A stretch of 64,000 nucleotides of DNA. It comes from a virus. Taxonomy: Duplodnaviria; Caudoviricetes. Shown here piece after piece: positions 1 through 64,000 of this stretch. Every line of letters starts with the position of its first letter. The stretch's first letter is position 1. The stretch is from the IMG/VR virus record IMGVR_UViG_3300032227_000993; one strand, given 5' to 3'. Below the pieces are notes generated by a model that saw nothing but the letters and a program-made list of their open reading frames with translations, ran no database searches and had not been told where the DNA came from. The position numbers and the translations under genes were made by a program.

Positions 1-1
1 C

Positions 2-808
2 TTTAGCTTGTTTAATAGCAATAGCTCTACGATTGAATCCACCAGCTGCTTCTTTTAACGCTGGCGCAGGTGCTGCTGATGCTGTTGTTGGTGTCGCGGC
101 GGGTGCTGCTGTTGTTTGTTGAGCTATATTATTGAATGCTCCAGCGCCGCCGGTTGGTTTTTTACCTTTGGTTGCTGGTGGTACTCCGCCGACTATTGAC
201 GCAACTTGTTTGTATTGATCGGCGCTGATTAACGCATCTAGTGGTTTTGTTTGTTGTGGCGGAACTTGTTTTGGAGGAACAGCTGGGCTTTCGGCCTCAG
301 CATACCATACACCTTTGTCATCTTTAAAATACTGCCCACCATTTTTAGTTTGTACCATCAACATTTTTCCTGCGTCTGGTAACACTAAACTTAGATCGGC
401 AAATTCAGGAGTTTTAACAAAAGTCTGAGTCATTGTTTGTACTTGTTTTTGTACTTGTTGTTGTGAAGCTTGGGCTTGTTTGTTTTGAGTAGAGGCCGCA
501 GATACATCACCGGCCGCTCTTTTAGCGCCTTGGATTGCATTGGCGCCGGTTAGGCCTAATTTTTTATTAATTGCTTGGCGAGATTTGTCTGCGGCATTTA
601 AAGCATTTTGATTACTTGCTACCGCTCCAGCCATTGGGCTTGTTAGAGCACCTAGTGCTCCTGCGGCACCTGCTATGTTTGGACTTTTTGTGCCGGCACT
701 TGCGCCCTGTTGGAAACCAGTTTTAGCTGCGGTAAAGGCATCTTTGATTCCGCTAAGAATGCCTTCGTCCACCGGCTTACGGCGCTTGGTTAATTCATGA
801 ATTTGCAT
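2..808 (-). CDS. Ala/Gly/Pro-rich hypothetical protein, possibly virion-internal; truncated by the left window edge
   Basis: Not in the ORF track. Manual translation from ATG 808 gives MQIHELTKRRKPVDEGILSGIKDAF..., open to the edge; the start overlaps the stop of 795..1043. Confidence 0.75.
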   Translation of the reverse strand, partial: MQIHELTKRRKPVDEGILSGIKDAFTAAKTGFQQGASAGTKSPNIAGAAGALGALTSPMAGAVASNQNALNAADKSRQAINKKLGLTGANAIQGAKRAAGDVSAASTQNKQAQASQQQVQKQVQTMTQTFVKTPEFADLSLVLPDAGKMLMVQTKNGGQYFKDDKGVWYAEAESPAVPPKQVPPQQTKPLDALISADQYKQVASIVGGVPPATKGKKPTGGAGAFNNIAQQTTAAPAATPTTASAAPAPALKEAAGGFNRRAIAIKQAK

Positions 809-1043
809 CGGTTTTTCTCATGGTGCGAGTAAATTTACCTAGATCGCGCTGATTGATGGCGTTTAATAATTTACGTTTAAGGTTTTCAGCCTGCTCTGGA
901 GAATAGGTTTCATCTATTTGCTCTAACAAGCGAATAGCCGAAGAGATGATGTTAGTAGCACGATTTTCAATAACGTGACGGCTGTCCCGTTCAATGTACA
1001 TACTGTCTAATTCTTCTAATAAACTGCGTGTTTTTTTCTGCAT
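795..1043 (-). CDS. hypothetical phage protein (82 aa)
   Basis: ORF track; preceded by TAAATA motif (1064..1069); overlaps the next gene start. Confidence 0.7.
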   Translation of the reverse strand: MQKKTRSLLEELDSMYIERDSRHVIENRATNIISSAIRLLEQIDETYSPEQAENLKRKLLNAINQRDLGKFTRTMRKTDANS

Positions 1044-1096
1044 TTGGCCAAGACCCTTTTTATTATTTATTACAATTTAGGTAAAGAGTTGTGCTT

Positions 1097-2503
1097 CTAA
1101 CCCTGCTTTATTTGGCCCAACAATGCCTTTAATTTATTGCTATTAACTTCGGCTGTGATTTTAGCAGTATCGCCCTGTTCTTCATCAATTGCTTCGCCAT
1201 TACTGACCCGGCTTTGTGTCTTGATATTGGTGTAAATGTTGGATTTATTAAAGGTACTTGTAGGGCCTGTGTCTTCGCCAATGTCGGTGATGCGCATGGT
1301 TTCAATGCTGTAGCCCAGTTCAACTTTTTGTCCTACGCCACTACTGCTACGAGTTTTCATCAACTGTAAATTGTAGCGTCCACGCTCTTTCATAGCACGA
1401 CTTGTAAAGATACCAAACACGTTATCTGCGGTATTGATCTTACTAATACCACCACTAATATGACTATGATCAAATTCAATTTCTTCTACCGCGGCACGAT
1501 TCAACTGCGACGCTGTCACAAACAATACCTGTAGTTCTCCTGCCAATGTACGAAGTTCTTCTGATACATATTTGTCTTTGACAAACAAGTCATTAGGGCT
1601 AACTTTGGCACTGACCGGCATCAACAAGTCCAAGTAGTCAACACACAAAAAGTCAATTTTGCGACCAGTGGTAACTTGTAATTCTTTCAAATAAGCTCTA
1701 ATATCGTTGACGTTGCTTTGTGCCGGCATATATTTGATTTGTAATCCGCCATGTGTGGCTTTTTGCTTCATTTTAACTTTCATCTCTACTTCGTCAATGT
1801 TTTTAAAGATGTCTGTTGCGGCCACTTCTGTAATCATACTATCGATACGTTTAGCACTCATACTTTCATAAAGTTCTAACGACAAGTAAACTCCATGTAG
1901 TCCTGCTTCAATCCAGTTTACGGCCAAGTTCATCATGAACAAGCTCTTACCCGAGCCGGATCCGCCAGCAAAAATATTAAGTTCGCCACGACTAAAGCCG
2001 CCATACAACAACTTGTCCAAGGTGGGCCAGCCTGTACTTTGCTGACCATTTCCATCCTTGAGTCGCATCAATCGAGCTCTTGGATCATCAAAGTAGTCAG
2101 TGCCAAGATCTTTTTGTAAACTAATCTGTACCGCGTCTTTGATCAGTTTTTCTACCGGCCCAAAGTCGCCCTTTTCTAACAGGTCAGCACTTTTAAGAAT
2201 AGCCCGCTCTAGCTCTTGCTTGCGAGTAAAGCCTTCAAACTCAGTCATGAACCACTCAAAGTGTCCTGAATTTAAATCTGGAATAGATTCTAACTTAACA
2301 CCTGTGGTCGCTGTGATCTGAGCTGGACTCGGCAGCGTTTTGTGCGTGTCTGAATGCTCTTGAATAAACTGTGCCGCATCACGCAAACTGCGATCAAAGT
2401 TTTCAGGATTGTAAATATTTTGTACGCGGACAAAAGATTCTGCGTCTTGGAGCATCATTTCCAAGAATACTTTTTGCACTTCGATGCTATAGTCTTTTAA
2501 CAA
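1097..2503 (-). CDS. replicative DNA helicase, DnaB/T4 gp41-like
   Basis: Walker A AGGSGSGKS, Walker B VDYLDL, TASQLNR motif, K-x-R finger (MKTRSS); adjacent to primase. Confidence 0.93.
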   Translation of the reverse strand: MLKDYSIEVQKVFLEMMLQDAESFVRVQNIYNPENFDRSLRDAAQFIQEHSDTHKTLPSPAQITATTGVKLESIPDLNSGHFEWFMTEFEGFTRKQELERAILKSADLLEKGDFGPVEKLIKDAVQISLQKDLGTDYFDDPRARLMRLKDGNGQQSTGWPTLDKLLYGGFSRGELNIFAGGSGSGKSLFMMNLAVNWIEAGLHGVYLSLELYESMSAKRIDSMITEVAATDIFKNIDEVEMKVKMKQKATHGGLQIKYMPAQSNVNDIRAYLKELQVTTGRKIDFLCVDYLDLLMPVSAKVSPNDLFVKDKYVSEELRTLAGELQVLFVTASQLNRAAVEEIEFDHSHISGGISKINTADNVFGIFTSRAMKERGRYNLQLMKTRSSSGVGQKVELGYSIETMRITDIGEDTGPTSTFNKSNIYTNIKTQSRVSNGEAIDEEQGDTAKITAEVNSNKLKALLGQIKQG

Positions 2504-3467
2504 GTTTCTTCTTCCTTAACTCAATTTTAATCTTACTGGTTTCTCTATGGGCTAATATAATTAGCAAAGTTCCAAGCCTGCCATAATGAATCACGGCATC
2601 GTTTACATCCTTGATTCCTTCGCCCCAGTCGGGCATACTGACTGCCCAGCCTAGCTCTAATGCCCGATCTATCAGGGCCACGCCAGCGGCATCTTGATCA
2701 GGTACTACAGTGATGTCTCGACCTAGACTTTTAATCAGCTGAACTTGCTGTGTATTGATATCATTGTGTAATACGCCCAGGCCGTTGATACTTAATGCGT
2801 CAAATACTCCTTCAACTACAATGGCCTGAGTCCAGTTGGGTTTTTGTAAATCTACTCCAAATACATAACCTGGTTGTGTATCAGAAATAAACTTAGGTTG
2901 GCGATTGTCAATAAACCTTGCTGTATTGCCAACAATAACACCATTGTGTGTGAACGGAATTACAATGCGATTTAGTTCTCTGCCAAGTCCATCAGGTGAC
3001 ACCATGTATGGATAAGCAGTAGGATCTATGCTGCGATTAATCAAATACTCTAGATATTTGTCATGCTGTGGATTATTAATATCCAACATTTCCAAGTCTG
3101 CTGGCAAATCTCGTTCTTCAAACTCCACAGCACGAACCACCTGTTGCCGACTGTCAATGATGCCATGGATGCTTTTGTGTTTCAAACTCTCAAGATTTAT
3201 CATCTCAATGTCTTGTCGGTCCACGCCCAGCCATTCAAGCAACTTACGAGCCTTGTAAGAGATAGGGCGACCAAGAATAAAACTTGCGGTGTAGCCGCAG
3301 TTGAAACAGTGATATGACCATGCGCCGTCTGGGTTGGGTTTCATGCCGCCTCGTTGTCGCTTGTCTTGGCTATCTCCGCGATGGATACAACAGGGTGCGT
3401 TGAAGCTTACCCAGCCAGAGCTAGTGTGTTTCTTTTTGCCAGGTAAAAAGGATAAGACATCAATCAT
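2487..3467 (-). CDS. DNA primase, T4 gp61-like
   Basis: N-terminal Zn-binding CCIH...HCFNCG; TOPRIM VVEGVFDA and DQDAAG. Confidence 0.9.
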   Translation of the reverse strand: MIDVLSFLPGKKKHTSSGWVSFNAPCCIHRGDSQDKRQRGGMKPNPDGAWSYHCFNCGYTASFILGRPISYKARKLLEWLGVDRQDIEMINLESLKHKSIHGIIDSRQQVVRAVEFEERDLPADLEMLDINNPQHDKYLEYLINRSIDPTAYPYMVSPDGLGRELNRIVIPFTHNGVIVGNTARFIDNRQPKFISDTQPGYVFGVDLQKPNWTQAIVVEGVFDALSINGLGVLHNDINTQQVQLIKSLGRDITVVPDQDAAGVALIDRALELGWAVSMPDWGEGIKDVNDAVIHYGRLGTLLIILAHRETSKIKIELRKKKLVKRL

Positions 3468-3473
3468 GCTACT

Positions 3474-3502
3474 ATTATAGCATAGATTGTGTTAAGAATC
3501 AA
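3474..3502 (-). promoter_or_regulatory. sigma70-type promoter for primase (leaderless)
   Basis: TTGATT-17 nt-TATAAT with TGn extension; ATG 6 nt after the -10. Confidence 0.7.
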
Positions 3503-3505
3503 TAC

Positions 3506-4693
3506 TTAACGGTAAAAAAGATTTTCTACATAACCAGTAGAAATGGCCACAAAGGCGCCTTGATTGGCTGGGGGTACTGGATAAGCTGCTGGGTTTATTC
3601 CGCCGGATGGAATTGGCCAATAACCAGAACCACCAGTTAGGACCTCAATGCTGTCTACGGTTCCGTAACCAAGACCGGCCTGTGGGTGACCGGGTGGGTA
3701 TGTTTGGCTCATAATGGCACGGGCAGTTGCGCCAGCGCCATCACCCAAGATACTGATTTTTGGAGGTGCCAAGTAACCAGCGCCACCGTTGGTCACTTCA
3801 ATTGACGTTAGTACCCCATTGTTACATACAGCATAGGCCACAGCCGGAACACCCGGTGGAGTTGGCGTAGCAAATATTGAGCTATTGAAACATAAACGTA
3901 ACAATGGATACCATCCCTCTACGTTCAGATAGATAGTTTTTGTTTCGTTGTAATAGGTAGTACTTTCAGAAATATTACGCCAAACACTCTGATAATTTTC
4001 TGCCCATTGCGCTTTGATGGTTCCTGTGTACTGATCAAGATCCATTTGAATTGTGGTCAGTGGCGAACGTGGAGCAATAAAACTTGAGTAGAATTCTGTA
4101 TTGAGCCACGAGTTGTAGTAGGTGCCATCACCGTCGCCATTCCAATATGGATTTCCTGCCCAGTCTGGCCAATTCTGTGGGCCAGCGCCATCAACTGATG
4201 CTTGTGCTGTTAATTTAATTGTGGGAATTGTAAGCGGAGTGCTAGGTACAAACCGTGGAAATACTGAATTTACTAAATCTAACGGAGCTCTTGCTCCAGA
4301 TTGTGCGTTAGTAAATACAGCTTGGTTTAAATTACCGCTGGCACAAGTAATTCCATAACTGGCCGGCTGTGCTTGAATTTCTAACAGGTCGCTGGCTGGA
4401 ATAGTAACCTTGACTTGTCCTGTAAGAGAGTTAAGAATTACCATGTCATATTCTAAAAGAATAACTGTTCCTGCCTGATTCATTACTCGGAATTTAAAGG
4501 CACTACCAGTTACATTTACTGGTTTTTCGTCTTGATTTACAAAGGCAAATAACAATACATTGTCAATACCTAGGTTAATTGTTAGTCTTTTTGCGTACAC
4601 TGGGTTATACCTTGCTGTAAAAAATTGCCCGCTTGAATCTAACAGTAATACCTGTGTCCGTTGTTGATAGAGGTAGGCTGTGGTAGAATACAT
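3506..4693 (-). CDS. putative virion structural protein (beta-rich, baseplate/tail-like)
   Basis: 395-aa ORF; C-terminal IEVTNGGAGYLAPPKISILGDGAGATARA motif typical of phage tail/baseplate proteins; TAAATA late-type motif upstream. Confidence 0.5.
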   Translation of the reverse strand: MYSTTAYLYQQRTQVLLLDSSGQFFTARYNPVYAKRLTINLGIDNVLLFAFVNQDEKPVNVTGSAFKFRVMNQAGTVILLEYDMVILNSLTGQVKVTIPASDLLEIQAQPASYGITCASGNLNQAVFTNAQSGARAPLDLVNSVFPRFVPSTPLTIPTIKLTAQASVDGAGPQNWPDWAGNPYWNGDGDGTYYNSWLNTEFYSSFIAPRSPLTTIQMDLDQYTGTIKAQWAENYQSVWRNISESTTYYNETKTIYLNVEGWYPLLRLCFNSSIFATPTPPGVPAVAYAVCNNGVLTSIEVTNGGAGYLAPPKISILGDGAGATARAIMSQTYPPGHPQAGLGYGTVDSIEVLTGGSGYWPIPSGGINPAAYPVPPANQGAFVAISTGYVENLFYR

Positions 4694-4699
4694 ACATAC

Positions 4700-4741
4700 T
4701 ATTTAGCAAGAAATCTTTCCAGATTATTTTAGACATAAATA
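4700..4741. promoter_or_regulatory. divergent pair of late-type TAAATA motifs
   Basis: TAAATA on minus at 4700..4705 (6 nt before ATG 4693) and on plus at 4736..4741 (before the gene at 4761). Confidence 0.55.
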
Positions 4742-4760
4742 TGGCATACAATAAAAACAA

Positions 4761-5141
4761 ATGGCCAACGAAATCTTTGATAAACTAGCAGACAAATACC
4801 CGTTTATAACGCTGTGTGTTTACGCCTCCACAGAATACGTAGGAATCATACAAAACCGCGATGATGCTATTACTACAATATACGACTTTGGTAGCATCAG
4901 CGATTTGGAATCTAAAAAGAAATTTTTAGAATTAGCCAATATTTGGTGGTGGGAAAGCAATCGTAGTATTCCTATCAATATCTTTTTAAAGCAAGAATGG
5001 GATCCGTTTAAGTTTTGTATTCGCACCTTTGCCAACAAGGATTTAGAGGTACTACACGGTCCTGTTTGCAGTCTAGCAGAAATGTCTCGTAAAAAGTCCA
5101 AGCGTAAATCTATCACACTTGTACGTCGGATGCCTGACTGA
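4761..5141 (+). CDS. hypothetical phage protein (126 aa, WWWES motif, basic C-terminus)
   Basis: ORF track; own TAAATA motif; protein-like composition. Confidence 0.7.
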   Translation: MANEIFDKLADKYPFITLCVYASTEYVGIIQNRDDAITTIYDFGSISDLESKKKFLELANIWWWESNRSIPINIFLKQEWDPFKFCIRTFANKDLEVLHGPVCSLAEMSRKKSKRKSITLVRRMPD

Positions 5142-5694
5142 GCAAGTTCATATGTAATGCCACCAACGCCGCATAAGAGATCGAATGCGAGTGTTTAAAA
5201 GTAAACCCTTTGCTGCTATCTCCGTCCCAAACTGTGGCAAAAACTTCAGACCAAGGACGATTCTGTAGGTGTGCTTTGCCTGGTCGAATGATCGCAATAA
5301 ATGCCGCCATCCTGGTGATACTATCCGGTTTCATGACAGCCAACAAGTCTGTGTAGTTGCCAACGTGTACCAGCTGTTTTGCCCACTCTGGGTCTGTCCA
5401 TAGCCGGCTCCAATCGGGCTCTTGACTTAATAATTGCTCATATTGTTCTTGAGATTTAATTAACTGGTACACGGACATATTAAGCAAATCAATTTTAAAG
5501 TAGCCACGTTTCTCTGCTTCTTCGTAATCTATGGCGGCGCATTGATTAACTGGATCATACGGAATGTCTGTGACATAGACTCCAGAATTATGACGACGAA
5601 CTGTACCTTGATGCAATTGACGTGCCGGCGTGGCATTAATTAATCGTAATACCTGCTCTCTATCTGGAACGTCAATATCAATATCAGCTGACAT
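5113..5694 (-). CDS. miniature DNA polymerase III alpha (DnaE)-like protein, 193 aa
   Basis: DnaE motifs in the correct order: ADIDID (D4/D6), RHNSGV, GYFKIDLL (D69), IAIIRPGK, FTFKHSHSISYA. Start set at ATG 5694 (TAATG overlap with the upstream stop). Confidence 0.85.
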   Translation of the reverse strand: MSADIDIDVPDREQVLRLINATPARQLHQGTVRRHNSGVYVTDIPYDPVNQCAAIDYEEAEKRGYFKIDLLNMSVYQLIKSQEQYEQLLSQEPDWSRLWTDPEWAKQLVHVGNYTDLLAVMKPDSITRMAAFIAIIRPGKAHLQNRPWSEVFATVWDGDSSKGFTFKHSHSISYAALVALHMNLLSQASDVQV

Positions 5695-6422
5695 TACCAA
5701 CCTGCTTTCTTAAGTATTTCTTGCGCAAATTGTTGATCTTCGGGATATTCTCTAAATTTTTTATTCCAAAAGTCTGCGTCAATGTAGGCCCAAATCATTG
5801 CTACTTGTTCTGGTGTGAGTCCTGCTAAAAACTTTTGTCCTGACTCACAGTTGTAAACTACCCAAGGACTGATACGTCCGCCAGTGATAGCATAACACAT
5901 GACGTTGGTATTACCATACCGTAAACAATCTTGACTTGGATGTCTGTGTATTTCTGCCCAGTCAACTGAATATTCGATGGCTCTTGCCAGGGCATCTGAC
6001 ACCGCTTCAATCTTGAGATAGCCCATTAAATATTCTGTGTAAACACTATCCTTGGCCCAGTAATCAATTTTTTTATTTTGTTTTAACAACCACTCAATAA
6101 ATCTTGGTGGGTTGATTGCTTTAATTTCTACGCAATAACGACCAAACTTGACAAAGGCTTTGTAGTATGGCGATTCAGCAAATTCTTCATATGTTTTTTT
6201 CTTAGTAGAACTTTGCGTTAGTTCATAAAATTTCAAGTACGCATGGAAACCTAAGCGAACACCGGGTTCTTCTTTGGACATAAAACGCTTGCGTGGCTCG
6301 CACGAATGTATAGCCAATGACGCTTCCTTAACAAAATCTTTTTTACAATACTGACATCTATATTTCATATCTGTACGTTTGTAAGTTGCTAGGTTTGCGA
6401 TTGCGTTTGCGGCGTCGGTCAT
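5694..6422 (-). CDS. zinc-finger-containing replication protein (possible helicase loader)
   Basis: CQYC...H..C motif near the N-terminus; sits within the replication cluster. Confidence 0.55.
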   Translation of the reverse strand: MTDAANAIANLATYKRTDMKYRCQYCKKDFVKEASLAIHSCEPRKRFMSKEEPGVRLGFHAYLKFYELTQSSTKKKTYEEFAESPYYKAFVKFGRYCVEIKAINPPRFIEWLLKQNKKIDYWAKDSVYTEYLMGYLKIEAVSDALARAIEYSVDWAEIHRHPSQDCLRYGNTNVMCYAITGGRISPWVVYNCESGQKFLAGLTPEQVAMIWAYIDADFWNKKFREYPEDQQFAQEILKKAGW

Positions 6423-6871
6423 TTCTTCTTGGCTTCTTGGCCAGCTTCTTTTAAGTAAGCGTCGATATCTTTTTTAGTATTAATCTTGGACATTAGTTCT
6501 ATTTCATCGTCCTTCATTCCAGGATAAAGTTCAACTAATTGTTTTCTAATACTACTTTCGCCGGCTTCTTTTTTCTTGGGACTAATCCAGGTATGCCTAA
6601 AATTACCCATGCCAGGACTTACGGTTGTGGCAGTCAACCACTGTAATTGCGGATGTTTGTTAATGTCAAAAAAGTGTTTATTAAGTCGCTCGTTGGTGGC
6701 AACCAGATAAAAATGTTGCAGATCTGTGCTGCCTTGTACACTACTTCCCCAGCGTATCATTAGATAATTGGAGAATTTTTTACGCTCTTCGTCGGTTAAC
6801 GAATTGTAAAATTCTCTATCTTTGCTGTCAAAACAGCGCATTTCATTTGCGATGTTTAGCTTGTCTGTCAT
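6419..6871 (-). CDS. probable clamp loader small subunit (T4 gp62-like)
   Basis: Size and motif layout (FSNYLMIRW...LQW...HTWISPKKK...LYPGMKDDEIEL) reminiscent of gp62; replication context. Confidence 0.45.
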   Translation of the reverse strand: MTDKLNIANEMRCFDSKDREFYNSLTDEERKKFSNYLMIRWGSSVQGSTDLQHFYLVATNERLNKHFFDINKHPQLQWLTATTVSPGMGNFRHTWISPKKKEAGESSIRKQLVELYPGMKDDEIELMSKINTKKDIDAYLKEAGQEAKKK

Positions 6872-7371
6872 TAAAATGCCTTGTTGTAATCTACAATCTC
6901 ACAGTTGCGACTAACGTCTTTGACAAAGTAAACACACTCTGGATGATCGCCTTCGCCCAATGGCACACATAACATCTGTCCGTTTTTTAGCTTAGGAGCA
7001 TACCACGCTACATCTTGATACACATCTAGTATTTCTACATCTAAGAAACTTGGCCTAAAACTTGACAGCGGATTAAACTGAAATGCCTTGAATCCGCGGT
7101 CGTTAAGTGCCGACAGCGGAATAACTTCCAAGTCGCCTAGGTCTGGTTCGCCGATCAGCAGTTGCCAGTCCACAGGCATACGCACACGATGGTCGCCAAT
7201 ACGCAATACCAGAGCTGGTGCGTTGAACGATTCTAAAAATATCAACGGAATGTAGTGATAATCTGGGTCTTGCGGATTGCTATTATCTAAGATAGCAAAT
7301 CGCATATCATCTACTTCTTCTGGTAAATGATCTAAATCGTAAGGGCTATTATCAAGCGTTAATATTCTCAT
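6871..7371 (-). CDS. hypothetical phage protein (166 aa)
   Basis: Start re-set to ATG 7371 (MRILTLDN), which lies 6 nt after a TACAAT -10 box (7378..7383). Confidence 0.75.
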   Translation of the reverse strand: MRILTLDNSPYDLDHLPEEVDDMRFAILDNSNPQDPDYHYIPLIFLESFNAPALVLRIGDHRVRMPVDWQLLIGEPDLGDLEVIPLSALNDRGFKAFQFNPLSSFRPSFLDVEILDVYQDVAWYAPKLKNGQMLCVPLGEGDHPECVYFVKDVSRNCEIVDYNKAF

Positions 7372-7420
7372 ACTGCTATTGTACTTTCTTAAGTTAACTA
7401 ATGCGACCATTTAGGTTGCC

Positions 7421-7470
7421 AAACAAGCATAGGCACAACGCCCTACCGGAGAACTGTACCTATGATGTTT
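7421..7470 (-). terminator. long imperfect RNA hairpin after uvsW (terminator or processing site)
   Basis: Arms aaacatcataggtaca / tgtgcctatgcttgttt pair on the minus strand with G-U wobbles. Confidence 0.45.
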
Positions 7471-8930
7471 TACTTCCATTCTAACTTTTCCTGGGTAAAA
7501 GGATAGTTTGCTTCGCGATAGAAAACTTTACGTTTGGTCAAGTGTCGTTTGGCAAATTTACAGGTGCTTGTAACGTCCCAGATTTGTACATGGTCTTTAT
7601 CTTCGGCTTTTCGTATGCCTCGTCCGATGCTTTGGATGACTCGAACAAATGACTTGCCCGGCTCCACAAGTACAAGATTAAAAATACGAGGAATGTTAAT
7701 ACCTACAGCAGCAACACCATAGGTGGCCACAATAATTTTATCATCTACATCTGCTACTTCAGCATATTCTTCGTCGCGTTTTGTTCCTTTGGTTGCTCCT
7801 GATACAAATACAGCACGGTCGCCTAGTCTCTCAACCAGTGCGTGTCCTGCGGCCACACGGTCTACTAGGACCAAGGTATTGCCTGTGGCTTTGACTTTTT
7901 CTACAAGAGCGGCCACTGTGTCTAATCTGCCTGTGTCCTCTAGTAAAAATTTAAGTTCTGATTGATAGTTACTAAACTCTGCGTGATCAACCAACTGCAC
8001 AATGTTCACATGGCATTGTGCCAGTACTCCGCGGTCTTGTAGTTCACTAGCAGACAGTTGGTTGATTACAGGGCCTAGACTACAGCGTAGTGCTTGGAAT
8101 TCGTAAGGCTCTTTGGGTACTGTGCCTGTGAGTCCCCAACGGATCGGCACCCGGGCCATAATGGTAGTTAGTAATGTTTTAAGTGCGTCGGCTTTGGCCA
8201 TGTGCACTTCGTCCACCATAACACAAACTACACCTTCCAAGAAGTCTTGAATCGTTTCTGTAGCCACACCATTCTTGGTATTCTTTAGCAACACGTTGAG
8301 ACTTTGCCAGGTACAAATGGTGTGTGTTTTGTTCCATTCTTTACGATCTCCAAAATAAACACCCACATCTAGACCAAGACCAATGTAATCTTTTTCTGTT
8401 TGTGTCACTAACGATTTGTTTGGAACGATAACAATAGTACGACCCAGGTGTTCGCATCGTTGGCTTAGAGATGCTGTCATAATAGTTTTGCCAGCGCCGG
8501 TGGCAATTTCCTGGATTGACTGCGGGTTCTCTAAAAAGTTGTTGATAATTTCTACTTGATAGTCACGTAGCCTAATAGGCTGTCCTTCCATGGGATGCCC
8601 CTTGGCCCACATAATATGCGAGAACGTATCTTCAGTTACTCGCTCAAAATCAACAGTGGTAGAATAATCACGCTGATCATCTAGCTCAATATCATAATTA
8701 AAATTTTCTAAGATTGGAACAATTTCTGGAAGCAGATTAGTGTAAGTGCTACCGCCCAACTGGAAGTATGCTACCTTGCCATCCCATCTTCCTAACCTTA
8801 CTGCCGGTTGATATCTGGCGCCAGGCACTTCATATTTAAATGTGTTGACCAGTTTTTTCCGTGCGTCAAGCTCAAGTCCTTCGATCTTGATATTGACTTC
8901 ATCTTTGATAATAATCGTAGCTGTTCTCAT
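7470..8930 (-). CDS. uvsW: UvsW-like SF2 DNA helicase
   Basis: LRDYQ Q-motif, ATGAGKT, DEVH, TGT, QSIGRGIR; 486 aa. Confidence 0.9.
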   Translation of the reverse strand: MRTATIIIKDEVNIKIEGLELDARKKLVNTFKYEVPGARYQPAVRLGRWDGKVAYFQLGGSTYTNLLPEIVPILENFNYDIELDDQRDYSTTVDFERVTEDTFSHIMWAKGHPMEGQPIRLRDYQVEIINNFLENPQSIQEIATGAGKTIMTASLSQRCEHLGRTIVIVPNKSLVTQTEKDYIGLGLDVGVYFGDRKEWNKTHTICTWQSLNVLLKNTKNGVATETIQDFLEGVVCVMVDEVHMAKADALKTLLTTIMARVPIRWGLTGTVPKEPYEFQALRCSLGPVINQLSASELQDRGVLAQCHVNIVQLVDHAEFSNYQSELKFLLEDTGRLDTVAALVEKVKATGNTLVLVDRVAAGHALVERLGDRAVFVSGATKGTKRDEEYAEVADVDDKIIVATYGVAAVGINIPRIFNLVLVEPGKSFVRVIQSIGRGIRKAEDKDHVQIWDVTSTCKFAKRHLTKRKVFYREANYPFTQEKLEWK

Positions 8931-8938
8931 GATATAAT

Positions 8939-8966
8939 AGTATACACGATACTGTGTGGTTTTACA
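8939..8966 (-). promoter_or_regulatory. sigma70-type promoter for uvsW
   Basis: TTGTAA-16 nt-TATACT; ATG 8 nt downstream. Confidence 0.5.
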
Positions 8967-8979
8967 ACGATTACGGTAA

Positions 8980-9771
8980 TTATAATTTTAAAAAGGTTGG
9001 TAATATGTTGTGATGTAAATTATTCTTTATTTGGTCAACATTATCGATCGTTCCTGCTACAATGCCGCCAAATATCTGTTCTACAGTCCATTTGGGTATG
9101 TTCCAATGCTTACACCAACTGTCATGTTGAGTGGGCCACCATTTTTCAAATTCTTCTATAGACGGATTGTCAACCAGGTCAATATCTTCTAGAGCAATAT
9201 GAAGGATGGGACGAAAACTAATCCAGGGCTTGGCTAGTTCGCAAAATCTTTCAAAATTTTCTGGCTCGTTATTTTCCCAGTACAGGTGTGGAGTTTTACC
9301 TAACTCGGCCCATGTAAAAAATACTTCACCTTGCTTTATTTTAGTAGACGGAGTGATCCACGAGTAGTCAATTGGTTTGGTAACTGGTCCGCCGGTTTCT
9401 CTATAGTCGATTGTTAGACAATAACGACGCGGACGATGATAGCGTTCGCACAGGTGAATATGCTCGTGAAACTTTAACCATTTAGGGTCGCCGTTGTAGT
9501 TTTTTTCATAGACAATATGGATAGCATTGAGATAATCTTGGTCTTTACTTTTATTGCGTTCAATAGTTAATCCTAACTCGGCACCATACCTAACTAATCT
9601 ATCATCCAACTCATCATACGAATACAGATCATAATAAAAAGGCGAGTCCCATTCTTGAAACGGAATAGCGACGTGTTGTAAACTCTTACACATCTTTGAA
9701 AATGCTTTGTTGATAGGCAAATCACGCAAGGTAATATCTACAGCAGAAGAGTCAGAAAACAGTAGTTTCAT
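8980..9771 (-). CDS. hypothetical protein, paralogue of 15798..16703
   Basis: Shared motifs DQ..LN.(I/L)H, H.(C/L)E, LG(K/R)T. Confidence 0.75.
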   Translation of the reverse strand: MKLLFSDSSAVDITLRDLPINKAFSKMCKSLQHVAIPFQEWDSPFYYDLYSYDELDDRLVRYGAELGLTIERNKSKDQDYLNAIHIVYEKNYNGDPKWLKFHEHIHLCERYHRPRRYCLTIDYRETGGPVTKPIDYSWITPSTKIKQGEVFFTWAELGKTPHLYWENNEPENFERFCELAKPWISFRPILHIALEDIDLVDNPSIEEFEKWWPTQHDSWCKHWNIPKWTVEQIFGGIVAGTIDNVDQIKNNLHHNILPTFLKL

Positions 9772-9802
9772 ACACTAATTTATATCGTTAAATTTTGTAG
9801 GT

Positions 9803-9833
9803 AAAAAAACAGGAACCGTTTTACGGGTCCCTG
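9803..9833 (-). terminator. intrinsic terminator
   Basis: CAGGGACCCGT-AAA-ACGGTTCCTG followed by a T7 tract on minus. Confidence 0.7.
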
Positions 9834-9881
9834 ATAAAATGGGCAGTTAAGAACTGCCCAGGAGCTACCAAAATACTTAGC

Positions 9882-10283
9882 CTAATAGGCTAAGTCCTGT
9901 AAATTTCTTACCTGTAATTCTGTTTCAAAAATCTTGCGAAAATGTTCTGGCACGTGATGTTGCGTTTCAAGTATGGCTTCGATATGATCTGTATCTAATG
10001 CGCATAATGGTTTCCAGGTTAACGGCTGACGACCATCTTTGCCACGTGTGCCCCAGTGAAATGCTTCGCGGACAACTTCATGTGGGTCCGTATTGTAAAC
10101 ACTTAATTCTTCAAACGGAGCACTATCTTGGATAGTCCTACGCAAGTACTCTGTGCCACCATCGACCATATACTCCAACCCATTGGCATCTACATATTCT
10201 TTGTAGTCGTGTCTATGGTAACTTTGGAGTACATACCCGTCCGGAGTGCGGATACGGTTAGCTACAATGCGTGGTTCGGTCAT
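9882..10283 (-). CDS. hypothetical phage protein (133 aa)
   Basis: ORF track; ATGA-type overlap with the upstream gene. Confidence 0.75.
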   Translation of the reverse strand: MTEPRIVANRIRTPDGYVLQSYHRHDYKEYVDANGLEYMVDGGTEYLRRTIQDSAPFEELSVYNTDPHEVVREAFHWGTRGKDGRQPLTWKPLCALDTDHIEAILETQHHVPEHFRKIFETELQVRNLQDLAY

Positions 10284-10498
10284 TTGTCACCTCTAAGATA
10301 TGGCGGTACATCTGTATCAACAATAGGCTGGCCAAAGTGTTCTTTGATAACTAAATTCCAGGCCCTGCCACGACTAAAGATATTATGGGTGTACGCTAAA
10401 TCAGCACACTCTTGTATGATCAACTGGGCAAACAAGTCTAATCCTTCTTGGTCAGGATTATCTTGTATGCCAGCCTGTTGTTTGAATTTATTGATCAT
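10280..10498 (-). CDS. small hypothetical phage protein (FAQLIIQEC motif)
   Basis: ORF track; tightly packed in the operon. Confidence 0.7.
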   Translation of the reverse strand: MINKFKQQAGIQDNPDQEGLDLFAQLIIQECADLAYTHNIFSRGRAWNLVIKEHFGQPIVDTDVPPYLRGDK

Positions 10499-10499
10499 A

Positions 10500-11519
10500 T
10501 TAACTGTGTTTCATACAAGTGCTAACTGCTAGGGCTTTCCAATTTTGCTGCGAAACCTTGGTCAAGTCTGCCAACTTTAATGCCATGCGCAGGCTCATTT
10601 CACGTAACTTATCTTTGTTGGCATCCATAAATGTCAAGATCTCGTCACCTTGTTCTGGCGTAAAATCATAGTCATTAAACAGTTGTCCTTGACGGAAGAT
10701 TTGTTTGATACGCAAGAACTTGTCACGCATTGTGTTAAGAGTCAAGTCTAAAAAGTGACAACGACTCTGTAGTGCTTCCAAGTGATCTTGCATACGTTTA
10801 GACTTCAAGTTATCAAACTTCAAGTTGGTAATAAAGATACAACCGCCTTTGAAATCAAACACATCAGGTACACCTTCACGGCGCAGCATAGCACTATCGG
10901 AGTTCCAGTGGATCTTACGTTTCTTACCCGAATCCAATGCGGCCTTAAGAATGTTCAACGCCAATTCGTCTTGGAATACTGAGTCACAGTCGTCAAATAC
11001 CAAGACGTTATTGCTGTCACTGTGACGATAAAGAGTACAGTACAAACCAATAGGAGTCATAGCACCTTTGACTACTTCGTATTTGATCTTTTTACCTGAA
11101 ATGCGATCAAACATACCAGATTTTTCAAGCTCAAATTCTACGCCATAGCTCTTACCTACTCCAGGAGGGCCTACTACAATCATAGCACGGACGTCGCCTG
11201 AGATAGTGGCACGGGTCATTTGATGTAAAATATCAAATCGTTGTTCGATACGATTCATTACTTCTTCGTCAGTTTCTGCCTGTGGCACAGTAAGAGCTAT
11301 GGGTTGAGCAGTAGCTTCGCCTGTGACAAACTCCACATCTTCAATTGAGTCTACGTTAACACGAACTACTTCTGGCAAGTCTGGGCCAAAATAGCCATCT
11401 GATTTTACAGTCACATAGCCTCCTTTGGCTCCGGTTTGATAACCTTTTACTAGTTCAAATACCATACCATTAACAGGTTGTTTACGATATGTACCACGCT
11501 TAATCAAGATTGTTGACAT
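10500..11519 (-). CDS. phage AAA+ ATPase
   Basis: Walker A GPPGVGKS, Walker B LVFDDCD, Arg finger (ALQSRC); strong SD AAGGAG. Confidence 0.85.
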   Translation of the reverse strand: MSTILIKRGTYRKQPVNGMVFELVKGYQTGAKGGYVTVKSDGYFGPDLPEVVRVNVDSIEDVEFVTGEATAQPIALTVPQAETDEEVMNRIEQRFDILHQMTRATISGDVRAMIVVGPPGVGKSYGVEFELEKSGMFDRISGKKIKYEVVKGAMTPIGLYCTLYRHSDSNNVLVFDDCDSVFQDELALNILKAALDSGKKRKIHWNSDSAMLRREGVPDVFDFKGGCIFITNLKFDNLKSKRMQDHLEALQSRCHFLDLTLNTMRDKFLRIKQIFRQGQLFNDYDFTPEQGDEILTFMDANKDKLREMSLRMALKLADLTKVSQQNWKALAVSTCMKHS

Positions 11520-11549
11520 CTTAGCTCCTTTTTTTAAGTTTATGTGATT

Positions 11550-11578
11550 ATTTTACAGTACAATGTTTTTATTGTCAA
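11550..11578 (-). promoter_or_regulatory. sigma70 (early) promoter
   Basis: TTGACA-17 nt-TAAAAT, then SD aaaggag before ATG 11519. Confidence 0.85.
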
Positions 11579-11742
11579 CCGTTGGTAACGTAACGAACCA
11601 CAACATCAGAACCATTAAACATTGCCTTGACCGTTTGTTCGGCCAAATAAGCCGAACTGGTATTGATTGGCATGACGCCTTCACTCACTATCATGCTACT
11701 GCCTTTTTCGTAAACGGTGTAGGTTACATTGTAAATTGACAT
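11575..11742 (-). CDS. small hypothetical protein (55 aa)
   Basis: Below the track cut-off. Manual translation MSIYNVTYTVYEKGSSMIVSEGVMPINTSSAYLAEQTVKAMFNGSDVVVRYVTNG*; fills the gap between 11745 and the promoter. Confidence 0.65.
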   Translation of the reverse strand: MSIYNVTYTVYEKGSSMIVSEGVMPINTSSAYLAEQTVKAMFNGSDVVVRYVTNG

Positions 11743-11744
11743 TA

Positions 11745-12017
11745 TTACATACTCCAGTAAGATTCAGATGCTGGTGAACAATAGTAAGGGGTGTCGTAAC
11801 GCTCGGTGAACTCCTTACCGCCCATTAGATTTGTTTTGGTTACAAAGGTTTCTTTTAACTTGATAGTAATGCCTTTGTCCTGAAGCTTTTCAACTACCGT
11901 ATCAATGTAGTCACGGGTAACTGGTTCAAAATCACGTTTTTCAACCAGGCGCTGACCTTCTTTAACACGGCGATCAGCTTTGTAAATTTCTAATGTGTAT
12001 GCTGTAAGTTTTGACAT
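11745..12017 (-). CDS. small hypothetical early protein (C-terminal TPYYCSPASESYWSM)
   Basis: ORF track; strong SD AAGGAG; own sigma70 promoter. Confidence 0.8.
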   Translation of the reverse strand: MSKLTAYTLEIYKADRRVKEGQRLVEKRDFEPVTRDYIDTVVEKLQDKGITIKLKETFVTKTNLMGGKEFTERYDTPYYCSPASESYWSM

Positions 12018-12047
12018 TTTTAGCTCCTTTTTATTAACTATGCTGCT

Positions 12048-12076
12048 AGTTTAACAAATAAGGATTAAATGGTCAA
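12048..12076 (-). promoter_or_regulatory. sigma70 (early) promoter
   Basis: TTGACC-17 nt-TAAACT followed by SD aaaggag. Confidence 0.7.
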
Positions 12077-12082
12077 CCTCAT

Positions 12083-12108
12083 AAAAAAGCCCTAAAAACG
12101 GGCTTTTT
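12083..12108 (-). terminator. intrinsic terminator (possibly bidirectional)
   Basis: aaaaaaGCCC-taaaaac-GGGCttttt; T tracts on both strands. Confidence 0.7.
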
Positions 12109-12129
12109 GATAGGTTAGTAGGCACTAAC

Positions 12130-12882
12130 TTAGTGCTGGCCCAGCCACATCAAGCTCTTATCAAGCCACGGTAATGTCAGGCTTTTTTGTTCTAAGTAAC
12201 CCTTGGCGTTGATACACTTGTCTGCTGTGGCTGGTAGAAGTTCTTTTTCAACCAGGTCATACCAACGAGTTGTAGCAGGGTCCATTGGGCTATGAGAACT
12301 TTTGTAAACCACAGCATGAATCCACGGATCAGTAGGATCTTTTTTAAAGAATCCTGCTTTGCAATCCCACCCAGCCACGGCCAGCATATGAATAAGATTA
12401 ATCAAAGTGTAGTGATAATACGCACCATCTTCCTGGGCAAAATCTAAATCATGCCGATGAATATTTGTTGTTTGTTTTATCACAATTACCAACATGGCGC
12501 CGTCGGAAGCAATTTCGTGCCACTTGGATAAGGTCTGAATTGGATTTAAACAGTATTGAAAACTATCGTGGCACCAGAGTACATCAAATTTATCTGGAGG
12601 TGTTTGAATGATTCCTTCAAAGTTGGACTGTTGATATTTGATATTGGTGTGTTGTTTAGTTATGGTAGGTCGTTCGATAAGATCTACACCAGTGCATTTG
12701 ATATTCAACGGCACGGGTTCTTCGTCACGAGTGGTTCTGGTAGCCCACCATTCTAAATCGCGCCCACTCCCGCAGCCTAAATCTATTACGGTTTTAATTG
12801 ACAACATGAAATCATCATGTCTGAATAATTCATTGAGTGTTTGTAAACTGTGTTCGTGTGATTCTTGAGGATTTCTAAACAT
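12130..12882 (-). CDS. class I SAM-dependent methyltransferase
   Basis: Motif I VIDLGCGSG, CTGVD, FDVLWCHDSFQY. Confidence 0.85.
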   Translation of the reverse strand: MFRNPQESHEHSLQTLNELFRHDDFMLSIKTVIDLGCGSGRDLEWWATRTTRDEEPVPLNIKCTGVDLIERPTITKQHTNIKYQQSNFEGIIQTPPDKFDVLWCHDSFQYCLNPIQTLSKWHEIASDGAMLVIVIKQTTNIHRHDLDFAQEDGAYYHYTLINLIHMLAVAGWDCKAGFFKKDPTDPWIHAVVYKSSHSPMDPATTRWYDLVEKELLPATADKCINAKGYLEQKSLTLPWLDKSLMWLGQH

Positions 12883-12884
12883 TT

Positions 12885-13337
12885 TTATACCTGAATATCT
12901 TCCATGCCGGCGGCTCTAAGTCGAACAATATGTCCCAACATAAAGTTCTTGGATTCCATGGCCTTCATGATGCCAAGGTACTTATTTCTAAGCAATGCTA
13001 CTTCGTTAATAAGTGTTTCAAAGTCAATTACTTCATCTTCGCCATCCACATACTTTTCAGCATCGCGACTGGTAAGAGCACGAGCATACCCTTCTAAGTA
13101 CTTTTGAAAGTGTCGACGACGGATTTTGCGTAGTTGTATGTTGAGATAGTTTAGTACCGCTTCAATTTCCTGTAGCTGATTAAATCTGTGCTCAGTAATA
13201 CCAGGCAATGCTGTAATATTTTTTTCAACAATTCCACCAACTCTACAGTCGCGGCGAGCTTCTTCGAGCTCATGTTCGTAGTGTGCAATAAAATCTGGGA
13301 TGGAACTTAGGTCAGCTGTAACTTTACTATACCACAT
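12885..13337 (-). CDS. uvsY: recombination mediator UvsY-like
   Basis: Helical 150-aa protein; C-terminal KAMESKNFMLGHIVRLR resembles T4 UvsY; near recA and SSB. Confidence 0.75.
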   Translation of the reverse strand: MWYSKVTADLSSIPDFIAHYEHELEEARRDCRVGGIVEKNITALPGITEHRFNQLQEIEAVLNYLNIQLRKIRRRHFQKYLEGYARALTSRDAEKYVDGEDEVIDFETLINEVALLRNKYLGIMKAMESKNFMLGHIVRLRAAGMEDIQV

Positions 13338-14487
13338 AATTTTCCTTTATACCTAACCATTGTAACATACTTTCAGGGAAGATGTCAAGGTTTAAATTGC
13401 GTCTACGGGCAAATTCCTTCAAGAAGGTCGCACAATTTTCTTGCTGCTTGCGGGTATTGGGAACATACAATGCTTTAATAATTTCGTCCTTGATTGCGAT
13501 ATCGCTGGCAGAAATTTGCTTGGCCAAATGGTCTATTGTATCGCTGTCTAATACATTAATTTGCAAATAGGTAGGATCGTTACAAAAGGTGTAATCAATA
13601 CTGTCGCCATGGGCATTAACAAAATCAACCAGGCCGTGGATAGTTAAATTGCTCAGTACCACGCCAAAAATAATTTTAAATCCTTGCTCGATCAATAAAT
13701 TAAGATTTTTTGTAAAATTTTCATAAGTGTTGCCGTATCGATTGAACTCGTAAAATTTATCAATATTTTCTGCGCTGACTACTACGGTTAAATTATCATG
13801 GTTATTAATTTTACTAAGTTGAGTTTTTAATCTCGAATGGTCAACTCCTAGCCCTGTGTAAAACATAATTTCTTCTGAACCGGTAAGATTGTTTAGTAAT
13901 TCCGGAAAGCTATTGTACAAAAAAGGTTCGCCGCCGGTGATGCAAATATTTTTTACGTTGGTAAATGTTTTAACTTCGTTGAGCACCGTGGCAAATCCAT
14001 CAGTTTGTTGGTGTTCCTTTTGACTAACTTTTAACATTACCCGATCTAACGGTGTTAGTGTAAATTTTGGTGTGTCAAGATATGTGCCGTTGCTAATGTC
14101 ACGCAACCAGGATGAACTGTACTGTTTGTCACAATACGAGCAGGTTAAATTGCAAGTAGATCCTAAAATAATATTTAATTTTTCAGGTTGCGATTCTAAA
14201 ATAGTGTGAGTCCGAGCATTGGTACCGCTTAGTACACGCCTACTAGGTAGCCCTTTGGCTTCTGGTTTCCAGCAGGCAGCCTCGCAACTACTGACTGGGA
14301 TATTGTCAAGCATATCTTGTCGTTCTTGTAACAACAAAGGTGTGTTAAATATTTTTCCAGGATTGTTCTTAAGCCAAGTTAGGTCAATTTTTGAGGGTGT
14401 ACCCATACAACATGAGTAGGTTGATCTTCGTTCAAGATCAACCGTTAGCCATGTAAATTTTTGAGAACAATAAAAATTATTGTTAAT
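13327..14487 (-). CDS. radical SAM protein with N-terminal Cys-rich (twitch/SPASM-like) segment; start uncertain
   Basis: CNLTCSYC (CxxxCxxC), TGGEPF, N-terminal FYC...SCC...CEAAC. The only upstream ATGs lie deep inside the preceding gene, so the start is tentatively placed at ATT 14487. Confidence 0.8.
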   Translation of the reverse strand: MNNNFYCSQKFTWLTVDLERRSTYSCCMGTPSKIDLTWLKNNPGKIFNTPLLLQERQDMLDNIPVSSCEAACWKPEAKGLPSRRVLSGTNARTHTILESQPEKLNIILGSTCNLTCSYCDKQYSSSWLRDISNGTYLDTPKFTLTPLDRVMLKVSQKEHQQTDGFATVLNEVKTFTNVKNICITGGEPFLYNSFPELLNNLTGSEEIMFYTGLGVDHSRLKTQLSKINNHDNLTVVVSAENIDKFYEFNRYGNTYENFTKNLNLLIEQGFKIIFGVVLSNLTIHGLVDFVNAHGDSIDYTFCNDPTYLQINVLDSDTIDHLAKQISASDIAIKDEIIKALYVPNTRKQQENCATFLKEFARRRNLNLDIFPESMLQWLGIKENYVV

Positions 14488-14728
14488 AGTCCTCGTCCTC
14501 TTCGTAGTCCTCTTCGTCGTCTTCTTCCTCATCTTGATGATCTTTAAGATAGTGGGCCAATGCCGCTTTGACAGCAGAATCTGATTTGAATACTGATTTA
14601 ATATCGTCGGCATCGCAATCGTTATCAATTAGTACGCTTACCAATGTTTCTGCTGCTTCATCACGATCTACCACATTGACATGACGCTTGAGCTCGTTCC
14701 AAATTTCTTTAGCTAGTTCAACTGACAT
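14483..14728 (-). CDS. small hypothetical protein with acidic C-terminal tail
   Basis: ORF track; SD GGAGG; ends DEEEDDEEDYEEDEDY. Confidence 0.75.
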   Translation of the reverse strand: MSVELAKEIWNELKRHVNVVDRDEAAETLVSVLIDNDCDADDIKSVFKSDSAVKAALAHYLKDHQDEEEDDEEDYEEDEDY

Positions 14729-14730
14729 TC

Positions 14731-15795
14731 TTATTCCTCCGTTTGTGTATCTGTACTTAGTTCAATTGGTTCCGCTGGATGTTTTCCAAATTCTTCAATG
14801 ATTTTATCCAAGCAACCTTCTTCATTTGATTCCCAGGCCTTGCGGAACTGTTTGATGATTTCGCCGTCAAGTGTAACATACATCAAGCGGTTGCCGTCTT
14901 TCTTGAGCAGGCCCTTTTTCTCAGCCAAGTCTGTCATACCACTGTATGGGCTCATGCCTGTTGAGTATGGAATCTTAACTTGAACGCCTTCAAATGGTTT
15001 AGCATAACGTGTTTTCATAATCTTACAACCAGCACGGATACCATTTACTTCTGTGACTTTGTTGCCATCTTCATCTTCTTTCAGCTTCATTTTCTTCATA
15101 GCTACTACGATAGAACTAGCATAGATAAAACCTTGTCCACCTGAAATCTTGTCATCCGGATCAAACATATCTTGGCTTGCGTATGTATGATTTGTACATA
15201 CTAATCCTACATTAAAACTACCAAACATATTGACACAGTTGCGAACTAATGCGGTAAGTGCCTTGGGTTTACGGCCCATGTCACCTTTTAAGTCGCCGGC
15301 TTCAAACTGATTCATATCAGTCGGAGTAAGCAACATACCCAACGAGTCAATAACAAACAGGACTTTCATACGCTCGCCATCTGGTAGTGCTTTGTAGTCT
15401 GCCATAAATGTTGAAATAGTTTTTGCTACATCATCAATCATGGCCATGTTGAGTTTAAGTAACTTGTCTTCACCGGTATCTACACCTAATGCGTGTAACC
15501 ATTTCTCATCAAGTGCGTTTTCTGAGTCGATTAAGATAACAAAAATGCCTTGCTCTTGTGCGTGTTTTACAATATTACCACTACAGATGTATGACTTGCC
15601 TGCGCCGGACTCACCGGCAAATACTGTTACCTTGCCTAAGGGAATTCCTTTGTTGAAGTCTCCAGAGATAAGATAGTTCAAGGCAAAGTTACCTGTACTA
15701 ATCCAGTCTGTTGGATCGTTGAATCCAATACTAAGACCATCAATGCTCTTAGTGATATCTTTTCTAAATTTTGATACGTCAAATGCTTTTGCCAT
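14731..15795 (-). CDS. uvsX: RecA/UvsX recombinase
   Basis: Walker A AGESGAGKS, FVIDSLG, MGRKPKAL, TNHTY, GGQGFIYASS. Confidence 0.95.
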   Translation of the reverse strand: MAKAFDVSKFRKDITKSIDGLSIGFNDPTDWISTGNFALNYLISGDFNKGIPLGKVTVFAGESGAGKSYICSGNIVKHAQEQGIFVILIDSENALDEKWLHALGVDTGEDKLLKLNMAMIDDVAKTISTFMADYKALPDGERMKVLFVIDSLGMLLTPTDMNQFEAGDLKGDMGRKPKALTALVRNCVNMFGSFNVGLVCTNHTYASQDMFDPDDKISGGQGFIYASSIVVAMKKMKLKEDEDGNKVTEVNGIRAGCKIMKTRYAKPFEGVQVKIPYSTGMSPYSGMTDLAEKKGLLKKDGNRLMYVTLDGEIIKQFRKAWESNEEGCLDKIIEEFGKHPAEPIELSTDTQTEE

Positions 15796-15797
15796 GA

Positions 15798-16703
15798 TTA
15801 ATTTCCTTTGTTTAATTGTATAGAAAACTTATTACCTTGTAAAGTGTTTTGGAAGATAATTGTTCGATACCTAGCAAGACCAGTTGTTAAATCTGGAATA
15901 TTTCCAATATTTAAATTGTCGCCGCTGGGTATTTTGTTATGCTTATTACACCACTGTAAATATTCTTTGCTTAATGGAATTGTCTGTGGTGGTAAAAATG
16001 TCAATTCAACAAATCCCAAAAGTTGATCATATGTATTTTCGTCATCAAATACTAAATTGTGATCAAAGTTATTAAATTTATCATACAATGTTCTTCCTAA
16101 GTGATTGAATGCTATTCTAAAATTACACACATCGTTTGTAAGAATATTTTTTGGAAACGGATTTAAGATATCAAACCATGCTACATCAGCCACTTGAAAT
16201 TTCAGTTTGTTAAAAACACCTTCTAAATTGTGTACGCCGATATTAATATTGTCGTACGCAGGTCCACAATTCAATTTTTTAATAACATCACCAACTACAG
16301 GAGTTGGTATTTCGTCAGGGTACATATCATGTATCTGTTCGGCCTGTGCTGATTGATATTTTTTCCGTTTTTCTAAAATATTATATTCAATAGTTTGAGT
16401 ATTAACCCAATCGGCGTGAAGTTTATTTAAATTTGTTTGATCTAAGTATTCTTCAATTGGGTAAGTATCGATATTTTGATCAATTAACTCGTACACAAAC
16501 TTATTACACTCAGCGATTGTTGAGTCTAATTTATTTGTGTATTCCACCAGGCGTTTGCTGATATTATTGTATTCTGAAAAATTATTTGCATTCTGTGCAT
16601 TTAAATTTTCAACATAATACTCCAGCACTTCGGCTGCCTGATTATCGATGGTTTGAAAAGGTATAGAGTCGCCAGAGTTTTCAAAAACTAAAGAAAAATT
16701 CAT
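15798..16703 (-). CDS. hypothetical protein, paralogue of 8980..9771; AT-rich
   Basis: DQTNLNKLH...GVHNLE...HLGRT motifs. Confidence 0.75.
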   Translation of the reverse strand: MNFSLVFENSGDSIPFQTIDNQAAEVLEYYVENLNAQNANNFSEYNNISKRLVEYTNKLDSTIAECNKFVYELIDQNIDTYPIEEYLDQTNLNKLHADWVNTQTIEYNILEKRKKYQSAQAEQIHDMYPDEIPTPVVGDVIKKLNCGPAYDNINIGVHNLEGVFNKLKFQVADVAWFDILNPFPKNILTNDVCNFRIAFNHLGRTLYDKFNNFDHNLVFDDENTYDQLLGFVELTFLPPQTIPLSKEYLQWCNKHNKIPSGDNLNIGNIPDLTTGLARYRTIIFQNTLQGNKFSIQLNKGN

Positions 16704-16721
16704 TATATTTTGTAGGTAATG

Positions 16722-16747
16722 TGGTGACAGATTTTACTCTGTCACCA
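16722..16747 (-). terminator. perfect 10-bp hairpin after ssb (terminator or processing site)
   Basis: TGGTGACAGA-6 nt-TCTGTCACCA; no classical U tract. Confidence 0.5.
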
Positions 16748-16755
16748 ATCTCTGT

Positions 16756-17736
16756 TTACTGCTTTTGACGAGCACGGATCATCGCAAGGATGTCTTGTGC
16801 TTTATCGCCACCCGCTGCCGGAGCCGCTACAGGAGCACTTGCTACAGGAGCGTCATCTTCTTCATCATCAAAGCTAGATGTCACAGGAGCCGCTTTGGCT
16901 GCCGATGGAGCACTAGCCGGTGCTGATTCAGCAGCTGAACCTGCTGGAGCATTGACACCTGCTGGACGGAAGTATTGACCCCAACGCTCTGTGTCGTAGC
17001 TTTGGCCATCAACACTTGCTTCAAACATTTCTTTGATAACCTTGAGTTCAACATCAGTTGGCTTCTTAGGTAAGAATGTTGAGAGATCAAACAAGCCATA
17101 TTGATCAATGGCCGCTTGTTCTTCTGCTGTAAGAGCTGTTTCTTTGCGAGCCCATTTGCTTGTTGAATAGTCAGCAAAGCCACCTTTGGAGCCTTTGGTA
17201 ATACGGAAGTCTAGGCCACGCAAGTAGTCAGTTGGCAATTCTTCCAACTCTGGATCCATCAATGCGGCTTTGATACCTGTGAAGATTTGTGGTCCTATGA
17301 TAAATCGACGGATTGGATTTTCTGGAGTCTTGTCATCAGCAAGAGCATTCTCGCGAACAAAGCCTTGGAAAATGTAGTCACGTTTTTTCCAATACTTACG
17401 ACCCATTTCTTCTAGGCTCTTGTCCTTGAACCAGGTGCGTACTTCTGTAAGGATTGGGCAAGTTTCGTTCCACATTTCTACGCATGGAACACGAACTTGT
17501 ACTTGTTTGGATTCTGTTTCGCCTTTGATGCCGTTAAACGGAAGTCTAATCATCGCACGTTCTTGCCAGAAGAATGTGTTCTTGGTGTTGCCATCTGGGA
17601 GGAAGCGGAGTGTTGCGGATGAGCCTTCGGCAATATTCCAATGTGGATAAATTGCGCTGTCACCTTGTTGTGAACTGCCTTGTTGTTTGCCTTCGGATTG
17701 TGCCAAACGGGCACGGATTTCTGATAATGATGCCAT
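16756..17736 (-). CDS. single-stranded DNA-binding protein, T4 gp32-like
   Basis: LRFLPD, CVEMWNETCPI, KKRDYIFQG, GFADYSTSKW, acidic Ala-rich C-tail. Confidence 0.93.
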   Translation of the reverse strand: MASLSEIRARLAQSEGKQQGSSQQGDSAIYPHWNIAEGSSATLRFLPDGNTKNTFFWQERAMIRLPFNGIKGETESKQVQVRVPCVEMWNETCPILTEVRTWFKDKSLEEMGRKYWKKRDYIFQGFVRENALADDKTPENPIRRFIIGPQIFTGIKAALMDPELEELPTDYLRGLDFRITKGSKGGFADYSTSKWARKETALTAEEQAAIDQYGLFDLSTFLPKKPTDVELKVIKEMFEASVDGQSYDTERWGQYFRPAGVNAPAGSAAESAPASAPSAAKAAPVTSSFDDEEDDAPVASAPVAAPAAGGDKAQDILAMIRARQKQ

Positions 17737-17815
17737 TTTAAGTTGCCTTTCTAAGTTGTCTAAAATGTGATGCCTATCTTTGTTACAAGATTAATATTAC
17801 GTTGCTTGCCAATTT

Positions 17816-17844
17816 ATTATACACGTCCTGGTCCGTGTTTACAA
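17816..17844 (-). promoter_or_regulatory. sigma70-type promoter for ssb (plus TAAATA at 17882..17887)
   Basis: TTGTAA-17 nt-TATAAT. Confidence 0.7.
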
Positions 17845-17888
17845 GTAAAAAGGCAAAGTGTTTTTACCTTTTCACTGTGTATATTTAT

Positions 17889-20510
17889 CTATTTTGTTAC
17901 GCCTGCTAAGAATTTAATACGATCCATCATGTCCGCATCTTGTGGCTCAACTGCTTGTAACTTGCCTGAGTGTCCGTATTGTCCTGTTAGGGCTGTACTT
18001 TCTTCTAGTTCATCTTTGTGTTTACCAATTTCACTTGGATCAGATGAGTCAATAACTTTGCCTGTTGCAGGATCAGTTTTACGGTAGCCGCCGCCCATTT
18101 TTACTTTGGCACGTTTAGTAGGAACCATCTTCTTAGTAATAGGATCGTAAACCATATTACCTTCTTCCAACCAGTTACCGCCACCAACTGTTTCAGCAAT
18201 GCCGTAGTCATCTTCTAAGTCCATCTTAATAATGCCTAATACTTTTTCAATATCTAATTCGTGGCGTAATTCTGGACGCTCTTTAGTAAGTTGCTCTACA
18301 CGATCGTGAATTTGATCACTAACAAATTTTTCTACGTTTGATTTTGGATTGGCATAGATATCATAGATGTCTACGTTGCCGCGAGCAATTTCTTGTAGTG
18401 TTAAATCTACTTCACTCATTCCGCCTTCTTCCAAGCGGTCTACTGCTTTGGCGATACCCTTGCTACGCAAATATGATTTGTGGTCATCGTCATAGCCATC
18501 ATCCTCAACCCCAGGATTATGGGCCTGTGCTAACTTGTCTGCGGCACGGCTAGCTAAATTGCTTGCTGAATTTTTATGGCTTGAACTACCAGCTCGTTTA
18601 ATGTAGCTCTTTAGGGTGTCTGGGCTAAGTTCGTCGACTTGCTCTTCAGCAAATGCTTCCGGTGGATTTTCTTTAAGCATACGCTCAACTTCATTAATCC
18701 AACCACTGACATCGCTTGAACCAATTTCATCTACATCACCTACATAGTCAGCAACATTGTCAATCGCGGCCATAACTGACTGTGGGCCATACGTTGCTAA
18801 TAAATCTGAACGTTGCATCATAATACGACGGGTAATAGCTGCAGCTACTGGACTATCTTCTTCGTTTAGGCCAGCAATTTGCTTGGCTTTGTTTAGTTCT
18901 TGACCTGTCATGTTAGTGACTTCGCCGCGTGGGTCTACTGGTTTGCCATTGACTCGTTTAACTTTTTCCCAGTCACCTTCGTGACTCCAAGCTTCAGGTT
19001 TGCCATCTGGTCCTAATTTAACTGTATCGCTGGCTTCAGTGAATTCTTCTAAGTGGCCTGCGTCTTGGCTGCCAACTGGGTTAGCAGCATAGATTGCTTT
19101 GATTTGACGGTCTAATTCTTCTGCTTTTGATGTGTTGCCAACTGCTCGAGCAAACATACGTAAATTTTCCAAACGGTCAAGACGCTCCTGGTCTTTAAAC
19201 ATTACATCGCCGGCACTTTCACGCAACTGTTCTTGAACTGGTTGTTCTGCTGGTGCTGGATTACTTGCTGTTTTTAATTGTCCAATTACTTGCGCAATCG
19301 CCGAATTATTTTTTAATTCTTCAAGACGATTAAGAATAACAGTACGAGCATCAGCATTGGCATCTTGTTGAGCTAACTCGCCCAATTGATCAAATAATTT
19401 ATCATCACCAAATACATCATACAACTGTTCTGTTACGTCACCGGCATCAGGACCCACAGGTAATTCGTTAGATAATAGCGCAACTAATTTTTGTTGCTTT
19501 TCTTCAGTATCGGGAACAGCCCATGTGCCTTCAATAATAAGGTCCATCATACCTTCAAATACGTTGATTTCTTTCATAGCGGTTTCCTGTTTTAGTCTTG
19601 CTAGTAGTGGTAATGCTTGTTCAATGCGACTGTCAATGTTTTGTTCAATAAACATATGACGTAAGTCTTCAATAATAACATCTTCGTCACTTAATTCTGC
19701 TGGATTCCAATTTTCAAAATATTTTTTGTATCCAGTTTTGTTAGACAAACTTTTAAGAGTCTGATGTAAATTGGTGTAGTGCTCAGTGGCCTGCTCGACC
19801 AACTGTGCTGTTTCACCTTCAAAGATTCTGCCCTGGTTGGCACGTTTAAAACGAGCAAGCAAGGCCATTTCTTCAACAATAGTGGCAATATGTTGTCCGC
19901 GAGCGTCATAAGGACGTCCGCCTTGTCGAACGTGTTCTAACATTGCTTTGCCTGCTGACAATGATTTAAATGGCATTTTGTAACGTTCGCCATCTGTTGT
20001 TTCAATAAACAAACTTTCAATGTAGCGGAAGCGAGCATCTTGCTCACCTAAATTCTTTTTGTGCTTGATCATCAAGCGAGCTTGTGTAGCATCAGCGTTG
20101 TATGATACATCACGTTTGCCGGCCCAAGATTCAAATATGCCTTCTTTGATAGCAGCTTGACCTTGCATACTGTATTTTAATTTGTTTAAATTTTGTAAAC
20201 TAAATGAAAGTAAATTGCGTTTGGAAAATTGGCGTAACTGATACAAGAAATCAAACCATTCTTTTTTATCGTCGCCTTCCATGCTTTTGCCTACGTTGTC
20301 GCCAAAATACACACACATATCATTTCCGTCGCCCAGCAGAATTGCTACGGTGCCATAATCTTTACCAGATTCGCCTGTGTAATCAAATGAAAATACAGTG
20401 GCCTCGTCTGGTGTGGGCGCTGGTCTACCTGATGCGTCAAGAGCTTCGGGGTTAAAATTTCTAGTAATTAACAGGTCATTTAACTGTTTGCCTGGTGAGG
20501 TTTGTGCCAT
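17889..20510 (-). CDS. large putative virion (internal head) protein, 873 aa
   Basis: Acidic, modular, many [LIVM]-x-E sites; TAAATA 7 nt upstream; adjacent to terminase. Confidence 0.55.
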   Translation of the reverse strand: MAQTSPGKQLNDLLITRNFNPEALDASGRPAPTPDEATVFSFDYTGESGKDYGTVAILLGDGNDMCVYFGDNVGKSMEGDDKKEWFDFLYQLRQFSKRNLLSFSLQNLNKLKYSMQGQAAIKEGIFESWAGKRDVSYNADATQARLMIKHKKNLGEQDARFRYIESLFIETTDGERYKMPFKSLSAGKAMLEHVRQGGRPYDARGQHIATIVEEMALLARFKRANQGRIFEGETAQLVEQATEHYTNLHQTLKSLSNKTGYKKYFENWNPAELSDEDVIIEDLRHMFIEQNIDSRIEQALPLLARLKQETAMKEINVFEGMMDLIIEGTWAVPDTEEKQQKLVALLSNELPVGPDAGDVTEQLYDVFGDDKLFDQLGELAQQDANADARTVILNRLEELKNNSAIAQVIGQLKTASNPAPAEQPVQEQLRESAGDVMFKDQERLDRLENLRMFARAVGNTSKAEELDRQIKAIYAANPVGSQDAGHLEEFTEASDTVKLGPDGKPEAWSHEGDWEKVKRVNGKPVDPRGEVTNMTGQELNKAKQIAGLNEEDSPVAAAITRRIMMQRSDLLATYGPQSVMAAIDNVADYVGDVDEIGSSDVSGWINEVERMLKENPPEAFAEEQVDELSPDTLKSYIKRAGSSSHKNSASNLASRAADKLAQAHNPGVEDDGYDDDHKSYLRSKGIAKAVDRLEEGGMSEVDLTLQEIARGNVDIYDIYANPKSNVEKFVSDQIHDRVEQLTKERPELRHELDIEKVLGIIKMDLEDDYGIAETVGGGNWLEEGNMVYDPITKKMVPTKRAKVKMGGGYRKTDPATGKVIDSSDPSEIGKHKDELEESTALTGQYGHSGKLQAVEPQDADMMDRIKFLAGVTK

Positions 20511-20525
20511 AGTTTATTATTTATG

Positions 20526-22088
20526 CTAATACATCGTAGATATGAATGGTAGTGGCGGTGTAATACTTTCGCCAAAATCTCGCATTTGCGTATCCATAGC
20601 AGGGTGATATGTCATAAGCAGTTGCATCATGCGAACTGCTAGGATAGTGGCCATAACTAAGTCGTCAGTTTCGCCTGGTTTTGCGGCAAAACTTAGTCCG
20701 TGTGCTACAAATGTTTTTAACTCTGAAACCAACGGAATACTGTGAATTTTCATTTTGTTGGTTTCTACCAATGTTTTTAATTTTGAGCAGGCAGTTAATT
20801 TATTTTTAGGGCTGGTATTGAAACCTTTGCGGTAGCGGCCGGCTCCGCGTGTAGGATCTGACAAAAAATAGCCTTGTATGTTTTCTTCTCCGTATTGGTC
20901 AATACAGATAAGTGCTGCTTCTCCAATGGTATTATTTTCTACTGAGTAGTAAATTGATTCAGTGTCGTTAACAAAAGTGTTGAGGTATTTGCAGATATCA
21001 GCAAGTATTCGTATTTGTTCAGGAATAGGTGTTTTGTTATGTTTCCATTCCCCTATTTGTGTAGTAGTATTGGCTTCAAAAATTTGTATTGCTGATGGGT
21101 CGCCACCGGTGCCAAGACTTGGATCAAGAGCTACACAGTACATCATACCAGGTTTAGGTTCTTGATACCAACGAACTTGTGCTGTGCGATGTGTAGGCTC
21201 CATTCCTTCTAACTCTATTAATTTTGCTGGGGCAATCAGTGTCTCATCAGCAATAATAAATTCACAGCCCATTTCTCGGCGGAATCGATCTTCGCCAAGT
21301 TGAGCACGTTGTTCAGCGGCCCAGGCTTCATCGCGGTCAGGATGTTCTTGCCAGTAGCTACGGAAAGCACGGAATCCGTTAACTCCTACTTCTTGTGGAT
21401 TGCCGTGGCTATCTTCCATCTTGTTTGCGCCTTTCCATAACAGCGCAAATTGATCTTCGTCTGAGTTAGGTGTACTGGTGATAATACATTTACCACCAGT
21501 TGCCAAGGTAGGGCTTATTGAAGTCCAAAATTCTTGAGCCACGTTGGGGCGCACAAAGGCAAACTCGTCAGCGTATAGTAATGATAAACTCATACCGCGG
21601 CCGGTGTTTTCTGTTGTAGTAGCACTTACAATGCGGCTGCCGTTGTCAAAGTCCAGGCTTAACTTGTTGTAGCTTGTACACCCAGCTCGAATATGATCAG
21701 GGCACATTTCATAAGCGTAGCGTACTCGAGCCATGATTTCTTGCGAGCCTGTGTGTTTGTGTGCCGCTACAAGAATAGTACTGTCAGGAGTAAACATGGC
21801 ATACCATAACAAGTAACCAGCGGCGCTAGTACTCTTGCCTGTTTGGCGTGGCATCATTGAGATGCTGTAGCGGTAGTTATGATATGTATCAATCAAACGA
21901 GTTTGGTACTCGTAAGGCCTGTACTTTAGCTTTCCTTTGACTGGATGCTGAATGTAGAAAAAATGACGCAAAAAATACTCTGGGCCTGTGACAGGGTCTG
22001 CGCATTTGGCAAACTCAGCAGCCTGCTTAGAGGTCCAGGTCTCTTTTTTGTAGGGAGTTTTAACTAGGTTTTGTTCATCCAATGGCAT
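20526..22088 (-). CDS. terminase large subunit (T4 gp17-like)
   Basis: RQTGKST, LLYADEFAF, IITSTPN, ALDPSLG, TDDLVMA. Confidence 0.95.
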   Translation of the reverse strand: MPLDEQNLVKTPYKKETWTSKQAAEFAKCADPVTGPEYFLRHFFYIQHPVKGKLKYRPYEYQTRLIDTYHNYRYSISMMPRQTGKSTSAAGYLLWYAMFTPDSTILVAAHKHTGSQEIMARVRYAYEMCPDHIRAGCTSYNKLSLDFDNGSRIVSATTTENTGRGMSLSLLYADEFAFVRPNVAQEFWTSISPTLATGGKCIITSTPNSDEDQFALLWKGANKMEDSHGNPQEVGVNGFRAFRSYWQEHPDRDEAWAAEQRAQLGEDRFRREMGCEFIIADETLIAPAKLIELEGMEPTHRTAQVRWYQEPKPGMMYCVALDPSLGTGGDPSAIQIFEANTTTQIGEWKHNKTPIPEQIRILADICKYLNTFVNDTESIYYSVENNTIGEAALICIDQYGEENIQGYFLSDPTRGAGRYRKGFNTSPKNKLTACSKLKTLVETNKMKIHSIPLVSELKTFVAHGLSFAAKPGETDDLVMATILAVRMMQLLMTYHPAMDTQMRDFGESITPPLPFISTMY

Positions 22089-22106
22089 ACTAATACTTAG
22101 TATTTT

Positions 22107-22808
22107 TTACTGCCCTAAGTTGAATTTCATTCCAGTGGCTTGTTCTACCGCCGTTACAGTAGATTGATACTTGGGCAAGTCTTCTACAGGTAGAGGAGCA
22201 TTTGGCATCAAGTATGCTGTGACAATTTTTGTATTTTTATCAATGATGATTTTGTACAAGTGTGTTGGCACACCTACGCCATTGCCAATTGTTTTGTATC
22301 CCGGAGCAAAGATTCCACCTGAGATAATGTAAAAGTCGCCACCTTTGAGAACCCAAAAGCGTTCCCAGGTTTCTAACTGCTTCCAGATACCACGGTTGTT
22401 GTTGGGCACTTGTGCTACCATGTTGCTGAGGAAGAAGCTTTCACTCATAGCCTGTGCTGTGTGTGTAAAATTACCAGCCGGAGCCATGTGTCCACGGTCA
22501 TAAGGTTGACCCGCAAAGTCACTTAGTTGTGCTTGGCAATGTGGAAATACCTGTGGATCTGGACGGAAGTCGTCCCTGCGTTTGTTGACACCGTTGATCA
22601 TTTCTGGTCTCACGTGCTCAAATACTGCTATAGGTGCCTTGACGCCGCATCGGTGAATGATAGCATAGTTACTCTTACATAGCTCTTGATCACCAGGCTG
22701 TGCTTGATATTGCGGTGTGCCGTTGACTGTGAACTGTGGGCATTGCTGATTGATTTGTGCTAGTACCGCAAGTGGAACAAATAATAATACTGCTAATAAT
22801 CTTTTCAT
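22107..22808 (-). CDS. DNA/RNA non-specific endonuclease (NucA/Serratia family) with signal peptide
   Basis: DRGHMAP active site, SESFFLSNM, NRGIWKQLE; N-terminus MKRLLAVLLFVPLAVLA-Q. Confidence 0.9.
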   Translation of the reverse strand: MKRLLAVLLFVPLAVLAQINQQCPQFTVNGTPQYQAQPGDQELCKSNYAIIHRCGVKAPIAVFEHVRPEMINGVNKRRDDFRPDPQVFPHCQAQLSDFAGQPYDRGHMAPAGNFTHTAQAMSESFFLSNMVAQVPNNNRGIWKQLETWERFWVLKGGDFYIISGGIFAPGYKTIGNGVGVPTHLYKIIIDKNTKIVTAYLMPNAPLPVEDLPKYQSTVTAVEQATGMKFNLGQ

Positions 22809-23182
22809 CTTGGATAGCCTTTGAATCCTTTGACTGGGCTATTTTTGTCAGTATTTTTTGGTTCTTCGCTGTTATGTGTGCTAATAGCTACTTTGCCGCC
22901 GCGATTCATCAGGGCAAGACCTGCGTCAAGTGCTTGTTCGTCGGCTGGTGTGTAACATACTACGGTTAAGTCGCGGCCAAATGCCGACTCTGGATCAAAC
23001 TCGGATGGCTCGCCAGTGGCTTTGTTGTGTTTTGCTGCGGCCATACTTACTCCAAATCGATATTGCATATATGCGTCTTGATTAGGAAATCCTGGCAATT
23101 TAAATGTTGCTGGTAGTGTGTCAGCGACATCTGCGTTAATTTTTCCAGAAGCGGATTCGCCAATAAATTCTTTTGCTCTCAT
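22805..23182 (-). CDS. hypothetical protein (tandem paralogue A; probable head protein)
   Basis: MRAKEFIGES... ...SPVKGFKGYPR. Confidence 0.75.
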   Translation of the reverse strand: MRAKEFIGESASGKINADVADTLPATFKLPGFPNQDAYMQYRFGVSMAAAKHNKATGEPSEFDPESAFGRDLTVVCYTPADEQALDAGLALMNRGGKVAISTHNSEEPKNTDKNSPVKGFKGYPR

Positions 23183-23550
23183 CTTGGATAGCCTTTAAAA
23201 CTTTTTACTGGACTAGTTTTGTTTGTTGATTCTACTTCTTTACTTTTTAAATCACCGTGATTGAGATCTTCATAATCTGATCCTACGGCTTGAAATGCTT
23301 TTTCTAGCATGGCCTGTTCAACGTTGCTATAGGGCATGGCCACATTGTAACGACCAGACCAAGATTCGTTGTCCATGTCTGGAACAAATGTACCATCTGT
23401 AGAGGCCGCTGCCATCATGACGCGATTGAGTTCGTAAAATCTATCAGCTAGATCTGCATCTCTAAACTTGTTAAGCCCGACTGTGGCTTGGCTTTTTCGG
23501 TGACCAATTTTTCCAGCACGAGCCTCTATAACAAACTCTTTAGCTCTCAT
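23179..23550 (-). CDS. hypothetical protein (tandem paralogue B; probable head protein)
   Basis: MRAKEFVIEA... ...SPVKSFKGYPR. Confidence 0.75.
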   Translation of the reverse strand: MRAKEFVIEARAGKIGHRKSQATVGLNKFRDADLADRFYELNRVMMAAASTDGTFVPDMDNESWSGRYNVAMPYSNVEQAMLEKAFQAVGSDYEDLNHGDLKSKEVESTNKTSPVKSFKGYPR

Positions 23551-23552
23551 GA

Positions 23553-24050
23553 TTATGGGTTAAGTGCGTTAACACCAAATAGAGCAGAGCTTGCTGTGCC
23601 AATTTCCTGTGCTGTTGAATTACCACCAATGATGGTAAGTTTGTTGCCTGCGCCTACATAAATCTGTTCACGACTGTTGGCTGGAATAGCAGGAGCGGCA
23701 GAATAAATGTTGCCAACTGGCGCTGGAGTAATGGTTGCTGTTACTGTGCCATTGGCTGTGGCATTAGCACTAAGCGTAATGCTAGTACCAGGATTGTATG
23801 CTGATACTGTTGTATTGGCAGCAATGCCTGTGCCAGTGATAGCAGCACCAACCGGCACCGGAATAGTTCCAGAGGTTGTTGCTACAGCACTAGCATTAGT
23901 TGTAGTAATTGTAGTAGTATATGTGTAAGGCGGAAGTGCCACAGCATAAACATTGTATGTGACAGAATTACTTCCTGTTACAATTTCTGCTCGATCTGTG
24001 TACCAAGTAGCATTACTGATTGCTCCTGCTGTGACGTTAGCTTGACTCAT
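23553..24050 (-). CDS. Thr/Ala-rich putative virion protein
   Basis: ORF track; beta-rich composition. Confidence 0.6.
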   Translation of the reverse strand: MSQANVTAGAISNATWYTDRAEIVTGSNSVTYNVYAVALPPYTYTTTITTTNASAVATTSGTIPVPVGAAITGTGIAANTTVSAYNPGTSITLSANATANGTVTATITPAPVGNIYSAAPAIPANSREQIYVGAGNKLTIIGGNSTAQEIGTASSALFGVNALNP

Positions 24051-24062
24051 TTACTTTAATCC

Positions 24063-26513
24063 TTATTTTGTTTTGAATGTTTTGTACAGGTTCAAGAATG
24101 AATCAAACGACTCTTCCATAGTGTGTAGACGATCTTCTTGTGAAGCAACTACCGGAATAGTTGTTTGACCAGTTGATTTAGGACCATCTAGTCCGCCGCT
24201 GTATTGTAAAGCATCATCGCTTTCTTCTTGATTGGTAGGATAATCAGGACTGTTCTGTGATACTGGAGCATCTGCTTCATCAATTTCCATTTCCATTTTG
24301 CCTGGCAATCCAACTACCTCTGCTCCCAACTCGTCGCATTGGCACGGTGTTCCACCGCAGGTATGGCAAGAATCATCGTGTGCTGGTTCGACCATTGCGT
24401 CGCCGCCTTGGTGACCCAGGCCCATGGAAGCTAATACTTCTTTAAAGCGAGCAACATCATCACCTGTTACATTAATTGTGATAGACTCTTCTTCGTTGCC
24501 ATCTTCCATCTTGGTAGCTTCTTGTGATACATTTACTGACTCAGCTAATAATTTTTCAAATTGGCGATTCCAAGAATCATAGATTCCTTTGCCTATTTGA
24601 CTACCTTTGCTGGATTTAGGAGCATCTGTTGATGTGGCTACACTACCACTGGTAGTTGTTTCGTCAACTTTTTCTTCTTTGTCTTTGGCAGCTTTTTTCA
24701 TAGGCTCTTTTTTGTCGCCGTCTTTGTCCAAGTCAACAAAATCTGGTTTAGAATCTTCAGTCTTTTTAGATTTCTTTTCAGACTTTTCTTCTGTCTTGTC
24801 TTCTTTGCCTTTGGTAACAGCGCCAACTACTTTGGCTACTTGTTTAGCGGCAGGAGCCAGCTTGTCAAAAAACTTACGCTTACCGGCTTCGGCTTTTTCG
24901 TCAACCATTTCTTCGCCTTCTTCTTGAACACGGCCGCCTTTGTGCTTGTATGCTTTGGCTGTTACACGTTCTGGAGCTTTTTCTTTAGATGGACGACCGC
25001 GACCGCGTTTGACTGCTGGCTCGCTGCCTTCTTCGTCATCGCCGGCAAATGTTTCTGGCTTGCGTGTGTATACTGTACCTGTGCTTACCTTGCGACTGTC
25101 AAATTTGCCAGTACCTTTTTCTTTTTCGCGTTGAGCTAACCAACGATCCATGTCAGCAAAACCTTCATCTACTTCTTTGCCAGCACGTAAGGCTGCCAAG
25201 TCGTCTGAGCCAATTTTGCCATCGCCATCAACGTCTAACTTGTGTTGTCCGCCTTTGAGCTCTTCCCACATGGCACACTCTTCTAAATCAACATCGCAGG
25301 CTTGCGCAAAGCGACGGATATCAAAACGTGGATTCTGTTGTTTGAAGATACTGGCGTGATGCATTGCCAACTCTCTGCGTTTTTCAGGGTCAGGAATATT
25401 ACACAGCAAGTCGGCCACTTGTTGGAAGTGCTTGCGACTTACTGTTTCTTCAAGACTACTTGTGTCTTTGTACTCTTGGCCATCTAATTCAAACTCGCCA
25501 CCCTTGGGTGTGCTGGCCAACTTGCCAGTAAATGCGTTGCCTTCAAATTCCATACCGTTCTTTGCGTCCGGACGGCCTGTGCCAGCATTGTAAGGCATGG
25601 CTACTGCGTCTTCTTTGGCTTGTTCTTTGTCGTGTGGTGCCAACTTACGATTCAAGTAGTCCATGATATCTTCATCTTCAGAATCTGCTTCTGTTTCGTA
25701 GTAGTCACGCTTGCCACGGAGGCGTTCCATTTTACCTGGAACTGGTACATTGCCTGGAATACCTTTACTTGGTGCTGGGGTATCACATTCCATTTCAGTT
25801 TCGTCCATTTTGTCATAGCGATTGCGAATCTGATCCATTTTATCTTTGCCAGCGTGTTCACGACCAGCTTGTTGTAAAGCCTTCATGCCTTCATCGCCAT
25901 ATTTCTTTTTACCAAGATAGGCTTGTAAAGCACTTTCTTCCATGCTGTCACACTTGCATGGTGAACAATCACAACTAGGGCACGTACCTTCGTTGGCAAT
26001 ACTTTCTTTAGCGGCACGTAGCTTTGCTAATACAGCGCCAGCAATACGCTGGCCCTTCTCACCGCCACCAGATGACTTGGCTATCTTGGCAAAGTTCTTG
26101 CCTGGCTTGCCAATGTCTTTGCCAGCGACTGCTTTCTTAGCAGAGTAATCAGTTTCACCAACCATAGTGCGAACTGAACCCTGTAATAGTTTACCGTCAA
26201 CGCGAATACCTTTGTCTGCGTATGCTTTGGCTTCTGCTTCGGTGTCAAAAGTTTTTACTGGTTTGCCGCCGTTGTGACCAACAATACAGACTCCATATTT
26301 TGTTTTTGTTTTCTCTTCTAAACTACCAGAGCCGGAAAAGTTCATTCCGCCTGTGCCATCTTCCATCAATGATTTAAGATCTGAGCTAAGTGCTTGCTCA
26401 AGAGTTTTTTGAGTTTGAGTTTTAGCAACTGCCTTCTCTACACTCTCGGTGATCTGTTTGTCGTCAGCACGGAGGCCGTTTAGTCGTTTGTTGAGGTCGT
26501 AAAAGAATGACAT
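24063..26513 (-). CDS. large charged putative internal head protein (816 aa) with EF-hand-like and AT-hook-like motifs
   Basis: DVDGDGKIGSDD, DLDKDGD, KRGRGRP; numerous x-x-E sites. Confidence 0.6.
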   Translation of the reverse strand: MSFFYDLNKRLNGLRADDKQITESVEKAVAKTQTQKTLEQALSSDLKSLMEDGTGGMNFSGSGSLEEKTKTKYGVCIVGHNGGKPVKTFDTEAEAKAYADKGIRVDGKLLQGSVRTMVGETDYSAKKAVAGKDIGKPGKNFAKIAKSSGGGEKGQRIAGAVLAKLRAAKESIANEGTCPSCDCSPCKCDSMEESALQAYLGKKKYGDEGMKALQQAGREHAGKDKMDQIRNRYDKMDETEMECDTPAPSKGIPGNVPVPGKMERLRGKRDYYETEADSEDEDIMDYLNRKLAPHDKEQAKEDAVAMPYNAGTGRPDAKNGMEFEGNAFTGKLASTPKGGEFELDGQEYKDTSSLEETVSRKHFQQVADLLCNIPDPEKRRELAMHHASIFKQQNPRFDIRRFAQACDVDLEECAMWEELKGGQHKLDVDGDGKIGSDDLAALRAGKEVDEGFADMDRWLAQREKEKGTGKFDSRKVSTGTVYTRKPETFAGDDEEGSEPAVKRGRGRPSKEKAPERVTAKAYKHKGGRVQEEGEEMVDEKAEAGKRKFFDKLAPAAKQVAKVVGAVTKGKEDKTEEKSEKKSKKTEDSKPDFVDLDKDGDKKEPMKKAAKDKEEKVDETTTSGSVATSTDAPKSSKGSQIGKGIYDSWNRQFEKLLAESVNVSQEATKMEDGNEEESITINVTGDDVARFKEVLASMGLGHQGGDAMVEPAHDDSCHTCGGTPCQCDELGAEVVGLPGKMEMEIDEADAPVSQNSPDYPTNQEESDDALQYSGGLDGPKSTGQTTIPVVASQEDRLHTMEESFDSFLNLYKTFKTK

Positions 26514-27130
26514 TATTGATAATTCCCTGATGGTTGTGCGCCAGTGGCTGGCTTGCGTGGACGCTTCTCTGCGTGAGTCATTGGGCTATCATCACCCATT
26601 GGTAATTGGTTTGTTGTTTCTGCTGGGCGGGTCTTGCCGCCAGCAATTTCAAAATTACTGCGATAAGAATTTTTTAGCACTGCATGATCATATGGATCAG
26701 CCGAGTAATCTTTAATCAATTCTTTTTGTTTAGCATCATCGGCCGGATATGGCGCTGTCAAAACTGGATCAGGCTGTGCTTCAAGTTTTTCTTGATACTC
26801 AGCATTGTTATCATCAAACACAGAAGTTTGCATGATAATTTTATTTTCATCAAAGCCTAACAGTCTAGCAATTTGTTTGATCTGTGGCTCAACGGCTGGA
26901 TAGCGTAACTTGACATCAAAGCTAGTGACTTTTTCATTTTCAAACGCTGGGAAGTCAGCTGGTTTGGCTTGAATGGGTGTTGATTTTTGATCTCCAACAG
27001 ATTCTGGATCGAACTGGGCAAGTCTGCTCTTAAGTTCATTGTAGAATCCAGCTGGAATATCGCCAACTATTTTGATGCGATAGTTGTATGTTCTTTCGCT
27101 CTCGGCGAGGTATGATCTAAAGTTTTTCAT
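26513..27130 (-). CDS. hypothetical late protein (MKNFRSYLAESE...)
   Basis: ORF track; TAAATA at 27150..27155. Confidence 0.7.
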   Translation of the reverse strand: MKNFRSYLAESERTYNYRIKIVGDIPAGFYNELKSRLAQFDPESVGDQKSTPIQAKPADFPAFENEKVTSFDVKLRYPAVEPQIKQIARLLGFDENKIIMQTSVFDDNNAEYQEKLEAQPDPVLTAPYPADDAKQKELIKDYSADPYDHAVLKNSYRSNFEIAGGKTRPAETTNQLPMGDDSPMTHAEKRPRKPATGAQPSGNYQ

Positions 27131-27157
27131 TTTACAATTCCCTATGTTGTATTTATG

Positions 27158-27673
27158 CTACTTGTCTTTTTCGTTGTTTTCGGGTTGTTGCTCGCGTGGG
27201 CCCAGTAACCGTTCTAACAAGTCATTGCGTGTTAGGATTGTGCCTTCTGCTGTGGGTATTTCGTCCAATTTGCCCTGAGTTTTAGCAGCATCTTGATCTA
27301 ACTTTAACTTTTTAAGTTGCAAGTCAATCATTTTTAATTTTTTGTTTAACTTGGTTGTTTTAGCTTGTAGGGCATGGCCCAACATAGTGCCTGCTACAGC
27401 AAACAGTTCAGAACTGAATCTACTGTCAACATTCATTCCTAAATCACTTAGATTTTGAAAACTTTCTTTTGCCAGTTCGGCTATTTCATCTAACTCTCGA
27501 TCAGAAGACTCTAAATCACGAATAGCAGGAAGTGCTTCGTCAATTTTGTCAATGGTGGCATCAATTTCAATAATGGCCGAACGAGTTTCTTCCTGTGTCA
27601 AGGTTTCACTAACAGATTCTGTGGTATTCTGTAATTGATCAAAGCCAAATAATTCTTCTAATTTGCGGGTCAT
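27158..27673 (-). CDS. probable terminase small subunit (gp16-like)
   Basis: Helical/coiled-coil 171 aa with LxDLGMNVDSRF...LQLKK...TRNDLL layout resembling gp16; packaging context. Confidence 0.45.
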   Translation of the reverse strand: MTRKLEELFGFDQLQNTTESVSETLTQEETRSAIIEIDATIDKIDEALPAIRDLESSDRELDEIAELAKESFQNLSDLGMNVDSRFSSELFAVAGTMLGHALQAKTTKLNKKLKMIDLQLKKLKLDQDAAKTQGKLDEIPTAEGTILTRNDLLERLLGPREQQPENNEKDK

Positions 27674-27681
27674 ACCGTTAT

Positions 27682-28119
27682 TTACTTCTTTTTATTGCCT
27701 TGATGATAAATCTGGTCTTCGGTAATTACTCGAAACACAAGTCCGTTGGCTCTGGCCCAACGTGTTGCGGCATCCCATTTACAGTAGTTTATAGCAATGA
27801 TAGCCTTGTCGCGATCCTTCATTTTGGATTCAACAATGCTTTGAGCTTTGGGTTTGATTTCAATCAGCTCTGCTCGTGTGGTATCATTTGGACCGCGATA
27901 TGTTACCAAAAAATCTGGAACATACATGGTCATTTTTCCTGTGAGTGGATGACGATAAGGAATACGAACTGCTTCGCTTGCCCAGTTGATAACGTTGTCG
28001 TTGCTGTCAAGGAACATCATAAAAGTCATTTCCCATCCTGAACGATAGCGTGGAGCTCCTTTGCCCACATACTTTGCTGTATTTTTTACTGCGTATGTTC
28101 CCTGGCGAAAGTTTGCCAT
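27682..28119 (-). CDS. head completion nuclease (T4 gp4-like, TnsA-type PD-(D/E)xK)
   Basis: YRSGWE, WASE, YVPDF, IEIKP, KWDAA, FRVITE. Confidence 0.88.
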   Translation of the reverse strand: MANFRQGTYAVKNTAKYVGKGAPRYRSGWEMTFMMFLDSNDNVINWASEAVRIPYRHPLTGKMTMYVPDFLVTYRGPNDTTRAELIEIKPKAQSIVESKMKDRDKAIIAINYCKWDAATRWARANGLVFRVITEDQIYHQGNKKK

Positions 28120-28123
28120 AGCG

Positions 28124-28501
28124 TTACTGCCTGATGTTTCGTGCTACGTAGAAGTTTGGAGTGGTTGGGGCCTTGATGCCCAGCATGGTTGCTGATGATT
28201 GCAAGGTGTTTAGATAGTAGGCAAATGTCAATGTAATTTGAGGAAGGTCTGAACCTTGTGCTTGTACCTGTTGTAGTAACTCCTGAGCAGAAATGCCTGA
28301 TGCGTTGCTGATTCTAAATAGTGTTGCCGCAAAATTTTTAGCCTGTTGATCAGTAGTGAATACACTTCTAAAATAACTGTACACTACATCATACTCTACA
28401 GCCGAGATAGATTCACGATAGCGATAAAAATTATCAAAAATTTGAACTGTGAGATCAATACTGGGGTTGGTTGTGTTAATGGTGTTGTTGGCCATGATCA
28501 A
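28124..28501 (-). CDS. hypothetical virion/tail-module protein
   Basis: ORF track; between gp4 and the tube-like gene. Confidence 0.7.
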   Translation of the reverse strand: MIMANNTINTTNPSIDLTVQIFDNFYRYRESISAVEYDVVYSYFRSVFTTDQQAKNFAATLFRISNASGISAQELLQQVQAQGSDLPQITLTFAYYLNTLQSSATMLGIKAPTTPNFYVARNIRQ

Positions 28502-29700
28502 GGTCCTCCATTAATTCCGTTAGACGGTGGCAATGTGGGTGCCTTAGGAAAAATCATTCCATTGGCCGCATTGACACCTTGGCGTACTGCGTTAGGCACT
28601 GAGTACAAGGCAATGTTGTAAGCGGCTTGATTTAAATCAGCTCGCAAAATTTGATTGAGATTTCTGTTTCTAAATGTGTTGTATGCTGTACCGGCTGTTT
28701 GGACCGCACCAAGAACATTTTGTAATCCGCCTTGACCTGAGGCCAACGCTTGTAAATCTTGGATGCCACCAATGGCAGCGTCGATGAGTCCGCCTTGACC
28801 AAATACTGTGGCTGTGCCGCCCGGGCGAGTGATAGCCGATGGTACGGTGTCGTAGTGTGCTGGATCAGCAAAGCCAGCCACAGTATTGCTAGGCTTGGCT
28901 CCGCCAACTGCGCCGGAATAATATTTTACAGTTTCGTATTCAATGGTCACATCGTTTTGCATGGTGCCAGCACCTTCGTTGTAATCGTAGGTATCGCTGC
29001 CCCAGGATGAAATCAACGGATTAATCAAGGTCCAAGCGGCAAACTTTTTCTGATTCAATCCATAGATTGTGATATCACGAAAGAATGGTGGTTTGCCAGA
29101 TGTGCCGCCGGTGCCTGTGTTGGTACCGTCTGAATAACTTTCGCCCATGAAGCCCCAATTACTATTGGTAATACTTTGTTCATAGATATTATTGTAGTTG
29201 TAGTCGCCGCCGTTGCTTAATGTTTGTAATTTACCAATAGTGCCAGCAGTTGCTGTCACATTGTTGTAGGGCATGGTGGCATCTTTGTAGTAGTATGTGT
29301 AGTAGTTGTACCACATATTACGAATCAAATCTGATTGGTCGTCGTGGAATGTCACGCGACTTGGCTCATAACGAATTTTTGACTGTACTAATCTTTTACG
29401 ATTGTACTGATTCATTGTGGCCACATCAATTTTAAATTTAGGTAGCTCAATGTTTTTGACCATCAAGCCAATGGTGGCTACTTCGCCTGAACCATATGCG
29501 GCCTGTAATGCTGGAATTTGTGCTGTGTTGATGTTGAAAAAAACGTGGAATAAGAACTTAAACCTGGGTGTAAGTTCATATCCGTTTGTTTCAAAAGTTT
29601 TACTAGCGTGAGTGTAGTCTTTTAGACCAGGAACACTGACCGCACCTTGAGCGAATTGCTGTAGAAAGTCTCCGCCTTGGCCGAAGTAGCCGGTACCCAT
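28498..29700 (-). CDS. tail-tube-like baseplate/tube initiator protein (gp54/gp48-like)
   Basis: Tube-fold-like motifs (IELPKF..., YEP.RVTFHDD, ISSWGSDTYDY...VTIEYE); next to tube. Confidence 0.55.
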   Translation of the reverse strand: MGTGYFGQGGDFLQQFAQGAVSVPGLKDYTHASKTFETNGYELTPRFKFLFHVFFNINTAQIPALQAAYGSGEVATIGLMVKNIELPKFKIDVATMNQYNRKRLVQSKIRYEPSRVTFHDDQSDLIRNMWYNYYTYYYKDATMPYNNVTATAGTIGKLQTLSNGGDYNYNNIYEQSITNSNWGFMGESYSDGTNTGTGGTSGKPPFFRDITIYGLNQKKFAAWTLINPLISSWGSDTYDYNEGAGTMQNDVTIEYETVKYYSGAVGGAKPSNTVAGFADPAHYDTVPSAITRPGGTATVFGQGGLIDAAIGGIQDLQALASGQGGLQNVLGAVQTAGTAYNTFRNRNLNQILRADLNQAAYNIALYSVPNAVRQGVNAANGMIFPKAPTLPPSNGINGGP

Positions 29701-29705
29701 GGCGT

Positions 29706-30335
29706 TTAGCCTATGCCAGCGCCGGTAGCGATATCACCAAGTGTACGAGCAATAGTAGTGCCAACACCTTGACCAAGTGGGTCTTGAATTGCGTTATCAA
29801 ATTTGATTGTGATACTGATACGCATTGCTTCGGATGTTCCGTAGTCAGCACCGTTGTAGTTAACGTCACTTAGGTAGCACCCTAGTAACTGCCAAGTTTC
29901 TAGCACAACCGGAGCTTGTGTACCATTGCCGCCGTCTAATATTTCAAATTGTGTAATAAACTTGTAGTCAATACCAGAACTAGCACTTGCTTGTTCCATA
30001 AAATCCAATTGCTTCTGTAACTGCTCGCCTACCAGCTTAGAAACATTGCCGCCTGCGTCATCACGAATATCGCAAGTAACGTCGTTCCATGTGTACTTGC
30101 CAGCAAGTTTAATTGTGGAGTTGTACACTGGCAGTTTGATTTCTTCAAAGTTAACGTGTGGACGATCAAACTTAATGACCTGTTTTGTTAATTCTGTTGT
30201 AGGTGTACTAACGCCAAAGTTCAAAAACGTAACGCGAAAGCGATACGATAGTTTTGGCATTAACAAACCTTGTGTTGGCGAGCTTTGATCACTTGCCAGA
30301 GGCACGGTCATATTAGTTAACGATGATGTTGCCAT
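29706..30335 (-). CDS. tail tube protein (T4 gp19-like)
   Basis: YRFRV, GKYTWNDVT, GCYLSDVNY...ISITIKFD; follows sheath. Confidence 0.88.
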   Translation of the reverse strand: MATSSLTNMTVPLASDQSSPTQGLLMPKLSYRFRVTFLNFGVSTPTTELTKQVIKFDRPHVNFEEIKLPVYNSTIKLAGKYTWNDVTCDIRDDAGGNVSKLVGEQLQKQLDFMEQASASSGIDYKFITQFEILDGGNGTQAPVVLETWQLLGCYLSDVNYNGADYGTSEAMRISITIKFDNAIQDPLGQGVGTTIARTLGDIATGAGIG

Positions 30336-30375
30336 TGTTTAATCTCCTGTATACTTTTATTTAGCTTATTTAATT

Positions 30376-30401
30376 GGGCAAAAATATTGCTATCTTTGCC
30401 C
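30376..30401 (-). terminator. hairpin between sheath and tube
   Basis: GGGCAAAGATA-GCAA-TATTTTTGCCC (GNRA loop) on minus; TAAATA follows at 30358..30363. Confidence 0.55.
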
Positions 30402-30408
30402 GTTTTCT

Positions 30409-33400
30409 TTAGGCAGTGGCCGCACTAGCAATACTTCCAGTATTCTGGATACGCATCGGAATGTAGATGAACTCAACTGCTTTCACTGGCTCGATTGCAA
30501 TGTCAACCCATAATTGATTTTGATCAATACGGCTTGGAGTATTATTTGTACTATCGCAAACTACCAAGTAATCATACAAACCACGTTTAGCCACTAAATC
30601 AATCATTAAACTGGTAATAGCGTTACTAATTTGCTGACGTGTAATTTGATCGTTTGGCTCAAACAAGTATTGTTTACCAATGGTCTCTAAACGACCACGG
30701 ATAAATGCCACTAAACGAGCTACGTTGATACGATCCAGCGCACTTGCTGTGCCTTGTAGAGTCTTGTTACCAAAGTTAGTGATGCCAACACCTGGAATGT
30801 AGGTAATTGGATTGATTTGATTTTGATACAGCACATCACGTAGGCCTTGTCCAACGCCTAATACTTGGAATTCGCCTGTGGTAGATTCAATGTAACCCAA
30901 CTGCAGTGCGTTGTCAACAACACCACGGCGTGTACCAGCAGGTGCCAACCATGGATATGATTGCTCATCACTACGGATAATCGTACGGATCATCATGTGA
31001 CTTGGGCAAGTAACAACTAAACTACCAGTCAAATCTGTTGCTTGGCAACTTGGATAGAACGCACCAGCATAACTGCTGTTGGTTAATTTGCCATCGCCGG
31101 TTGTTAGACCTAGACCGCTGTTGTTTGTTGCCCAGGTTACCACATTGGCTGGAGATAAACGCAACGGAGTATCAACAATTACAAATGCTGTGTTGTTGCG
31201 TTCGTCGTTTAAGGCTGCCATGTTAGGTGCTAATTCTGGATACTGTGGGCAAGCAATCAAGTTGAAAATAAACTGCTCTTCACGTACTGTGGTATTGGAA
31301 TCAATGCCGGCACGTAATGCCTCAACAATGATAGAACGTTGAGCTTGACGGCCCATGTACGGACTGCCATCGGCCTTGTTGCCACTTGCTGTGACCCAAG
31401 CATTGGTTTCGTCTGGTAGTGAAACATCTGGGAATGTTGTGGAATTGAAGTAATTAACTTCAAATGTCTTGACATTAAAACCACTACGACGAGTGTTCCA
31501 TAACAAAATACCATCTGGATACAATGCTGGATTAGGAGCATCTATGTCTAGATAATTGCTGGTCAGCAAACTTTGAATTGTTGGAATTGGATCAGTGATT
31601 GGATTTGTAGTTCCATTTGTTGCCCAACGAGCATCTTCAAAAATAATACCACTTGACTGATTATTATTAGCGTTGTCAATTTGTACCCATTGATCTTCGC
31701 CGTTGACAGTCTGCCAACGATACAACAATGGATAATTTTCTAAGTCACTGGTATTGACCCACAAATCGCCTAATACCAATGGACTCTGCGCTGTGTTAGT
31801 TTGCGTAGTTGGAGCTGTGGCACTGATAATAGGGCCTGTAGCATTGGTCAAACTTAGATTGTAACCACGAGTATCTAGTGTACAATTTTGATAACCAACC
31901 CATGCGCCATTGAATTGAATCATGATATCGGCCTGTGTTGGATCACTGTAATACCAGTATGTACCGTTGTCTGGATCTTGATCAGGTCCTGTGTCAGAAG
32001 CTGTGTAGGTAAAGGTAGGAGTGCTTACCCAGTTAGATAAAATCAAACCAGTAACTGTACCGCTTACATAGTTTGGTCTTACCAAGAAAGTAGCTGTAGT
32101 AAAACCAGCAGCAGTAACCGGAGTCCCGGTGACATTTGTTAAAATAATTGTTCCACCAGCTGAGTGGGTGAATACAATAGCACCGGTACTGCTTACTGAA
32201 GCACTAACATAAGGAACATTGGCAGCACTGACCGCAGAAATAAAATCTGCTGTGGTAGTTCCAGCCAATGTTACTGTAGTGGTTACTGGAGTTGCTGTAC
32301 CAGGTTGTGTTGCTTGGATTGTAAATGAATTGCCGCTGACAAAGGTTTGGGTGGTGTTACTGCCGGTGACCACGGTGGCTCCAGTGGTGTATCTTTCAAG
32401 AATCTGGAAACCAGATGTTTGATTTGACTGTGGATTAACACGACCATAGGTTGATCCAGCTGGAATATTTTGTCCGCCGCCTGATGGGTCTGCGTTGTAG
32501 TCAGCAGCAAAATCGCCTGTGTAAATTGGGCAAGCCTGCGCAACAAACACACCCAGTGTTGAATTGAATTTCTTTACAACAAGATTAGTGCCAAGATTTA
32601 CATTGGTAATTTTTTGCCAGATAGATCCGGTTGGACCTGGAATTGGATCGTATGTATTCCAGCGCGGAACTGTGTAGTTTGGACTTGCCTGATACAGTAC
32701 TGTAGCATAACTACCTGGAGTAATACCCAGGGTTGTCAATGGTGTTCCTGAAGTATTAGCAATGGCAATTCCACTATTTGTTGCTGTAGTGTCGCAATAC
32801 AAGTTTAATGCGCCATTGATATTGGCAGCATAAACTCCAGGAATAGCCAGTGCGTCCAAGGCATTGACAATACCAGTTACAGTATTATTTGGTGCTGTTG
32901 GAACTGTTACTGTGGTACCATTGATTGTAAATGTTTGTCCAGCTGTGATACTGCTTGGAGTTGTTGTGCCTTGAACCGCAGGAAATGATGTGTGCCATTC
33001 GTCGCTACCAACCAACACCCAAGTATTGTACAAATCAGATTGATCTGTAAATGAAGTTTGTGATGCTTGTGGGCCGCCACGCTTGTAGTATGTAGGATTG
33101 TATATACTAGTAGTAACAACCGCATAGTCGCCAATACTGCCATATGATTGCAATGGAACAGTTGACCCAGTTTCTAAGTCAGCAGTATCAGTGATGACCA
33201 ACGGAATTTGATTAGTAAATAAACCAGTAGTTTGGTTCCACTGGAAAATACCCCAGGCTGTGGTTGATGTATCAAGCCAATATGTACCATTGTTTGGAGT
33301 ACCTACTGGACGACTCAAAGTAGCAGTAAGAGCAGCCAAGTCAATATCAGCACGTTGAATGTAGCACTGATTAGTAATGCCCAGGGCAGAATAAGCAGCC

Positions 33401-33690
33401 AACAAGCCGTATTCGTTGAGTTCGTAACCGTTGATAGGGGTGCCATTGGTTGTTTGATAAAAGAACGGAACACCAAATGTAGCAGACAAATCACGCTGAC
33501 TTGTCATTAAGTATAGTTTGTTAGCATTAACTGTTAATGTACCTGGAGCAACTCCTAAGCCATCGCCAGAGACTTTGTTAGATGCTGTTGCAAGTAAAAT
33601 GTATGGTACCGAATTGGTAGCGTTAGGCAAGTATTGACTTTGGTCAACTACTGTGACTTGTACTCCAGGGGATACTAATGTTGTGGCCAT
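30409..33690 (-). CDS. tail sheath protein (T4 gp18-like), 1093 aa
   Basis: LVSPGVQVTVVDQS, WLAPAGTRRG, LYQNQINPI, DRINVARL, LFEPND, AVEFIYIP. Confidence 0.93.
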   Translation of the reverse strand: MATTLVSPGVQVTVVDQSQYLPNATNSVPYILLATASNKVSGDGLGVAPGTLTVNANKLYLMTSQRDLSATFGVPFFYQTTNGTPINGYELNEYGLLAAYSALGITNQCYIQRADIDLAALTATLSRPVGTPNNGTYWLDTSTTAWGIFQWNQTTGLFTNQIPLVITDTADLETGSTVPLQSYGSIGDYAVVTTSIYNPTYYKRGGPQASQTSFTDQSDLYNTWVLVGSDEWHTSFPAVQGTTTPSSITAGQTFTINGTTVTVPTAPNNTVTGIVNALDALAIPGVYAANINGALNLYCDTTATNSGIAIANTSGTPLTTLGITPGSYATVLYQASPNYTVPRWNTYDPIPGPTGSIWQKITNVNLGTNLVVKKFNSTLGVFVAQACPIYTGDFAADYNADPSGGGQNIPAGSTYGRVNPQSNQTSGFQILERYTTGATVVTGSNTTQTFVSGNSFTIQATQPGTATPVTTTVTLAGTTTADFISAVSAANVPYVSASVSSTGAIVFTHSAGGTIILTNVTGTPVTAAGFTTATFLVRPNYVSGTVTGLILSNWVSTPTFTYTASDTGPDQDPDNGTYWYYSDPTQADIMIQFNGAWVGYQNCTLDTRGYNLSLTNATGPIISATAPTTQTNTAQSPLVLGDLWVNTSDLENYPLLYRWQTVNGEDQWVQIDNANNNQSSGIIFEDARWATNGTTNPITDPIPTIQSLLTSNYLDIDAPNPALYPDGILLWNTRRSGFNVKTFEVNYFNSTTFPDVSLPDETNAWVTASGNKADGSPYMGRQAQRSIIVEALRAGIDSNTTVREEQFIFNLIACPQYPELAPNMAALNDERNNTAFVIVDTPLRLSPANVVTWATNNSGLGLTTGDGKLTNSSYAGAFYPSCQATDLTGSLVVTCPSHMMIRTIIRSDEQSYPWLAPAGTRRGVVDNALQLGYIESTTGEFQVLGVGQGLRDVLYQNQINPITYIPGVGITNFGNKTLQGTASALDRINVARLVAFIRGRLETIGKQYLFEPNDQITRQQISNAITSLMIDLVAKRGLYDYLVVCDSTNNTPSRIDQNQLWVDIAIEPVKAVEFIYIPMRIQNTGSIASAATA

Positions 33691-33717
33691 TGTAAAATCC
33701 TTTTAATTAATTATTAA

Positions 33718-33793
33718 TATTTAGCCGATAAGGTAAAAAGAAGGCATATTGTGTGCCTATATTTAGGTTCGTGATGCTGCGGCGGAATAAGTA
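33718..33793. promoter_or_regulatory. divergent late-type motifs (sheath / HNH)
   Basis: TAAATA minus 33718..33723; TAAGTA plus 33788..33793, 5 nt before ATG 33799. Confidence 0.55.
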
Positions 33794-33798
33794 AGGTT

Positions 33799-34143
33799 AT
33801 GAGACCTATATGCCCTGTGTGCAATCAAAAACCCTGTGTGATTGCTTACCATAAAAATGAAAGAACCTACTATCAGAATCGGTGCGGGTCTTGTATCAGA
33901 AAAGGCAAAAAAATCAAGTTGCCCAAGCCACGCTGGGAGCTAGATGGTTACAAGAAAAAACCCACCTGTGACAAGTGTGGCTTCAGAAGCAAGTATTCAG
34001 CACAATTACTTGTGTATCATATTGATGGAAATATGAACAACAGTTCTGTGCGAAATCTTAAAACAATTTGCTTGAACTGTGTGGTGGATATTAAGCGGGC
34101 TGATTTACCGTGGCGGCCTGGAGATCTACAACCAGACGCTTGA
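33799..34143 (+). CDS. small HNH-type Zn-finger endonuclease
   Basis: CxxC pairs; HIDGNMNNSSVRNLKTICLNC. Confidence 0.75.
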   Translation: MRPICPVCNQKPCVIAYHKNERTYYQNRCGSCIRKGKKIKLPKPRWELDGYKKKPTCDKCGFRSKYSAQLLVYHIDGNMNNSSVRNLKTICLNCVVDIKRADLPWRPGDLQPDA

Positions 34144-34759
34144 TCTGGCGGTAAAGATTGTCTAGTCCTTCTTCGTTGTTGTCAATGACAGCATCAAACT
34201 CGGTACCAATCCAGGCAGTTTCGCTGGCGTGAATACCGTATGTTTCCAGTTGATTTTTGTTTAGGCGCCACTCTACATTGTTTTTAGGGCCACGATTTAC
34301 TTTTTCAGCACATTGATACCACTCAGGTTCGGGTCCGCGAGTCACACGTATGACAATGCCGCCGGCTGCTTTGATGGCTTTGATTTCGTTGGGGAAACGA
34401 CAGTCGCTGATCACCACATCATCATGGGTTTTGCGTAGTTTGTTTTCCAAGGCTGCAATCCAAATATCATCATGAAAGCTACGACGAGCAACTTCTGTTC
34501 CCCAGACCTGAAGTACGTATCTAGGAGTCAGATACGGCATATCTAGCCGTGTGCTCCACCATGGATCTACTGTTTCGCGCCACTCTCTTGATTCCTTGGT
34601 GCGTCCTTCTAGTAGTTCACGATCCCAGCCGAACACCTGTGCTACTGCGTCTTTGAGAGCATGAGCAAATGATTCTCGTCGAAATTGGTGTATGTTTTGT
34701 AAATAGTCCGCAATGGTATCTTTTCCACTTCCAATTAGGCCACAAATTCCAATGATCAT
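34091..34759 (-). CDS. deoxynucleoside monophosphate kinase (T4 gp1-like)
   Basis: IIGICGLIGSGKDT, SFAHALKD, PRYVLQVWGTE, ISDCRFPNE. Confidence 0.92.
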   Translation of the reverse strand: MIIGICGLIGSGKDTIADYLQNIHQFRRESFAHALKDAVAQVFGWDRELLEGRTKESREWRETVDPWWSTRLDMPYLTPRYVLQVWGTEVARRSFHDDIWIAALENKLRKTHDDVVISDCRFPNEIKAIKAAGGIVIRVTRGPEPEWYQCAEKVNRGPKNNVEWRLNKNQLETYGIHASETAWIGTEFDAVIDNNEEGLDNLYRQIKRLVVDLQAATVNQPA

Positions 34760-35280
34760 TTCATACTCTTAATATTAAGGTGTTTGAATGTTAGTTGTAA
34801 CATATCAATTTGACGCCGACAATCTTCCAAGGCATGATGTGACGTAGGGGGCTTGGGTAATTCTGGGTACAGAGAATAAATGGTGCGAGCATCACGAATT
34901 TTGTAATAGCGCCAAGGCAAACTTTTGCCATATGATTTGTAAGCGTGTTCCAGGATGTTCATGTCGTAGGTGGGACCGTTGGCCCAAATGATATCATGTT
35001 GCCAGGCAATTTTGTACAGGCTGTCCAGGGCCTGGTCCAAGGGTATGCGACCTTCTTCCATGAAGGCTTCGTCCATGGCCGCTCCTTGGGTGGCCCACCA
35101 TTCTATGGTATGGTCTTCAATGGCACGGTTCTCTTGGCTTTCCAAGGTGACTCTAGCATAGTACTGCCGGTCTACATAACCTGTACTGAATGGGTCAAAG
35201 CTCTGTGCGGCTATGGTCAGAATGGTAGCGTCAGGGCCAGTGGCAAGGCCTTCGATGTCAATCATTAAATGTGAACTCAT
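34756..35280 (-). CDS. 3'-5' exoribonuclease/exonuclease (DEDDh)
   Basis: LMIDIE, WANGPTYD, RDART, HHALED. Confidence 0.85.
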   Translation of the reverse strand: MSSHLMIDIEGLATGPDATILTIAAQSFDPFSTGYVDRQYYARVTLESQENRAIEDHTIEWWATQGAAMDEAFMEEGRIPLDQALDSLYKIAWQHDIIWANGPTYDMNILEHAYKSYGKSLPWRYYKIRDARTIYSLYPELPKPPTSHHALEDCRRQIDMLQLTFKHLNIKSMK

Positions 35281-35286
35281 GCTGTT

Positions 35287-35315
35287 ATTGTAGCATGATT
35301 TTAGAGAGATTACAA
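35287..35315 (-). promoter_or_regulatory. sigma70-type promoter (leaderless)
   Basis: TTGTAA-17 nt-TACAAT with TGn; ATG 6 nt later. Confidence 0.7.
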
Positions 35316-35331
35316 CAGATTTTTTGCCGTT

Positions 35332-36102
35332 TTAACCAATGACCCAGGTCAATGGCTGGCTGCCATCTACATAATTTTTAAGGTCTTCGATACACTGGGC
35401 CATGAGCTCTTTGGCTTCGGCTTTCATTGCGGCGCCGTTGAGCGTTGTTCCGCCTTGTGGGCCGGCTATAGTAGCAAACTTTTCACGTGCTTCACCAATG
35501 ATCATCTTGCAATTGGCGTACATAAAGGTACGTATCCATTGACGAATTTGGAAATCTGAAAGCAAATTTACTTCAGGTTTCAAGTTGTATGTCCAAAGTA
35601 GTACATTCTCACCGGTACCTTTTGGATCACGGATCAGTTGTAATTTTTTAGTAACAGGATTCCATGTGTAGTTCATGTAGGCACCAAACATACGTCCGGC
35701 CAGCTCAACATACTGACTGTAGAAATCGTAAGTGGCCAGGCCACCACTCACGTTGAAGTTCATCAGGTACACGTTCAGGCTGGCCTGACTGAATGGATCA
35801 AAGTTGCTGGCAAATGGCCCGGTGGAATCACCAAATGTTCTACGGAAAATTTGACGAACACTAATGACTTCTTGTGGCAAGTCGTAAATGTTTACGTTGG
35901 CCACCAGTTCCATGAACGAGTATGATTCCTCATAGGCATTCTGAGCACGTTGGCGATATGTGCCAATTGTAGCACGATAAGCTGATTCGTAGTGGCTAGC
36001 ATCTAGTTCAAGGTCAATAATTTCGTCTGCTAATTGCAGGCGAACGTATTCAATTAAATCTTGTTTAAGTGCCGCTAGAGTTGATTCGTTTTCAAGTGCC
36101 AT
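35332..36102 (-). CDS. neck protein (T4 gp13-like)
   Basis: GLATY, RMFG, GEAREKF...GPQGGTTLNG; TAAATA at 36122..36127. Confidence 0.85.
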   Translation of the reverse strand: MALENESTLAALKQDLIEYVRLQLADEIIDLELDASHYESAYRATIGTYRQRAQNAYEESYSFMELVANVNIYDLPQEVISVRQIFRRTFGDSTGPFASNFDPFSQASLNVYLMNFNVSGGLATYDFYSQYVELAGRMFGAYMNYTWNPVTKKLQLIRDPKGTGENVLLWTYNLKPEVNLLSDFQIRQWIRTFMYANCKMIIGEAREKFATIAGPQGGTTLNGAAMKAEAKELMAQCIEDLKNYVDGSQPLTWVIG

Positions 36103-36133
36103 TGGTAAGTTTCCTTACCAGTATTTAGCACTT

Positions 36134-37285
36134 TTACCAAGCCTTTAGAATAACCAAATTCTCGTTGCCGCGGCCGTTCCATTTTACTTCAGTGCCTTTG
36201 ATTGCTTCAAACGCTTTGCGAGCCGCTGGTTTTCCTACGGCTGTAATAGTTTTCAGCTGTTCTGCTGGTTTTCTCAAGGTCTTTTGCACTGTTTGTGCGG
36301 CATCAAACGCAATCACAGCAGAACCCTTGATAGTAAATGTGCCCAGGTGCGTGTCTGCTACCACGTGGATAAGTTTGCGCTTGGCGGTGTCGTACAACCA
36401 TGCTTCGCTGGCATTGACTAAACTTGCGGCTGACTGTGACTTGAGTCCTAGGTCAGCAAATTCTCTAAGATATTTAAATTTAGAGGATTGTTTTTCTGGG
36501 CTTACTGCTTTCTTGGCTCTGGGCTTGCGCTCAGTCTTTTTAATGCTGATGTAAGATCCGCAATCAGCTATGACAGTTTCGCAGAATTTTACGCATTGTT
36601 TTAACTGTGCTTTGCTCAGGTGACTGTAGCCTTCAACCAAGTCAGCATCCTTACCTTCTAACACTTCCGTAAATTCAGCCAGGCGTAGGTCCCACACTCG
36701 AGTGATGTTGGGGATCATCTGCGGGCTAATATTCATACCGCGGATCAAGGCAATGGGTTTGAAGTCTGCGCTCATTTTGGCGCCGGCTGTAATAAAATCG
36801 TCAAACATACCTTCAAGTTCACCAGCACACTCTGATGCTTTTTCACGCAGGTGGTCTTGGATGGTTAATTTTGCTACTGCGGCATCGGCGTCTACTTCTG
36901 ATTGTGCCCGTTTCTTTTCTTGCTTGACTCGGAGCATGGCACTAATTTGTTCGTCAATGATGCACTGCTCATGTTCGTTGAGTACTAACCCCAGCAGGGT
37001 CATACGACACACCCAAGCAGGAGTAACACGAATTTGGCTGTCGGGAATGCCACGCATGGTTTTGGCGTCTTTGGCACGTCCGTTGTGATCCAAGTAGTGA
37101 CAAATCATTTCTTTGGCTTCTTTTTTGCCGTAATGATAGTTGTACCACTGGAACGCATTGGCCAGACTCGATAAACGATTAGTATCGTCAGGTTGGGTAT
37201 GCCATTCGGGCTCAAAACCCACATACTTGGTTTCAGCACCCTTGGGGTTTAGTCGTTTGATTGTGTTTTCTTTTTTAGTTGCCAT
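36134..37285 (-). CDS. hypothetical T4-like phage protein (383 aa)
   Basis: ORF track; C-terminal WLYDTAKRKL...IKGS...QKTLRKP motif; own sigma70 promoter. Confidence 0.75.
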   Translation of the reverse strand: MATKKENTIKRLNPKGAETKYVGFEPEWHTQPDDTNRLSSLANAFQWYNYHYGKKEAKEMICHYLDHNGRAKDAKTMRGIPDSQIRVTPAWVCRMTLLGLVLNEHEQCIIDEQISAMLRVKQEKKRAQSEVDADAAVAKLTIQDHLREKASECAGELEGMFDDFITAGAKMSADFKPIALIRGMNISPQMIPNITRVWDLRLAEFTEVLEGKDADLVEGYSHLSKAQLKQCVKFCETVIADCGSYISIKKTERKPRAKKAVSPEKQSSKFKYLREFADLGLKSQSAASLVNASEAWLYDTAKRKLIHVVADTHLGTFTIKGSAVIAFDAAQTVQKTLRKPAEQLKTITAVGKPAARKAFEAIKGTEVKWNGRGNENLVILKAW

Positions 37286-37292
37286 AGCGTGT

Positions 37293-37321
37293 AGTATATG
37301 TTAAATGTGATTAGTTGTCAA
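37293..37321 (-). promoter_or_regulatory. sigma70 promoter (leaderless)
   Basis: TTGACA-17 nt-TATACT; ATG 7 nt later. Confidence 0.85.
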
Positions 37322-37569
37322 CCTATTAAGGCGGCAAAGGTAACCATTTGCTCTAAATTGGTCAGCAGGTCTTGGGCCTGTTGTTCCAGCTCTTTGTACT
37401 TGATGGTTGTTTTTTTGATCCGGCGGCATTCTACCGCTTCCTTGCTGATTTCTGTTACTACCCGATCAACCCCAGCCAGCATTTTGCGTAGGTCGCGGTA
37501 GGCTACCTTGCTTTTTACAGTGGCTATCTGTGCTTCCACGGTGTTTATACGCTGTAATATCTCATCCAT
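37318..37569 (-). CDS. small helical hypothetical protein (83 aa)
   Basis: Start re-set to ATG 37569 (MDEILQRIN); the track's TTG start is the -35 box. Confidence 0.7.
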   Translation of the reverse strand: MDEILQRINTVEAQIATVKSKVAYRDLRKMLAGVDRVVTEISKEAVECRRIKKTTIKYKELEQQAQDLLTNLEQMVTFAALIG

Positions 37570-37576
37570 AACACTA

Positions 37577-37605
37577 ATTATACGGTAAACGGATTTTATT
37601 GTCAA
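37577..37605 (-). promoter_or_regulatory. perfect consensus sigma70 promoter (leaderless)
   Basis: TTGACA-17 nt-TATAAT; ATG 7 nt later. Confidence 0.9.
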
Positions 37606-37630
37606 CCTTTAGGTAGCTAAATACACTACT

Positions 37631-38305
37631 ATGCTGTTTATTGATAACAAATACACTCGTTGGTATTACGATATTGTAAATCGTGCCCAAACACGAGTGT
37701 TTTTAGATAGTTACAGCGAAGCCCATCATATTATTCCCCGCAGCTTAAACGGTAAGGATACCGAAGATAATTTAGTAAAACTTACTGCTCGTGAGCATTT
37801 TATTGCACATTGGCTATTAACTAAAATGGTAAGTTCTAAAAAACATCAATATCAAATGTGGAACGCATTTAGTTGTATGCTGTACCGCGAAAGGCCTGGA
37901 CAAGAACGTTACAAAGTTACCGGCAGAATATTTGAAAATATCAAAACGGCTGGATCTAAAATTAAAAGTATTAGAATGTCTGGTGCTGGAAATCCTATGT
38001 ATGGTCGTAAGGGAGAGTTATGCCCTGCGTTTGGCAGAAAGTGGACAGAAGAACATCGTAAAAATGCCAGTGCATCTCACAAGGGTATTATTAGAACTCA
38101 AGAATCGCGAGCTAAACAAAGTGCTTCGGTTAAAGGTAGGAAAAAAAGCGATTTACACAAAGAAAAAATAAGCGAGGCACTTACTGGAAAAAATAATCCT
38201 ATGTACGGCAAAAAATTAAGTGCTGAAACTATTGCTAAACGAACTACAACCATGAAAAAAAATAAACTTGCTAAGAAATTAGCAAAGGAGAATCAAAATT
38301 CCTAG
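37631..38305 (+). mobile_element. free-standing HNH homing endonuclease with NUMOD3 repeats
   Basis: EAHHIIPRS...NLVKLTAREHFIAH; four NUMOD3-like repeats and two NPMYG motifs; AT-richer than its flanks. Confidence 0.88.
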
Positions 38306-39653
38306 GCTCTCACTATATCGTCCTAACCGGACCTCAGACTATCAGTATTTAGACAGTATTATTAAAGAACAATATACCGTTGGCGGAGTCGACGTATATG
38401 TTCACAAGTATCTTGGTCCTGTGGTAGATAAATCAGGTACGCCCGGCAATGCCGATGCTACGCTACCGGTGTACAATCAAGAAAATCCTCTATTCATTGA
38501 AGATCTCTTATTGTTAGAAAATCGCGATAGAGCCTACGATCCTGACGTTTATCAGATGCGGATGGTTTATTCGCAACAGGACATTGACTTTGACTTAACA
38601 CAGTTTGGTCTATTCTTAAACAACGATACGCTATTTTTAACGACTCATTATAATTATATGATAGATTGTTTTGGTCGTAAATTAATGTCAGGCGATGTGT
38701 TAGAGTTACCCAACTTAAAAGATTACAATCCGCTGAATAGCAATATTCCTCGAGCCCTGCCTAAATATTATGTGATCCAAGATGCGGCTTTTGCTGCCGA
38801 GGGTTTTAGTCAAACTTGGTTGCCTCACTTGTGGCGTGTCAAAGCCACGCCCATGGTCAATGCTCAAGAGTACAAGCAAATTACCGATGCTCCATTTATG
38901 CCAGAAAATATCTGGGATCCTGGCAATCTTTATCCTCAAGGCGACATTGTCAACAACGGTGGCACTTACTATCAGGCCAAACAACCTGTTCCACCCGGCA
39001 CTCCTATTCTTGATCCCAATTACTGGACCTTGATCACTGAACCCAACAAGGTCTCAGATACTTCATCTACCAAGAACAAAGATCTTGCCATCAATGATGC
39101 CATTGTTGTGCAGGCCAATGTGGATGTTCCGTTGAGCGGATATGACAATGTAAAATTTTACATTTTGCCTACCAACATCGAAGGACAGCCTGCTGGAGTG
39201 GGATTAAATGTCAGCGATGGCAAAGTCACAGTGGATGGAACACAGGGCGGAGACGGCACGTCACCAACTGGATTTGGCTACACCTTGGGTTACCTGACTG
39301 GCACAGACATGGCTCCCAACGGCCTGCCGGTCACTCCTGGAGTTGCCTTTCCAAATAATCCTACAGTAGGAGATTATTCATTGCGTTTAGATTATTTCCC
39401 TAATCGTTTATTCCGTTACAACGGCATTGGTTGGATCAAAATTGAAGACAATGTTCGTACTCCGCTGGATTGGGGTTACCCTAATACCACACAGCGCAGT
39501 AGTTTTGTCAATAATCCCTACACAGTCAACACATCTGACCAGGGAGCTATTCCAAGCCGTCAGAGCCTGAGTGAGTTGCTCAAGCCTTTGGCTGACAACG
39601 GCAATGATGGCGGCAACAAAACACCTAATCCAAGACCACCGGGGGTATTGTAA
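38298..39653 (+). CDS. neck protein (T4 gp14-like), probable ATT start
   Basis: Open frame extends 41 codons upstream of the track start to ATT 38298 (IPRLSLYRPNRTSDYQYLD...VHKYLGP); SD AAGGAG at 38285..38290; DFDLTQFG, GDVLELP, PHLWRVK motifs. Confidence 0.8.
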   Translation: MPRLSLYRPNRTSDYQYLDSIIKEQYTVGGVDVYVHKYLGPVVDKSGTPGNADATLPVYNQENPLFIEDLLLLENRDRAYDPDVYQMRMVYSQQDIDFDLTQFGLFLNNDTLFLTTHYNYMIDCFGRKLMSGDVLELPNLKDYNPLNSNIPRALPKYYVIQDAAFAAEGFSQTWLPHLWRVKATPMVNAQEYKQITDAPFMPENIWDPGNLYPQGDIVNNGGTYYQAKQPVPPGTPILDPNYWTLITEPNKVSDTSSTKNKDLAINDAIVVQANVDVPLSGYDNVKFYILPTNIEGQPAGVGLNVSDGKVTVDGTQGGDGTSPTGFGYTLGYLTGTDMAPNGLPVTPGVAFPNNPTVGDYSLRLDYFPNRLFRYNGIGWIKIEDNVRTPLDWGYPNTTQRSSFVNNPYTVNTSDQGAIPSRQSLSELLKPLADNGNDGGNKTPNPRPPGVL

Positions 39654-41047
39654 TGCAACAATTTTTTTACGACAGTCAAATACGTCGTTACTTAATACAG
39701 TTTACTCGTATGTTTTCAGGATTCAGCGTTGAATACGGCCGTAACGAATCTGGACAAGGTGGCGACACGCTGTATCGTGTGCCGGTTAGATATGGTGATG
39801 CCAGCAGGCAAGCGCAAACTATCATACAAGAAAATAGTGCCAACAATATGCCAGCTACTCCAATGATGAGCTTTTACATAACAGGCCTGGACTTTGATCG
39901 CCCTCGCATGCAGAATCCCACATTTGTAAACACAATCAGTGTTAGACAACGTACCTATGACGAAACCACTGGCACTTACGAAACCACACAGGGCAATGCC
40001 TTTAACATTGATAGATATATGCCGGCTCCTTACAAGTTGAGTATTAACCTGGATATCTGGACCAGCAATACCAATCAAAAAATGCAGTTGTTAGAGCAAA
40101 TTTTGCCCATGTTTAATCCCAGCTTGGAAATCCAAAGCACAGATAACTTTTTAGACTGGACCAGTTTGAGCATGGTCGAATTGGTCAGCACCGGTTGGGA
40201 CAGTCGTACTATTCCCCTGGGCACAGAAGATCCAATCAGTATCAGTACACTTAAATTCACCTTGCCTATCTGGCTGAGCTTGCCAGCCAAAGTTAAAAAA
40301 TTGGGCGTGGTCGAAAAAATTATCGCCAGTATGTTTGATGGCAAGGGTGACATGATCAATGCCATTACCAACAGTGATTTGTTGCTGGGTACAAGACAAA
40401 AGATTACTCCCTATGGTTACCAAGTTGTTTTGATCGATAACAAATTGCAAATTTTAACACAATCAGCCGTGGTTGATGTGCCCAATTATGATTTGCCGGC
40501 GCCAGATCCTGTGGCCAGTAGCAATTTATTATGGACACCGGTGGTCAATATGTATGGTACCTTGCGCCCGGGTATCAGTATGGTGGCCTTGACACAGGAA
40601 GACGAGTCACAAGTGATTGGTACCGTGGCATTTGATCCCACTGATGATAGATTTTTATTGTTTACTGTTGATATCGATACCATACCACCCAACACCTTGG
40701 GTCCAGTCAGTGCTGTTATCAATCCCTTGGCCAGTGGTCCTGACGCTGGATTAGCGCCAGCGGCCGCAGGACAACGCTATTTGTTGACTGAATCCACAGG
40801 CAGCGAAGATGGCTATGCCGAAGCCTGGGCTGGTGTTGATGGCGAACCGTTGATAGCTGTGGCCAATGACATCATTGAATACGATGGTCAACGGTGGCTG
40901 GTTTCTTTTAGTGCTGCGTCAAGTCCTGTAAATACACAATATGTTACAAATATCACAACCGAAATACAGTACAGGTGGACCGGCACAATGTGGGTCAAAT
41001 CATACCAGGGTCTCTATCCAGGTGGCCAATGGGATCTAATCATCTAA
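39653..41047 (+). CDS. tail completion/terminator protein (T4 gp15-like) with C-terminal extension
   Basis: FFYD.QIRRY, VPVRYG, PAPYKLSINLDIW, LEQILPMFNP. Confidence 0.82.
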   Translation: MQQFFYDSQIRRYLIQFTRMFSGFSVEYGRNESGQGGDTLYRVPVRYGDASRQAQTIIQENSANNMPATPMMSFYITGLDFDRPRMQNPTFVNTISVRQRTYDETTGTYETTQGNAFNIDRYMPAPYKLSINLDIWTSNTNQKMQLLEQILPMFNPSLEIQSTDNFLDWTSLSMVELVSTGWDSRTIPLGTEDPISISTLKFTLPIWLSLPAKVKKLGVVEKIIASMFDGKGDMINAITNSDLLLGTRQKITPYGYQVVLIDNKLQILTQSAVVDVPNYDLPAPDPVASSNLLWTPVVNMYGTLRPGISMVALTQEDESQVIGTVAFDPTDDRFLLFTVDIDTIPPNTLGPVSAVINPLASGPDAGLAPAAAGQRYLLTESTGSEDGYAEAWAGVDGEPLIAVANDIIEYDGQRWLVSFSAASSPVNTQYVTNITTEIQYRWTGTMWVKSYQGLYPGGQWDLII

Positions 41048-41472
41048 CCACTTCGGTCAATGCTGTAGGTGTATGGTTTTACAGTCAGGCTACCAAACGC
41101 TATCTTTACCTCATGCGAGATGATTCCAAGCATCCTGACTCTTGGGGCCTGCCTGGCGGCAAAATGGAAGCAGGTGAATCACTGATGGCGGCCATGGTGC
41201 GCGAGTGTGAAGAAGAAATTGGTGCCATGCCCATGTACGTAAAACTGATTCCCTTGGAAAAGTTCACGTCAGCTGACAATAAATTTACGTATCACACTTT
41301 TTTCTGCGTGGTCAATAGTGAATTTATTCCTCGATTGAACAATGAGCACCTGGGCTATGCTTGGATCACACATGGTACCAATCCCAAACCCATGCATCCT
41401 GGCCTATGGAGTACTGTGAATTTTTCAGCTGTAAAAAACAAAGTTGAGATAATACAAGAGTCTCTGGGCTAA
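41029..41472 (+). CDS. NUDIX hydrolase
   Basis: Nudix box GGKMEAGESLMAAMVRECEEEIG; start re-set to ATG 41029. Confidence 0.9.
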   Translation: MGSNHLTTSVNAVGVWFYSQATKRYLYLMRDDSKHPDSWGLPGGKMEAGESLMAAMVRECEEEIGAMPMYVKLIPLEKFTSADNKFTYHTFFCVVNSEFIPRLNNEHLGYAWITHGTNPKPMHPGLWSTVNFSAVKNKVEIIQESLG

Positions 41473-42134
41473 CGAACGTCGCAGTAAGTGACAAAATCTC
41501 TGTAGGTAAAAACTCTGGTGTTGGGACAATCCAACCAGGATTCAAATAAATTTTCTTCGCGACCAATCAGGGTAAACACAGTTTCAGAGTAGGATCTGAT
41601 AATTTTGGCAACATCTTCAGCCCAGGACATGGTGTCTGGCGGTGTTTCTTTATTGTACCCCAGCATAAAAATTTCTTTGTGTCCGTCAAACGCAGCAAGA
41701 TACAAGGGTAGTGCTGTTGTGCACACGTGTGGTGATTGTGGAATCAAATAAAATTCGCCGGACATTTTGATACAGTTGCGTGTGGTGGTGTAAACAATAT
41801 TTTGTTCGGAGTAGCCAGATTCAACCAAGGGCGTTAGATTATCAAGGTTGGTGTCTACAGCAAAATCAAGACGCATTTCTTGGGCTATGGCCGCGGTGCC
41901 ATAGGTTTGCAATTTTAAACTGCTGAGTAAGCCGCCTTTGTGACGCTGGAGTCTTGGGTAATCAAATGTGTTTTTGTCTACACCGCTGCCAATGCAGGCA
42001 GCACGACCAGACAGGTGTTGATTGGTAATGGGATTATCAATCCACTCACGCTGTTCAACTTTTTTACCGTTGGTAAATTTTGTTTCAAGTATGACAAATT
42101 CGCCTGGGTAGTCTGATCTGTAGTGTGCTTGCAT
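41469..42134 (-). CDS. hypothetical protein (possible Rossmann-like/glycosyltransferase-related fold)
   Basis: AACIGSG, YLAAFDGHKEIFMLGY motifs; start re-set to ATG 42134. Confidence 0.55.
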   Translation of the reverse strand: MQAHYRSDYPGEFVILETKFTNGKKVEQREWIDNPITNQHLSGRAACIGSGVDKNTFDYPRLQRHKGGLLSSLKLQTYGTAAIAQEMRLDFAVDTNLDNLTPLVESGYSEQNIVYTTTRNCIKMSGEFYLIPQSPHVCTTALPLYLAAFDGHKEIFMLGYNKETPPDTMSWAEDVAKIIRSYSETVFTLIGREENLFESWLDCPNTRVFTYRDFVTYCDVR

Positions 42135-42136
42135 GA

Positions 42137-42493
42137 TTAGACTGTGATTTCTACCCAACTAGTTGTTGCTTCATCCCAACGATATGATTTACCGTCTGTT
42201 GGATATGGAGTAGGTGCTTCCCAAGTCCAGGTAGATTGATTTAATATCCAACTTGCGTAGGGTTGCGGAGCGTAAAATACGTCGTTCACTTGGTCGTATG
42301 TGTAACCAATTCCTGCGTAGTTTCCGCGTAGTGCTATACCGCCATCTGGTAATCCATCTGGTCCGTAATGTACATTACCACGGGTGTTGTAACTTGTTTG
42401 AATCCACTCACCCGGGGTGGTATCTACGAATTCAGCTTCAGCGGCAATAACCTCAGTTACCGTACTGTTTGCTACTTTTGCGTAATATGACAT
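42137..42493 (-). CDS. virion-associated small protein (YAGIGYTYD...WEAP motif)
   Basis: Trp/Pro-rich motif commonly found after Gly-rich tail proteins; SD and TAAATA upstream. Confidence 0.7.
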   Translation of the reverse strand: MSYYAKVANSTVTEVIAAEAEFVDTTPGEWIQTSYNTRGNVHYGPDGLPDGGIALRGNYAGIGYTYDQVNDVFYAPQPYASWILNQSTWTWEAPTPYPTDGKSYRWDEATTSWVEITV

Positions 42494-42528
42494 TGTTGTT
42501 TCCTTTGATCGTATTTTGTATTTACTAT

Positions 42529-43497
42529 TTAAGCGGTGTAAGTACCTGAATCAGTAAATTTGATAATTGTGTTTGCACCTGATTGAGTGATAGTTGGTGA
42601 TCCTGTTGTAATTCCAGAGTAATTTGCTGTTGGCACAGATAATATAACTACTCCTTTTCCACCTGACCACCCACTAGCTTTACCTGCGCCGTTACCAGTA
42701 TTAGGTGTGCCTGTATTTGCATTGGTTGATCCACCTGCAGCATAAATTACAGCATTTCCTGTAATACTGTTAGATCTTCCAGCGCCTCCAGCCGCACCAC
42801 TGCTGCCGGCGCCACCACCATTACCGGCACTTACACCGCCTTGACCAGCTGTGCCATATCCTATACCATTAGTAGTATTTCCTTGAGTTGTTCCGCCTCC
42901 CGAGCCAAAAGTAGTTCCATTCCACCCACTGCCGCCTCCTGAACCACCGGCGGCACCATTTAAGTTAGAATTTCCTGATCCTCGTCCACCGCCTTGTGCT
43001 GTATCTACTCCAAATGATGAATTGGTTCCGGATGATCCATCTCCAATAACCTGATATCCTGAACCAGCTCCGCCGCCGCCAACTGTAGCTGTATATTGTA
43101 CTCCTTTAGTCAATGTTACTGAAGCAATTTCAACCATTCCGCCTGCTCCGCCGCCACCAGCATTTTCACCATAACCAGATCCACCGCCGCCGGCAACTAC
43201 CAAGGCACTAATACTGTATGATGTAGCTGCAGATTTTATCGAAACCCAAGCACCGCCAATATAACCTTCCAACGCAGGAATGGAGGTATTGTATCGTAGT
43301 GCTCCATTTGTAGGACTAGCCGGGCGTTGTGCAGTGTTTCCGACTGGAACCGTAATAGCTCCTGTGCTGTTGCATGTAATATTTTGACTAGAGTCAATAG
43401 TCAGCGCGGCATTGCCATTAGTTTGTAGTTGTAATACTCCAGATGTATCTGAAGTTTCTATTAATCCTGATACGGATGCGTTTATTGTAGTTGTCAT
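42529..43497 (-). CDS. glycine-rich tail-fibre/adhesin protein
   Basis: VVAGGGG...AGGM Gly-rich domain; N-terminal adaptor; start re-set to 43497. Confidence 0.7.
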   Translation of the reverse strand: MTTTINASVSGLIETSDTSGVLQLQTNGNAALTIDSSQNITCNSTGAITVPVGNTAQRPASPTNGALRYNTSIPALEGYIGGAWVSIKSAATSYSISALVVAGGGGSGYGENAGGGGAGGMVEIASVTLTKGVQYTATVGGGGAGSGYQVIGDGSSGTNSSFGVDTAQGGGRGSGNSNLNGAAGGSGGGSGWNGTTFGSGGGTTQGNTTNGIGYGTAGQGGVSAGNGGGAGSSGAAGGAGRSNSITGNAVIYAAGGSTNANTGTPNTGNGAGKASGWSGGKGVVILSVPTANYSGITTGSPTITQSGANTIIKFTDSGTYTA

Positions 43498-43778
43498 GGT
43501 AATGTAATCCAAGTATTAGTAATATAAATTTCCATGTAGGAAAGTGTAGTGTTGTAGCGTAGCATCCCGCTAACTGGCGATGCTGGGCGTTGTGCTGTAT
43601 TACCAACTGGAATTGTAAATGATCCAGTAGAATTTGCTGTGATATTTTGTGCGGTATTTATAGTTAGCGCAGTTGTGCCGTTAGTTTGTAAGGCAAGATT
43701 ACCTGTAGCATCGGCGGTTTTGACGATGGCTGTTGGTAGTAATACTGTGCCTGGTTGTGCGTTGATTGTAGATGGCAT
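43494..43778 (-). CDS. tail-fibre adaptor-only protein (94 aa)
   Basis: Homologous to the N-terminus of 42529..43497 (LQTNG...PVGNTAQRP...RYN). Confidence 0.65.
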   Translation of the reverse strand: MPSTINAQPGTVLLPTAIVKTADATGNLALQTNGTTALTINTAQNITANSTGSFTIPVGNTAQRPASPVSGMLRYNTTLSYMEIYITNTWITLP

Positions 43779-45049
43779 TATGCTGTGTAACTCCCCGAAT
43801 CGTTAAATGTAATAATGGTATTTGCACCCGATGGAGTGACCGTTGGATTTCCTGTTACAGTTCCAGAGTAACTTGCTGTTGGTACAGAAATAACAACTAC
43901 TCCTTTTCCGCCTGCTCCACCATAGTAAATGTTTCCATCACCCGAAGCTCCGCCGCCACCGCCACCGCCACGATTTGTACCACCAGGGCCGCCATTTGAA
44001 CCTGTAGCGCCACCATTGCCACCGCCCCCTGAACCTCCACCAGCAGAAACACCTCCCTGTGGAGTATAAGCTGAGCCACCACCGCCTCCAGCATAAGTTA
44101 TGCCAGTAATGCTAGACACTGCACCGGCACCACCTGCACCAGCAGTACTTCCGCTGTAATTGCCGCCAGCACCTCCGGCACCACCACCACCACCGTTTGG
44201 ATATGGAGGCCCAGCAAGACCGCCGGCGCCGCCTTGGTTTCCTTGTCCTGCTGTTCCAGCAGCATTAGACGCAGAGAATGAACCCGCACCGCCTCCAGAA
44301 CCTCCAGAATTGCCGCCACCGTTGTTGCCGCCACCGCCGCCACCTACGGCTGTAGTTAATCCAGTGATGGAAGAAGGGTTTCCGTTTGAACCGTTATTGC
44401 CTGCTGTACCACTAGCACCGCCACCACCAACTGTTACTGTGTACTGTGTGCCACGAGTCAACGTGGTTGAACCCGTCACCATGCCACCAGCTCCACCACC
44501 AGCTCCACCTGCGTTAAATCCGCCAAGCGGTGTTCCACCTCCGCCACCACCAGCTACTATTAAATAACTTGCAGAATAAGTATTGGCAACAACTGTGCCA
44601 GTAGAATTAGAATTTGTTGTGTTACTACCAACAGCATTAGTAGCTGTGACACGGCAATTAATGGTTGATCCAATATCTCCCGCAACACAAGTGTAAGTGT
44701 TAGCGTTAGTACCTATGTTAGTAACACCGTTGCGTTGCCATTGATATGAATAGCCGGTTGGTGAGTTTGACCATGTGCCGGTTGATACTGTCAAGACTTG
44801 TGTATCTCTTGCTGTGCCAGTAACAGCTGGAGCAACAGAGTTAATTGGATAAAACCCTGTGGCTGCAGAAACTGTTGTGCCGTTAACCAATAATCCAGTG
44901 GTGCCATTGACTTGTGTACCAGGTTGTACTGTCAACACGTTGGCTGTGTATGTTATGCCAGGTGACAAATAAGTGGTTATTTGACTGAGTGGCAAATTTG
45001 TGGAATCTGGGAAAGTTATACCGGAAATTGATCCAACTGTGGTAGGCAT
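43778..45049 (-). CDS. tail-fibre/adhesin protein: Ig-like domain plus Gly-rich domain
   Basis: P.VTGT...VSTGTW...YSYQWQR Ig-like motif; Gly-rich C-half sharing its C-terminus with 42529. Confidence 0.7.
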   Translation of the reverse strand: MPTTVGSISGITFPDSTNLPLSQITTYLSPGITYTANVLTVQPGTQVNGTTGLLVNGTTVSAATGFYPINSVAPAVTGTARDTQVLTVSTGTWSNSPTGYSYQWQRNGVTNIGTNANTYTCVAGDIGSTINCRVTATNAVGSNTTNSNSTGTVVANTYSASYLIVAGGGGGGTPLGGFNAGGAGGGAGGMVTGSTTLTRGTQYTVTVGGGGASGTAGNNGSNGNPSSITGLTTAVGGGGGGNNGGGNSGGSGGGAGSFSASNAAGTAGQGNQGGAGGLAGPPYPNGGGGGAGGAGGNYSGSTAGAGGAGAVSSITGITYAGGGGGSAYTPQGGVSAGGGSGGGGNGGATGSNGGPGGTNRGGGGGGGASGDGNIYYGGAGGKGVVVISVPTASYSGTVTGNPTVTPSGANTIITFNDSGSYTA

Positions 45050-45052
45050 TTT

Positions 45053-45226
45053 TTATCCTTGAGCCGGTGGAAGTGGACTATTGCCAGCCGCTAACCACGC
45101 TTGATATTGTTGCCAGTCTGTGTTTGCTTCGTCGTTTGGGATAATAGCATTATCGGGCAACCGAATAATTATAGAATCGTTAATTGTACCGTCAATATTT
45201 TTTATTTGCTGATAGTTATATTCCAT
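45053..45226 (-). CDS. small tail-fibre assembly/chaperone-like protein (57 aa)
   Basis: Below the track cut-off. MEYNYQQIKNIDG...IPNDEANTDWQQYQAWLAAGNSPLPPAQG*; paralogue of 46446..46658. Confidence 0.7.
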   Translation of the reverse strand: MEYNYQQIKNIDGTINDSIIIRLPDNAIIPNDEANTDWQQYQAWLAAGNSPLPPAQG

Positions 45227-45229
45227 TTA

Positions 45230-46435
45230 TTATAACTCCGCTGATACAGTAAACATATAAGAAATTCCATAATATGCAACAGCATACATTCTTACATAAA
45301 CACGAGCTGATGTCGCATTTTGAGTATTGGTATTTACGTTTTGTGTTTGTTCCGACCCGGCTCCTAAGCCTGTTACTTTTCCAGAATTTCCAGCAACATC
45401 AAAAAGTACTAAAGTTGGGCTGGTTCTCATAACAACTGCCAATGGAAAAACACTACTTGCAATACTTCCGGTAGGAGCAACTCCCCAACTTTGTTGAATT
45501 GCATTTTCATTATTTACTGCTGTCCCAGGAACAATAGCATACTCGTATGATTTTTGATAATAACGCTGACACAATATCAACTCACGACCATAGTCACGGA
45601 AATCAAAACTTGTTGCTTGTGTGCCAACTTCAAATTGTACGCCGGTTATGTAAAATGTTGCGCCGTTTGTACCAACTACACTGACTGCGCCTGTAGTTGA
45701 GAAAAAGTTTCCAGCAACCCAGGCTCCTGCAGTCCCACTATAGGTTGAGCCAACACCTAATCCAAAGTAAACCCAAATACCGCCGGTGTTATCTGTAGCC
45801 CAAGTTCCTGTTGTATCTCCGGTAATTGTTATGGTTTCGTATTCCCAGGTGTTTGCGGAATTAATTGTATAGCTAAATGGGTAGGAACGATTTCCTGCTG
45901 CATTTCTTAATGAGCCGCCAAATGTTCCAGTTAACGAACTACGCACCCAAAAAGACAAAGTAATTGTTTTTGCACTGGCTGTGCCCCAAGCTAAATCAGC
46001 AACATTGTTACCTTCGATAACTTGATACATTGGATAAAAATCGCCGGCGGCTACTGTATAGGCAGATTGGGACGTCACTCCTAAGTATTTTGTAAATCCC
46101 GTTGGCGGTGTTACTGAACCAGCGTTTTGTTGAGCGATTAATTTTCCAGGTGTTGTTTGCTGAACAGCCCATCTATCAACGGTGTAACCGCTAATAGTAT
46201 TTGCAGTTGCGGTGCCGGCATAGCGTTGGTCAATCGTCATTCCGCCGTTAATAATACGATTCTCAAATCCAAATGTATTGACAGCACTAACTGAACCAAC
46301 AAAATTAGCATTTTGACTAGTGCTTATTGTTAATGCTGTGGTTGTGCCGTTGGTTTGGAATACCAAGTTACCTGTGGTATCCGATGTACTTACAAATCCG
46401 GTTGTTAGTGTGTTGCCTGCTGATATTGTGCTCAT
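45230..46435 (-). CDS. tail-fibre protein with carbohydrate-binding-like domain (paralogue A)
   Basis: NRIINGGMTIDQR...DRW...TLSFWVRSS...ITGVQFE...CQRYY. Confidence 0.72.
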   Translation of the reverse strand: MSTISAGNTLTTGFVSTSDTTGNLVFQTNGTTTALTISTSQNANFVGSVSAVNTFGFENRIINGGMTIDQRYAGTATANTISGYTVDRWAVQQTTPGKLIAQQNAGSVTPPTGFTKYLGVTSQSAYTVAAGDFYPMYQVIEGNNVADLAWGTASAKTITLSFWVRSSLTGTFGGSLRNAAGNRSYPFSYTINSANTWEYETITITGDTTGTWATDNTGGIWVYFGLGVGSTYSGTAGAWVAGNFFSTTGAVSVVGTNGATFYITGVQFEVGTQATSFDFRDYGRELILCQRYYQKSYEYAIVPGTAVNNENAIQQSWGVAPTGSIASSVFPLAVVMRTSPTLVLFDVAGNSGKVTGLGAGSEQTQNVNTNTQNATSARVYVRMYAVAYYGISYMFTVSAEL

Positions 46436-46445
46436 AATCTATTTC

Positions 46446-46658
46446 CTATGGCAAAGTAGCAACATAGGCTTTTGCTTCCTCTGGTGACATTAAAATTCCG
46501 TCAGCAGTTTCTAGTGTGGCCGTTTCATTGTTTATTTGTGATTTAAATAACTCATAATCTGTATTTGAAGGAACAAAAGGAATGGCTGCATTATCTTCAA
46601 TTCTTAAAACCGAAGTACAATCTATTTTTGGTAGCAATGGGGCAATTAATTTATACAT
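46446..46658 (-). CDS. small tail-fibre assembly/chaperone-like protein
   Basis: IP...NTDY motif; follows fibre paralogue B. Confidence 0.65.
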   Translation of the reverse strand: MYKLIAPLLPKIDCTSVLRIEDNAAIPFVPSNTDYELFKSQINNETATLETADGILMSPEEAKAYVATLP

Positions 46659-47810
46659 TTATAACTCCGCACTTAATGTAAGAGCAACATACGCTGTGCC
46701 ATTTGCGTTTGTTCTAAGTCCAGACCCAGTAAACTGTAATCCTACTCCGTAGTAAGATGGGCCAGAACGAACCGTTGGAGCTACAGCATGATGCCCTTCT
46801 GCTCCTCCAGATAAAATAGTTACAGTTGGAGTGGTTCTCATTTGGTATGTCCAGGCTAATCCACCTGAATTTAAACTTGTATACGCAGCATCATATCCTT
46901 GAGTAAAGTAATATGTATTACTACCAACAAAATATCTCTGACACAATTCAAGCTCAGTTCCATAGCTACGGAAATCAAAGTTTGTTGCTTGTGAGCCAAC
47001 TTCAAACTGTACACCAGTAATATACCAAGTAGCTCCGTTTGTGCCAACTACACTTGTAGCGCCTGTAGCTGAAAGATAACTAGCGCCAACCCATGTGCCA
47101 GCGGTTGAAGAATATGTTGCTCCGGCACCCAAAGAAAATTCTACTTTAGCGCCAGTACCGTTAGTTGCGCCAAGCCAAGTTCCACTTGTTGGGCCAATAA
47201 CAGTAATTGATTTTTGTTCCCATGTATTTGCGGCAGAAATTGAATAGTTAAATGGATAAGAATAATTAAAAGCAGAATTATAAAAACTACCGCCAAAAGT
47301 TCCTGTTAGAGAACTGCGAACCCAGAATGATAAAGTAGCTGTTTTAGCATTGGCTGTTCCCCAAGCCAAATCTGCCCAGTTGAATCCTTCAATACCTTGT
47401 GCCACTCCAAAATAATCACTGGCACTAACAGAATAGGCTGATAAAGAAGTTATACCTAAATAGTTGGAAAACCCTACTGGCGGTGTTACCGAGCCAGCGT
47501 TTTGTTGTATAGAAAATTTAGAAGCTGCAGTTAGTAAACTTTGCCATCTGTCTAATGTATAAGCACCTTGTGTTGGGGTTACACTAGCCCCAGCGTTACG
47601 TTGGTCGATAGTCATTCCGCCGTTAATAATACGATTCTCAAAACCAAATGTGTTAAGCGCACTGACTGATCCAACAACATTGGCGTTTTGACCTGTTGTC
47701 AATGTTAATGCTGTAGTTGTGCCGTTGGTTTGGAATACCAAGTTACCTGTGGTATCTGAGGTGCTTACAAATCCTGTAGTAAGAGTATTTCCAGCGGCTA
47801 TTGTGCTCAT
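46659..47810 (-). CDS. tail-fibre protein (paralogue B)
   Basis: Near-identical N-terminus to 45230..46435; divergent C-terminus. Confidence 0.72.
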   Translation of the reverse strand: MSTIAAGNTLTTGFVSTSDTTGNLVFQTNGTTTALTLTTGQNANVVGSVSALNTFGFENRIINGGMTIDQRNAGASVTPTQGAYTLDRWQSLLTAASKFSIQQNAGSVTPPVGFSNYLGITSLSAYSVSASDYFGVAQGIEGFNWADLAWGTANAKTATLSFWVRSSLTGTFGGSFYNSAFNYSYPFNYSISAANTWEQKSITVIGPTSGTWLGATNGTGAKVEFSLGAGATYSSTAGTWVGASYLSATGATSVVGTNGATWYITGVQFEVGSQATNFDFRSYGTELELCQRYFVGSNTYYFTQGYDAAYTSLNSGGLAWTYQMRTTPTVTILSGGAEGHHAVAPTVRSGPSYYGVGLQFTGSGLRTNANGTAYVALTLSAEL

Positions 47811-48986
47811 TTATAGTATTATCCATCGTTGTCCTGCGGCCACGCTGACTTGTACGTTGTTGGCGTATGTCATTGGTCCTACTGATAAGCCGTTTTGACC
47901 TGCGGCTATTGTGAGATTAGCTGAAATTGTTGTTGTAGTAATGGTAACTGAATTATTACCTGAAGCTACGCCAGTTAATTGGCTACCATTACCAATAATG
48001 TAATTGCCAGTAACATTACCGGTGGCACTTACTATACCCACGGTACGAACGTTGCCACCTTGTACATTGCCAGTGATGCTTACATTGGCACCTGTGTTGA
48101 CATTACCTGAGCCGTTGGGTGTGAGTACAATGTTGGCATTTGAGGCTGAGGTTTGTATGTCAAGTTGTGCTGAATCAACAATCGCGCCACTGATAATTAA
48201 ATTTCCAGCAGTAACGTTACCAGTGACACTAACACTGGTTCCTGTTATGACTCCGCCTACTACACTGGCGGCAGTAACAGCACCTGTAGCACTAATTAAA
48301 CCAGCTGTTCTTAAATTTCCACCCTGAACGTTGCCAGTGACACTTACCAAGCCGGTGACATATTCGCCTGTGGTTGCCCATACTGCCACGTTGGCGGTTC
48401 CTCCAACGCTGGCTGTAATATTACCACCTGAGCTGACTACTGTTACGTTACTTGTGCCGTTATTAATGTTACTTGATGTAGTACTAACCCCGGTTAATAA
48501 TGCTCCGTTACCTAAAATATAATTACCGGTTACGTTACCTGTGGCTGAAACATACCCTACTGACGTCACATTGCCGCCAGACATATTACCAGTAACACTC
48601 ATATTACCAGTTGTTGTTGAATTACCTGTTGCGTTTGCAGTAACTACCGTATTGCCGCCAACTACCAAACTATTAGCATTAGCAGATAGTGTTGTGCCAC
48701 CTAAATAAATTGTATTTGCGCTAACATATACACTTGCCCATAATGCTGTTGGCGAACCTAAATTATATACGCCGTTAGCGGATGGTAAAAGATTACCAAC
48801 TACTAAATTACCTGTAGCACTAATAGTAGTTGCTGTAATATTATTTGTTGCTGCGATATTATTGGCACTGACGTTGGCGCCGGTATTGGTCAACACAGTC
48901 CATGCCGTAAGTGTAGTGCTGTAGATGTAAATTACACCATTGACATTGGCCTGTTGACCATTGGTTGGGTTGGTTGGAAATGCCAT
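47811..48986 (-). CDS. Asn/Gly/Thr-rich tail-fibre protein
   Basis: GN(V/I)T beta-repeats; MAFPTNP N-terminal adaptor. Confidence 0.7.
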   Translation of the reverse strand: MAFPTNPTNGQQANVNGVIYIYSTTLTAWTVLTNTGANVSANNIAATNNITATTISATGNLVVGNLLPSANGVYNLGSPTALWASVYVSANTIYLGGTTLSANANSLVVGGNTVVTANATGNSTTTGNMSVTGNMSGGNVTSVGYVSATGNVTGNYILGNGALLTGVSTTSSNINNGTSNVTVVSSGGNITASVGGTANVAVWATTGEYVTGLVSVTGNVQGGNLRTAGLISATGAVTAASVVGGVITGTSVSVTGNVTAGNLIISGAIVDSAQLDIQTSASNANIVLTPNGSGNVNTGANVSITGNVQGGNVRTVGIVSATGNVTGNYIIGNGSQLTGVASGNNSVTITTTTISANLTIAAGQNGLSVGPMTYANNVQVSVAAGQRWIIL

Positions 48987-50690
48987 TATGTTCTCCCTAC
49001 TGCTACTTCAATGACACCAGATTCTGTGCTGTCATAATTTTCTAAGGCTTTGCCAATGATACAACTTGGTTGGTATTTCAACATATCTAAAGCCTGGGCT
49101 ACTCCTGGAATATCGCTGGCCACCAATCTATCACCTTTGTTAATTTTACCAACAACTTTGCAAGGAACTCGTCCAACCAAGGCCACTACAACAGCATTAG
49201 TGCAATCAAGCGTGGCGTTCATCAGGTAGGAAGGATTTGTACTTACAATACCTGCTACAGCTGGCGAGTGACTTGTGGTTGTTACGGTCACTTCTTCAAC
49301 ACCGCCAAATTCTACTACTGTGCCTGGCTCATAGTCTTCGTCGGCGCAGTACATTTCAGCCAAGTCAGCATATTGAGCACTAGTTGCCTTGGCAAACACA
49401 GTATTGAAGTAATTGGTTGAACTACCAATGTTGCCGGCCACATTGCCCAGAGTGACGATGTTGCCCACAGTGATTGTGCCATTGGCCACACTTAAATTAC
49501 CGCCGGCAATGTTACCAGTGGCACTGATCAAACCAACTGTACGTATATTGCCACCTTGTACATTGCCAGTGATGCTGACATTGGCGCCGGTGTTGACATT
49601 ACCTGAGCCATTTGGAGTTAACACAATGTTGGCATTGGCAGCTGAGGTTTGAATATCAAGTTGTGCTGAGTCAACAATCGCGCCACTGATAAGTAGGTTT
49701 CCAGCGGTGACGTTGCCAGTACCAACTGTGGCACTTCCACCTGTAATGGCACCAGTAGCACTTACTAATCCTACAGTTGTAATATTGCCAGCTTGTACAT
49801 TACCAACAACACTTACTGTACCGCTTGTATCTATGCGTAGTCTTTCGCTACCACCTGTGGCCATTGTTATTGGGGTGTATGTTCCAGTTCCTGTAATAGC
49901 TGCAATTAAAGCGGATGCACTAGCATTTTGATAAATGGAAAATGTACCTGAATTTGTAGGGTCCGTAGCACCATAAGCAGTAAATATTGAACCAGCACCA
50001 GAACCATTTGGTATTGCCGAAATTCTAGTTATGCCGTTTGCAGTGCTGGATTGAAACATCACACGACTAGCAACAGTAGCATTACTAAAATCACCAGTAA
50101 TACGATTACTAGTACCAGTAAAGACTAAGTTGCCGCCCGTTTGAATATTTCCACCTATTACATTACCAGTAACACTAGCAAAACCAGCTGTACTAATATT
50201 ACCATAAGTTAATGTACCAGTTACACCTAAGTTGCCGCCAATGGTGGCGTTGCCTGTGACAGCCAATGTGGTAAAGCTGGTTGGGAAACTTTGATCTACC
50301 CAGATGTTGCTGGTGCCATCATTGGTGTATTGGTACTTGACTCCAGAAAAACTGTCGTACCAGAAGCTACCTGGATTGACTCCTGTGGGTGCTGTATTGG
50401 CCTGTGTGGTCCACGATAGGCTGCCACTGACTGTGATGCCAGTTAATGCGCTACCATTACCAATAAAATAGTTACCTGTTACGTTGCCGGTTGCGCTAAT
50501 TAAACCAACTGTACGAACGTTGCCACTTTGTACGTTGCCAGTTACGCTGACATTGGCTGGAGTATTGACATTACCTGAGCCATTTGGAGTTAACACAATG
50601 TTGGCATTGGCAGCTGATGTTTGTATGTCAAGTTGTGCTGAGTCAATGATCGCACCACTCAATATCAAGTTACCGGCAGTAATATTGCCT
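48008..50690. repeat. three dispersed ~210-bp repeats (about 48008..48224, 49511..49720, 50480..50690)
   Basis: All encode SGAI(V/I)DSAQLDIQTSA.NANIVLTPNGSGNVNT; clear nucleotide similarity. Confidence 0.85.
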
Positions 50691-53476
50691 GTTGCAACAG
50701 TTAAACTTGTACCGGTCAATGCGGCACCTGTGATGGCTCCAGTGGCACTGATTAGTCCAACGGTAGTTACGTTGCCGCTAATTACATTTCCGCTGGCACT
50801 TAATGTAACACCTTGGACCAATGCTCCACTAACAATGTTGGCACCGTTAACGTTGCCTGTGACGCTTGTACTTGTTCCAGTAATAACGCCACCTACTACA
50901 CTAGCAGCTGTAGTTGTACCAGTTACACTTGTACTTGTTCCAGTAATAACGCCACCAACTACTGAGGCTGCGGTTACTGTACCTGAGACACTTACTGTTG
51001 TACCTGTGTGATTTGTAGCACTAACGTTGCCAACGGTGGCATTTCCTGTGGCACTTATTAGTCCGCCGGTTAGGATATTAGCTCCGGTGACATTACCGCT
51101 GGAACTGATAGTGCCAGAATTCAATGAGGTCAATGTGCCAACACTGGTAATGTTTGTTTGTGCGGCTGTACTCAATGTGCCAGTGACAGTATTGGCTGAC
51201 AAGTTGTTGGCAGTGATATTGCCAACTGTACTGATGCCTAAACTTGATACCCATACATTGGCAGCTGTGTTGTACAATAGGGTCGCATATGGCGATCCAA
51301 CTGGACCAACTTCAATACCACCGTTGTTGGCTGCGGTTGCGTTGGCAGCATTGTTGGCCATGTTGATGGTCAAGTCATTTGTACTGATTGTATTGGAATT
51401 AATTGTGGTAGTGGTACCTTGAACAGTCAAGTTACCTGTAATGACCACGTTGCCATCTGTGCCACCAGATCCATTTGGGTCAATGGTTAGAGTTGGGCCA
51501 TCGCCCACAATCAAATTGCCGGAAAGTTTGATACCGCCAACTGCTATGGTGCCGTTGGCTGTTACGTTACCGCCTGTGACGTTGCCTGTAGCACTTACAA
51601 CACCGGTGACATATTCTCCGGTTGAAGCAAATACTGCTACGTTGGCAGTACCGCCAACGCCAACTGTGATATTGCCGCCTGATGTGGTCACAGTTACATT
51701 TGACGTGCCGTTGTTGATATTTGCCACACTTGTGATAACGCCGGTCAACGATACACCGTTACCTAAAATGTAGTTGCCAGTTACATTGCCCGTGGCACTA
51801 ATTAGGCCGCCTGTTAAAATATTAGCACCGGTAACATTACCACTGGAACTAACGGCTCCCGTGTTCAATGAGGTCAATGTGCCAACACTGGTAATGTTTG
51901 GTTGAGCATTTGTTGTAACAGTAGCTGCCGTTCCTGCTGCAACAGCGTAAGTGGCATTGGCCACTGTACCAGAGACGTTAGCGCCGGTAATGCTGGTTAA
52001 TTGACTGCCATTACCAAAGATGTAATTACCGGTTACGTTACCGGTGGCACTTACCGCACCGGCTGTTAGAATATTACTACCGGTTACATTGCCTGAATTA
52101 ATTGTGCCAGTGGTACTAATTGTGTTTGATCCAAATGCGGCCAAGAAACTTGATACATTGGTATTGCTGTAGGCGCCAGTAATATTACTTGCGTTAATAT
52201 TGGTCAATAATGATCCATTACCAATAATGTAATTGCCTGTGACATTGCCAGTGGTACTAATTAATCCAGTTGATGTTAAACTTGTTAGTGCTCCAACACT
52301 TGTAATATTTGGTTGTGCGTTAGTTGTAACTGTGGCTGATGTGCCTGAGTTTACAGCATAGGTAGCATTGGCCACTGTACCAGAGACATTGGCACCAGTA
52401 ATACTTGTTAACTGACTGCCATTACCAAGAATATAACTACCAATTACATTGCCGGTGGCACTAATATTGCCAGCAGTATTTAAATTGCCTGGAGAAGTTG
52501 TGGTAGCTACTGCTACTCCGTTAACCAATAATGTATTACTTGAATTGTTGGCTGAAAGGCCTGTGGAGCCCAAATACAATGTATTAGCGCCGATGTAAAC
52601 ACTGGCCCATTGTGCTGTTGGTGATCCCAAACTGTAGGTAGCGTTGGCGCCGGGAATGATATTGCCAGCCCAGCCTGCTTCACCGTATGCTACAGCATTG
52701 GCATTGGCATAACCGGCTGGTAAGCCTGTAAGTTGACTTCCGTTGCCAAGAATGTATGCTCCGGAGATGTTGGCTGTGGTAGTAATGTTGCCAGTTGTGG
52801 CTATTACTACATTGGCATTGCTTGCCAAATATGATTGAACGTTAGCATTGGCGTAAGTAGCTGGTAAACCTGTGAGTTGACTTCCGTTGCCAAGAATGTA
52901 ATTGCCTGTAATGTTGCCAGTGGCACTGACAGTACCAAACACCGGTGTATCACTGACAGCGAAAGTAATGGTGTCTGAGGTGGCATTGCCAGTTAAAACC
53001 AAATTGTTGCCTGAACTAAAAACAGCGGTACTGGTTACACCGTTGGCTGCAACAGGAGTACCGTTGGCATTGATAACACCAAAACTTGCTCCTGTATTTT
53101 GAGCAAATACCAATCCGGTGGTGCCTATCACGATAGGATCGTTGGTGATCAATTTCCAGGATGTATCACCATACGTGGTGCCTTCTGTGACCATTACAAT
53201 CATGCCAGCGTTGATTTCGCCTGTGGCATTGGCGTCACTTGTGCGGACCCAGGTACCGTCAGCGCCTGATCCTAAGACCTGTACATCATACAGGCCGTTT
53301 TGGCTGGTAGTTGTTTGTCCTGCGACCAGTACTCTATCGTTGGCATTGAGATTTACGCCGTCAACTTGGCTGGGAGCCCCACCCACAAGTGTGATATTGG
53401 CTAGCGTGATCACACGTACTGCTTGTTTGTAGTCTATGTTTGATATCTGTTCGGCACGAACCCGTGTTAAGCCCAT
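48986..53476 (-). CDS. long tail-fibre protein (1496 aa) with C-terminal intramolecular-chaperone-type domain
   Basis: N-terminal DYKQAVR...DRVLV...NGLY fibre domain; beta-repeats; SAQYADLAE...VALVGRVPCKV. Confidence 0.8.
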   Translation of the reverse strand: MGLTRVRAEQISNIDYKQAVRVITLANITLVGGAPSQVDGVNLNANDRVLVAGQTTTSQNGLYDVQVLGSGADGTWVRTSDANATGEINAGMIVMVTEGTTYGDTSWKLITNDPIVIGTTGLVFAQNTGASFGVINANGTPVAANGVTSTAVFSSGNNLVLTGNATSDTITFAVSDTPVFGTVSATGNITGNYILGNGSQLTGLPATYANANVQSYLASNANVVIATTGNITTTANISGAYILGNGSQLTGLPAGYANANAVAYGEAGWAGNIIPGANATYSLGSPTAQWASVYIGANTLYLGSTGLSANNSSNTLLVNGVAVATTTSPGNLNTAGNISATGNVIGSYILGNGSQLTSITGANVSGTVANATYAVNSGTSATVTTNAQPNITSVGALTSLTSTGLISTTGNVTGNYIIGNGSLLTNINASNITGAYSNTNVSSFLAAFGSNTISTTGTINSGNVTGSNILTAGAVSATGNVTGNYIFGNGSQLTSITGANVSGTVANATYAVAAGTAATVTTNAQPNITSVGTLTSLNTGAVSSSGNVTGANILTGGLISATGNVTGNYILGNGVSLTGVITSVANINNGTSNVTVTTSGGNITVGVGGTANVAVFASTGEYVTGVVSATGNVTGGNVTANGTIAVGGIKLSGNLIVGDGPTLTIDPNGSGGTDGNVVITGNLTVQGTTTTINSNTISTNDLTINMANNAANATAANNGGIEVGPVGSPYATLLYNTAANVWVSSLGISTVGNITANNLSANTVTGTLSTAAQTNITSVGTLTSLNSGTISSSGNVTGANILTGGLISATGNATVGNVSATNHTGTTVSVSGTVTAASVVGGVITGTSTSVTGTTTAASVVGGVITGTSTSVTGNVNGANIVSGALVQGVTLSASGNVISGNVTTVGLISATGAITGAALTGTSLTVATGNITAGNLILSGAIIDSAQLDIQTSAANANIVLTPNGSGNVNTPANVSVTGNVQSGNVRTVGLISATGNVTGNYFIGNGSALTGITVSGSLSWTTQANTAPTGVNPGSFWYDSFSGVKYQYTNDGTSNIWVDQSFPTSFTTLAVTGNATIGGNLGVTGTLTYGNISTAGFASVTGNVIGGNIQTGGNLVFTGTSNRITGDFSNATVASRVMFQSSTANGITRISAIPNGSGAGSIFTAYGATDPTNSGTFSIYQNASASALIAAITGTGTYTPITMATGGSERLRIDTSGTVSVVGNVQAGNITTVGLVSATGAITGGSATVGTGNVTAGNLLISGAIVDSAQLDIQTSAANANIVLTPNGSGNVNTGANVSITGNVQGGNIRTVGLISATGNIAGGNLSVANGTITVGNIVTLGNVAGNIGSSTNYFNTVFAKATSAQYADLAEMYCADEDYEPGTVVEFGGVEEVTVTTTSHSPAVAGIVSTNPSYLMNATLDCTNAVVVALVGRVPCKVVGKINKGDRLVASDIPGVAQALDMLKYQPSCIIGKALENYDSTESGVIEVAVGRT
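50865..50990. repeat. 63-bp-period tandem duplication
   Basis: cttgtacttgttccagtaataacgccacc at 50865 and 50928. Confidence 0.8.
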
Positions 53477-53518
53477 TGTTTATCCAATAATAATAATATT
53501 AGTATTTAGTCAAAATAA

Positions 53519-53536
53519 TAGGACCTTGCGGTCCTA
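53519..53536 (-). terminator. intrinsic terminator
   Basis: TAGGACC-GCAA-GGTCCTA then TTATTTT; TAAATA at 53503..53508 restarts transcription. Confidence 0.7.
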
Positions 53537-53560
53537 CTATTTTTGTAGTACAACGGCTTA

Positions 53561-56500
53561 TTAAACGCGGCCTACTACCACTTCGATTACACCAGTAGTA
53601 CCATCAAAGTTCTCAAGTGCCTTGCCGATCACAGTACCAACTTGTGGATTTGCTTCGGCTCTGGCTGTGCCATCACCGTTAGACACCATCAAGTCACCTT
53701 TGCGTACTGTACCAGTTACGCGAGTTGGAACACGACCTGTTAGGGCCACTGTCACAATGTTGGTACCTTCTAAGCCACCGTTCATGATGTAACTTGGGTT
53801 TGTACTTACAACACCTGCTACACGACGATCTGCGTCTGCGGTACTTGCTGTTACTTCAAGCTCGCCACCAAATGCTACCACTGTGCCTGGTGTGTACTCT
53901 GCGTCAGCTGTGTATTTCTCAGCCAAGTCAGCGTATTGTGCGCTTGTTGCCTTGGCAAACACAGTATTGAAGTAGTTGGTTGAACTACCAATATTACCTG
54001 CCACGTTGCCCAGGGTAACAATGTTACCAACTGTGATAGTACCGTTACCAACTGATAAGTTACCACCTGTGATATTGCCTGTTACACTTACCAAACCGCC
54101 TGTTAGGATGTTACCACTTTGTGTATTACCAGTTACTGACACGTTTCCGCTTACAGTTGCGCCTGTGGCGTATACTGTTGCCCAGTAGTTGCTTGTTCCA
54201 CCAAGGTTCAGTGTAGCATTAGCAGCTGGAGTGATACCAATGTTAGCCTGCCAACTTGTTGTAGCGTTATTAAATCTCAAGTAAGCTAAACTATTGTTAC
54301 CAACGTCAATACCTGCGCCATCAGCAGCTGTACCAGTGCTGACGTTGTTGGCCAAAGTGATTGATTTTTCGTTAGTTGTAACTACATTACTATCAATGTA
54401 GGTTACATTACCTTGAACACTCAAGTTACCAGCAATGATAACTGCTCCATCAACACCACCTGCTGAGTTTGGATCAATTATGATTGTTGAGTTAAGACTT
54501 GAAATTGTGTTGCCTGTTAACGAAATACCACCAGCAAACAATGAGGCACCAGCAAGTACGCCATCAGCTTCAACTCTGCTGGCAGCACGGATATTACCAG
54601 CGTTGATATTTCCTGTAGCACTGATTAGGCCAGTAGTTGTTACGTTACCACCTTGTAATGTAGCAGCACTTGTAATAGTACCTGTAGCACTGATTAGGCC
54701 AGTTGTAAGAATGTTGGCTGATACTGTGCCACTTGACAAGTAAGTTGCTACATCGCTATTGGCATAACCTGCTGGCAAGCCAGTCAACTGACTACCGTTA
54801 CCAATAATGTAGCTACCAGTGATGTTGCCACTTGCACTTACTGTAGTGGCTGTTACGTTACCGCCAGTAATGTTACCATTGGCATTTTGTGTTACCAAAG
54901 GCTGTCCACCAAAACTCAATGTTGTGGTGTTGGCACTGATGTTGGAACCACCAATGAAAATCGTGTTGCCTGAAATCCACAAGTTGCTCCACTGATTGGT
55001 ACTGTTACCCAAAGTGTATGTTGCGTTGGCTGAAGGATTAAAGTTACCAGTGATTGTGGTCTGTAGTGGAGAAGTTACCAATACGTTAGCACCATTTACA
55101 GCGGTTACAACATTGCCGTTGGCACCATCGATATCAACACTTGTGTTGCCTTCTTGGATCTTGGTAGCAATGACGTTGCCGCCGCCCACGTTGGTCAAGT
55201 AAGTACCGTCACCATACAAGTAGCCAGCACCGTTGCCAACCACAATGTTACCTGTGATAGCCACGTTTGCAGACGCATCGTTTACGCCAACCGCAGCGTT
55301 ACCTGATGTATTACTGATACCAGTTACAGTTGTTGTGGTTGTGATTTCGCGAACGTCAATGTGATCTGCTACAGCAGGAGCTTCAGTAAAGGTCAAATCT
55401 GTGCCTACTACAGAGTAAGCCAAAGTTGGAACCTGTACCACACCGTTGATACTTACCAAACAGCTATTGGTTGTTTGAGGTGAACTCAATGTGAATACAG
55501 TTTGTACACCGTTACCATTAAACTGTTGATCGGTAATAACTGTTGGCTCACCGCCTACTACAGCCCATGCCACGCCGTCGTAAATCTCCAGGAAACCTGT
55601 TGAAGTATTGAAACGTTGCATACCTGTTACGCCGGTAGATGGACGTTGTGCTGTGTTACCAACTGGAACCACAAACGAACTTGTAGCATTTAAGGCTAAA
55701 ATTGCGTTGGTTGTTTGTACATTGCTGCCAATACTGACTGAGTTGGCTGTACCGTCAACAAATACCAAGTTGGCTGATGCTCCGTTGATAGCTACACTGG
55801 TATTACCTGCTGTACCAATATTCAATAAACCACTTGAACTTGTTACTGTTGGAGCAGTTACCTGAGTGATTGCAGTCACATTGTTAGCATTTACATCGCC
55901 AGTTACGTTCAATGTACTTTCTACATTGCCGCTTAGGCTCAATGAGTTTGCAAACAATCCAGTGTTGGAAACAATATTGCCAAATACACTTAGACCTGTG
56001 TCATAAAATTGTGCTGTTGTAGCATTGTTGATTGTGATATCCAAGTTGCCGCCGGCGGTGCCAATATTAGCCTGACTGTTGCCATTGCTGATCTTGGTAG
56101 CACTTACGTTGGCACCGCTGATGTTGCTGATGTAAGCGCCATCACCAATGAAGAAGCTTCCAGGTTGTACAGACGCATTACTGAGTATGTTGCCACTTAG
56201 ACTGAGATTGGCAGCATTAACAGCATCGGCAGTTACGTTGCCAGCAGTACTGATGTTGCCACCACTAAGGAGACCGGCTGTACTGATGTTGGCTGCTGTT
56301 ACATTGCCACTTGAACTGATATCACCAGAATTTAGTGATGTCAATGTGCCGACACTTGTTACGTTTGGTTGTGCTGCTGTACTCAATGTGCCGGTCAATA
56401 ATGTACCAGTTACATTGCCGGCAGTACTAATATCGCCGCCAAAGTTAACACCAGTGTCATAGAAAGTAGCAGCTACGTTTGAAGCAGCACCAACAGCAAT

Positions 56501-59500
56501 AACCACGTTGCCATCTGCTGCTATTGCGTTAGCGTATGAACCACCGTTGACAATCTTAGTTACGGCCACGTTGGCAGCGTTGATGTTACTAATATATCCG
56601 CCATCACCGATAAAGAAGTTGGCAGTTTGAATATTACCATCAACATTCAATGTTGAAATAACATTGCCACTTAAACTAATATTACCTGTGTTTACATTGC
56701 CGCTGATTAGGTTGCCTGTGGCACTTAATGTTGTACCAGCAATAACGTTGGCACCTGTGATGTTGCCAGCAGCGCCTGTTGTTGTAAAGTTTGCAGCTGT
56801 TACGTTACCGCCAGCACTGAATGTGTTGACCGCATAAACATTGTTGGCTGTGATATCGGCAGTAACATTTAAATTACTAATTACATTGCCTGTCAATGAC
56901 AAGTTGGCAGCATTTACGTTGCCAGCAATTACGTTACCGGCTGTGCTGAAACTTGTTGTGGCCAATACATTGTTGGCAATCACATTGGTGTCAACTGATA
57001 AGTTACCAATAACATTACCAGATAGGCTTAAATTTACACCGTTGATTGCATTACCAGTTACGTTGCCTGATGCACTTACTATAACTGTGCGTACATTGCC
57101 TGCGTCAACGTTGCCTGTTACGCTTAGGCTTGTACCTGTGGCAGCGCCAATGTTTGGTGTGGTCAATGGAACATTGGCTGGAATGTAAAGTTGATTACTA
57201 CCGTTTACGCCAACTGTGTTGCCGTCAAACAGAGCACTAATAACTGTACCGTTGATAGCGATAGCATTACCGCCTGTGTATGTGCCGCCACCTGAGAACT
57301 GTGACCAAAGGATTGGTGTTGTGCCCATAACGATTGGGTTTGTTGAATAACATACCCAGCCTGTGCCAGCTTGACCGCCGCCACCGATAACAAATGTGAA
57401 CGAACCAGGAATACTACCCAATGTGCCTTCGTTGTCAAAGTCTACGGAACGTGTCAATACAGTTTGTAGTGCACCTGTGCTTGTTAAAGTATAGATACCA
57501 TTCCAAGCAGCATCACTATTGCCTGCGGCTGGATCGAGTTCGTCTTTGATCAACACACGATCATTGATGGCCAATGTTGATAAGTCAACGCCGTCAATTA
57601 AAAGTTGACTTGTTGTTGTAATTGTCAATGTTGCGCCAACACCAGCAGCACCATTGTTGTAAGCAACCAAAGTTACTTCGGCTTCTGTGTCAAGCGGAAC
57701 AAGTGTTGCTACTTCCACACTGGCTTTCAAATCTAAACCACTGGCAATAGAATCAACATATTCTTTGTTTGCTGCGTCAGCTGGCTGTAGTGGTGTTGCT
57801 ACGTTGTTAATGATCGATGTATTAACATTGATGTTACCAGTGCCGTTTGGATCAATACTGATTCCACTATTGCCTGCTGTTGTTTCAAGTACCAATACTG
57901 TGGTTGTTGTCACTAAATCAGTAATTACTGTGTTACCGTAAATGTTACCTGATGCGCTTACATCGCCAATAGTGGTTACATTGCCACCAATGATGTTGGC
58001 TGTAGCACTTACAACGCCACCAGTCAATACGTTACCGCCTGTGATGTTGGCTGTAGCACTGATAGTTCCAATTGTACTAACATTACCAACTGTGGCTGTG
58101 CCTGTTGCGCTAATCTCTCCGCCTGTGGAAATATTTGCGCCAATAATGTTGCCGTCAACATTCAAGGCTGACAGTACATTACCAGTTAAACTTAAGTTGG
58201 CAGCATTGACAGCAGCATTGAGAGTAACATTACCAAATACACTTAATCCAACATCATAAAATTGTGCTGTTGAATTGCCACCAATTGTGACATCTAAATT
58301 GCCGCCAGATGTGCCAATATTGGCTTGGCTGTTGCCATTTGTGATCTTGGTAGAACTAACATTAGCGCCGCTAATGTTACTGATCAAGTAACCGTCACCA
58401 ATAAAATAACTGCCAGGTTGGACAGATGCGTTACTGAGTATGTTGCCACTTAGGCTAAGGCTAACAGCGTTGACTGCGTTGGCTGTAACATTGCCAGCTG
58501 TACTGATGTTGCCACCAGTGAGGAGTCCGGCTGTAGTAATGTTGCCACCAGTGATGTTGGCAGTAGCACTTACTTCGCCGCCAGTACTGATGTTGCCACC
58601 AGTAAGGAGTCCGGCTGTACTGATATTGCCACCAGTGATGTTGGCAGTAGCACTTACAATGCCACCTGTTAATACATTACCACCTGAGATGTTGGATGTA
58701 GCACTTACAATGCCACCTGTTAATACATTGCCGCCGGTGATGTTGGCTGTGGCACTGATAGTTCCAATAGTGTCAACATTACCAACAGTGGCTGTTCCTG
58801 TTGCACTGATAGTTCCAGGAGTAAAAATGTTGCCATCTACATTAAGAGACGACAATACGTTGCCAGTTAAACTTAAGTTGGCGGCATTGACAGCAGCATT
58901 GAGAGTAACATTGCCAAATACGCTTAGACCAACATCATAAAATTGTGCTGTTGTAGCATTGTTGATTGTGACATCTAAATTACCACCTGGTGTGCCAATG
59001 TTTGCTTGGCTGTTGCCATTGCTAATTTTAGTAGCACTTACGTTGGCACCACTGATGTTGCTAATGTAAGCACCGTCACCAATAAAGAAACTGCCTGGTT
59101 GTACAGATGCGTTACTGAGTATGTTGCCACTTAGGCTAAGACTAACAGCATTAACAGCATTAGCTGTAATATTGCCAGTGGCACTGATGTTGCCACCTGT
59201 GACCAGGCCAGTAGCACTGATGTTGCCTATTGTTGTCAAGCCAGCAGTACTGATGTTGCCTGTGACGTTGGCATCGCTGATGATGTTGCCTACTAAACTG
59301 GTTGTGCCTACCACTGCCAGATTGGCAGTTACATTGGCATTGCCTGTTATTAAATTTGCATAACTTGTGACTGTGATTGTTGTGTTTGATTCGCCTGTGG
59401 ACGTGAATGCTGTAACAAATGCGTCAGCAGATTCTTCCCAAACAAAAGCAATATTTTCTGAAGTGCCGCGTTGGCCAATAAAACCAATATCCAGCGTTGG

Positions 59501-59755
59501 ACTACCTGTTTGGTTTGAAGCTAAAAGAATTAACGGATCTTCAACAGTGATAATGTCTGTGTCGATCTGTGTGGTATTACCTTGAACAGTAAGGTTACCA
59601 CTAACGGTCAAGTTGTTACCGTAGGTTAAATTATTAGCAAGTTTTCCACCAGTAATGGAATAGTCTTGAACTTTTGTACTTGCGTCAATACCAGCAGCGG
59701 TATTACCGCCAGCGGCGTCTGAAATTTGATTGTTATTAATACGTGTTACGGCCAT
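53561..59755 (-). CDS. very long tail-fibre protein (2064 aa) with internal repeats and C-terminal chaperone-type domain
   Basis: GN(V/I)T repeats; YVD...DLKASV...DRVLIK fibre domain; SAQYADLAE...VALTGRVP; TAAATA at 59778..59783. Confidence 0.82.
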   Translation of the reverse strand: MAVTRINNNQISDAAGGNTAAGIDASTKVQDYSITGGKLANNLTYGNNLTVSGNLTVQGNTTQIDTDIITVEDPLILLASNQTGSPTLDIGFIGQRGTSENIAFVWEESADAFVTAFTSTGESNTTITVTSYANLITGNANVTANLAVVGTTSLVGNIISDANVTGNISTAGLTTIGNISATGLVTGGNISATGNITANAVNAVSLSLSGNILSNASVQPGSFFIGDGAYISNISGANVSATKISNGNSQANIGTPGGNLDVTINNATTAQFYDVGLSVFGNVTLNAAVNAANLSLTGNVLSSLNVDGNIFTPGTISATGTATVGNVDTIGTISATANITGGNVLTGGIVSATSNISGGNVLTGGIVSATANITGGNISTAGLLTGGNISTGGEVSATANITGGNITTAGLLTGGNISTAGNVTANAVNAVSLSLSGNILSNASVQPGSYFIGDGYLISNISGANVSSTKITNGNSQANIGTSGGNLDVTIGGNSTAQFYDVGLSVFGNVTLNAAVNAANLSLTGNVLSALNVDGNIIGANISTGGEISATGTATVGNVSTIGTISATANITGGNVLTGGVVSATANIIGGNVTTIGDVSASGNIYGNTVITDLVTTTTVLVLETTAGNSGISIDPNGTGNINVNTSIINNVATPLQPADAANKEYVDSIASGLDLKASVEVATLVPLDTEAEVTLVAYNNGAAGVGATLTITTTSQLLIDGVDLSTLAINDRVLIKDELDPAAGNSDAAWNGIYTLTSTGALQTVLTRSVDFDNEGTLGSIPGSFTFVIGGGGQAGTGWVCYSTNPIVMGTTPILWSQFSGGGTYTGGNAIAINGTVISALFDGNTVGVNGSNQLYIPANVPLTTPNIGAATGTSLSVTGNVDAGNVRTVIVSASGNVTGNAINGVNLSLSGNVIGNLSVDTNVIANNVLATTSFSTAGNVIAGNVNAANLSLTGNVISNLNVTADITANNVYAVNTFSAGGNVTAANFTTTGAAGNITGANVIAGTTLSATGNLISGNVNTGNISLSGNVISTLNVDGNIQTANFFIGDGGYISNINAANVAVTKIVNGGSYANAIAADGNVVIAVGAASNVAATFYDTGVNFGGDISTAGNVTGTLLTGTLSTAAQPNVTSVGTLTSLNSGDISSSGNVTAANISTAGLLSGGNISTAGNVTADAVNAANLSLSGNILSNASVQPGSFFIGDGAYISNISGANVSATKISNGNSQANIGTAGGNLDITINNATTAQFYDTGLSVFGNIVSNTGLFANSLSLSGNVESTLNVTGDVNANNVTAITQVTAPTVTSSSGLLNIGTAGNTSVAINGASANLVFVDGTANSVSIGSNVQTTNAILALNATSSFVVPVGNTAQRPSTGVTGMQRFNTSTGFLEIYDGVAWAVVGGEPTVITDQQFNGNGVQTVFTLSSPQTTNSCLVSINGVVQVPTLAYSVVGTDLTFTEAPAVADHIDVREITTTTTVTGISNTSGNAAVGVNDASANVAITGNIVVGNGAGYLYGDGTYLTNVGGGNVIATKIQEGNTSVDIDGANGNVVTAVNGANVLVTSPLQTTITGNFNPSANATYTLGNSTNQWSNLWISGNTIFIGGSNISANTTTLSFGGQPLVTQNANGNITGGNVTATTVSASGNITGSYIIGNGSQLTGLPAGYANSDVATYLSSGTVSANILTTGLISATGTITSAATLQGGNVTTTGLISATGNINAGNIRAASRVEADGVLAGASLFAGGISLTGNTISSLNSTIIIDPNSAGGVDGAVIIAGNLSVQGNVTYIDSNVVTTNEKSITLANNVSTGTAADGAGIDVGNNSLAYLRFNNATTSWQANIGITPAANATLNLGGTSNYWATVYATGATVSGNVSVTGNTQSGNILTGGLVSVTGNITGGNLSVGNGTITVGNIVTLGNVAGNIGSSTNYFNTVFAKATSAQYADLAEKYTADAEYTPGTVVAFGGELEVTASTADADRRVAGVVSTNPSYIMNGGLEGTNIVTVALTGRVPTRVTGTVRKGDLMVSNGDGTARAEANPQVGTVIGKALENFDGTTGVIEVVVGRV
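55960..59180. repeat. three ~300-350-bp internal repeats (about 55960..56260, 58150..58510, 58830..59180)
   Basis: Encode NLSLSGNILSNASVQPGS.FIGDG..ISNISGANVS.TKI.NGNSQANIGT.GGNLD.TI...TAQFYD. Confidence 0.85.
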
Positions 59756-59851
59756 GTTAGTCTCCAGGTTATGGAAGTATTTACCGAATTGATTTAAAAA
59801 AGTGTATCTTGGGTTTTTATTTGCTCAAAAGCGAATGGCCGGAAAAAAATC

Positions 59852-59875
59852 ACTATTACACAGGCCGCTATGTAA
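59852..59875 (-). terminator. possible terminator hairpin
   Basis: TTACATAG-CGGC-CTGTGTAA followed by a T-rich tract on minus. Confidence 0.4.
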
Positions 59876-59886
59876 GGTTTTTTAAA

Positions 59887-60861
59887 TTATAGGAATCTAA
59901 CATCTATTAAATCTGAGCTCAACGGAGCCTCAGAAAAAGTAAGTTGAGTACCAGCTACGGTGTAGGAATAAGATGCTCCTGGCACCTGAACAATACCGTT
60001 CAAACTGACTATGATGGAAGCTGCTGTGGTCGCTTTGTCCAAGGTGTAAGTTACAGAAGTTCCGTCTGGCGTAATAATTTGATTGGTAGCAGTACCGCTG
60101 CCACCCACTAAAACCCAAGCTGATCCATTGTAAACTTCTACTGCTGTTTCTGCTGAGTTAAATCGAATGGTGCCTGTTGTGGCTGGGCTGGGTTGTTGTG
60201 CGGTATTTCCTACAGGAATAGTCAATCCACCAGTGCCGCCAATGGTTACTAGACTAGCTGTAGTGGTTGAAATTGTTGTGTCAGTGATGGTTAAATTGCC
60301 AATATTGGCGCCACTTGGAATATTGGTAACTCCCAAATTGCCCACATATTGATAACCTGCTACATACACCACATTTCCGGCGGTCAGCACCGCAGGAATA
60401 GTTTCGCTGATAAAGTTTAGTACTCCAGCTTGAGTATCAAAATAGTATTCGCCTACGCCGCCGATACCGTCAGCAAAAATCTGTGTACCCGTGGCTTGGA
60501 TATTGGCCGCGCTAGGTGGACCAACATAAACCTTTGGTAACCAGGTACTGCCAAACTCTTGAGGCACCCAATAGGTCACGTTGGTCAGCCAGGTCGGAGA
60601 AATTCCACCAATTGGCGGAACTGTGTCATCAGCAATAGATTGTACAGAACTACCGCCCACATAGGCTTGTGTGATTCCGGTAACTACCTGTGCGGTGCTG
60701 GGGATCTGATCACTCTGCATCCACACGATGTCGCCGCGTAGGAACAGCGGACTAGCAATACTTTCATTACTAGCACTCTTAACTGCGCTATTGGCTGTTT
60801 TGGCTACACCTTGTAGCTTTTTAAACAGCAAGTCAACGTATTGTGCTATAGAAACGGCCAT
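59887..60861 (-). CDS. putative tail/baseplate-associated protein
   Basis: Carries PVGNTAQ adaptor and V.LNGIVQVP...LTFSEAP domain shared with the 2064-aa fibre. Confidence 0.7.
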   Translation of the reverse strand: MAVSIAQYVDLLFKKLQGVAKTANSAVKSASNESIASPLFLRGDIVWMQSDQIPSTAQVVTGITQAYVGGSSVQSIADDTVPPIGGISPTWLTNVTYWVPQEFGSTWLPKVYVGPPSAANIQATGTQIFADGIGGVGEYYFDTQAGVLNFISETIPAVLTAGNVVYVAGYQYVGNLGVTNIPSGANIGNLTITDTTISTTTASLVTIGGTGGLTIPVGNTAQQPSPATTGTIRFNSAETAVEVYNGSAWVLVGGSGTATNQIITPDGTSVTYTLDKATTAASIIVSLNGIVQVPGASYSYTVAGTQLTFSEAPLSSDLIDVRFL

Positions 60862-63185
60862 TAGTTACTCGCTGCCTTAAGTGATAAACCTGTTACACTT
60901 TGACCCGCGGTCAAAGCAATACGAACATAAATTTCGTTAGTGGCTGTACTGGAACTTGATACTGTACCAAATGTACAAGTTTTACTTGTTGAAGCTACTG
61001 TGGTGTTTAGACTTACAGTACCGCCCAAGGCGCAACCATCGCTGCCGTTACCTGGACTATTTACACCAGGGTATCCGCTACCACCATAGGCCTGTGACAT
61101 ATTGATCCAGCCATTGGCTCCACTGCTTGAATCAATCACACTTCCTGGAAGTGCTACCCACAAGCCGGCCACGTTGCCAGCATAGGTAATATCAAATTTA
61201 CTCACTGCAGTGCGAACAAATTTAAATGTAAAGTATTGTGTTCCTGTGCGTCCTGAACTTAAATCTGGACCTACTGGCAAATATCCAGTGGAGTAGTTGG
61301 TTTGATCGTGTTTGAGAACCCCTTGTGCTCCGCTACCAACCACGGTGGCATCATAGGTTTCCAACGTGCTTGACTGGCTGTTAAAAGCTGCTTCACTGCC
61401 GGTGTAGACCGGAGTATTACCAGGGCCAGGATTGACAATACGGAAAGCGTTGCCTGATCCGGTGCCCACTGCGGTAACCACAATGTTGCCTTCGTCAATG
61501 GCAGTAGCCGTACCAGATTTGTAAAGTACTGTGTTTGCCAAGGCTGTGGTCAAAGTCAGCGTACCGGTAGCATAACTGTTGTTCACTGACAAACTTGGAC
61601 CAGTGGCGCTGCCGCCAAATCCTGTGGTTATGTTGGCAGTGGTTGTAAATGTTGCTGATTGGAACGAATTTAACACATTGCTACCAATGTTACTGGCATT
61701 GTAATTTACACTGGCAGGAGCAGCAAAACTGCCGGCCGCCGATCCAGACGATAATACGTTGCTGGTTGGATACAGATTGCCTGATACATTGGCAACCGTT
61801 GTGCCAATTGTAAATTGATTCACATTGGTGTAGTGAGGAATGGTACTTGAGTACAAGAGTGTACTTGACCCCGGAGCGGTCATTGTTGTTGCGCTGTAGC
61901 TTGGAGTGCCGGGGGCGCTGTCATCATAATACCAGCTGGGTACATTGGTATTGCCAGCTGCGCTGTCAGTGATCACCACATCATTCCATCCGGCAGGAGC
62001 ATTGGTTCCATTGATGGAAGAACTGAACACATACCAGAAGCCGGCAACAATGGCACTATTGGCACTATTGTAATCCATATTGTTGGCAATTACAAGATTG
62101 CCACCGTAGGTGCCGTTGGCTGTTGGGGTAGCGGCAGCATTTAGCGTGACATTGCCTACCAGGGTGTTGTTACGGTACGCACGGATCGTTCCTGAATCTC
62201 CAGGACCGGCTGTGGAAATCACGTTGGTGGTGTAGGTAGCAGTTCTACGTACTGTGCTTACGGTTGCGCCGGCTGCTACTGTCAAGCTATTGGCTGTGTT
62301 ATTGACCTGTGTAATATTGGCCATACGATAAGTGGCTGTGCCACTTATGGATAAAGTTTGCCCTGCTGGAAAATTGCTTGGCGCTGGTGGTACCAGTTTT
62401 CCAAGCACTTGATTTAAAAGAGCGATACCGTCAGTTACATAAGTTGTTGTTGTTAATGTCACAGCATTACTGACCAAAGCGCCCTGACTGTTGGTACCCA
62501 TGTTGATAAGGTTACCAAGAAGATTGCCACTGATGTTGCCTGTTTGTATGTCTACATAATATTTTGTTGCTGCATCTTGATTTTGTACAGGATTATTTAA
62601 ATTATTAATGTAGGTATTAGCAACCGTGATATTTCCATTGCCCGGTATGCTAATATTACCAATTGTGATATTTCCTGTTGAAATATTTGCCACAACATCT
62701 AAATTACCGCCACTTAGATTTCCAGTGGCACTGATCAAGCCAACTGTTGAAATGTTTCCAACGGTGACATTACCAGCAACAACCATGGCATTGGTGGCTT
62801 GATTAAAGGTAAAACCAGTGCTGGCACCAGCATTTCCGTCGTTGTTGTAAAGGACCTGTGTGTTGGATCCTGGTACTGTCAAGTTACCAGAAATATTGCC
62901 GGCAAAGGTGCCAATAAAATAACCAGCGGTTGTGATATTTCCAGTGGTGCTGATTGTTCCGTTTGATGTGATGCTGTTGGAAAAAAAGGCCGATACAAGC
63001 GTGATGTTGTTGGACCAAACTCTTGTGTTGGCGGCTGCCAGGGTCAGTACGCTGTTGGCATTGCCGGCGCCAAGACTTGGCTCGGCCTGACCCAAAGCTA
63101 AAAATTGGTATCTATCTTCGGATAAGTTATCATAGGCAACTACCGGAGCGCGACCACTTAGAAGGTTGTTACTGCTTACGCTCAT
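60861..63185 (-). CDS. putative tail-fibre/structural protein (774 aa)
   Basis: Beta-repeat N-half, DAATKYYVD motif, Ser/Thr/Gly-rich. Confidence 0.7.
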   Translation of the reverse strand: MSVSSNNLLSGRAPVVAYDNLSEDRYQFLALGQAEPSLGAGNANSVLTLAAANTRVWSNNITLVSAFFSNSITSNGTISTTGNITTAGYFIGTFAGNISGNLTVPGSNTQVLYNNDGNAGASTGFTFNQATNAMVVAGNVTVGNISTVGLISATGNLSGGNLDVVANISTGNITIGNISIPGNGNITVANTYINNLNNPVQNQDAATKYYVDIQTGNISGNLLGNLINMGTNSQGALVSNAVTLTTTTYVTDGIALLNQVLGKLVPPAPSNFPAGQTLSISGTATYRMANITQVNNTANSLTVAAGATVSTVRRTATYTTNVISTAGPGDSGTIRAYRNNTLVGNVTLNAAATPTANGTYGGNLVIANNMDYNSANSAIVAGFWYVFSSSINGTNAPAGWNDVVITDSAAGNTNVPSWYYDDSAPGTPSYSATTMTAPGSSTLLYSSTIPHYTNVNQFTIGTTVANVSGNLYPTSNVLSSGSAAGSFAAPASVNYNASNIGSNVLNSFQSATFTTTANITTGFGGSATGPSLSVNNSYATGTLTLTTALANTVLYKSGTATAIDEGNIVVTAVGTGSGNAFRIVNPGPGNTPVYTGSEAAFNSQSSTLETYDATVVGSGAQGVLKHDQTNYSTGYLPVGPDLSSGRTGTQYFTFKFVRTAVSKFDITYAGNVAGLWVALPGSVIDSSSGANGWINMSQAYGGSGYPGVNSPGNGSDGCALGGTVSLNTTVASTSKTCTFGTVSSSSTATNEIYVRIALTAGQSVTGLSLKAASN

Positions 63186-63186
63186 A

Positions 63187-63522
63187 TTATCCTGTTAAAG
63201 TTTCTAATAAACTCAATGTCAATTGTGCGCTGTCATTTGCGTTGGCACTAACTTCAAAACTATCACCAAAGCTCATAATCAATCGACCAGTCAATACACT
63301 GATAGCATCAGCCACTGGTACCTGCGTATTTTTTACCAATGCTGTAGTATCGCCAGTTCTGACCACATTGGCACTGACTGTTATGGTGTTTGCTACATCA
63401 ATGTTGCTGATTTGTGCCATTAGTACAACGGTAGAATATCCAAGCGGTGTTGAATACACCGTGCTTGAGCTGGTGGTTACATTTGCTAAGACTGTTTTAA
63501 ATATGTTTAATGCGCCTGCCAT
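63187..63522 (-). CDS. small virion structural protein
   Basis: ORF track; TAAGTA at 63541..63546 and SD upstream. Confidence 0.65.
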   Translation of the reverse strand: MAGALNIFKTVLANVTTSSSTVYSTPLGYSTVVLMAQISNIDVANTITVSANVVRTGDTTALVKNTQVPVADAISVLTGRLIMSFGDSFEVSANANDSAQLTLSLLETLTG

Positions 63523-63549
63523 AATTTTTCCTTGTTCATTTACTTATGA

Positions 63550-63999
63550 TTAATTACTTAGTGCCAAAATGTAGGGAGTCATTTGAGCAAACAAGCTCTT
63601 GTAGAATGCGTCGCCAGTAATTGTAGCAGTTGCTTGATTAACAATAAATCCGTCGCCCACTTTAAAATTACCTTTTTGATCTGTACTGGTGTATGTCACA
63701 ATGCCACCGTTGAGTTGTATTACTTCGTTGGCATCAATAGGAATGCCGCCGTACTGCGGAAGTGCTGTTGCTGGGTTAGTACCCGCCCCTACATATTCAA
63801 ATGTATGCGCTGACGCAATAATACTGCTGCGAACAAAAAATGATACTCCTGTGCCTGGAGCAGCATTGCCTAAATATGTTTGTTGTACCAACACCTGACA
63901 AGATACTGCATCAACAGGAATAATAGTGTCGATGGTGTAGTATTCTGGATCTCCGTCAATTAGCATAACGGTGTTGACGTTGGGTCTACCGTTTGATAA
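63550..63999 (-). CDS. C-terminus of a large structural (tail/baseplate) protein, truncated by the right edge
   Basis: Frame open to the window edge; HTFEYVGAG...TSTDQKGNFKVG motif. Confidence 0.7.
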   Translation of the reverse strand, partial: LSNGRPNVNTVMLIDGDPEYYTIDTIIPVDAVSCQVLVQQTYLGNAAPGTGVSFFVRSSIIASAHTFEYVGAGTNPATALPQYGGIPIDANEVIQLNGGIVTYTSTDQKGNFKVGDGFIVNQATATITGDAFYKSLFAQMTPYILALSN

Positions 64000-64000
64000 A

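Follow-up and report, generated by a model that had tools for sequence, protein, structure and literature searches.

Can a protein of 193 residues that carries the motifs of a bacterial replicative DNA polymerase act as a polymerase by itself, or is it one piece of a larger enzyme? The question is raised by an ORF in the IMG/VR virus IMGVR_UViG_3300032227_000993, of which a stretch of 64,000 nucleotides was analysed (the window). The protein, referred to below as the C-half, reads MSADIDIDVPDREQVL...RRHNSGVYV...GYFKIDLLN...IIRPGKAHL...FTFKHSHSISYAALV, and its motifs are collected in Table 1 together with the gene that precedes it. A first-pass annotation, made from the sequence alone, had listed five motifs in the order in which they occur in Pol III alpha and had described an intact frame coupled by a TAATG overlap; all five are present in that order, the frame is read through and the overlap is there. 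A TTG codon at position 5700 could be an alternative start of the C-half but finds no support in relatives, where MSADID is conserved as the start.

Table 1. Positions in the window of the C-half gene, its motifs and the gene coupled to it
Feature	Position	Strand	Description
C-half ORF	5113..5694	(-)	ATG at 5694, stop at 5113-5115; 193 aa, intact
C-half product	5113..5694	(-)	C-terminal subunit of a split minimal Pol III alpha-like enzyme: Mg2+-binding palm strands and reduced fingers
ADIDID, residues 3-8	5671..5688	(-)	DxDxD strand, in which D4 and D6 are metal ligands; E. coli 398/399 is where the structural alignment begins
RHNSGV, residues 34-39	5578..5595	(-)	Palm strand equivalent to the DnaE HAGG strand, after a 2-residue turn from the preceding palm strand
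GYFKIDLL, residues 64-71	5482..5505	(-)	Strand that holds K67 and the third catalytic Asp (D69); counterpart of E. coli KFDFLG (539-560, HMM alignment)
IIRPGK, residues 135-140	5275..5292	(-)	Motif of the fingers, counterpart of E. coli FRPG (to residue 641; HMM alignment)
FTFKHSHSISYA, residues 164-175	5170..5205	(-)	Motif of the fingers, counterpart of E. coli FNKSHSAAYA (739-769 stretch; HMM alignment)
TAATG	5692..5696	(-)	Stop/start overlap of the C-half with the upstream 242-aa ORF, read in the sequence
Upstream 242-aa protein	5694..6422	(-)	Translationally coupled to the C-half; phrog_11058, E 2.5e-53

Homology of the C-half to C-family polymerases

The C-half matches the PHROG family phrog_11778, annotated 'DNA polymerase' (E 8e-58), while a single-sequence phmmer search against the PDB and a Megablast search of the region against phage genomes each returned no match. 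Searches with the Pfam models for the Pol III alpha and finger domains, which the first-pass annotation had proposed as a check, gave a divided answer: the finger model PF17657 (DNA_pol3_finger) is matched by 52 of the 88 family members at E ≤ 0.1, but at the same threshold the C-half protein itself matches neither this model nor PF07733. The family is represented here by an alignment (A1) of 88 diverse full-length C-half sequences at 27–63% identity. When its profile was compared with 177,635 PDB sequences, the only matches were Pol III alpha chains, namely those of E. coli, Thermus aquaticus and M. tuberculosis (best E 2.8e-6). In this profile alignment, C-half residues 54–139 fall on E. coli residues 539–641, from KFDFLG to RPG, and residues 150–179 fall on residues 739–769, where the E. 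coli FNKSHSAAYA is met by FKHSH in the C-half.

An AlphaFold2 model of the C-half with alignment A1 as input has a pLDDT of 95.5. The best 12 Foldseek matches of this model are all C-family polymerases, with E-values of only about 2e-3. Structural alignment with VIA-align likewise places C-family polymerases in all of the best 14 positions (Z 6.3–10.0), and the next unrelated fold follows at Z 3.3. The alignments include PolC 3f2c (Z 10.0, 187 residues aligned at an rmsd of 3.2 Å, PolC range 970–1296), Taq alpha 3e0d (residues 460–838, Z 9.5) and E. coli alpha 4jom (residues 398–784, Z 8.3). Because the profile matches in the PDB and the gap between these Z-scores and that of the next fold agree, the homology of the C-half to C-family polymerases is real and beyond chance. 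The earlier proposal of a C-family palm with fingers is thus borne out both by the profile, which found nothing but Pol III alpha, and by the model, of which about 188 residues align at Z 8–10 to the palm and fingers of PolC and DnaE.

In common with DnaE (E. coli 2HNH, 4JOM and 5FKU; Taq 2HPI and 3E0D) and PolC (3F2B and 3F2C), the C-half has the Pol-beta-type palm strands with the DxDxD motif, a third Asp and the lysine of K[FI]D; its fingers keep RPG and F(N/K)KSH. Residues D4 and D6 of ADIDID presumably correspond to D401 and D403 in the PDFDVDF of E. coli. Much else is reduced: the C-half is equivalent only to residues ~399–784 of E. coli alpha, compressed into 193 residues. The stretch from the DxD strand (398/399) to residue 539, 140 residues long in E. 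coli, measures 53 in the C-half, and the finger segment 641–739, of about 100 residues, is cut to about 11.

A turn of two residues connects palm strands 22–28 and 31–40 of the model at the place where the thumb stands in DnaE, and so the thumb is absent; the ~30 residues that had been taken for a shortened thumb region are these two palm strands and their tight turn. Compared with full-length DnaE, the C-half is without PHP domain, thumb, clamp-binding motif, OB fold and tau-binding tail. The first-pass annotation was right in this respect about the missing PHP and OB domains and the much-shortened fingers, as the structural alignment covers E. coli residues 398–784 only, with the 641–739 segment reduced.

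The other half of the palm

A further difference from DnaE lies at the N terminus. The C-half polypeptide begins directly at the DxDxD strand and is without the helix and G[GS] loop by which this fold holds the incoming triphosphate. Judged from its sequence, the C-half is not a complete polymerase core by itself, because it misses the N-terminal palm half, to which the nucleotide-binding GRGS loop belongs. Its description as a miniature DnaE core therefore stands for the homology of palm and fingers and for the three aspartates, and falls for the core as a whole, the GRGS half of the palm being encoded by a separate gene in relatives.

Candidates for this missing half (the N-half) were found as separate genes in related contigs. 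A search with PF07733 (E ≤ 10) identified a stand-alone frame of 178–181 aa in three of five contigs (G001–G005), above the curated cut-off in two of them; the score on the N-half is 26.9 bits, compared with a cut-off of 23.9. With the N-half protein as query, one copy of 175–184 aa was identified in each of five further contigs (G006–G010; 340–525 kb, 95–100% complete). Each of the eight contigs in which an N-half was found (G001–G003 and G006–G010) has one N-half and exactly one C-half, at a distance of ~44–260 kb by contig coordinates. Stand-alone N-halves in related contigs are about 173–184 aa long, carry GVGRGSS and end in EFLR/K. Cultured phages account for 96 records with the C-half and 92 with the N-half, and the hosts of the two sets are distributed almost alike; phage Turkey3 has its two genes ~31 kb apart.

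The exact point of the split can be read from natural fusions of the two halves. P0188, a metagenomic protein of 375 aa, carries VIGVGRGSSSAS...KEFIK in its N-terminal part and matches the C-half ORF over residues 190–373. Residues 77–180 align with a stand-alone N-half through the last residue of the latter (E 8e-19) and residues 190–372 align with the C-half ORF from its residue 3 (E 2e-36), leaving a linker of only ~9 residues between two colinear gene parts. The match of P0188 to PF07733, the NTPase domain of DNA_pol3_alpha, spans this junction (residues 97–207, E 4.8e-16). Two further fused clusters, P0272 and P0273, are 376 aa long. The fusion in these three may be secondary, as the nearest relatives of the fused proteins are ordinary split C-halves.

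Taken with the missing GRGS loop, these observations make it probable that the C-half contributes the metal-binding strands and the fingers to a Pol III alpha-like enzyme of two chains, and that it needs the GRGS subunit in trans. Part of the second possibility raised in the first-pass annotation, one piece of a multi-gene split replicase, is accordingly upheld: relatives do have a separate N-half, which supports the split, but contigs G001 and G002 encode a family B polymerase (PolB), which speaks against the word replicase. The window itself contains no PolB gene.

We used complex prediction to model the cognate pair of relative G001 (C-half L089:1498-2073 and N-half L086:1198-1716). The pair reached an ipSAE of 0.90, compared with 0.60 for the best control; of 78 solved complexes 51 attained this mark, as did 2 of 108 mismatched pairs. 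At least 98% of contacts are common to the three runs, and the partner pLDDT is at least 91. In the predicted interface, the DxDxD strand (residues 2–10) contacts N-half residues 134–147, which include GRGS at 141. Since solved DnaE structures hold the same interface within one chain, the predicted pairing may reflect likeness to these single-chain enzymes rather than real binding. With no intein at the junction, the two halves most likely assemble non-covalently, and the model predicts one active site built from both chains.

Published system, occurrence and gene neighbourhood

The gene family and its split have already been published. Iyer, Anantharaman, Krishnan, Burroughs and Aravind (2021, Viruses 13:63, PMC7824862) described a split minimal Pol III alpha in the T4-like jumbo phages of group 2.2, among which they name Atu_ph07. 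Their system is restricted to phages and has two genes far apart: one for the N-terminal protein, which binds the NTP, the other for the C-terminal protein, which binds Mg2+ and the template. It is found together with a family B polymerase and has no other Pol III domains. They suggest a role in the synthesis of one strand or in repair, and propose the split enzyme as a model for the ancestral Pol III (PMC7824862). The C-half ORF is the C-terminal unit of this system (PMC7824862) and shows no essential difference from it; the window contributes only another member of the family, a copy from an uncultured freshwater giant phage that is 35–42% identical to the proteins of cultured phages. What is added here to the published account is the exact split point, the rare fused forms, selection statistics, the structural mapping and the predicted heterodimer.

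Homologues of the C-half are present in the phages Atu_ph07, PA5oct, RaK2, 121Q and PBECO4. All 96 phage records with a C-half are named as large phages, and among the matches listed 35 of 40 exceed 300 kb; contigs with a related C-half are 340–525 kb long. An exhaustive search identified 352 clusters of homologues at 50% identity, and a word-indexed search of metagenomes identified 6,893 clusters at 90% identity. The mini-Pol III is very abundant, is under strong purifying selection by the substitution statistics given below and is kept by giant phages already equipped with a PolB replicase. DNA of the window occurs in freshwater and lake metagenomes, and no RNA run is listed among the public runs that contain it.

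The window has genes for DnaB, a Toprim primase, UvsW, UvsY, UvsX, a gp32-like SSB, large terminase, tail sheath and tail tube, and its tail genes are T4-like. Around the C-half the order is UvsW, three small ORFs, the C-half, a small reverse ORF, a tail-fibre-like ORF, primase and DnaB, and this order from UvsW to DnaB recurs in Turkey3, a phage of Escherichia, and in Ettore, a Pseudomonas phage related to PA5oct. Scans of the C-half operon for promoter and terminator consensus sequences gave nothing above shuffled expectation.

The neighbours were also considered as further pieces of the polymerase: in protein-atlas searches, the 242-aa and 179-aa ORFs match only unnamed phage families. The 242-aa protein has an N-terminal C2H2-like zinc finger, in which C23, C26, H39 and C41 are invariant, followed by a helical body, and its gene precedes the C-half in a relative too (64% identity). 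Its model is of moderate quality (pLDDT 71.8) and gave no clear structural match, the best Z being 5.4 and that of the helicase-loader C-domain of T4 gp59 being 4.2. The protein is a conserved neighbour whose membership in the enzyme is only putative.

Several other genes near the C-half are recorded here as separate observations. A 126-aa ORF (4761-5141 (+), phrog_11637, E 7e-31) is convergent with the C-half, with 29 nt of overlap at the 3' end of the latter; a small reverse gene is found at the same position in Turkey3, Ettore and contig G001. Between the C-half and the primase lies a 395-aa ORF (3506-4693 (-)), an odd occupant of a replication block: its PHROG matches are only to tail-fibre, baseplate and virion-protein families (residues ~280–360), and its counterpart in Turkey3 is annotated 'tail fiber protein'. 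A 433-aa ORF (13327-14628 (-)) between the UvsY-like and UvsX-like genes has weak PHROG matches to radical-SAM proteins (E 2e-7 to 4e-6), and in L003, a related contig, the UvsW-like helicase is directly followed by a radical-SAM gene that matches Pfam Radical_SAM. Lastly, in Turkey3 a gene for a DnaQ-like exonuclease (L001:806-1624; Pfam RNase_T, E 1e-14) is located just upstream of uvsW. The 263-aa ORF at the same position in the window (8980-9771 (-)) was examined as a DnaQ-like exonuclease and rejected, being an unrelated protein with no family match.

A pattern scan also revealed an unsplit class of PHP-less mini-DnaE proteins of ~557–585 aa, at L196:3673-5343 (-) and ~16 other IMG/VR loci (including L182, L188, L204, L206, L225, L245, L258, L260, L266, L279 and L283). 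Like the C-half, these are phage C-family proteins without a PHP domain, here with GSAGSS, DLPDIDLDF and KIDIL motifs, and the C-half family profile detects them weakly (E 1e-5 to 1e-8 in a small database). The class was absent from five related large contigs, four of them at least 95% complete and one 89% complete, and the syntenic flank in relatives has no such gene either. Unlike the C-half, its members are single chains with a ~56-residue thumb insert and a C-terminal extension, and they form a different family.

Putative role and competing explanations

In the mechanism that we propose, the C-half would supply the metal-binding aspartates D4, D6 and D69, the conserved K67, and fingers cut down to RPGK and FKHSH. 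The N-half, encoded far away and ending (..EFLR) a few residues before the point where the C-half begins, would supply the other half of the Pol-beta-type palm, that is, a helix and the GVGRGSS triphosphate-binding loop. Together the two chains would form a heterodimer that polymerises DNA. From the retained finger motifs, the lost processivity modules and the gene neighbourhood, we infer that this heterodimer works beside PolB as a distributive DNA polymerase that copies a template. If it is active, no smaller C-family polymerase core would be known (~365 aa over the two chains), and nature would here have divided one active site over two polypeptides.

The split enzyme is probably not 'the replicase', as both relatives with a match to a family B polymerase (G001 and G002) encode that enzyme. 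Its role is most likely short distributive synthesis beside the PolB replisome, in the form of primer extension, gap filling or recombination-dependent synthesis; the PolB replicase of relatives and the lack of processivity and proofreading modules both point this way, and the fixed position in the block from UvsW to primase and DnaB would fit such a role. A more specific version, which we regard as doubtful, is that the mini-Pol III extends primers made by the primase of bacterial (DnaG/Toprim) type, whose gene lies two genes downstream, and passes them to the PolB replicase. Only the conserved adjacency to primase and DnaB and the absence of processivity modules suggest this. Comparable hand-offs take place from DnaE to PolC in Bacillus and from Pol alpha to Pol delta in eukaryotes. 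Were it true, the enzyme would be the first C-family polymerase with an active site from two separate polypeptides.

The assembled pair might instead be a nucleotidyltransferase without templated polymerase activity, adding nucleotides untemplated to DNA or RNA ends or making a nucleotide product. The Pol-beta-like nucleotidyltransferase superfamily has many non-polymerase members, the C-half has no thumb and has lost a large finger segment, relatives already own a full PolB replicase, and a literature search for activity data found no biochemical report of polymerisation by any member of the split family. We nonetheless consider this explanation improbable: RPGK and FKHSH occur specifically in C-family polymerases and belong to the best-conserved columns, the Pol III finger model of Pfam is recognized in the majority of the family (52/88), and the gene stands in a replication and recombination block near primase and DnaB. 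A templated polymerase remains the preferred reading.

That the 193-aa C-half is a self-sufficient miniature polymerase, as the title of the first-pass annotation implied, is very unlikely. It does keep the three catalytic aspartates and K67 in a compact fold that is confidently predicted, but its chain starts at the DxDxD strand, without the helix and GS loop for the incoming triphosphate. In relatives the GRGS part has a conserved gene of its own, in rare homologues it precedes the C-half within one fused protein, and the predicted interface sets the GRGS loop against the DxDxD strand.

The conservation of the C-half bears on whether it is catalytic at all. Among the 88 diverse homologues of alignment A1, D69, K67 and P138 are invariant, and conservation reaches 90% or more at D4, D6, D8, H35, G38, R137, K140, K167, H170 and A175; in 79 close sequences, D4, D6, D8 and all motif residues are invariant. 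The three aspartates claimed at first are thus kept throughout the family, with D69 invariant and D4 and D6 conserved in at least 90% of the 88. Selection was estimated from the C-half and 78 close IMG/VR relatives, to which it is ~80% identical in protein sequence and from which it differs by mostly saturated synonymous sites. Across 93 C-half pairs with 0.05 < dS < 1.5, the median dN/dS is 0.079 and the maximum 0.245; by this measure the family is under strong purifying selection, and the neutral decay for which a dN/dS check had been suggested is not seen. The idea of a non-catalytic remnant, whether a decaying DnaE fragment, a scaffold or a decoy, could draw on the very small size of the protein and the lack of a Pfam match for this copy. 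It has little to recommend it and we give it slightly less weight still than self-sufficiency, with dN/dS near 0.08 at saturated synonymous sites, catalytic residues invariant in the 79 close sequences and near-invariant across 27–63% identity, and thousands of intact homologues.

Lastly, split DnaE inteins such as that of cyanobacteria are well known, but covalent joining of the halves in this way was rejected from the junction sequences of N-half, C-half and fused P0188 and is the least credible explanation by far: N-halves end in ..EFLR/K with nothing after, the C-half starts with MSADIDID, and the ~9 linker residues of the fused form leave no room for intein halves and contain no intein-type junction residues.

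Follow-up and report, generated by a model that had tools for sequence, protein, structure and literature searches.

We propose, with a probability of roughly 80%, that a homing endonuclease cassette without a promoter of its own uses the leaderless start of a phage neck-like gene (gp14-like) and brings a replacement Shine-Dalgarno sequence (SD), an ATT start codon and recoded codons 2-4 for that gene. The locus lies in a stretch of 64,000 nt (the window) from an uncultured freshwater jumbo phage that is known from metagenomes alone. Homing endonuclease genes are thought to persist in phages either in gaps between genes or within self-splicing elements; a third workable site would be the start codon of a leaderless gene, the cost being that a ribosome-binding site and a start codon have to be brought along as replacements. 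The features of the locus are listed below by their positions in the window.

37577-37605, minus strand: sigma-70-type promoter of the divergent gene, TTGACA-17-TATAAT (12 of 12 consensus matches; kept in relatives)
37618-37623, plus strand: TAAATA, T4-late-promoter-like motif, followed by 7 nt (cactact) and the nuclease ATG at 37631
37631-38305, plus strand: HNH-NUMOD3 homing endonuclease gene, 224 aa, ending in ...AAT CAA AAT TCC TAG; no Shine-Dalgarno sequence
37635-38309, plus strand: mobile cassette of 675 nt, in place of which the empty allele has 8 nt (CACGTTTA), from a comparison with L004, X2 and X3
38268-38285, plus strand: predicted 7-bp hairpin TTGCTAA-GAAA-TTAGCAA (MFE fold) inside the last endonuclease codons (KLAKKLAK)
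38285-38290, plus strand: Shine-Dalgarno sequence AAGGAG of the gp14-like gene, encoded in the endonuclease C-terminal codons; spacer aatcaaa, 7 nt
38298-38300, plus strand: ATT, putative start codon of the gp14-like gene, aligned with the ATG of all homologues
38300-38309, plus strand: recoded patch, ATG CCA CGT TTA to ATT CCT AGG CTC (6 changes in 10 nt vs. L004)
38298-39653, plus strand: gp14-like virion (neck/stopper-like) protein gene, 451 codons and the stop
39653-41047, plus strand: gp15-like tail sheath stabiliser gene (PF16724, E = 1e-29), the synteny anchor

Organisation of the locus

The start codons of the two divergent genes are 61 nt apart, and the space between them is filled by the sigma-70 promoter and TAAATA; the ATG of the divergent gene (37569) lies 7 nt past the -10 hexamer, which gives TATAAT-N7-ATG. 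Judging from its position and conservation, the TAAATA motif probably now drives the endonuclease gene. It precedes many structural genes in the window as well as the orthologues in PA5oct, Atu_ph07 and PBECO4, and its reading as a promoter is based on this placement before structural genes and on conservation, not on counts: across the window, TAAATAC was not over-represented (7 found vs. 10 expected), and TAAATA-N7-ATG occurs only three times. No TAAATA was found anywhere within the nuclease ORF, and a single transcript must therefore serve both the nuclease and the gp14-like gene. Relative to the nuclease, gp14 is read in the +1 frame, with the ATT 5 nt before the nuclease stop, and the CCT AGG of the recoded gp14 codons provides the TAG with which the endonuclease ends. 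The predicted hairpin is located directly 5' of the SD, and its sequence is kept in L029, L157 and L159. Downstream, the gp15-like gene overlaps the stop of the gp14-like gene (ATGA-type junction). Additionally, the SD was predicted to pair with the recoded codons CTC TCA, a pairing that is not kept in L029.

Empty and filled alleles

When the locus was searched by megablast in 50,697 phage records, no match was obtained, and the comparison was made with metagenomic contigs. The contig L004, which is 98.3% identical, carries the empty allele: the identical ...ggtagcTAAATAcactactATG is followed by CCA CGT TTA, and around the junction the two sequences have zero mismatches over 503 nt on the left and 467 nt on the right. 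Near-identical genomes therefore differ by presence or absence at one precise site, with 675 nt in the window and 8 nt in L004. The empty allele was also found in contigs of X2 (another sample) and X3 (another study), in which 37634 is joined to 38310 with CACGTTTA between them. All of the six nucleotide changes between the window and L004 at 38300-38309 are silent except for that in the start codon, and this silent recoding at the junction makes it a probable homing-site immunity patch. The allele of the window was itself present in run X1 as a 19.6x contig with no differences, including the T at 38300; a search for RNA evidence returned DNA runs in contig form only, which show alleles and not transcript ends or minor variants.

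The wider set of empty alleles is highly uniform at the gene start. Among 103 distinct ATG alleles, the spacing between TAAATA and ATG was 7 nt in 93, 5 nt in seven, 6 nt in two and 4 nt in one; neither a Shine-Dalgarno sequence nor a purine-rich tract precedes the ATG, which is followed by CCA CGN/AGA (MPRLSLY...; consensus C.aTAAATAca..ACTATGCCa.G). This is the arrangement that the initial annotation had anticipated for endonuclease-free relatives (TAAATA-N5-7-ATG CCx AGx). In two unbiased samples, the share of the N7 form (ATG_N7) was 55 of 64 and 45 of 59 distinct alleles. From the spacing of the promoter motif, we infer that the gp14-like gene of the empty alleles is leaderless or nearly so. 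In 13 of the 14 distinct full-length alleles that bear the nuclease, the nuclease ATG stands at TAAATA+4 to +7, which is the place of the gp14 ATG in the empty alleles, and in three nuclease-bearing alleles the nuclease starts with "MP", which retains the second codon (Pro) of gp14. The capture of the ATG by the nuclease is not universal, because L029 has an additional ORF between the promoter and the nuclease gene. This placement and the empty allele of L004 agree well with the earlier proposal that the element entered at the gp14 start and captured its promoter and AUG. The sequence ATT CCT AGG CT is common to the window and the phage L029, which is 71% identical, as might result if flanking markers were co-converted with the nuclease gene; however, the wider flanks of the window are identical to the empty allele. 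Codons 3-5 of the ATT alleles were enriched for CGC CTR AGY.

The endonuclease gene

The 224-aa ORF matched the Pfam HNH domain with 23.4 bits (cut-off 21.4) over residues 28-49, the NUMOD3 domain (E = 8.9e-15) and PHROG 655 "homing endonuclease" (E = 2e-46), and it is 62% identical to the endonuclease of L029; a PDB sequence search with the nuclease gave no matches. Its domain content (HNH and NUMOD3) places it in the class of free-standing HNH homing endonuclease genes, similar to Mob of T4. The GC content of the ORF is 36% compared with 44-45% in the neighbouring genes, which is consistent with a foreign origin. The endonuclease is neither intron- nor intein-borne, as its ORF is bounded by an ATG and a stop of its own, does not share the gp14 frame and comes without an Rfam intron match.

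The overlap of the nuclease and gp14 frames, with gp14 in +1, also allows the reading that the ATT is not a start and that group I splicing, frameshifting or bypassing links gp14 with the nuclease ORF or with ATG 37631; T4 gene 60 shows that recoding signals can come with mobile elements (bioRxiv 10.1101/2022.08.31.505936). We consider such a joining very improbable. A permissive Rfam scan of the locus (E <= 1) returned only two chance-level matches (E = 0.58 and 0.88), which are far below the gathering scores, so that no intron model matches where the initial annotation had considered splicing, and there is no room for an intron core because the ORF fills the whole insert. Moreover, AAT TCC TAG G has no slippery site, the nuclease of other alleles stops 4 nt before the ATT or 10 nt after it in another frame, without a conserved recoding site, and in the nuclease-free ATT alleles there is nothing from which splicing or shifting could proceed. 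The intron and other RNA readings were rejected on the Rfam result, and the frameshift or bypass reading on the lack of a slippery site and the varying frame and position of the nuclease stop.

Start and identity of the gp14-like protein

The frame from ATT 38298 reads I-P-R-L-S-L-Y-R-P-N and adds 41 codons to the mechanically listed ORF that begins at GTG 38421. Upstream of the ATT, the gp14 frame is open for only five codons (stop TAG 38280-38282), with no ATG, GTG or TTG among them, and in 40 of the 51 distinct ATT alleles described below an in-frame upstream ATG, GTG or TTG is likewise absent. The next canonical start in the frame of the window is codon 42, which lies past ten residues that are invariant in 40 diverse homologues (P2, L4, S5, P9, D14, D19, G29, G30, H36 and G40). 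The alignment with the homologues begins at residue 1 of the ATT-started protein, and residues 3-216 matched profile positions 2-213 of PHROG 11591. As in the infC/pcnB type of gene, an ATT occupies the start position of the homologues, the SD is at a working distance and there is no canonical alternative. These observations point to ATT 38298 as the probable start of the gp14-like protein. In Escherichia coli reporters, AUU with an SD gives approximately 1/6 to 1/8 of the output of AUG, and performs better when coupled (PMC3592434).

GTG 38421 is the first canonical start in frame, and translation from it would mean that the first 41 residues have been lost and that the upstream frame is a decaying relic. 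This is highly unlikely, and the reading was rejected because of the N-terminal conservation: the 41 codons are identical to L004 at the protein level and contain the ten invariant residues, the six junction changes leave the protein unaltered beyond the start codon, and the same intact N-terminus follows the ATT in 51 alleles. Additionally, no SD precedes GTG 38421. The layout given in the initial annotation, i.e., TAAATA at 37618, 7 nt and the HNH ATG, AAGGAG 7 nt before ATT 38298 and 41 extra open codons up to an ATT that overlaps the HNH stop, was confirmed at every coordinate, and the MPRLSLY N-terminus that it had given for related phages proved to be real, since the homologues do have PRLSLY after the start.

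The gp14-like gene stands directly before a gp15-type gene (PF16724), and the top Foldseek matches of its AlphaFold model (mean pLDDT 59.5) were the T4 gp13/gp14 neck complexes (E = 1.6e-4, TMt 0.54), the top range, including the P1 connector, extending from E = 1.6e-4 to 5.6e-4 and TMt 0.48-0.57. The PA5oct orthologue was found in virions by MS according to its database record. A search of Pfam and of PDB sequences with the gp14-like protein gave no gp14 match, and its PDB matches were only weak, tail-fibre-like ones in the C-terminal half. As the model is only moderate, the identification of the host gene as a T4 gp14-type neck protein is tentative.

Recurrence of the SD and ATT and decay of the nuclease gene

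The SD-N7-ATT junction was found in 71 of the 100 viral contigs that hold the 17-mer AGGAGAATYAAAATTCC, and its recurrence exceeds chance. It is present in 51 distinct alleles, while in two more TTG takes the place of ATT; in these 53 non-ATG alleles, AGGAGAA is at least 90% conserved and codons 2-6 vary freely, although most of the ATT loci were retrieved by a pattern that required SD and ATT, which inflates the apparent conservation of both. The rarity of ATT starts, and nothing else, would favour the view that the T at 38300 is an assembly or sequencing error for G, a doubt that the initial annotation had raised. We regard it as extremely improbable: the T is in the 19.6x contig of X1, and 51 distinct alleles, drawn from many samples, have ATT, as scattered tips inside ATG clades.

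The SD and ATT were found behind intact HNH genes, behind remnants or directly after TAAATA. The upstream ORFs form a decay series of 264-220 aa, followed by 170, 86, 51, 40, 27, 21, 19, 11 and 6 codons, and finally none. The remnants consist of the nuclease N-terminus (MIFNDSKYTRWY...) fused to the nuclease C-terminus (...NDNCKLILGELKF), and gp14 is identical in L088, which has a 51-aa remnant, and L148, which has a 247-aa gene. On the 162-sequence gp14 tree, which gives no direction of change, there are at least 17 changes between ATG and non-ATG (44.7 on average and no fewer than 37 after shuffling), and the non-ATG tips are scattered and nested in ATG_N7 clades (window/L004, L029/L020, L205/L201 and L235/L199). 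The distribution of the nuclease is patchy and discordant with the gp14 tree and degenerate copies are present, which is the pattern of an invasion-decay cycle.

The SD and ATT might also be an old native allele of gp14, in the short leader of which the nuclease landed as an ordinary intergenic insertion, with the leaderless ATG swapped by recombination. Nuclease-free TAAATA-N8-17-AGGAGAAYTAAA-ATT alleles are present in several lineages, including deep ATT-only groups. Moreover, the distant orthologues in PA5oct, Atu_ph07 and PBECO4 combine TAAATA with a 20-30-nt leader, an SD and ATG, and hence the leadered state could predate the leaderless one. Two nuclease C-terminal variants read the same AGGAGAATTAAAATTCC in different frames (...KEN-stop vs. 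...GELKF..-stop), which would agree with a pre-existing host translation-initiation region that the ORFs run into. However, ATG_N7 is dominant in the unbiased samples (100 of 123 distinct alleles), the ATT alleles are shallow tips in ATG clades, many nuclease-free ATT alleles retain the fused N- and C-terminal nuclease fragments, and the near-isogenic partners of the filled alleles are ATG_N7 and not leadered ATT. We therefore consider a native leader improbable as the source. Even with such a source, the SD and ATT move with the nuclease into leaderless alleles, so that the mechanism would be the same and the origin alone would differ. Of the earlier proposal that the element supplies a replacement ribosome-binding site and a non-AUG start, the part that stands is that both travel with the nuclease gene and persist after its decay; they may have been invented by the element or acquired from an older leadered allele.

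Proposed mechanism and its implications

In the mechanism that we favour, the usual context in this clade of freshwater jumbo phages would be a gp14-like late gene that starts 7 nt after TAAATA without a ribosome-binding site and the upstream space of which is wholly occupied by the divergent consensus sigma-70 promoter. An HNH-NUMOD3 cassette without a promoter would enter exactly at the gp14 start codon, and because the nuclease ORF starts at the ATG of the host gene, it would inherit both the promoter and the leaderless start. At its 3' end, the cassette would supply the SD AAGGAG in the last nuclease codons, 7 nt before the ATT that replaces the ATG, while the recoded codons 2-4 would create the nuclease stop and probably destroy the nuclease target. 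The neck protein would then be made from the same late transcript by SD-directed AUU initiation, with AUU decoded as fMet, and may be aided by coupling to nuclease termination 5 nt downstream. Spread between phages would occur through double-strand-break repair, for which the conserved promoter would provide homology on the left side and the conserved N-terminal coding sequence on the right. Once the nuclease gene decays, the SD and ATT would have to stay, which would leave a leadered, ATT-started gene as a lasting scar.

It may be that the ATT was selected rather than incidental, although we hold this to be doubtful. One possibility is that the host ATG lies within the nuclease recognition site, in which case the change from ATG to ATT would be an immunity mutation and reverting it would be self-destructive for as long as the nuclease remains active. 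Another is that leaderless AUG and SD-led AUU are both IF3-discriminated, and that the cassette preserves a low, late, IF3-tuned translation. If the ATT is selected, a selfish element would have rewritten how translation of an essential phage gene is initiated throughout an entire clade, and the scars would amount to a natural collection of genes converted from leaderless to leadered.

At this one site, the alleles display every stage in the life cycle of the element, i.e., empty, invaded, decaying and scar. Judged from sequence, they would also be a clean natural case, repeated in dozens of independent contigs, of a structural gene that is essential and runs on an ATT start. Annotation pipelines truncate ATT-started genes, and the mechanical call at this locus drops 41 conserved residues. 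Leaderless ATG, SD-ATT, SD-TTG and SD-ATG form a natural set of constructs for relating the start mode to the dose of a virion protein, and the conserved promoter-plus-start sequence (...ACTATGCCACGTTTA...) is a candidate recognition site of a new HNH specificity.

Comparison with known systems

The nearest precedent is the seg/mob cassettes of T4, such as segG before gene 32 and mobE between nrdA and nrdB, which use upstream promoters and embed the signals of the next gene (PMC2988022). In both systems, the nuclease (here HNH) is free-standing, has no intron, intein or promoter and rides a host promoter, the expression signals of the downstream essential gene are inside the nuclease coding region, which makes deletion costly, and close relatives are polymorphic for its presence; late expression would be expected in both. 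The T4 cassettes, however, sit in intergenic regions and embed promoters, whereas the present locus offers no intergenic space, the cassette is inserted at the start codon of a putatively leaderless gene, the nuclease uses the ATG of the host gene, and what is embedded is a ribosome-binding site and a non-AUG start, which would change the initiation mode of the host gene. The claim that the insertion strategy is wholly new is softened by the T4 cassettes (PMC2988022).

In the Aeromonas phage Aeh1, mobE in nrdA resulted in a ribonucleotide reductase of the "genes-in-pieces" kind (Friedrich et al. 2007; PMC2988022; PMC3045599). There, an HNH gene is likewise placed within a coding gene without an intron or intein, and the downstream part is given a new start at the insertion. 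The nrdA of Aeh1 is split into two polypeptides that reassemble, whereas the upstream "piece" here would be ATG only, or sometimes ATG CCx, and with a piece of zero length the gp14-like protein stays whole. No gp14 coding sequence is located upstream of the nuclease ORF, and the gene beyond it is the divergent one.

Fungal mitochondrial mORFs create hybrid genes in Glomus (atp6, atp9, cox2 and nad3) and Allomyces (atp6) (PMC3630166). Similarly, the cassette described here brings a synonymously diverged replacement of one end of the host gene, which remains functional, and the replacement is predicted from its recoding to destroy the target. In the fungal cases, it is the 3' end (C-terminus) that is replaced, and the displaced native end remains in place, whereas here the 5' end is replaced over only four codons, and no displaced end is left because the nuclease itself uses the displaced start.

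Among bacterial genes, infC and pcnB are AUU-initiated (PMC3592434 and references therein). By analogy with these genes, in which the AUU also stands behind an SD and near the stop of the preceding cistron, a low, IF3-sensitive output would be expected from the gp14-like gene. Both are autoregulatory or expression-limiting cellular genes, whereas here the AUU would have been brought by a mobile element to a structural gene of a phage.

Anatomy of the locus

In this phage, an HNH-NUMOD3 nuclease gene lies directly upstream of the gp14-like gene and ends within its first codons. The coordinates proposed in the initial annotation for the TAAATA motif, the HNH start codon, the AAGGAG and the ATT were all confirmed by reading the window.

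Features at the nuclease/gp14-like junction
37618-37623, plus strand: TAAATA, followed by 7 nt (cactact) and ATG 37631, in the window sequence
37631-38305, plus strand: nuclease ORF of 224 codons from ATG 37631, 3' end ...AAT CAA AAT TCC TAG
38285-38290, plus strand: AAGGAG, the Shine-Dalgarno sequence (SD), followed by 7 nt (aatcaaa) and ATT 38298
From 38298, plus strand: gp14-like frame I-P-R-L-S-L-Y-R-P-N... from the ATT, continuous with the 410-aa ORF

The nuclease ORF matched Pfam HNH (23.4 bits, cut-off 21.4), NUMOD3 (E 8.9e-15) and PHROG 655 'homing endonuclease' (E 2e-46), and its GC content was 36% versus 44-45% in the neighbouring genes. TAAATA stands ahead of many of the window's structural genes, usually at the distance of a 19-32-nt leader and in a few cases at 5-7 nt, a position that fits its probable role as a T4-type late promoter. 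The nuclease ORF has no TAAATA within it and, therefore, one late transcript must serve both the nuclease and the gp14-like gene. The mechanical ORF call begins the 410-aa gp14-like ORF at GTG 38421. The frame is bounded upstream by TAG 38280-82, and there is no ATG, GTG or TTG in it ahead of codon 42. A perfect 7-bp inverted repeat (TTGCTAA-GAAA-TTAGCAA, 38268-38285) abuts the SD and recurs in nucleases of the KNKLAKKLAKEN type; it could form a hairpin with a processing or stabilising role, or simply follow from the coding of KLAKKLAK.

The gp14-like protein matched PHROG 11591 (virion structural protein) from residue 3. Its AlphaFold model, which was based on 40 homologues, had a moderate mean pLDDT of 59.5, with mostly 70-90 in the N-terminal 260 residues. 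The best Foldseek matches of the model were the T4 gp13/gp14 neck complexes (E 1.6e-4, TMt 0.54), and others included the P1 connector and further stopper/neck proteins. The predicted structure, the tail sheath stabiliser of gp15 type (PF16724) encoded next downstream and a nearby adaptor gene of the Ad2 type together make a gp14-like neck protein a reasonable, if unproven, identity.

Empty and filled alleles

No near relative of the window phage was found among deposited phages. At the protein level, its kin are the jumbo phages Atu_ph07, PA5oct and the 121Q/PBECO4 group. Their orthologues can be aligned with the ATT-started protein from its first residue, and in their genomes a 20-30-nt leader containing an SD separates TAAATA from the ATG of the gene. 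Metagenomic viral contigs carry much closer relatives by the hundred, and start regions were read in two sets of 80 loci, one nearest the window and one around a second subclade. Among the 103 distinct ATG alleles, the ATG follows TAAATA by 7 nt in 93 (designated ATG_N7), 5 nt in seven, 6 nt in two and 4 nt in one; their consensus, C.aTAAATAca..ACT ATG CCa.G., has no purine-rich tract before the ATG. This matches the TAAATA-N5-7-ATG CCx layout that had been predicted for endonuclease-free relatives, and transcription from such a start would be leaderless.

Locus L004, which shares 98.3% identity with the window to either side of the insert, is an empty allele, i.e., one without the nuclease gene, and reads ...ggtagcTAAATAcactactATG CCA CGT TTA TCA CTA TAT. 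The same allele was found in contigs of run X2, another sample of the same study, and of X3, from a different freshwater study, in which window position 37634 is joined to 38310 via CACGTTTA. The filled allele was recovered in run X1, from which the window probably derives, at 19.6x with zero differences from the window. Within 38300-38309, six of ten bases differ from L004 (ATG CCA CGT TTA to ATT CCT AGG CTC); all of the junction changes past the start codon are silent, and the TAG stop of the nuclease is a product of the CCT AGG recoding. The window and L004 have no mismatches in 503 nt to the left and 467 nt to the right of the junction, and differ by 1.7% genome-wide. ATT CCT AGG CT was also found behind the nuclease of locus L029, which is 62% identical to that of the window; the L029 gp14 is only 71% identical, and closest to it is L020, an ATG_N7 allele.

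ATT as the probable start codon

ATT 38298 had been proposed as the gp14 start, and the comparison supports this: every homologue has its ATG at the aligned position, and ten positions of the first 41 residues, which are the same in the window and L004, are invariant among 40 diverse homologues. In 40 of the 51 distinct ATT alleles, there is no canonical start upstream in frame; the remaining 11 have candidates, but these either precede the promoter motif or have no SD. Moreover, ATT alleles free of the homing endonuclease gene (HEG) exist; therefore, the gp14-like gene works without an upstream ORF from which to shift or splice. Judged from sequence, initiation at AUU is well supported. TTG stands in place of ATT in two alleles, and in a single HEG-bearing allele, L203, a variant SD is followed by ATG. 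In E. coli reporters, SD-led AUU yielded about 1/6 to 1/8 of the AUG level; beside the stop codon of an upstream cistron that was itself translated, it gave about twice as much (PMC3592434).

An ATG at codon 6 (IPRLSM...) was seen in 14 of 53 non-ATG alleles (L089, L091, L092, L094, L095 and others) compared with 5 of 90 ATG alleles; it may serve as a reserve start or reflect nothing more than lineage.

Repeated invasion and decay

The 17-mer AGGAGAATYAAAATTCC was present in 100 viral contigs, with PRLS..., the beginning of the gp14-like gene, next to it in 71. Upstream of the SD and ATT, the alleles form a series that starts with full-length HNH-NUMOD3 genes (220-264 aa, two C-terminal variants) and continues with ORFs shortened to 170, 86, 51, 40, 27, 21, 19 and 11 codons, in which the nuclease N-terminus is fused straight to the C-terminus, e.g., MIFNDSKYTRWY|NDNCKLILGELKFHA and MIFN|NHHCKSLSGESKFHA. 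A 6-codon relic, MSFKEN*, follows, and at the end of the series only 8-17 nt separate TAAATA from the SD and ATT. The gp14 of L088, with a 51-aa relic, is identical to that of L148, with a 247-aa gene. Of the 14 distinct full-length nuclease genes, 13 have their ATG 4-7 nt past TAAATA, and three of these encode proteins that start with MP, thus retaining the second codon of gp14. The exception, L029, has a further ORF of about 110 aa (about 2000-2339) between TAAATA and the nuclease gene. This ORF has no family match; 6 nt separate its stop from the HNH ATG, which has no SD.

On a FastTree phylogeny of 162 distinct gp14 sequences, from which the first 12 alignment columns were excluded, the ATG/non-ATG state changed at least 17 times (shuffled labels: mean 44.7, minimum 37). 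The non-ATG alleles were mostly shallow tips within ATG_N7 clades, and in the two samples that were not picked by the ATT pattern, ATG_N7 accounted for 55 of the 64 distinct alleles in one and 45 of the 59 in the other. Some deeper groups were entirely ATT, but these were fetched with that pattern and their weight is uncertain. The change counts give no direction; invasion followed by decay is read from the nested remnants. The site has been invaded, and the nuclease gene lost, repeatedly. The empty, filled and scar alleles together support the initial interpretation that the nuclease gene entered at the gp14 start and captured its promoter and ATG.

Comparison with known systems

The locus is relevant to research on homing endonucleases, on the expression of phage genes and on the annotation of start codons. 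Seven T4 seg/mob genes are cassettes without a promoter that harness upstream promoters, and the promoters of essential downstream genes are embedded in segG, segA, segE, mobB and mobC, so that keeping the nuclease gene is favoured (PMC2988022). The logic in the window is the same. However, the T4 cassettes occupy an intergenic gap, whereas the window nuclease occupies the start codon of a putatively leaderless gene and uses the host gene's own ATG. Also unlike in T4, the embedded signal is an SD with a non-AUG start, by which a leaderless host gene would have been switched to SD-led initiation. In Aeh1, mobE splits nrdA into two polypeptides, whereas no fragment is left in the window. Fungal mitochondrial mORFs bring their own replacement for the C-terminus of the host gene, diverged at silent positions (PMC3630166); the present locus mirrors this at the 5' end. 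The out-of-frame HNH in the methylase of mycobacteriophage ShiLan (PMC11855218) has a different arrangement.

Insertion site and its other occupants

The divergent start codons are 61 nt apart, and this space holds a minus-strand promoter and the plus-strand TAAATA, with no neutral intergenic DNA between the starts.

Minus-strand features at the insertion site
37605-37600 and 37582-37577, minus strand: perfect sigma-70 consensus promoter, TTGACA, 17 nt, TATAAT, in the sequence
37318-37605 region, minus strand: 83-aa gene (MDEILQRINTVE...), ATG 37569, 7 nt after the -10 hexamer

The 83-aa gene looks like a leaderless early gene, and relatives share this layout of promoter and gene; TTG 37605, where mechanical ORF calling places its start, is too far upstream. 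Nowhere in the region is conservation higher than from the promoter through MPRLSLY. Highly conserved sequence is a typical target of homing endonucleases; the nuclease is presumed to be active, with this stretch as its candidate target. TAAATA also lies only 5-7 nt before the ATG of three further genes (20510, 4693 and 27673, all minus strand), among them the gene for an 873-aa protein of the head region; an apparently leaderless layout may recur among the late genes of this phage.

Other ORFs occupy the same hot spot. In L044 (214-798), L045 (2330-3010) and L074, an upstream NUMOD3 ORF has TAAATA embedded in its last codons and leaves the TAAATA-N7-ATG of the gp14-like gene intact. By eye, its N-terminus (YVYTYL...YYVGKG) looks GIY-YIG-like; Pfam reported only NUMOD3. 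A contig of run X4 joins the 3' end of an L044-type ORF to a window-like gp14 sequence. In one subclade (L217, L219, L223 and L225, about 1021-1491), a 157-aa Mtd_N (major tropism determinant N-terminal) ORF with its own TAAATA and SD immediately precedes the gp14-like ATG, and the usual TAAATA-N7 is absent. A second large presence/absence difference between the window and the 98.3%-identical L004 is a 6.7-kb block (window 42203-48963) that is absent from L004, in which 6901-7011 continues at window 48964-49074.
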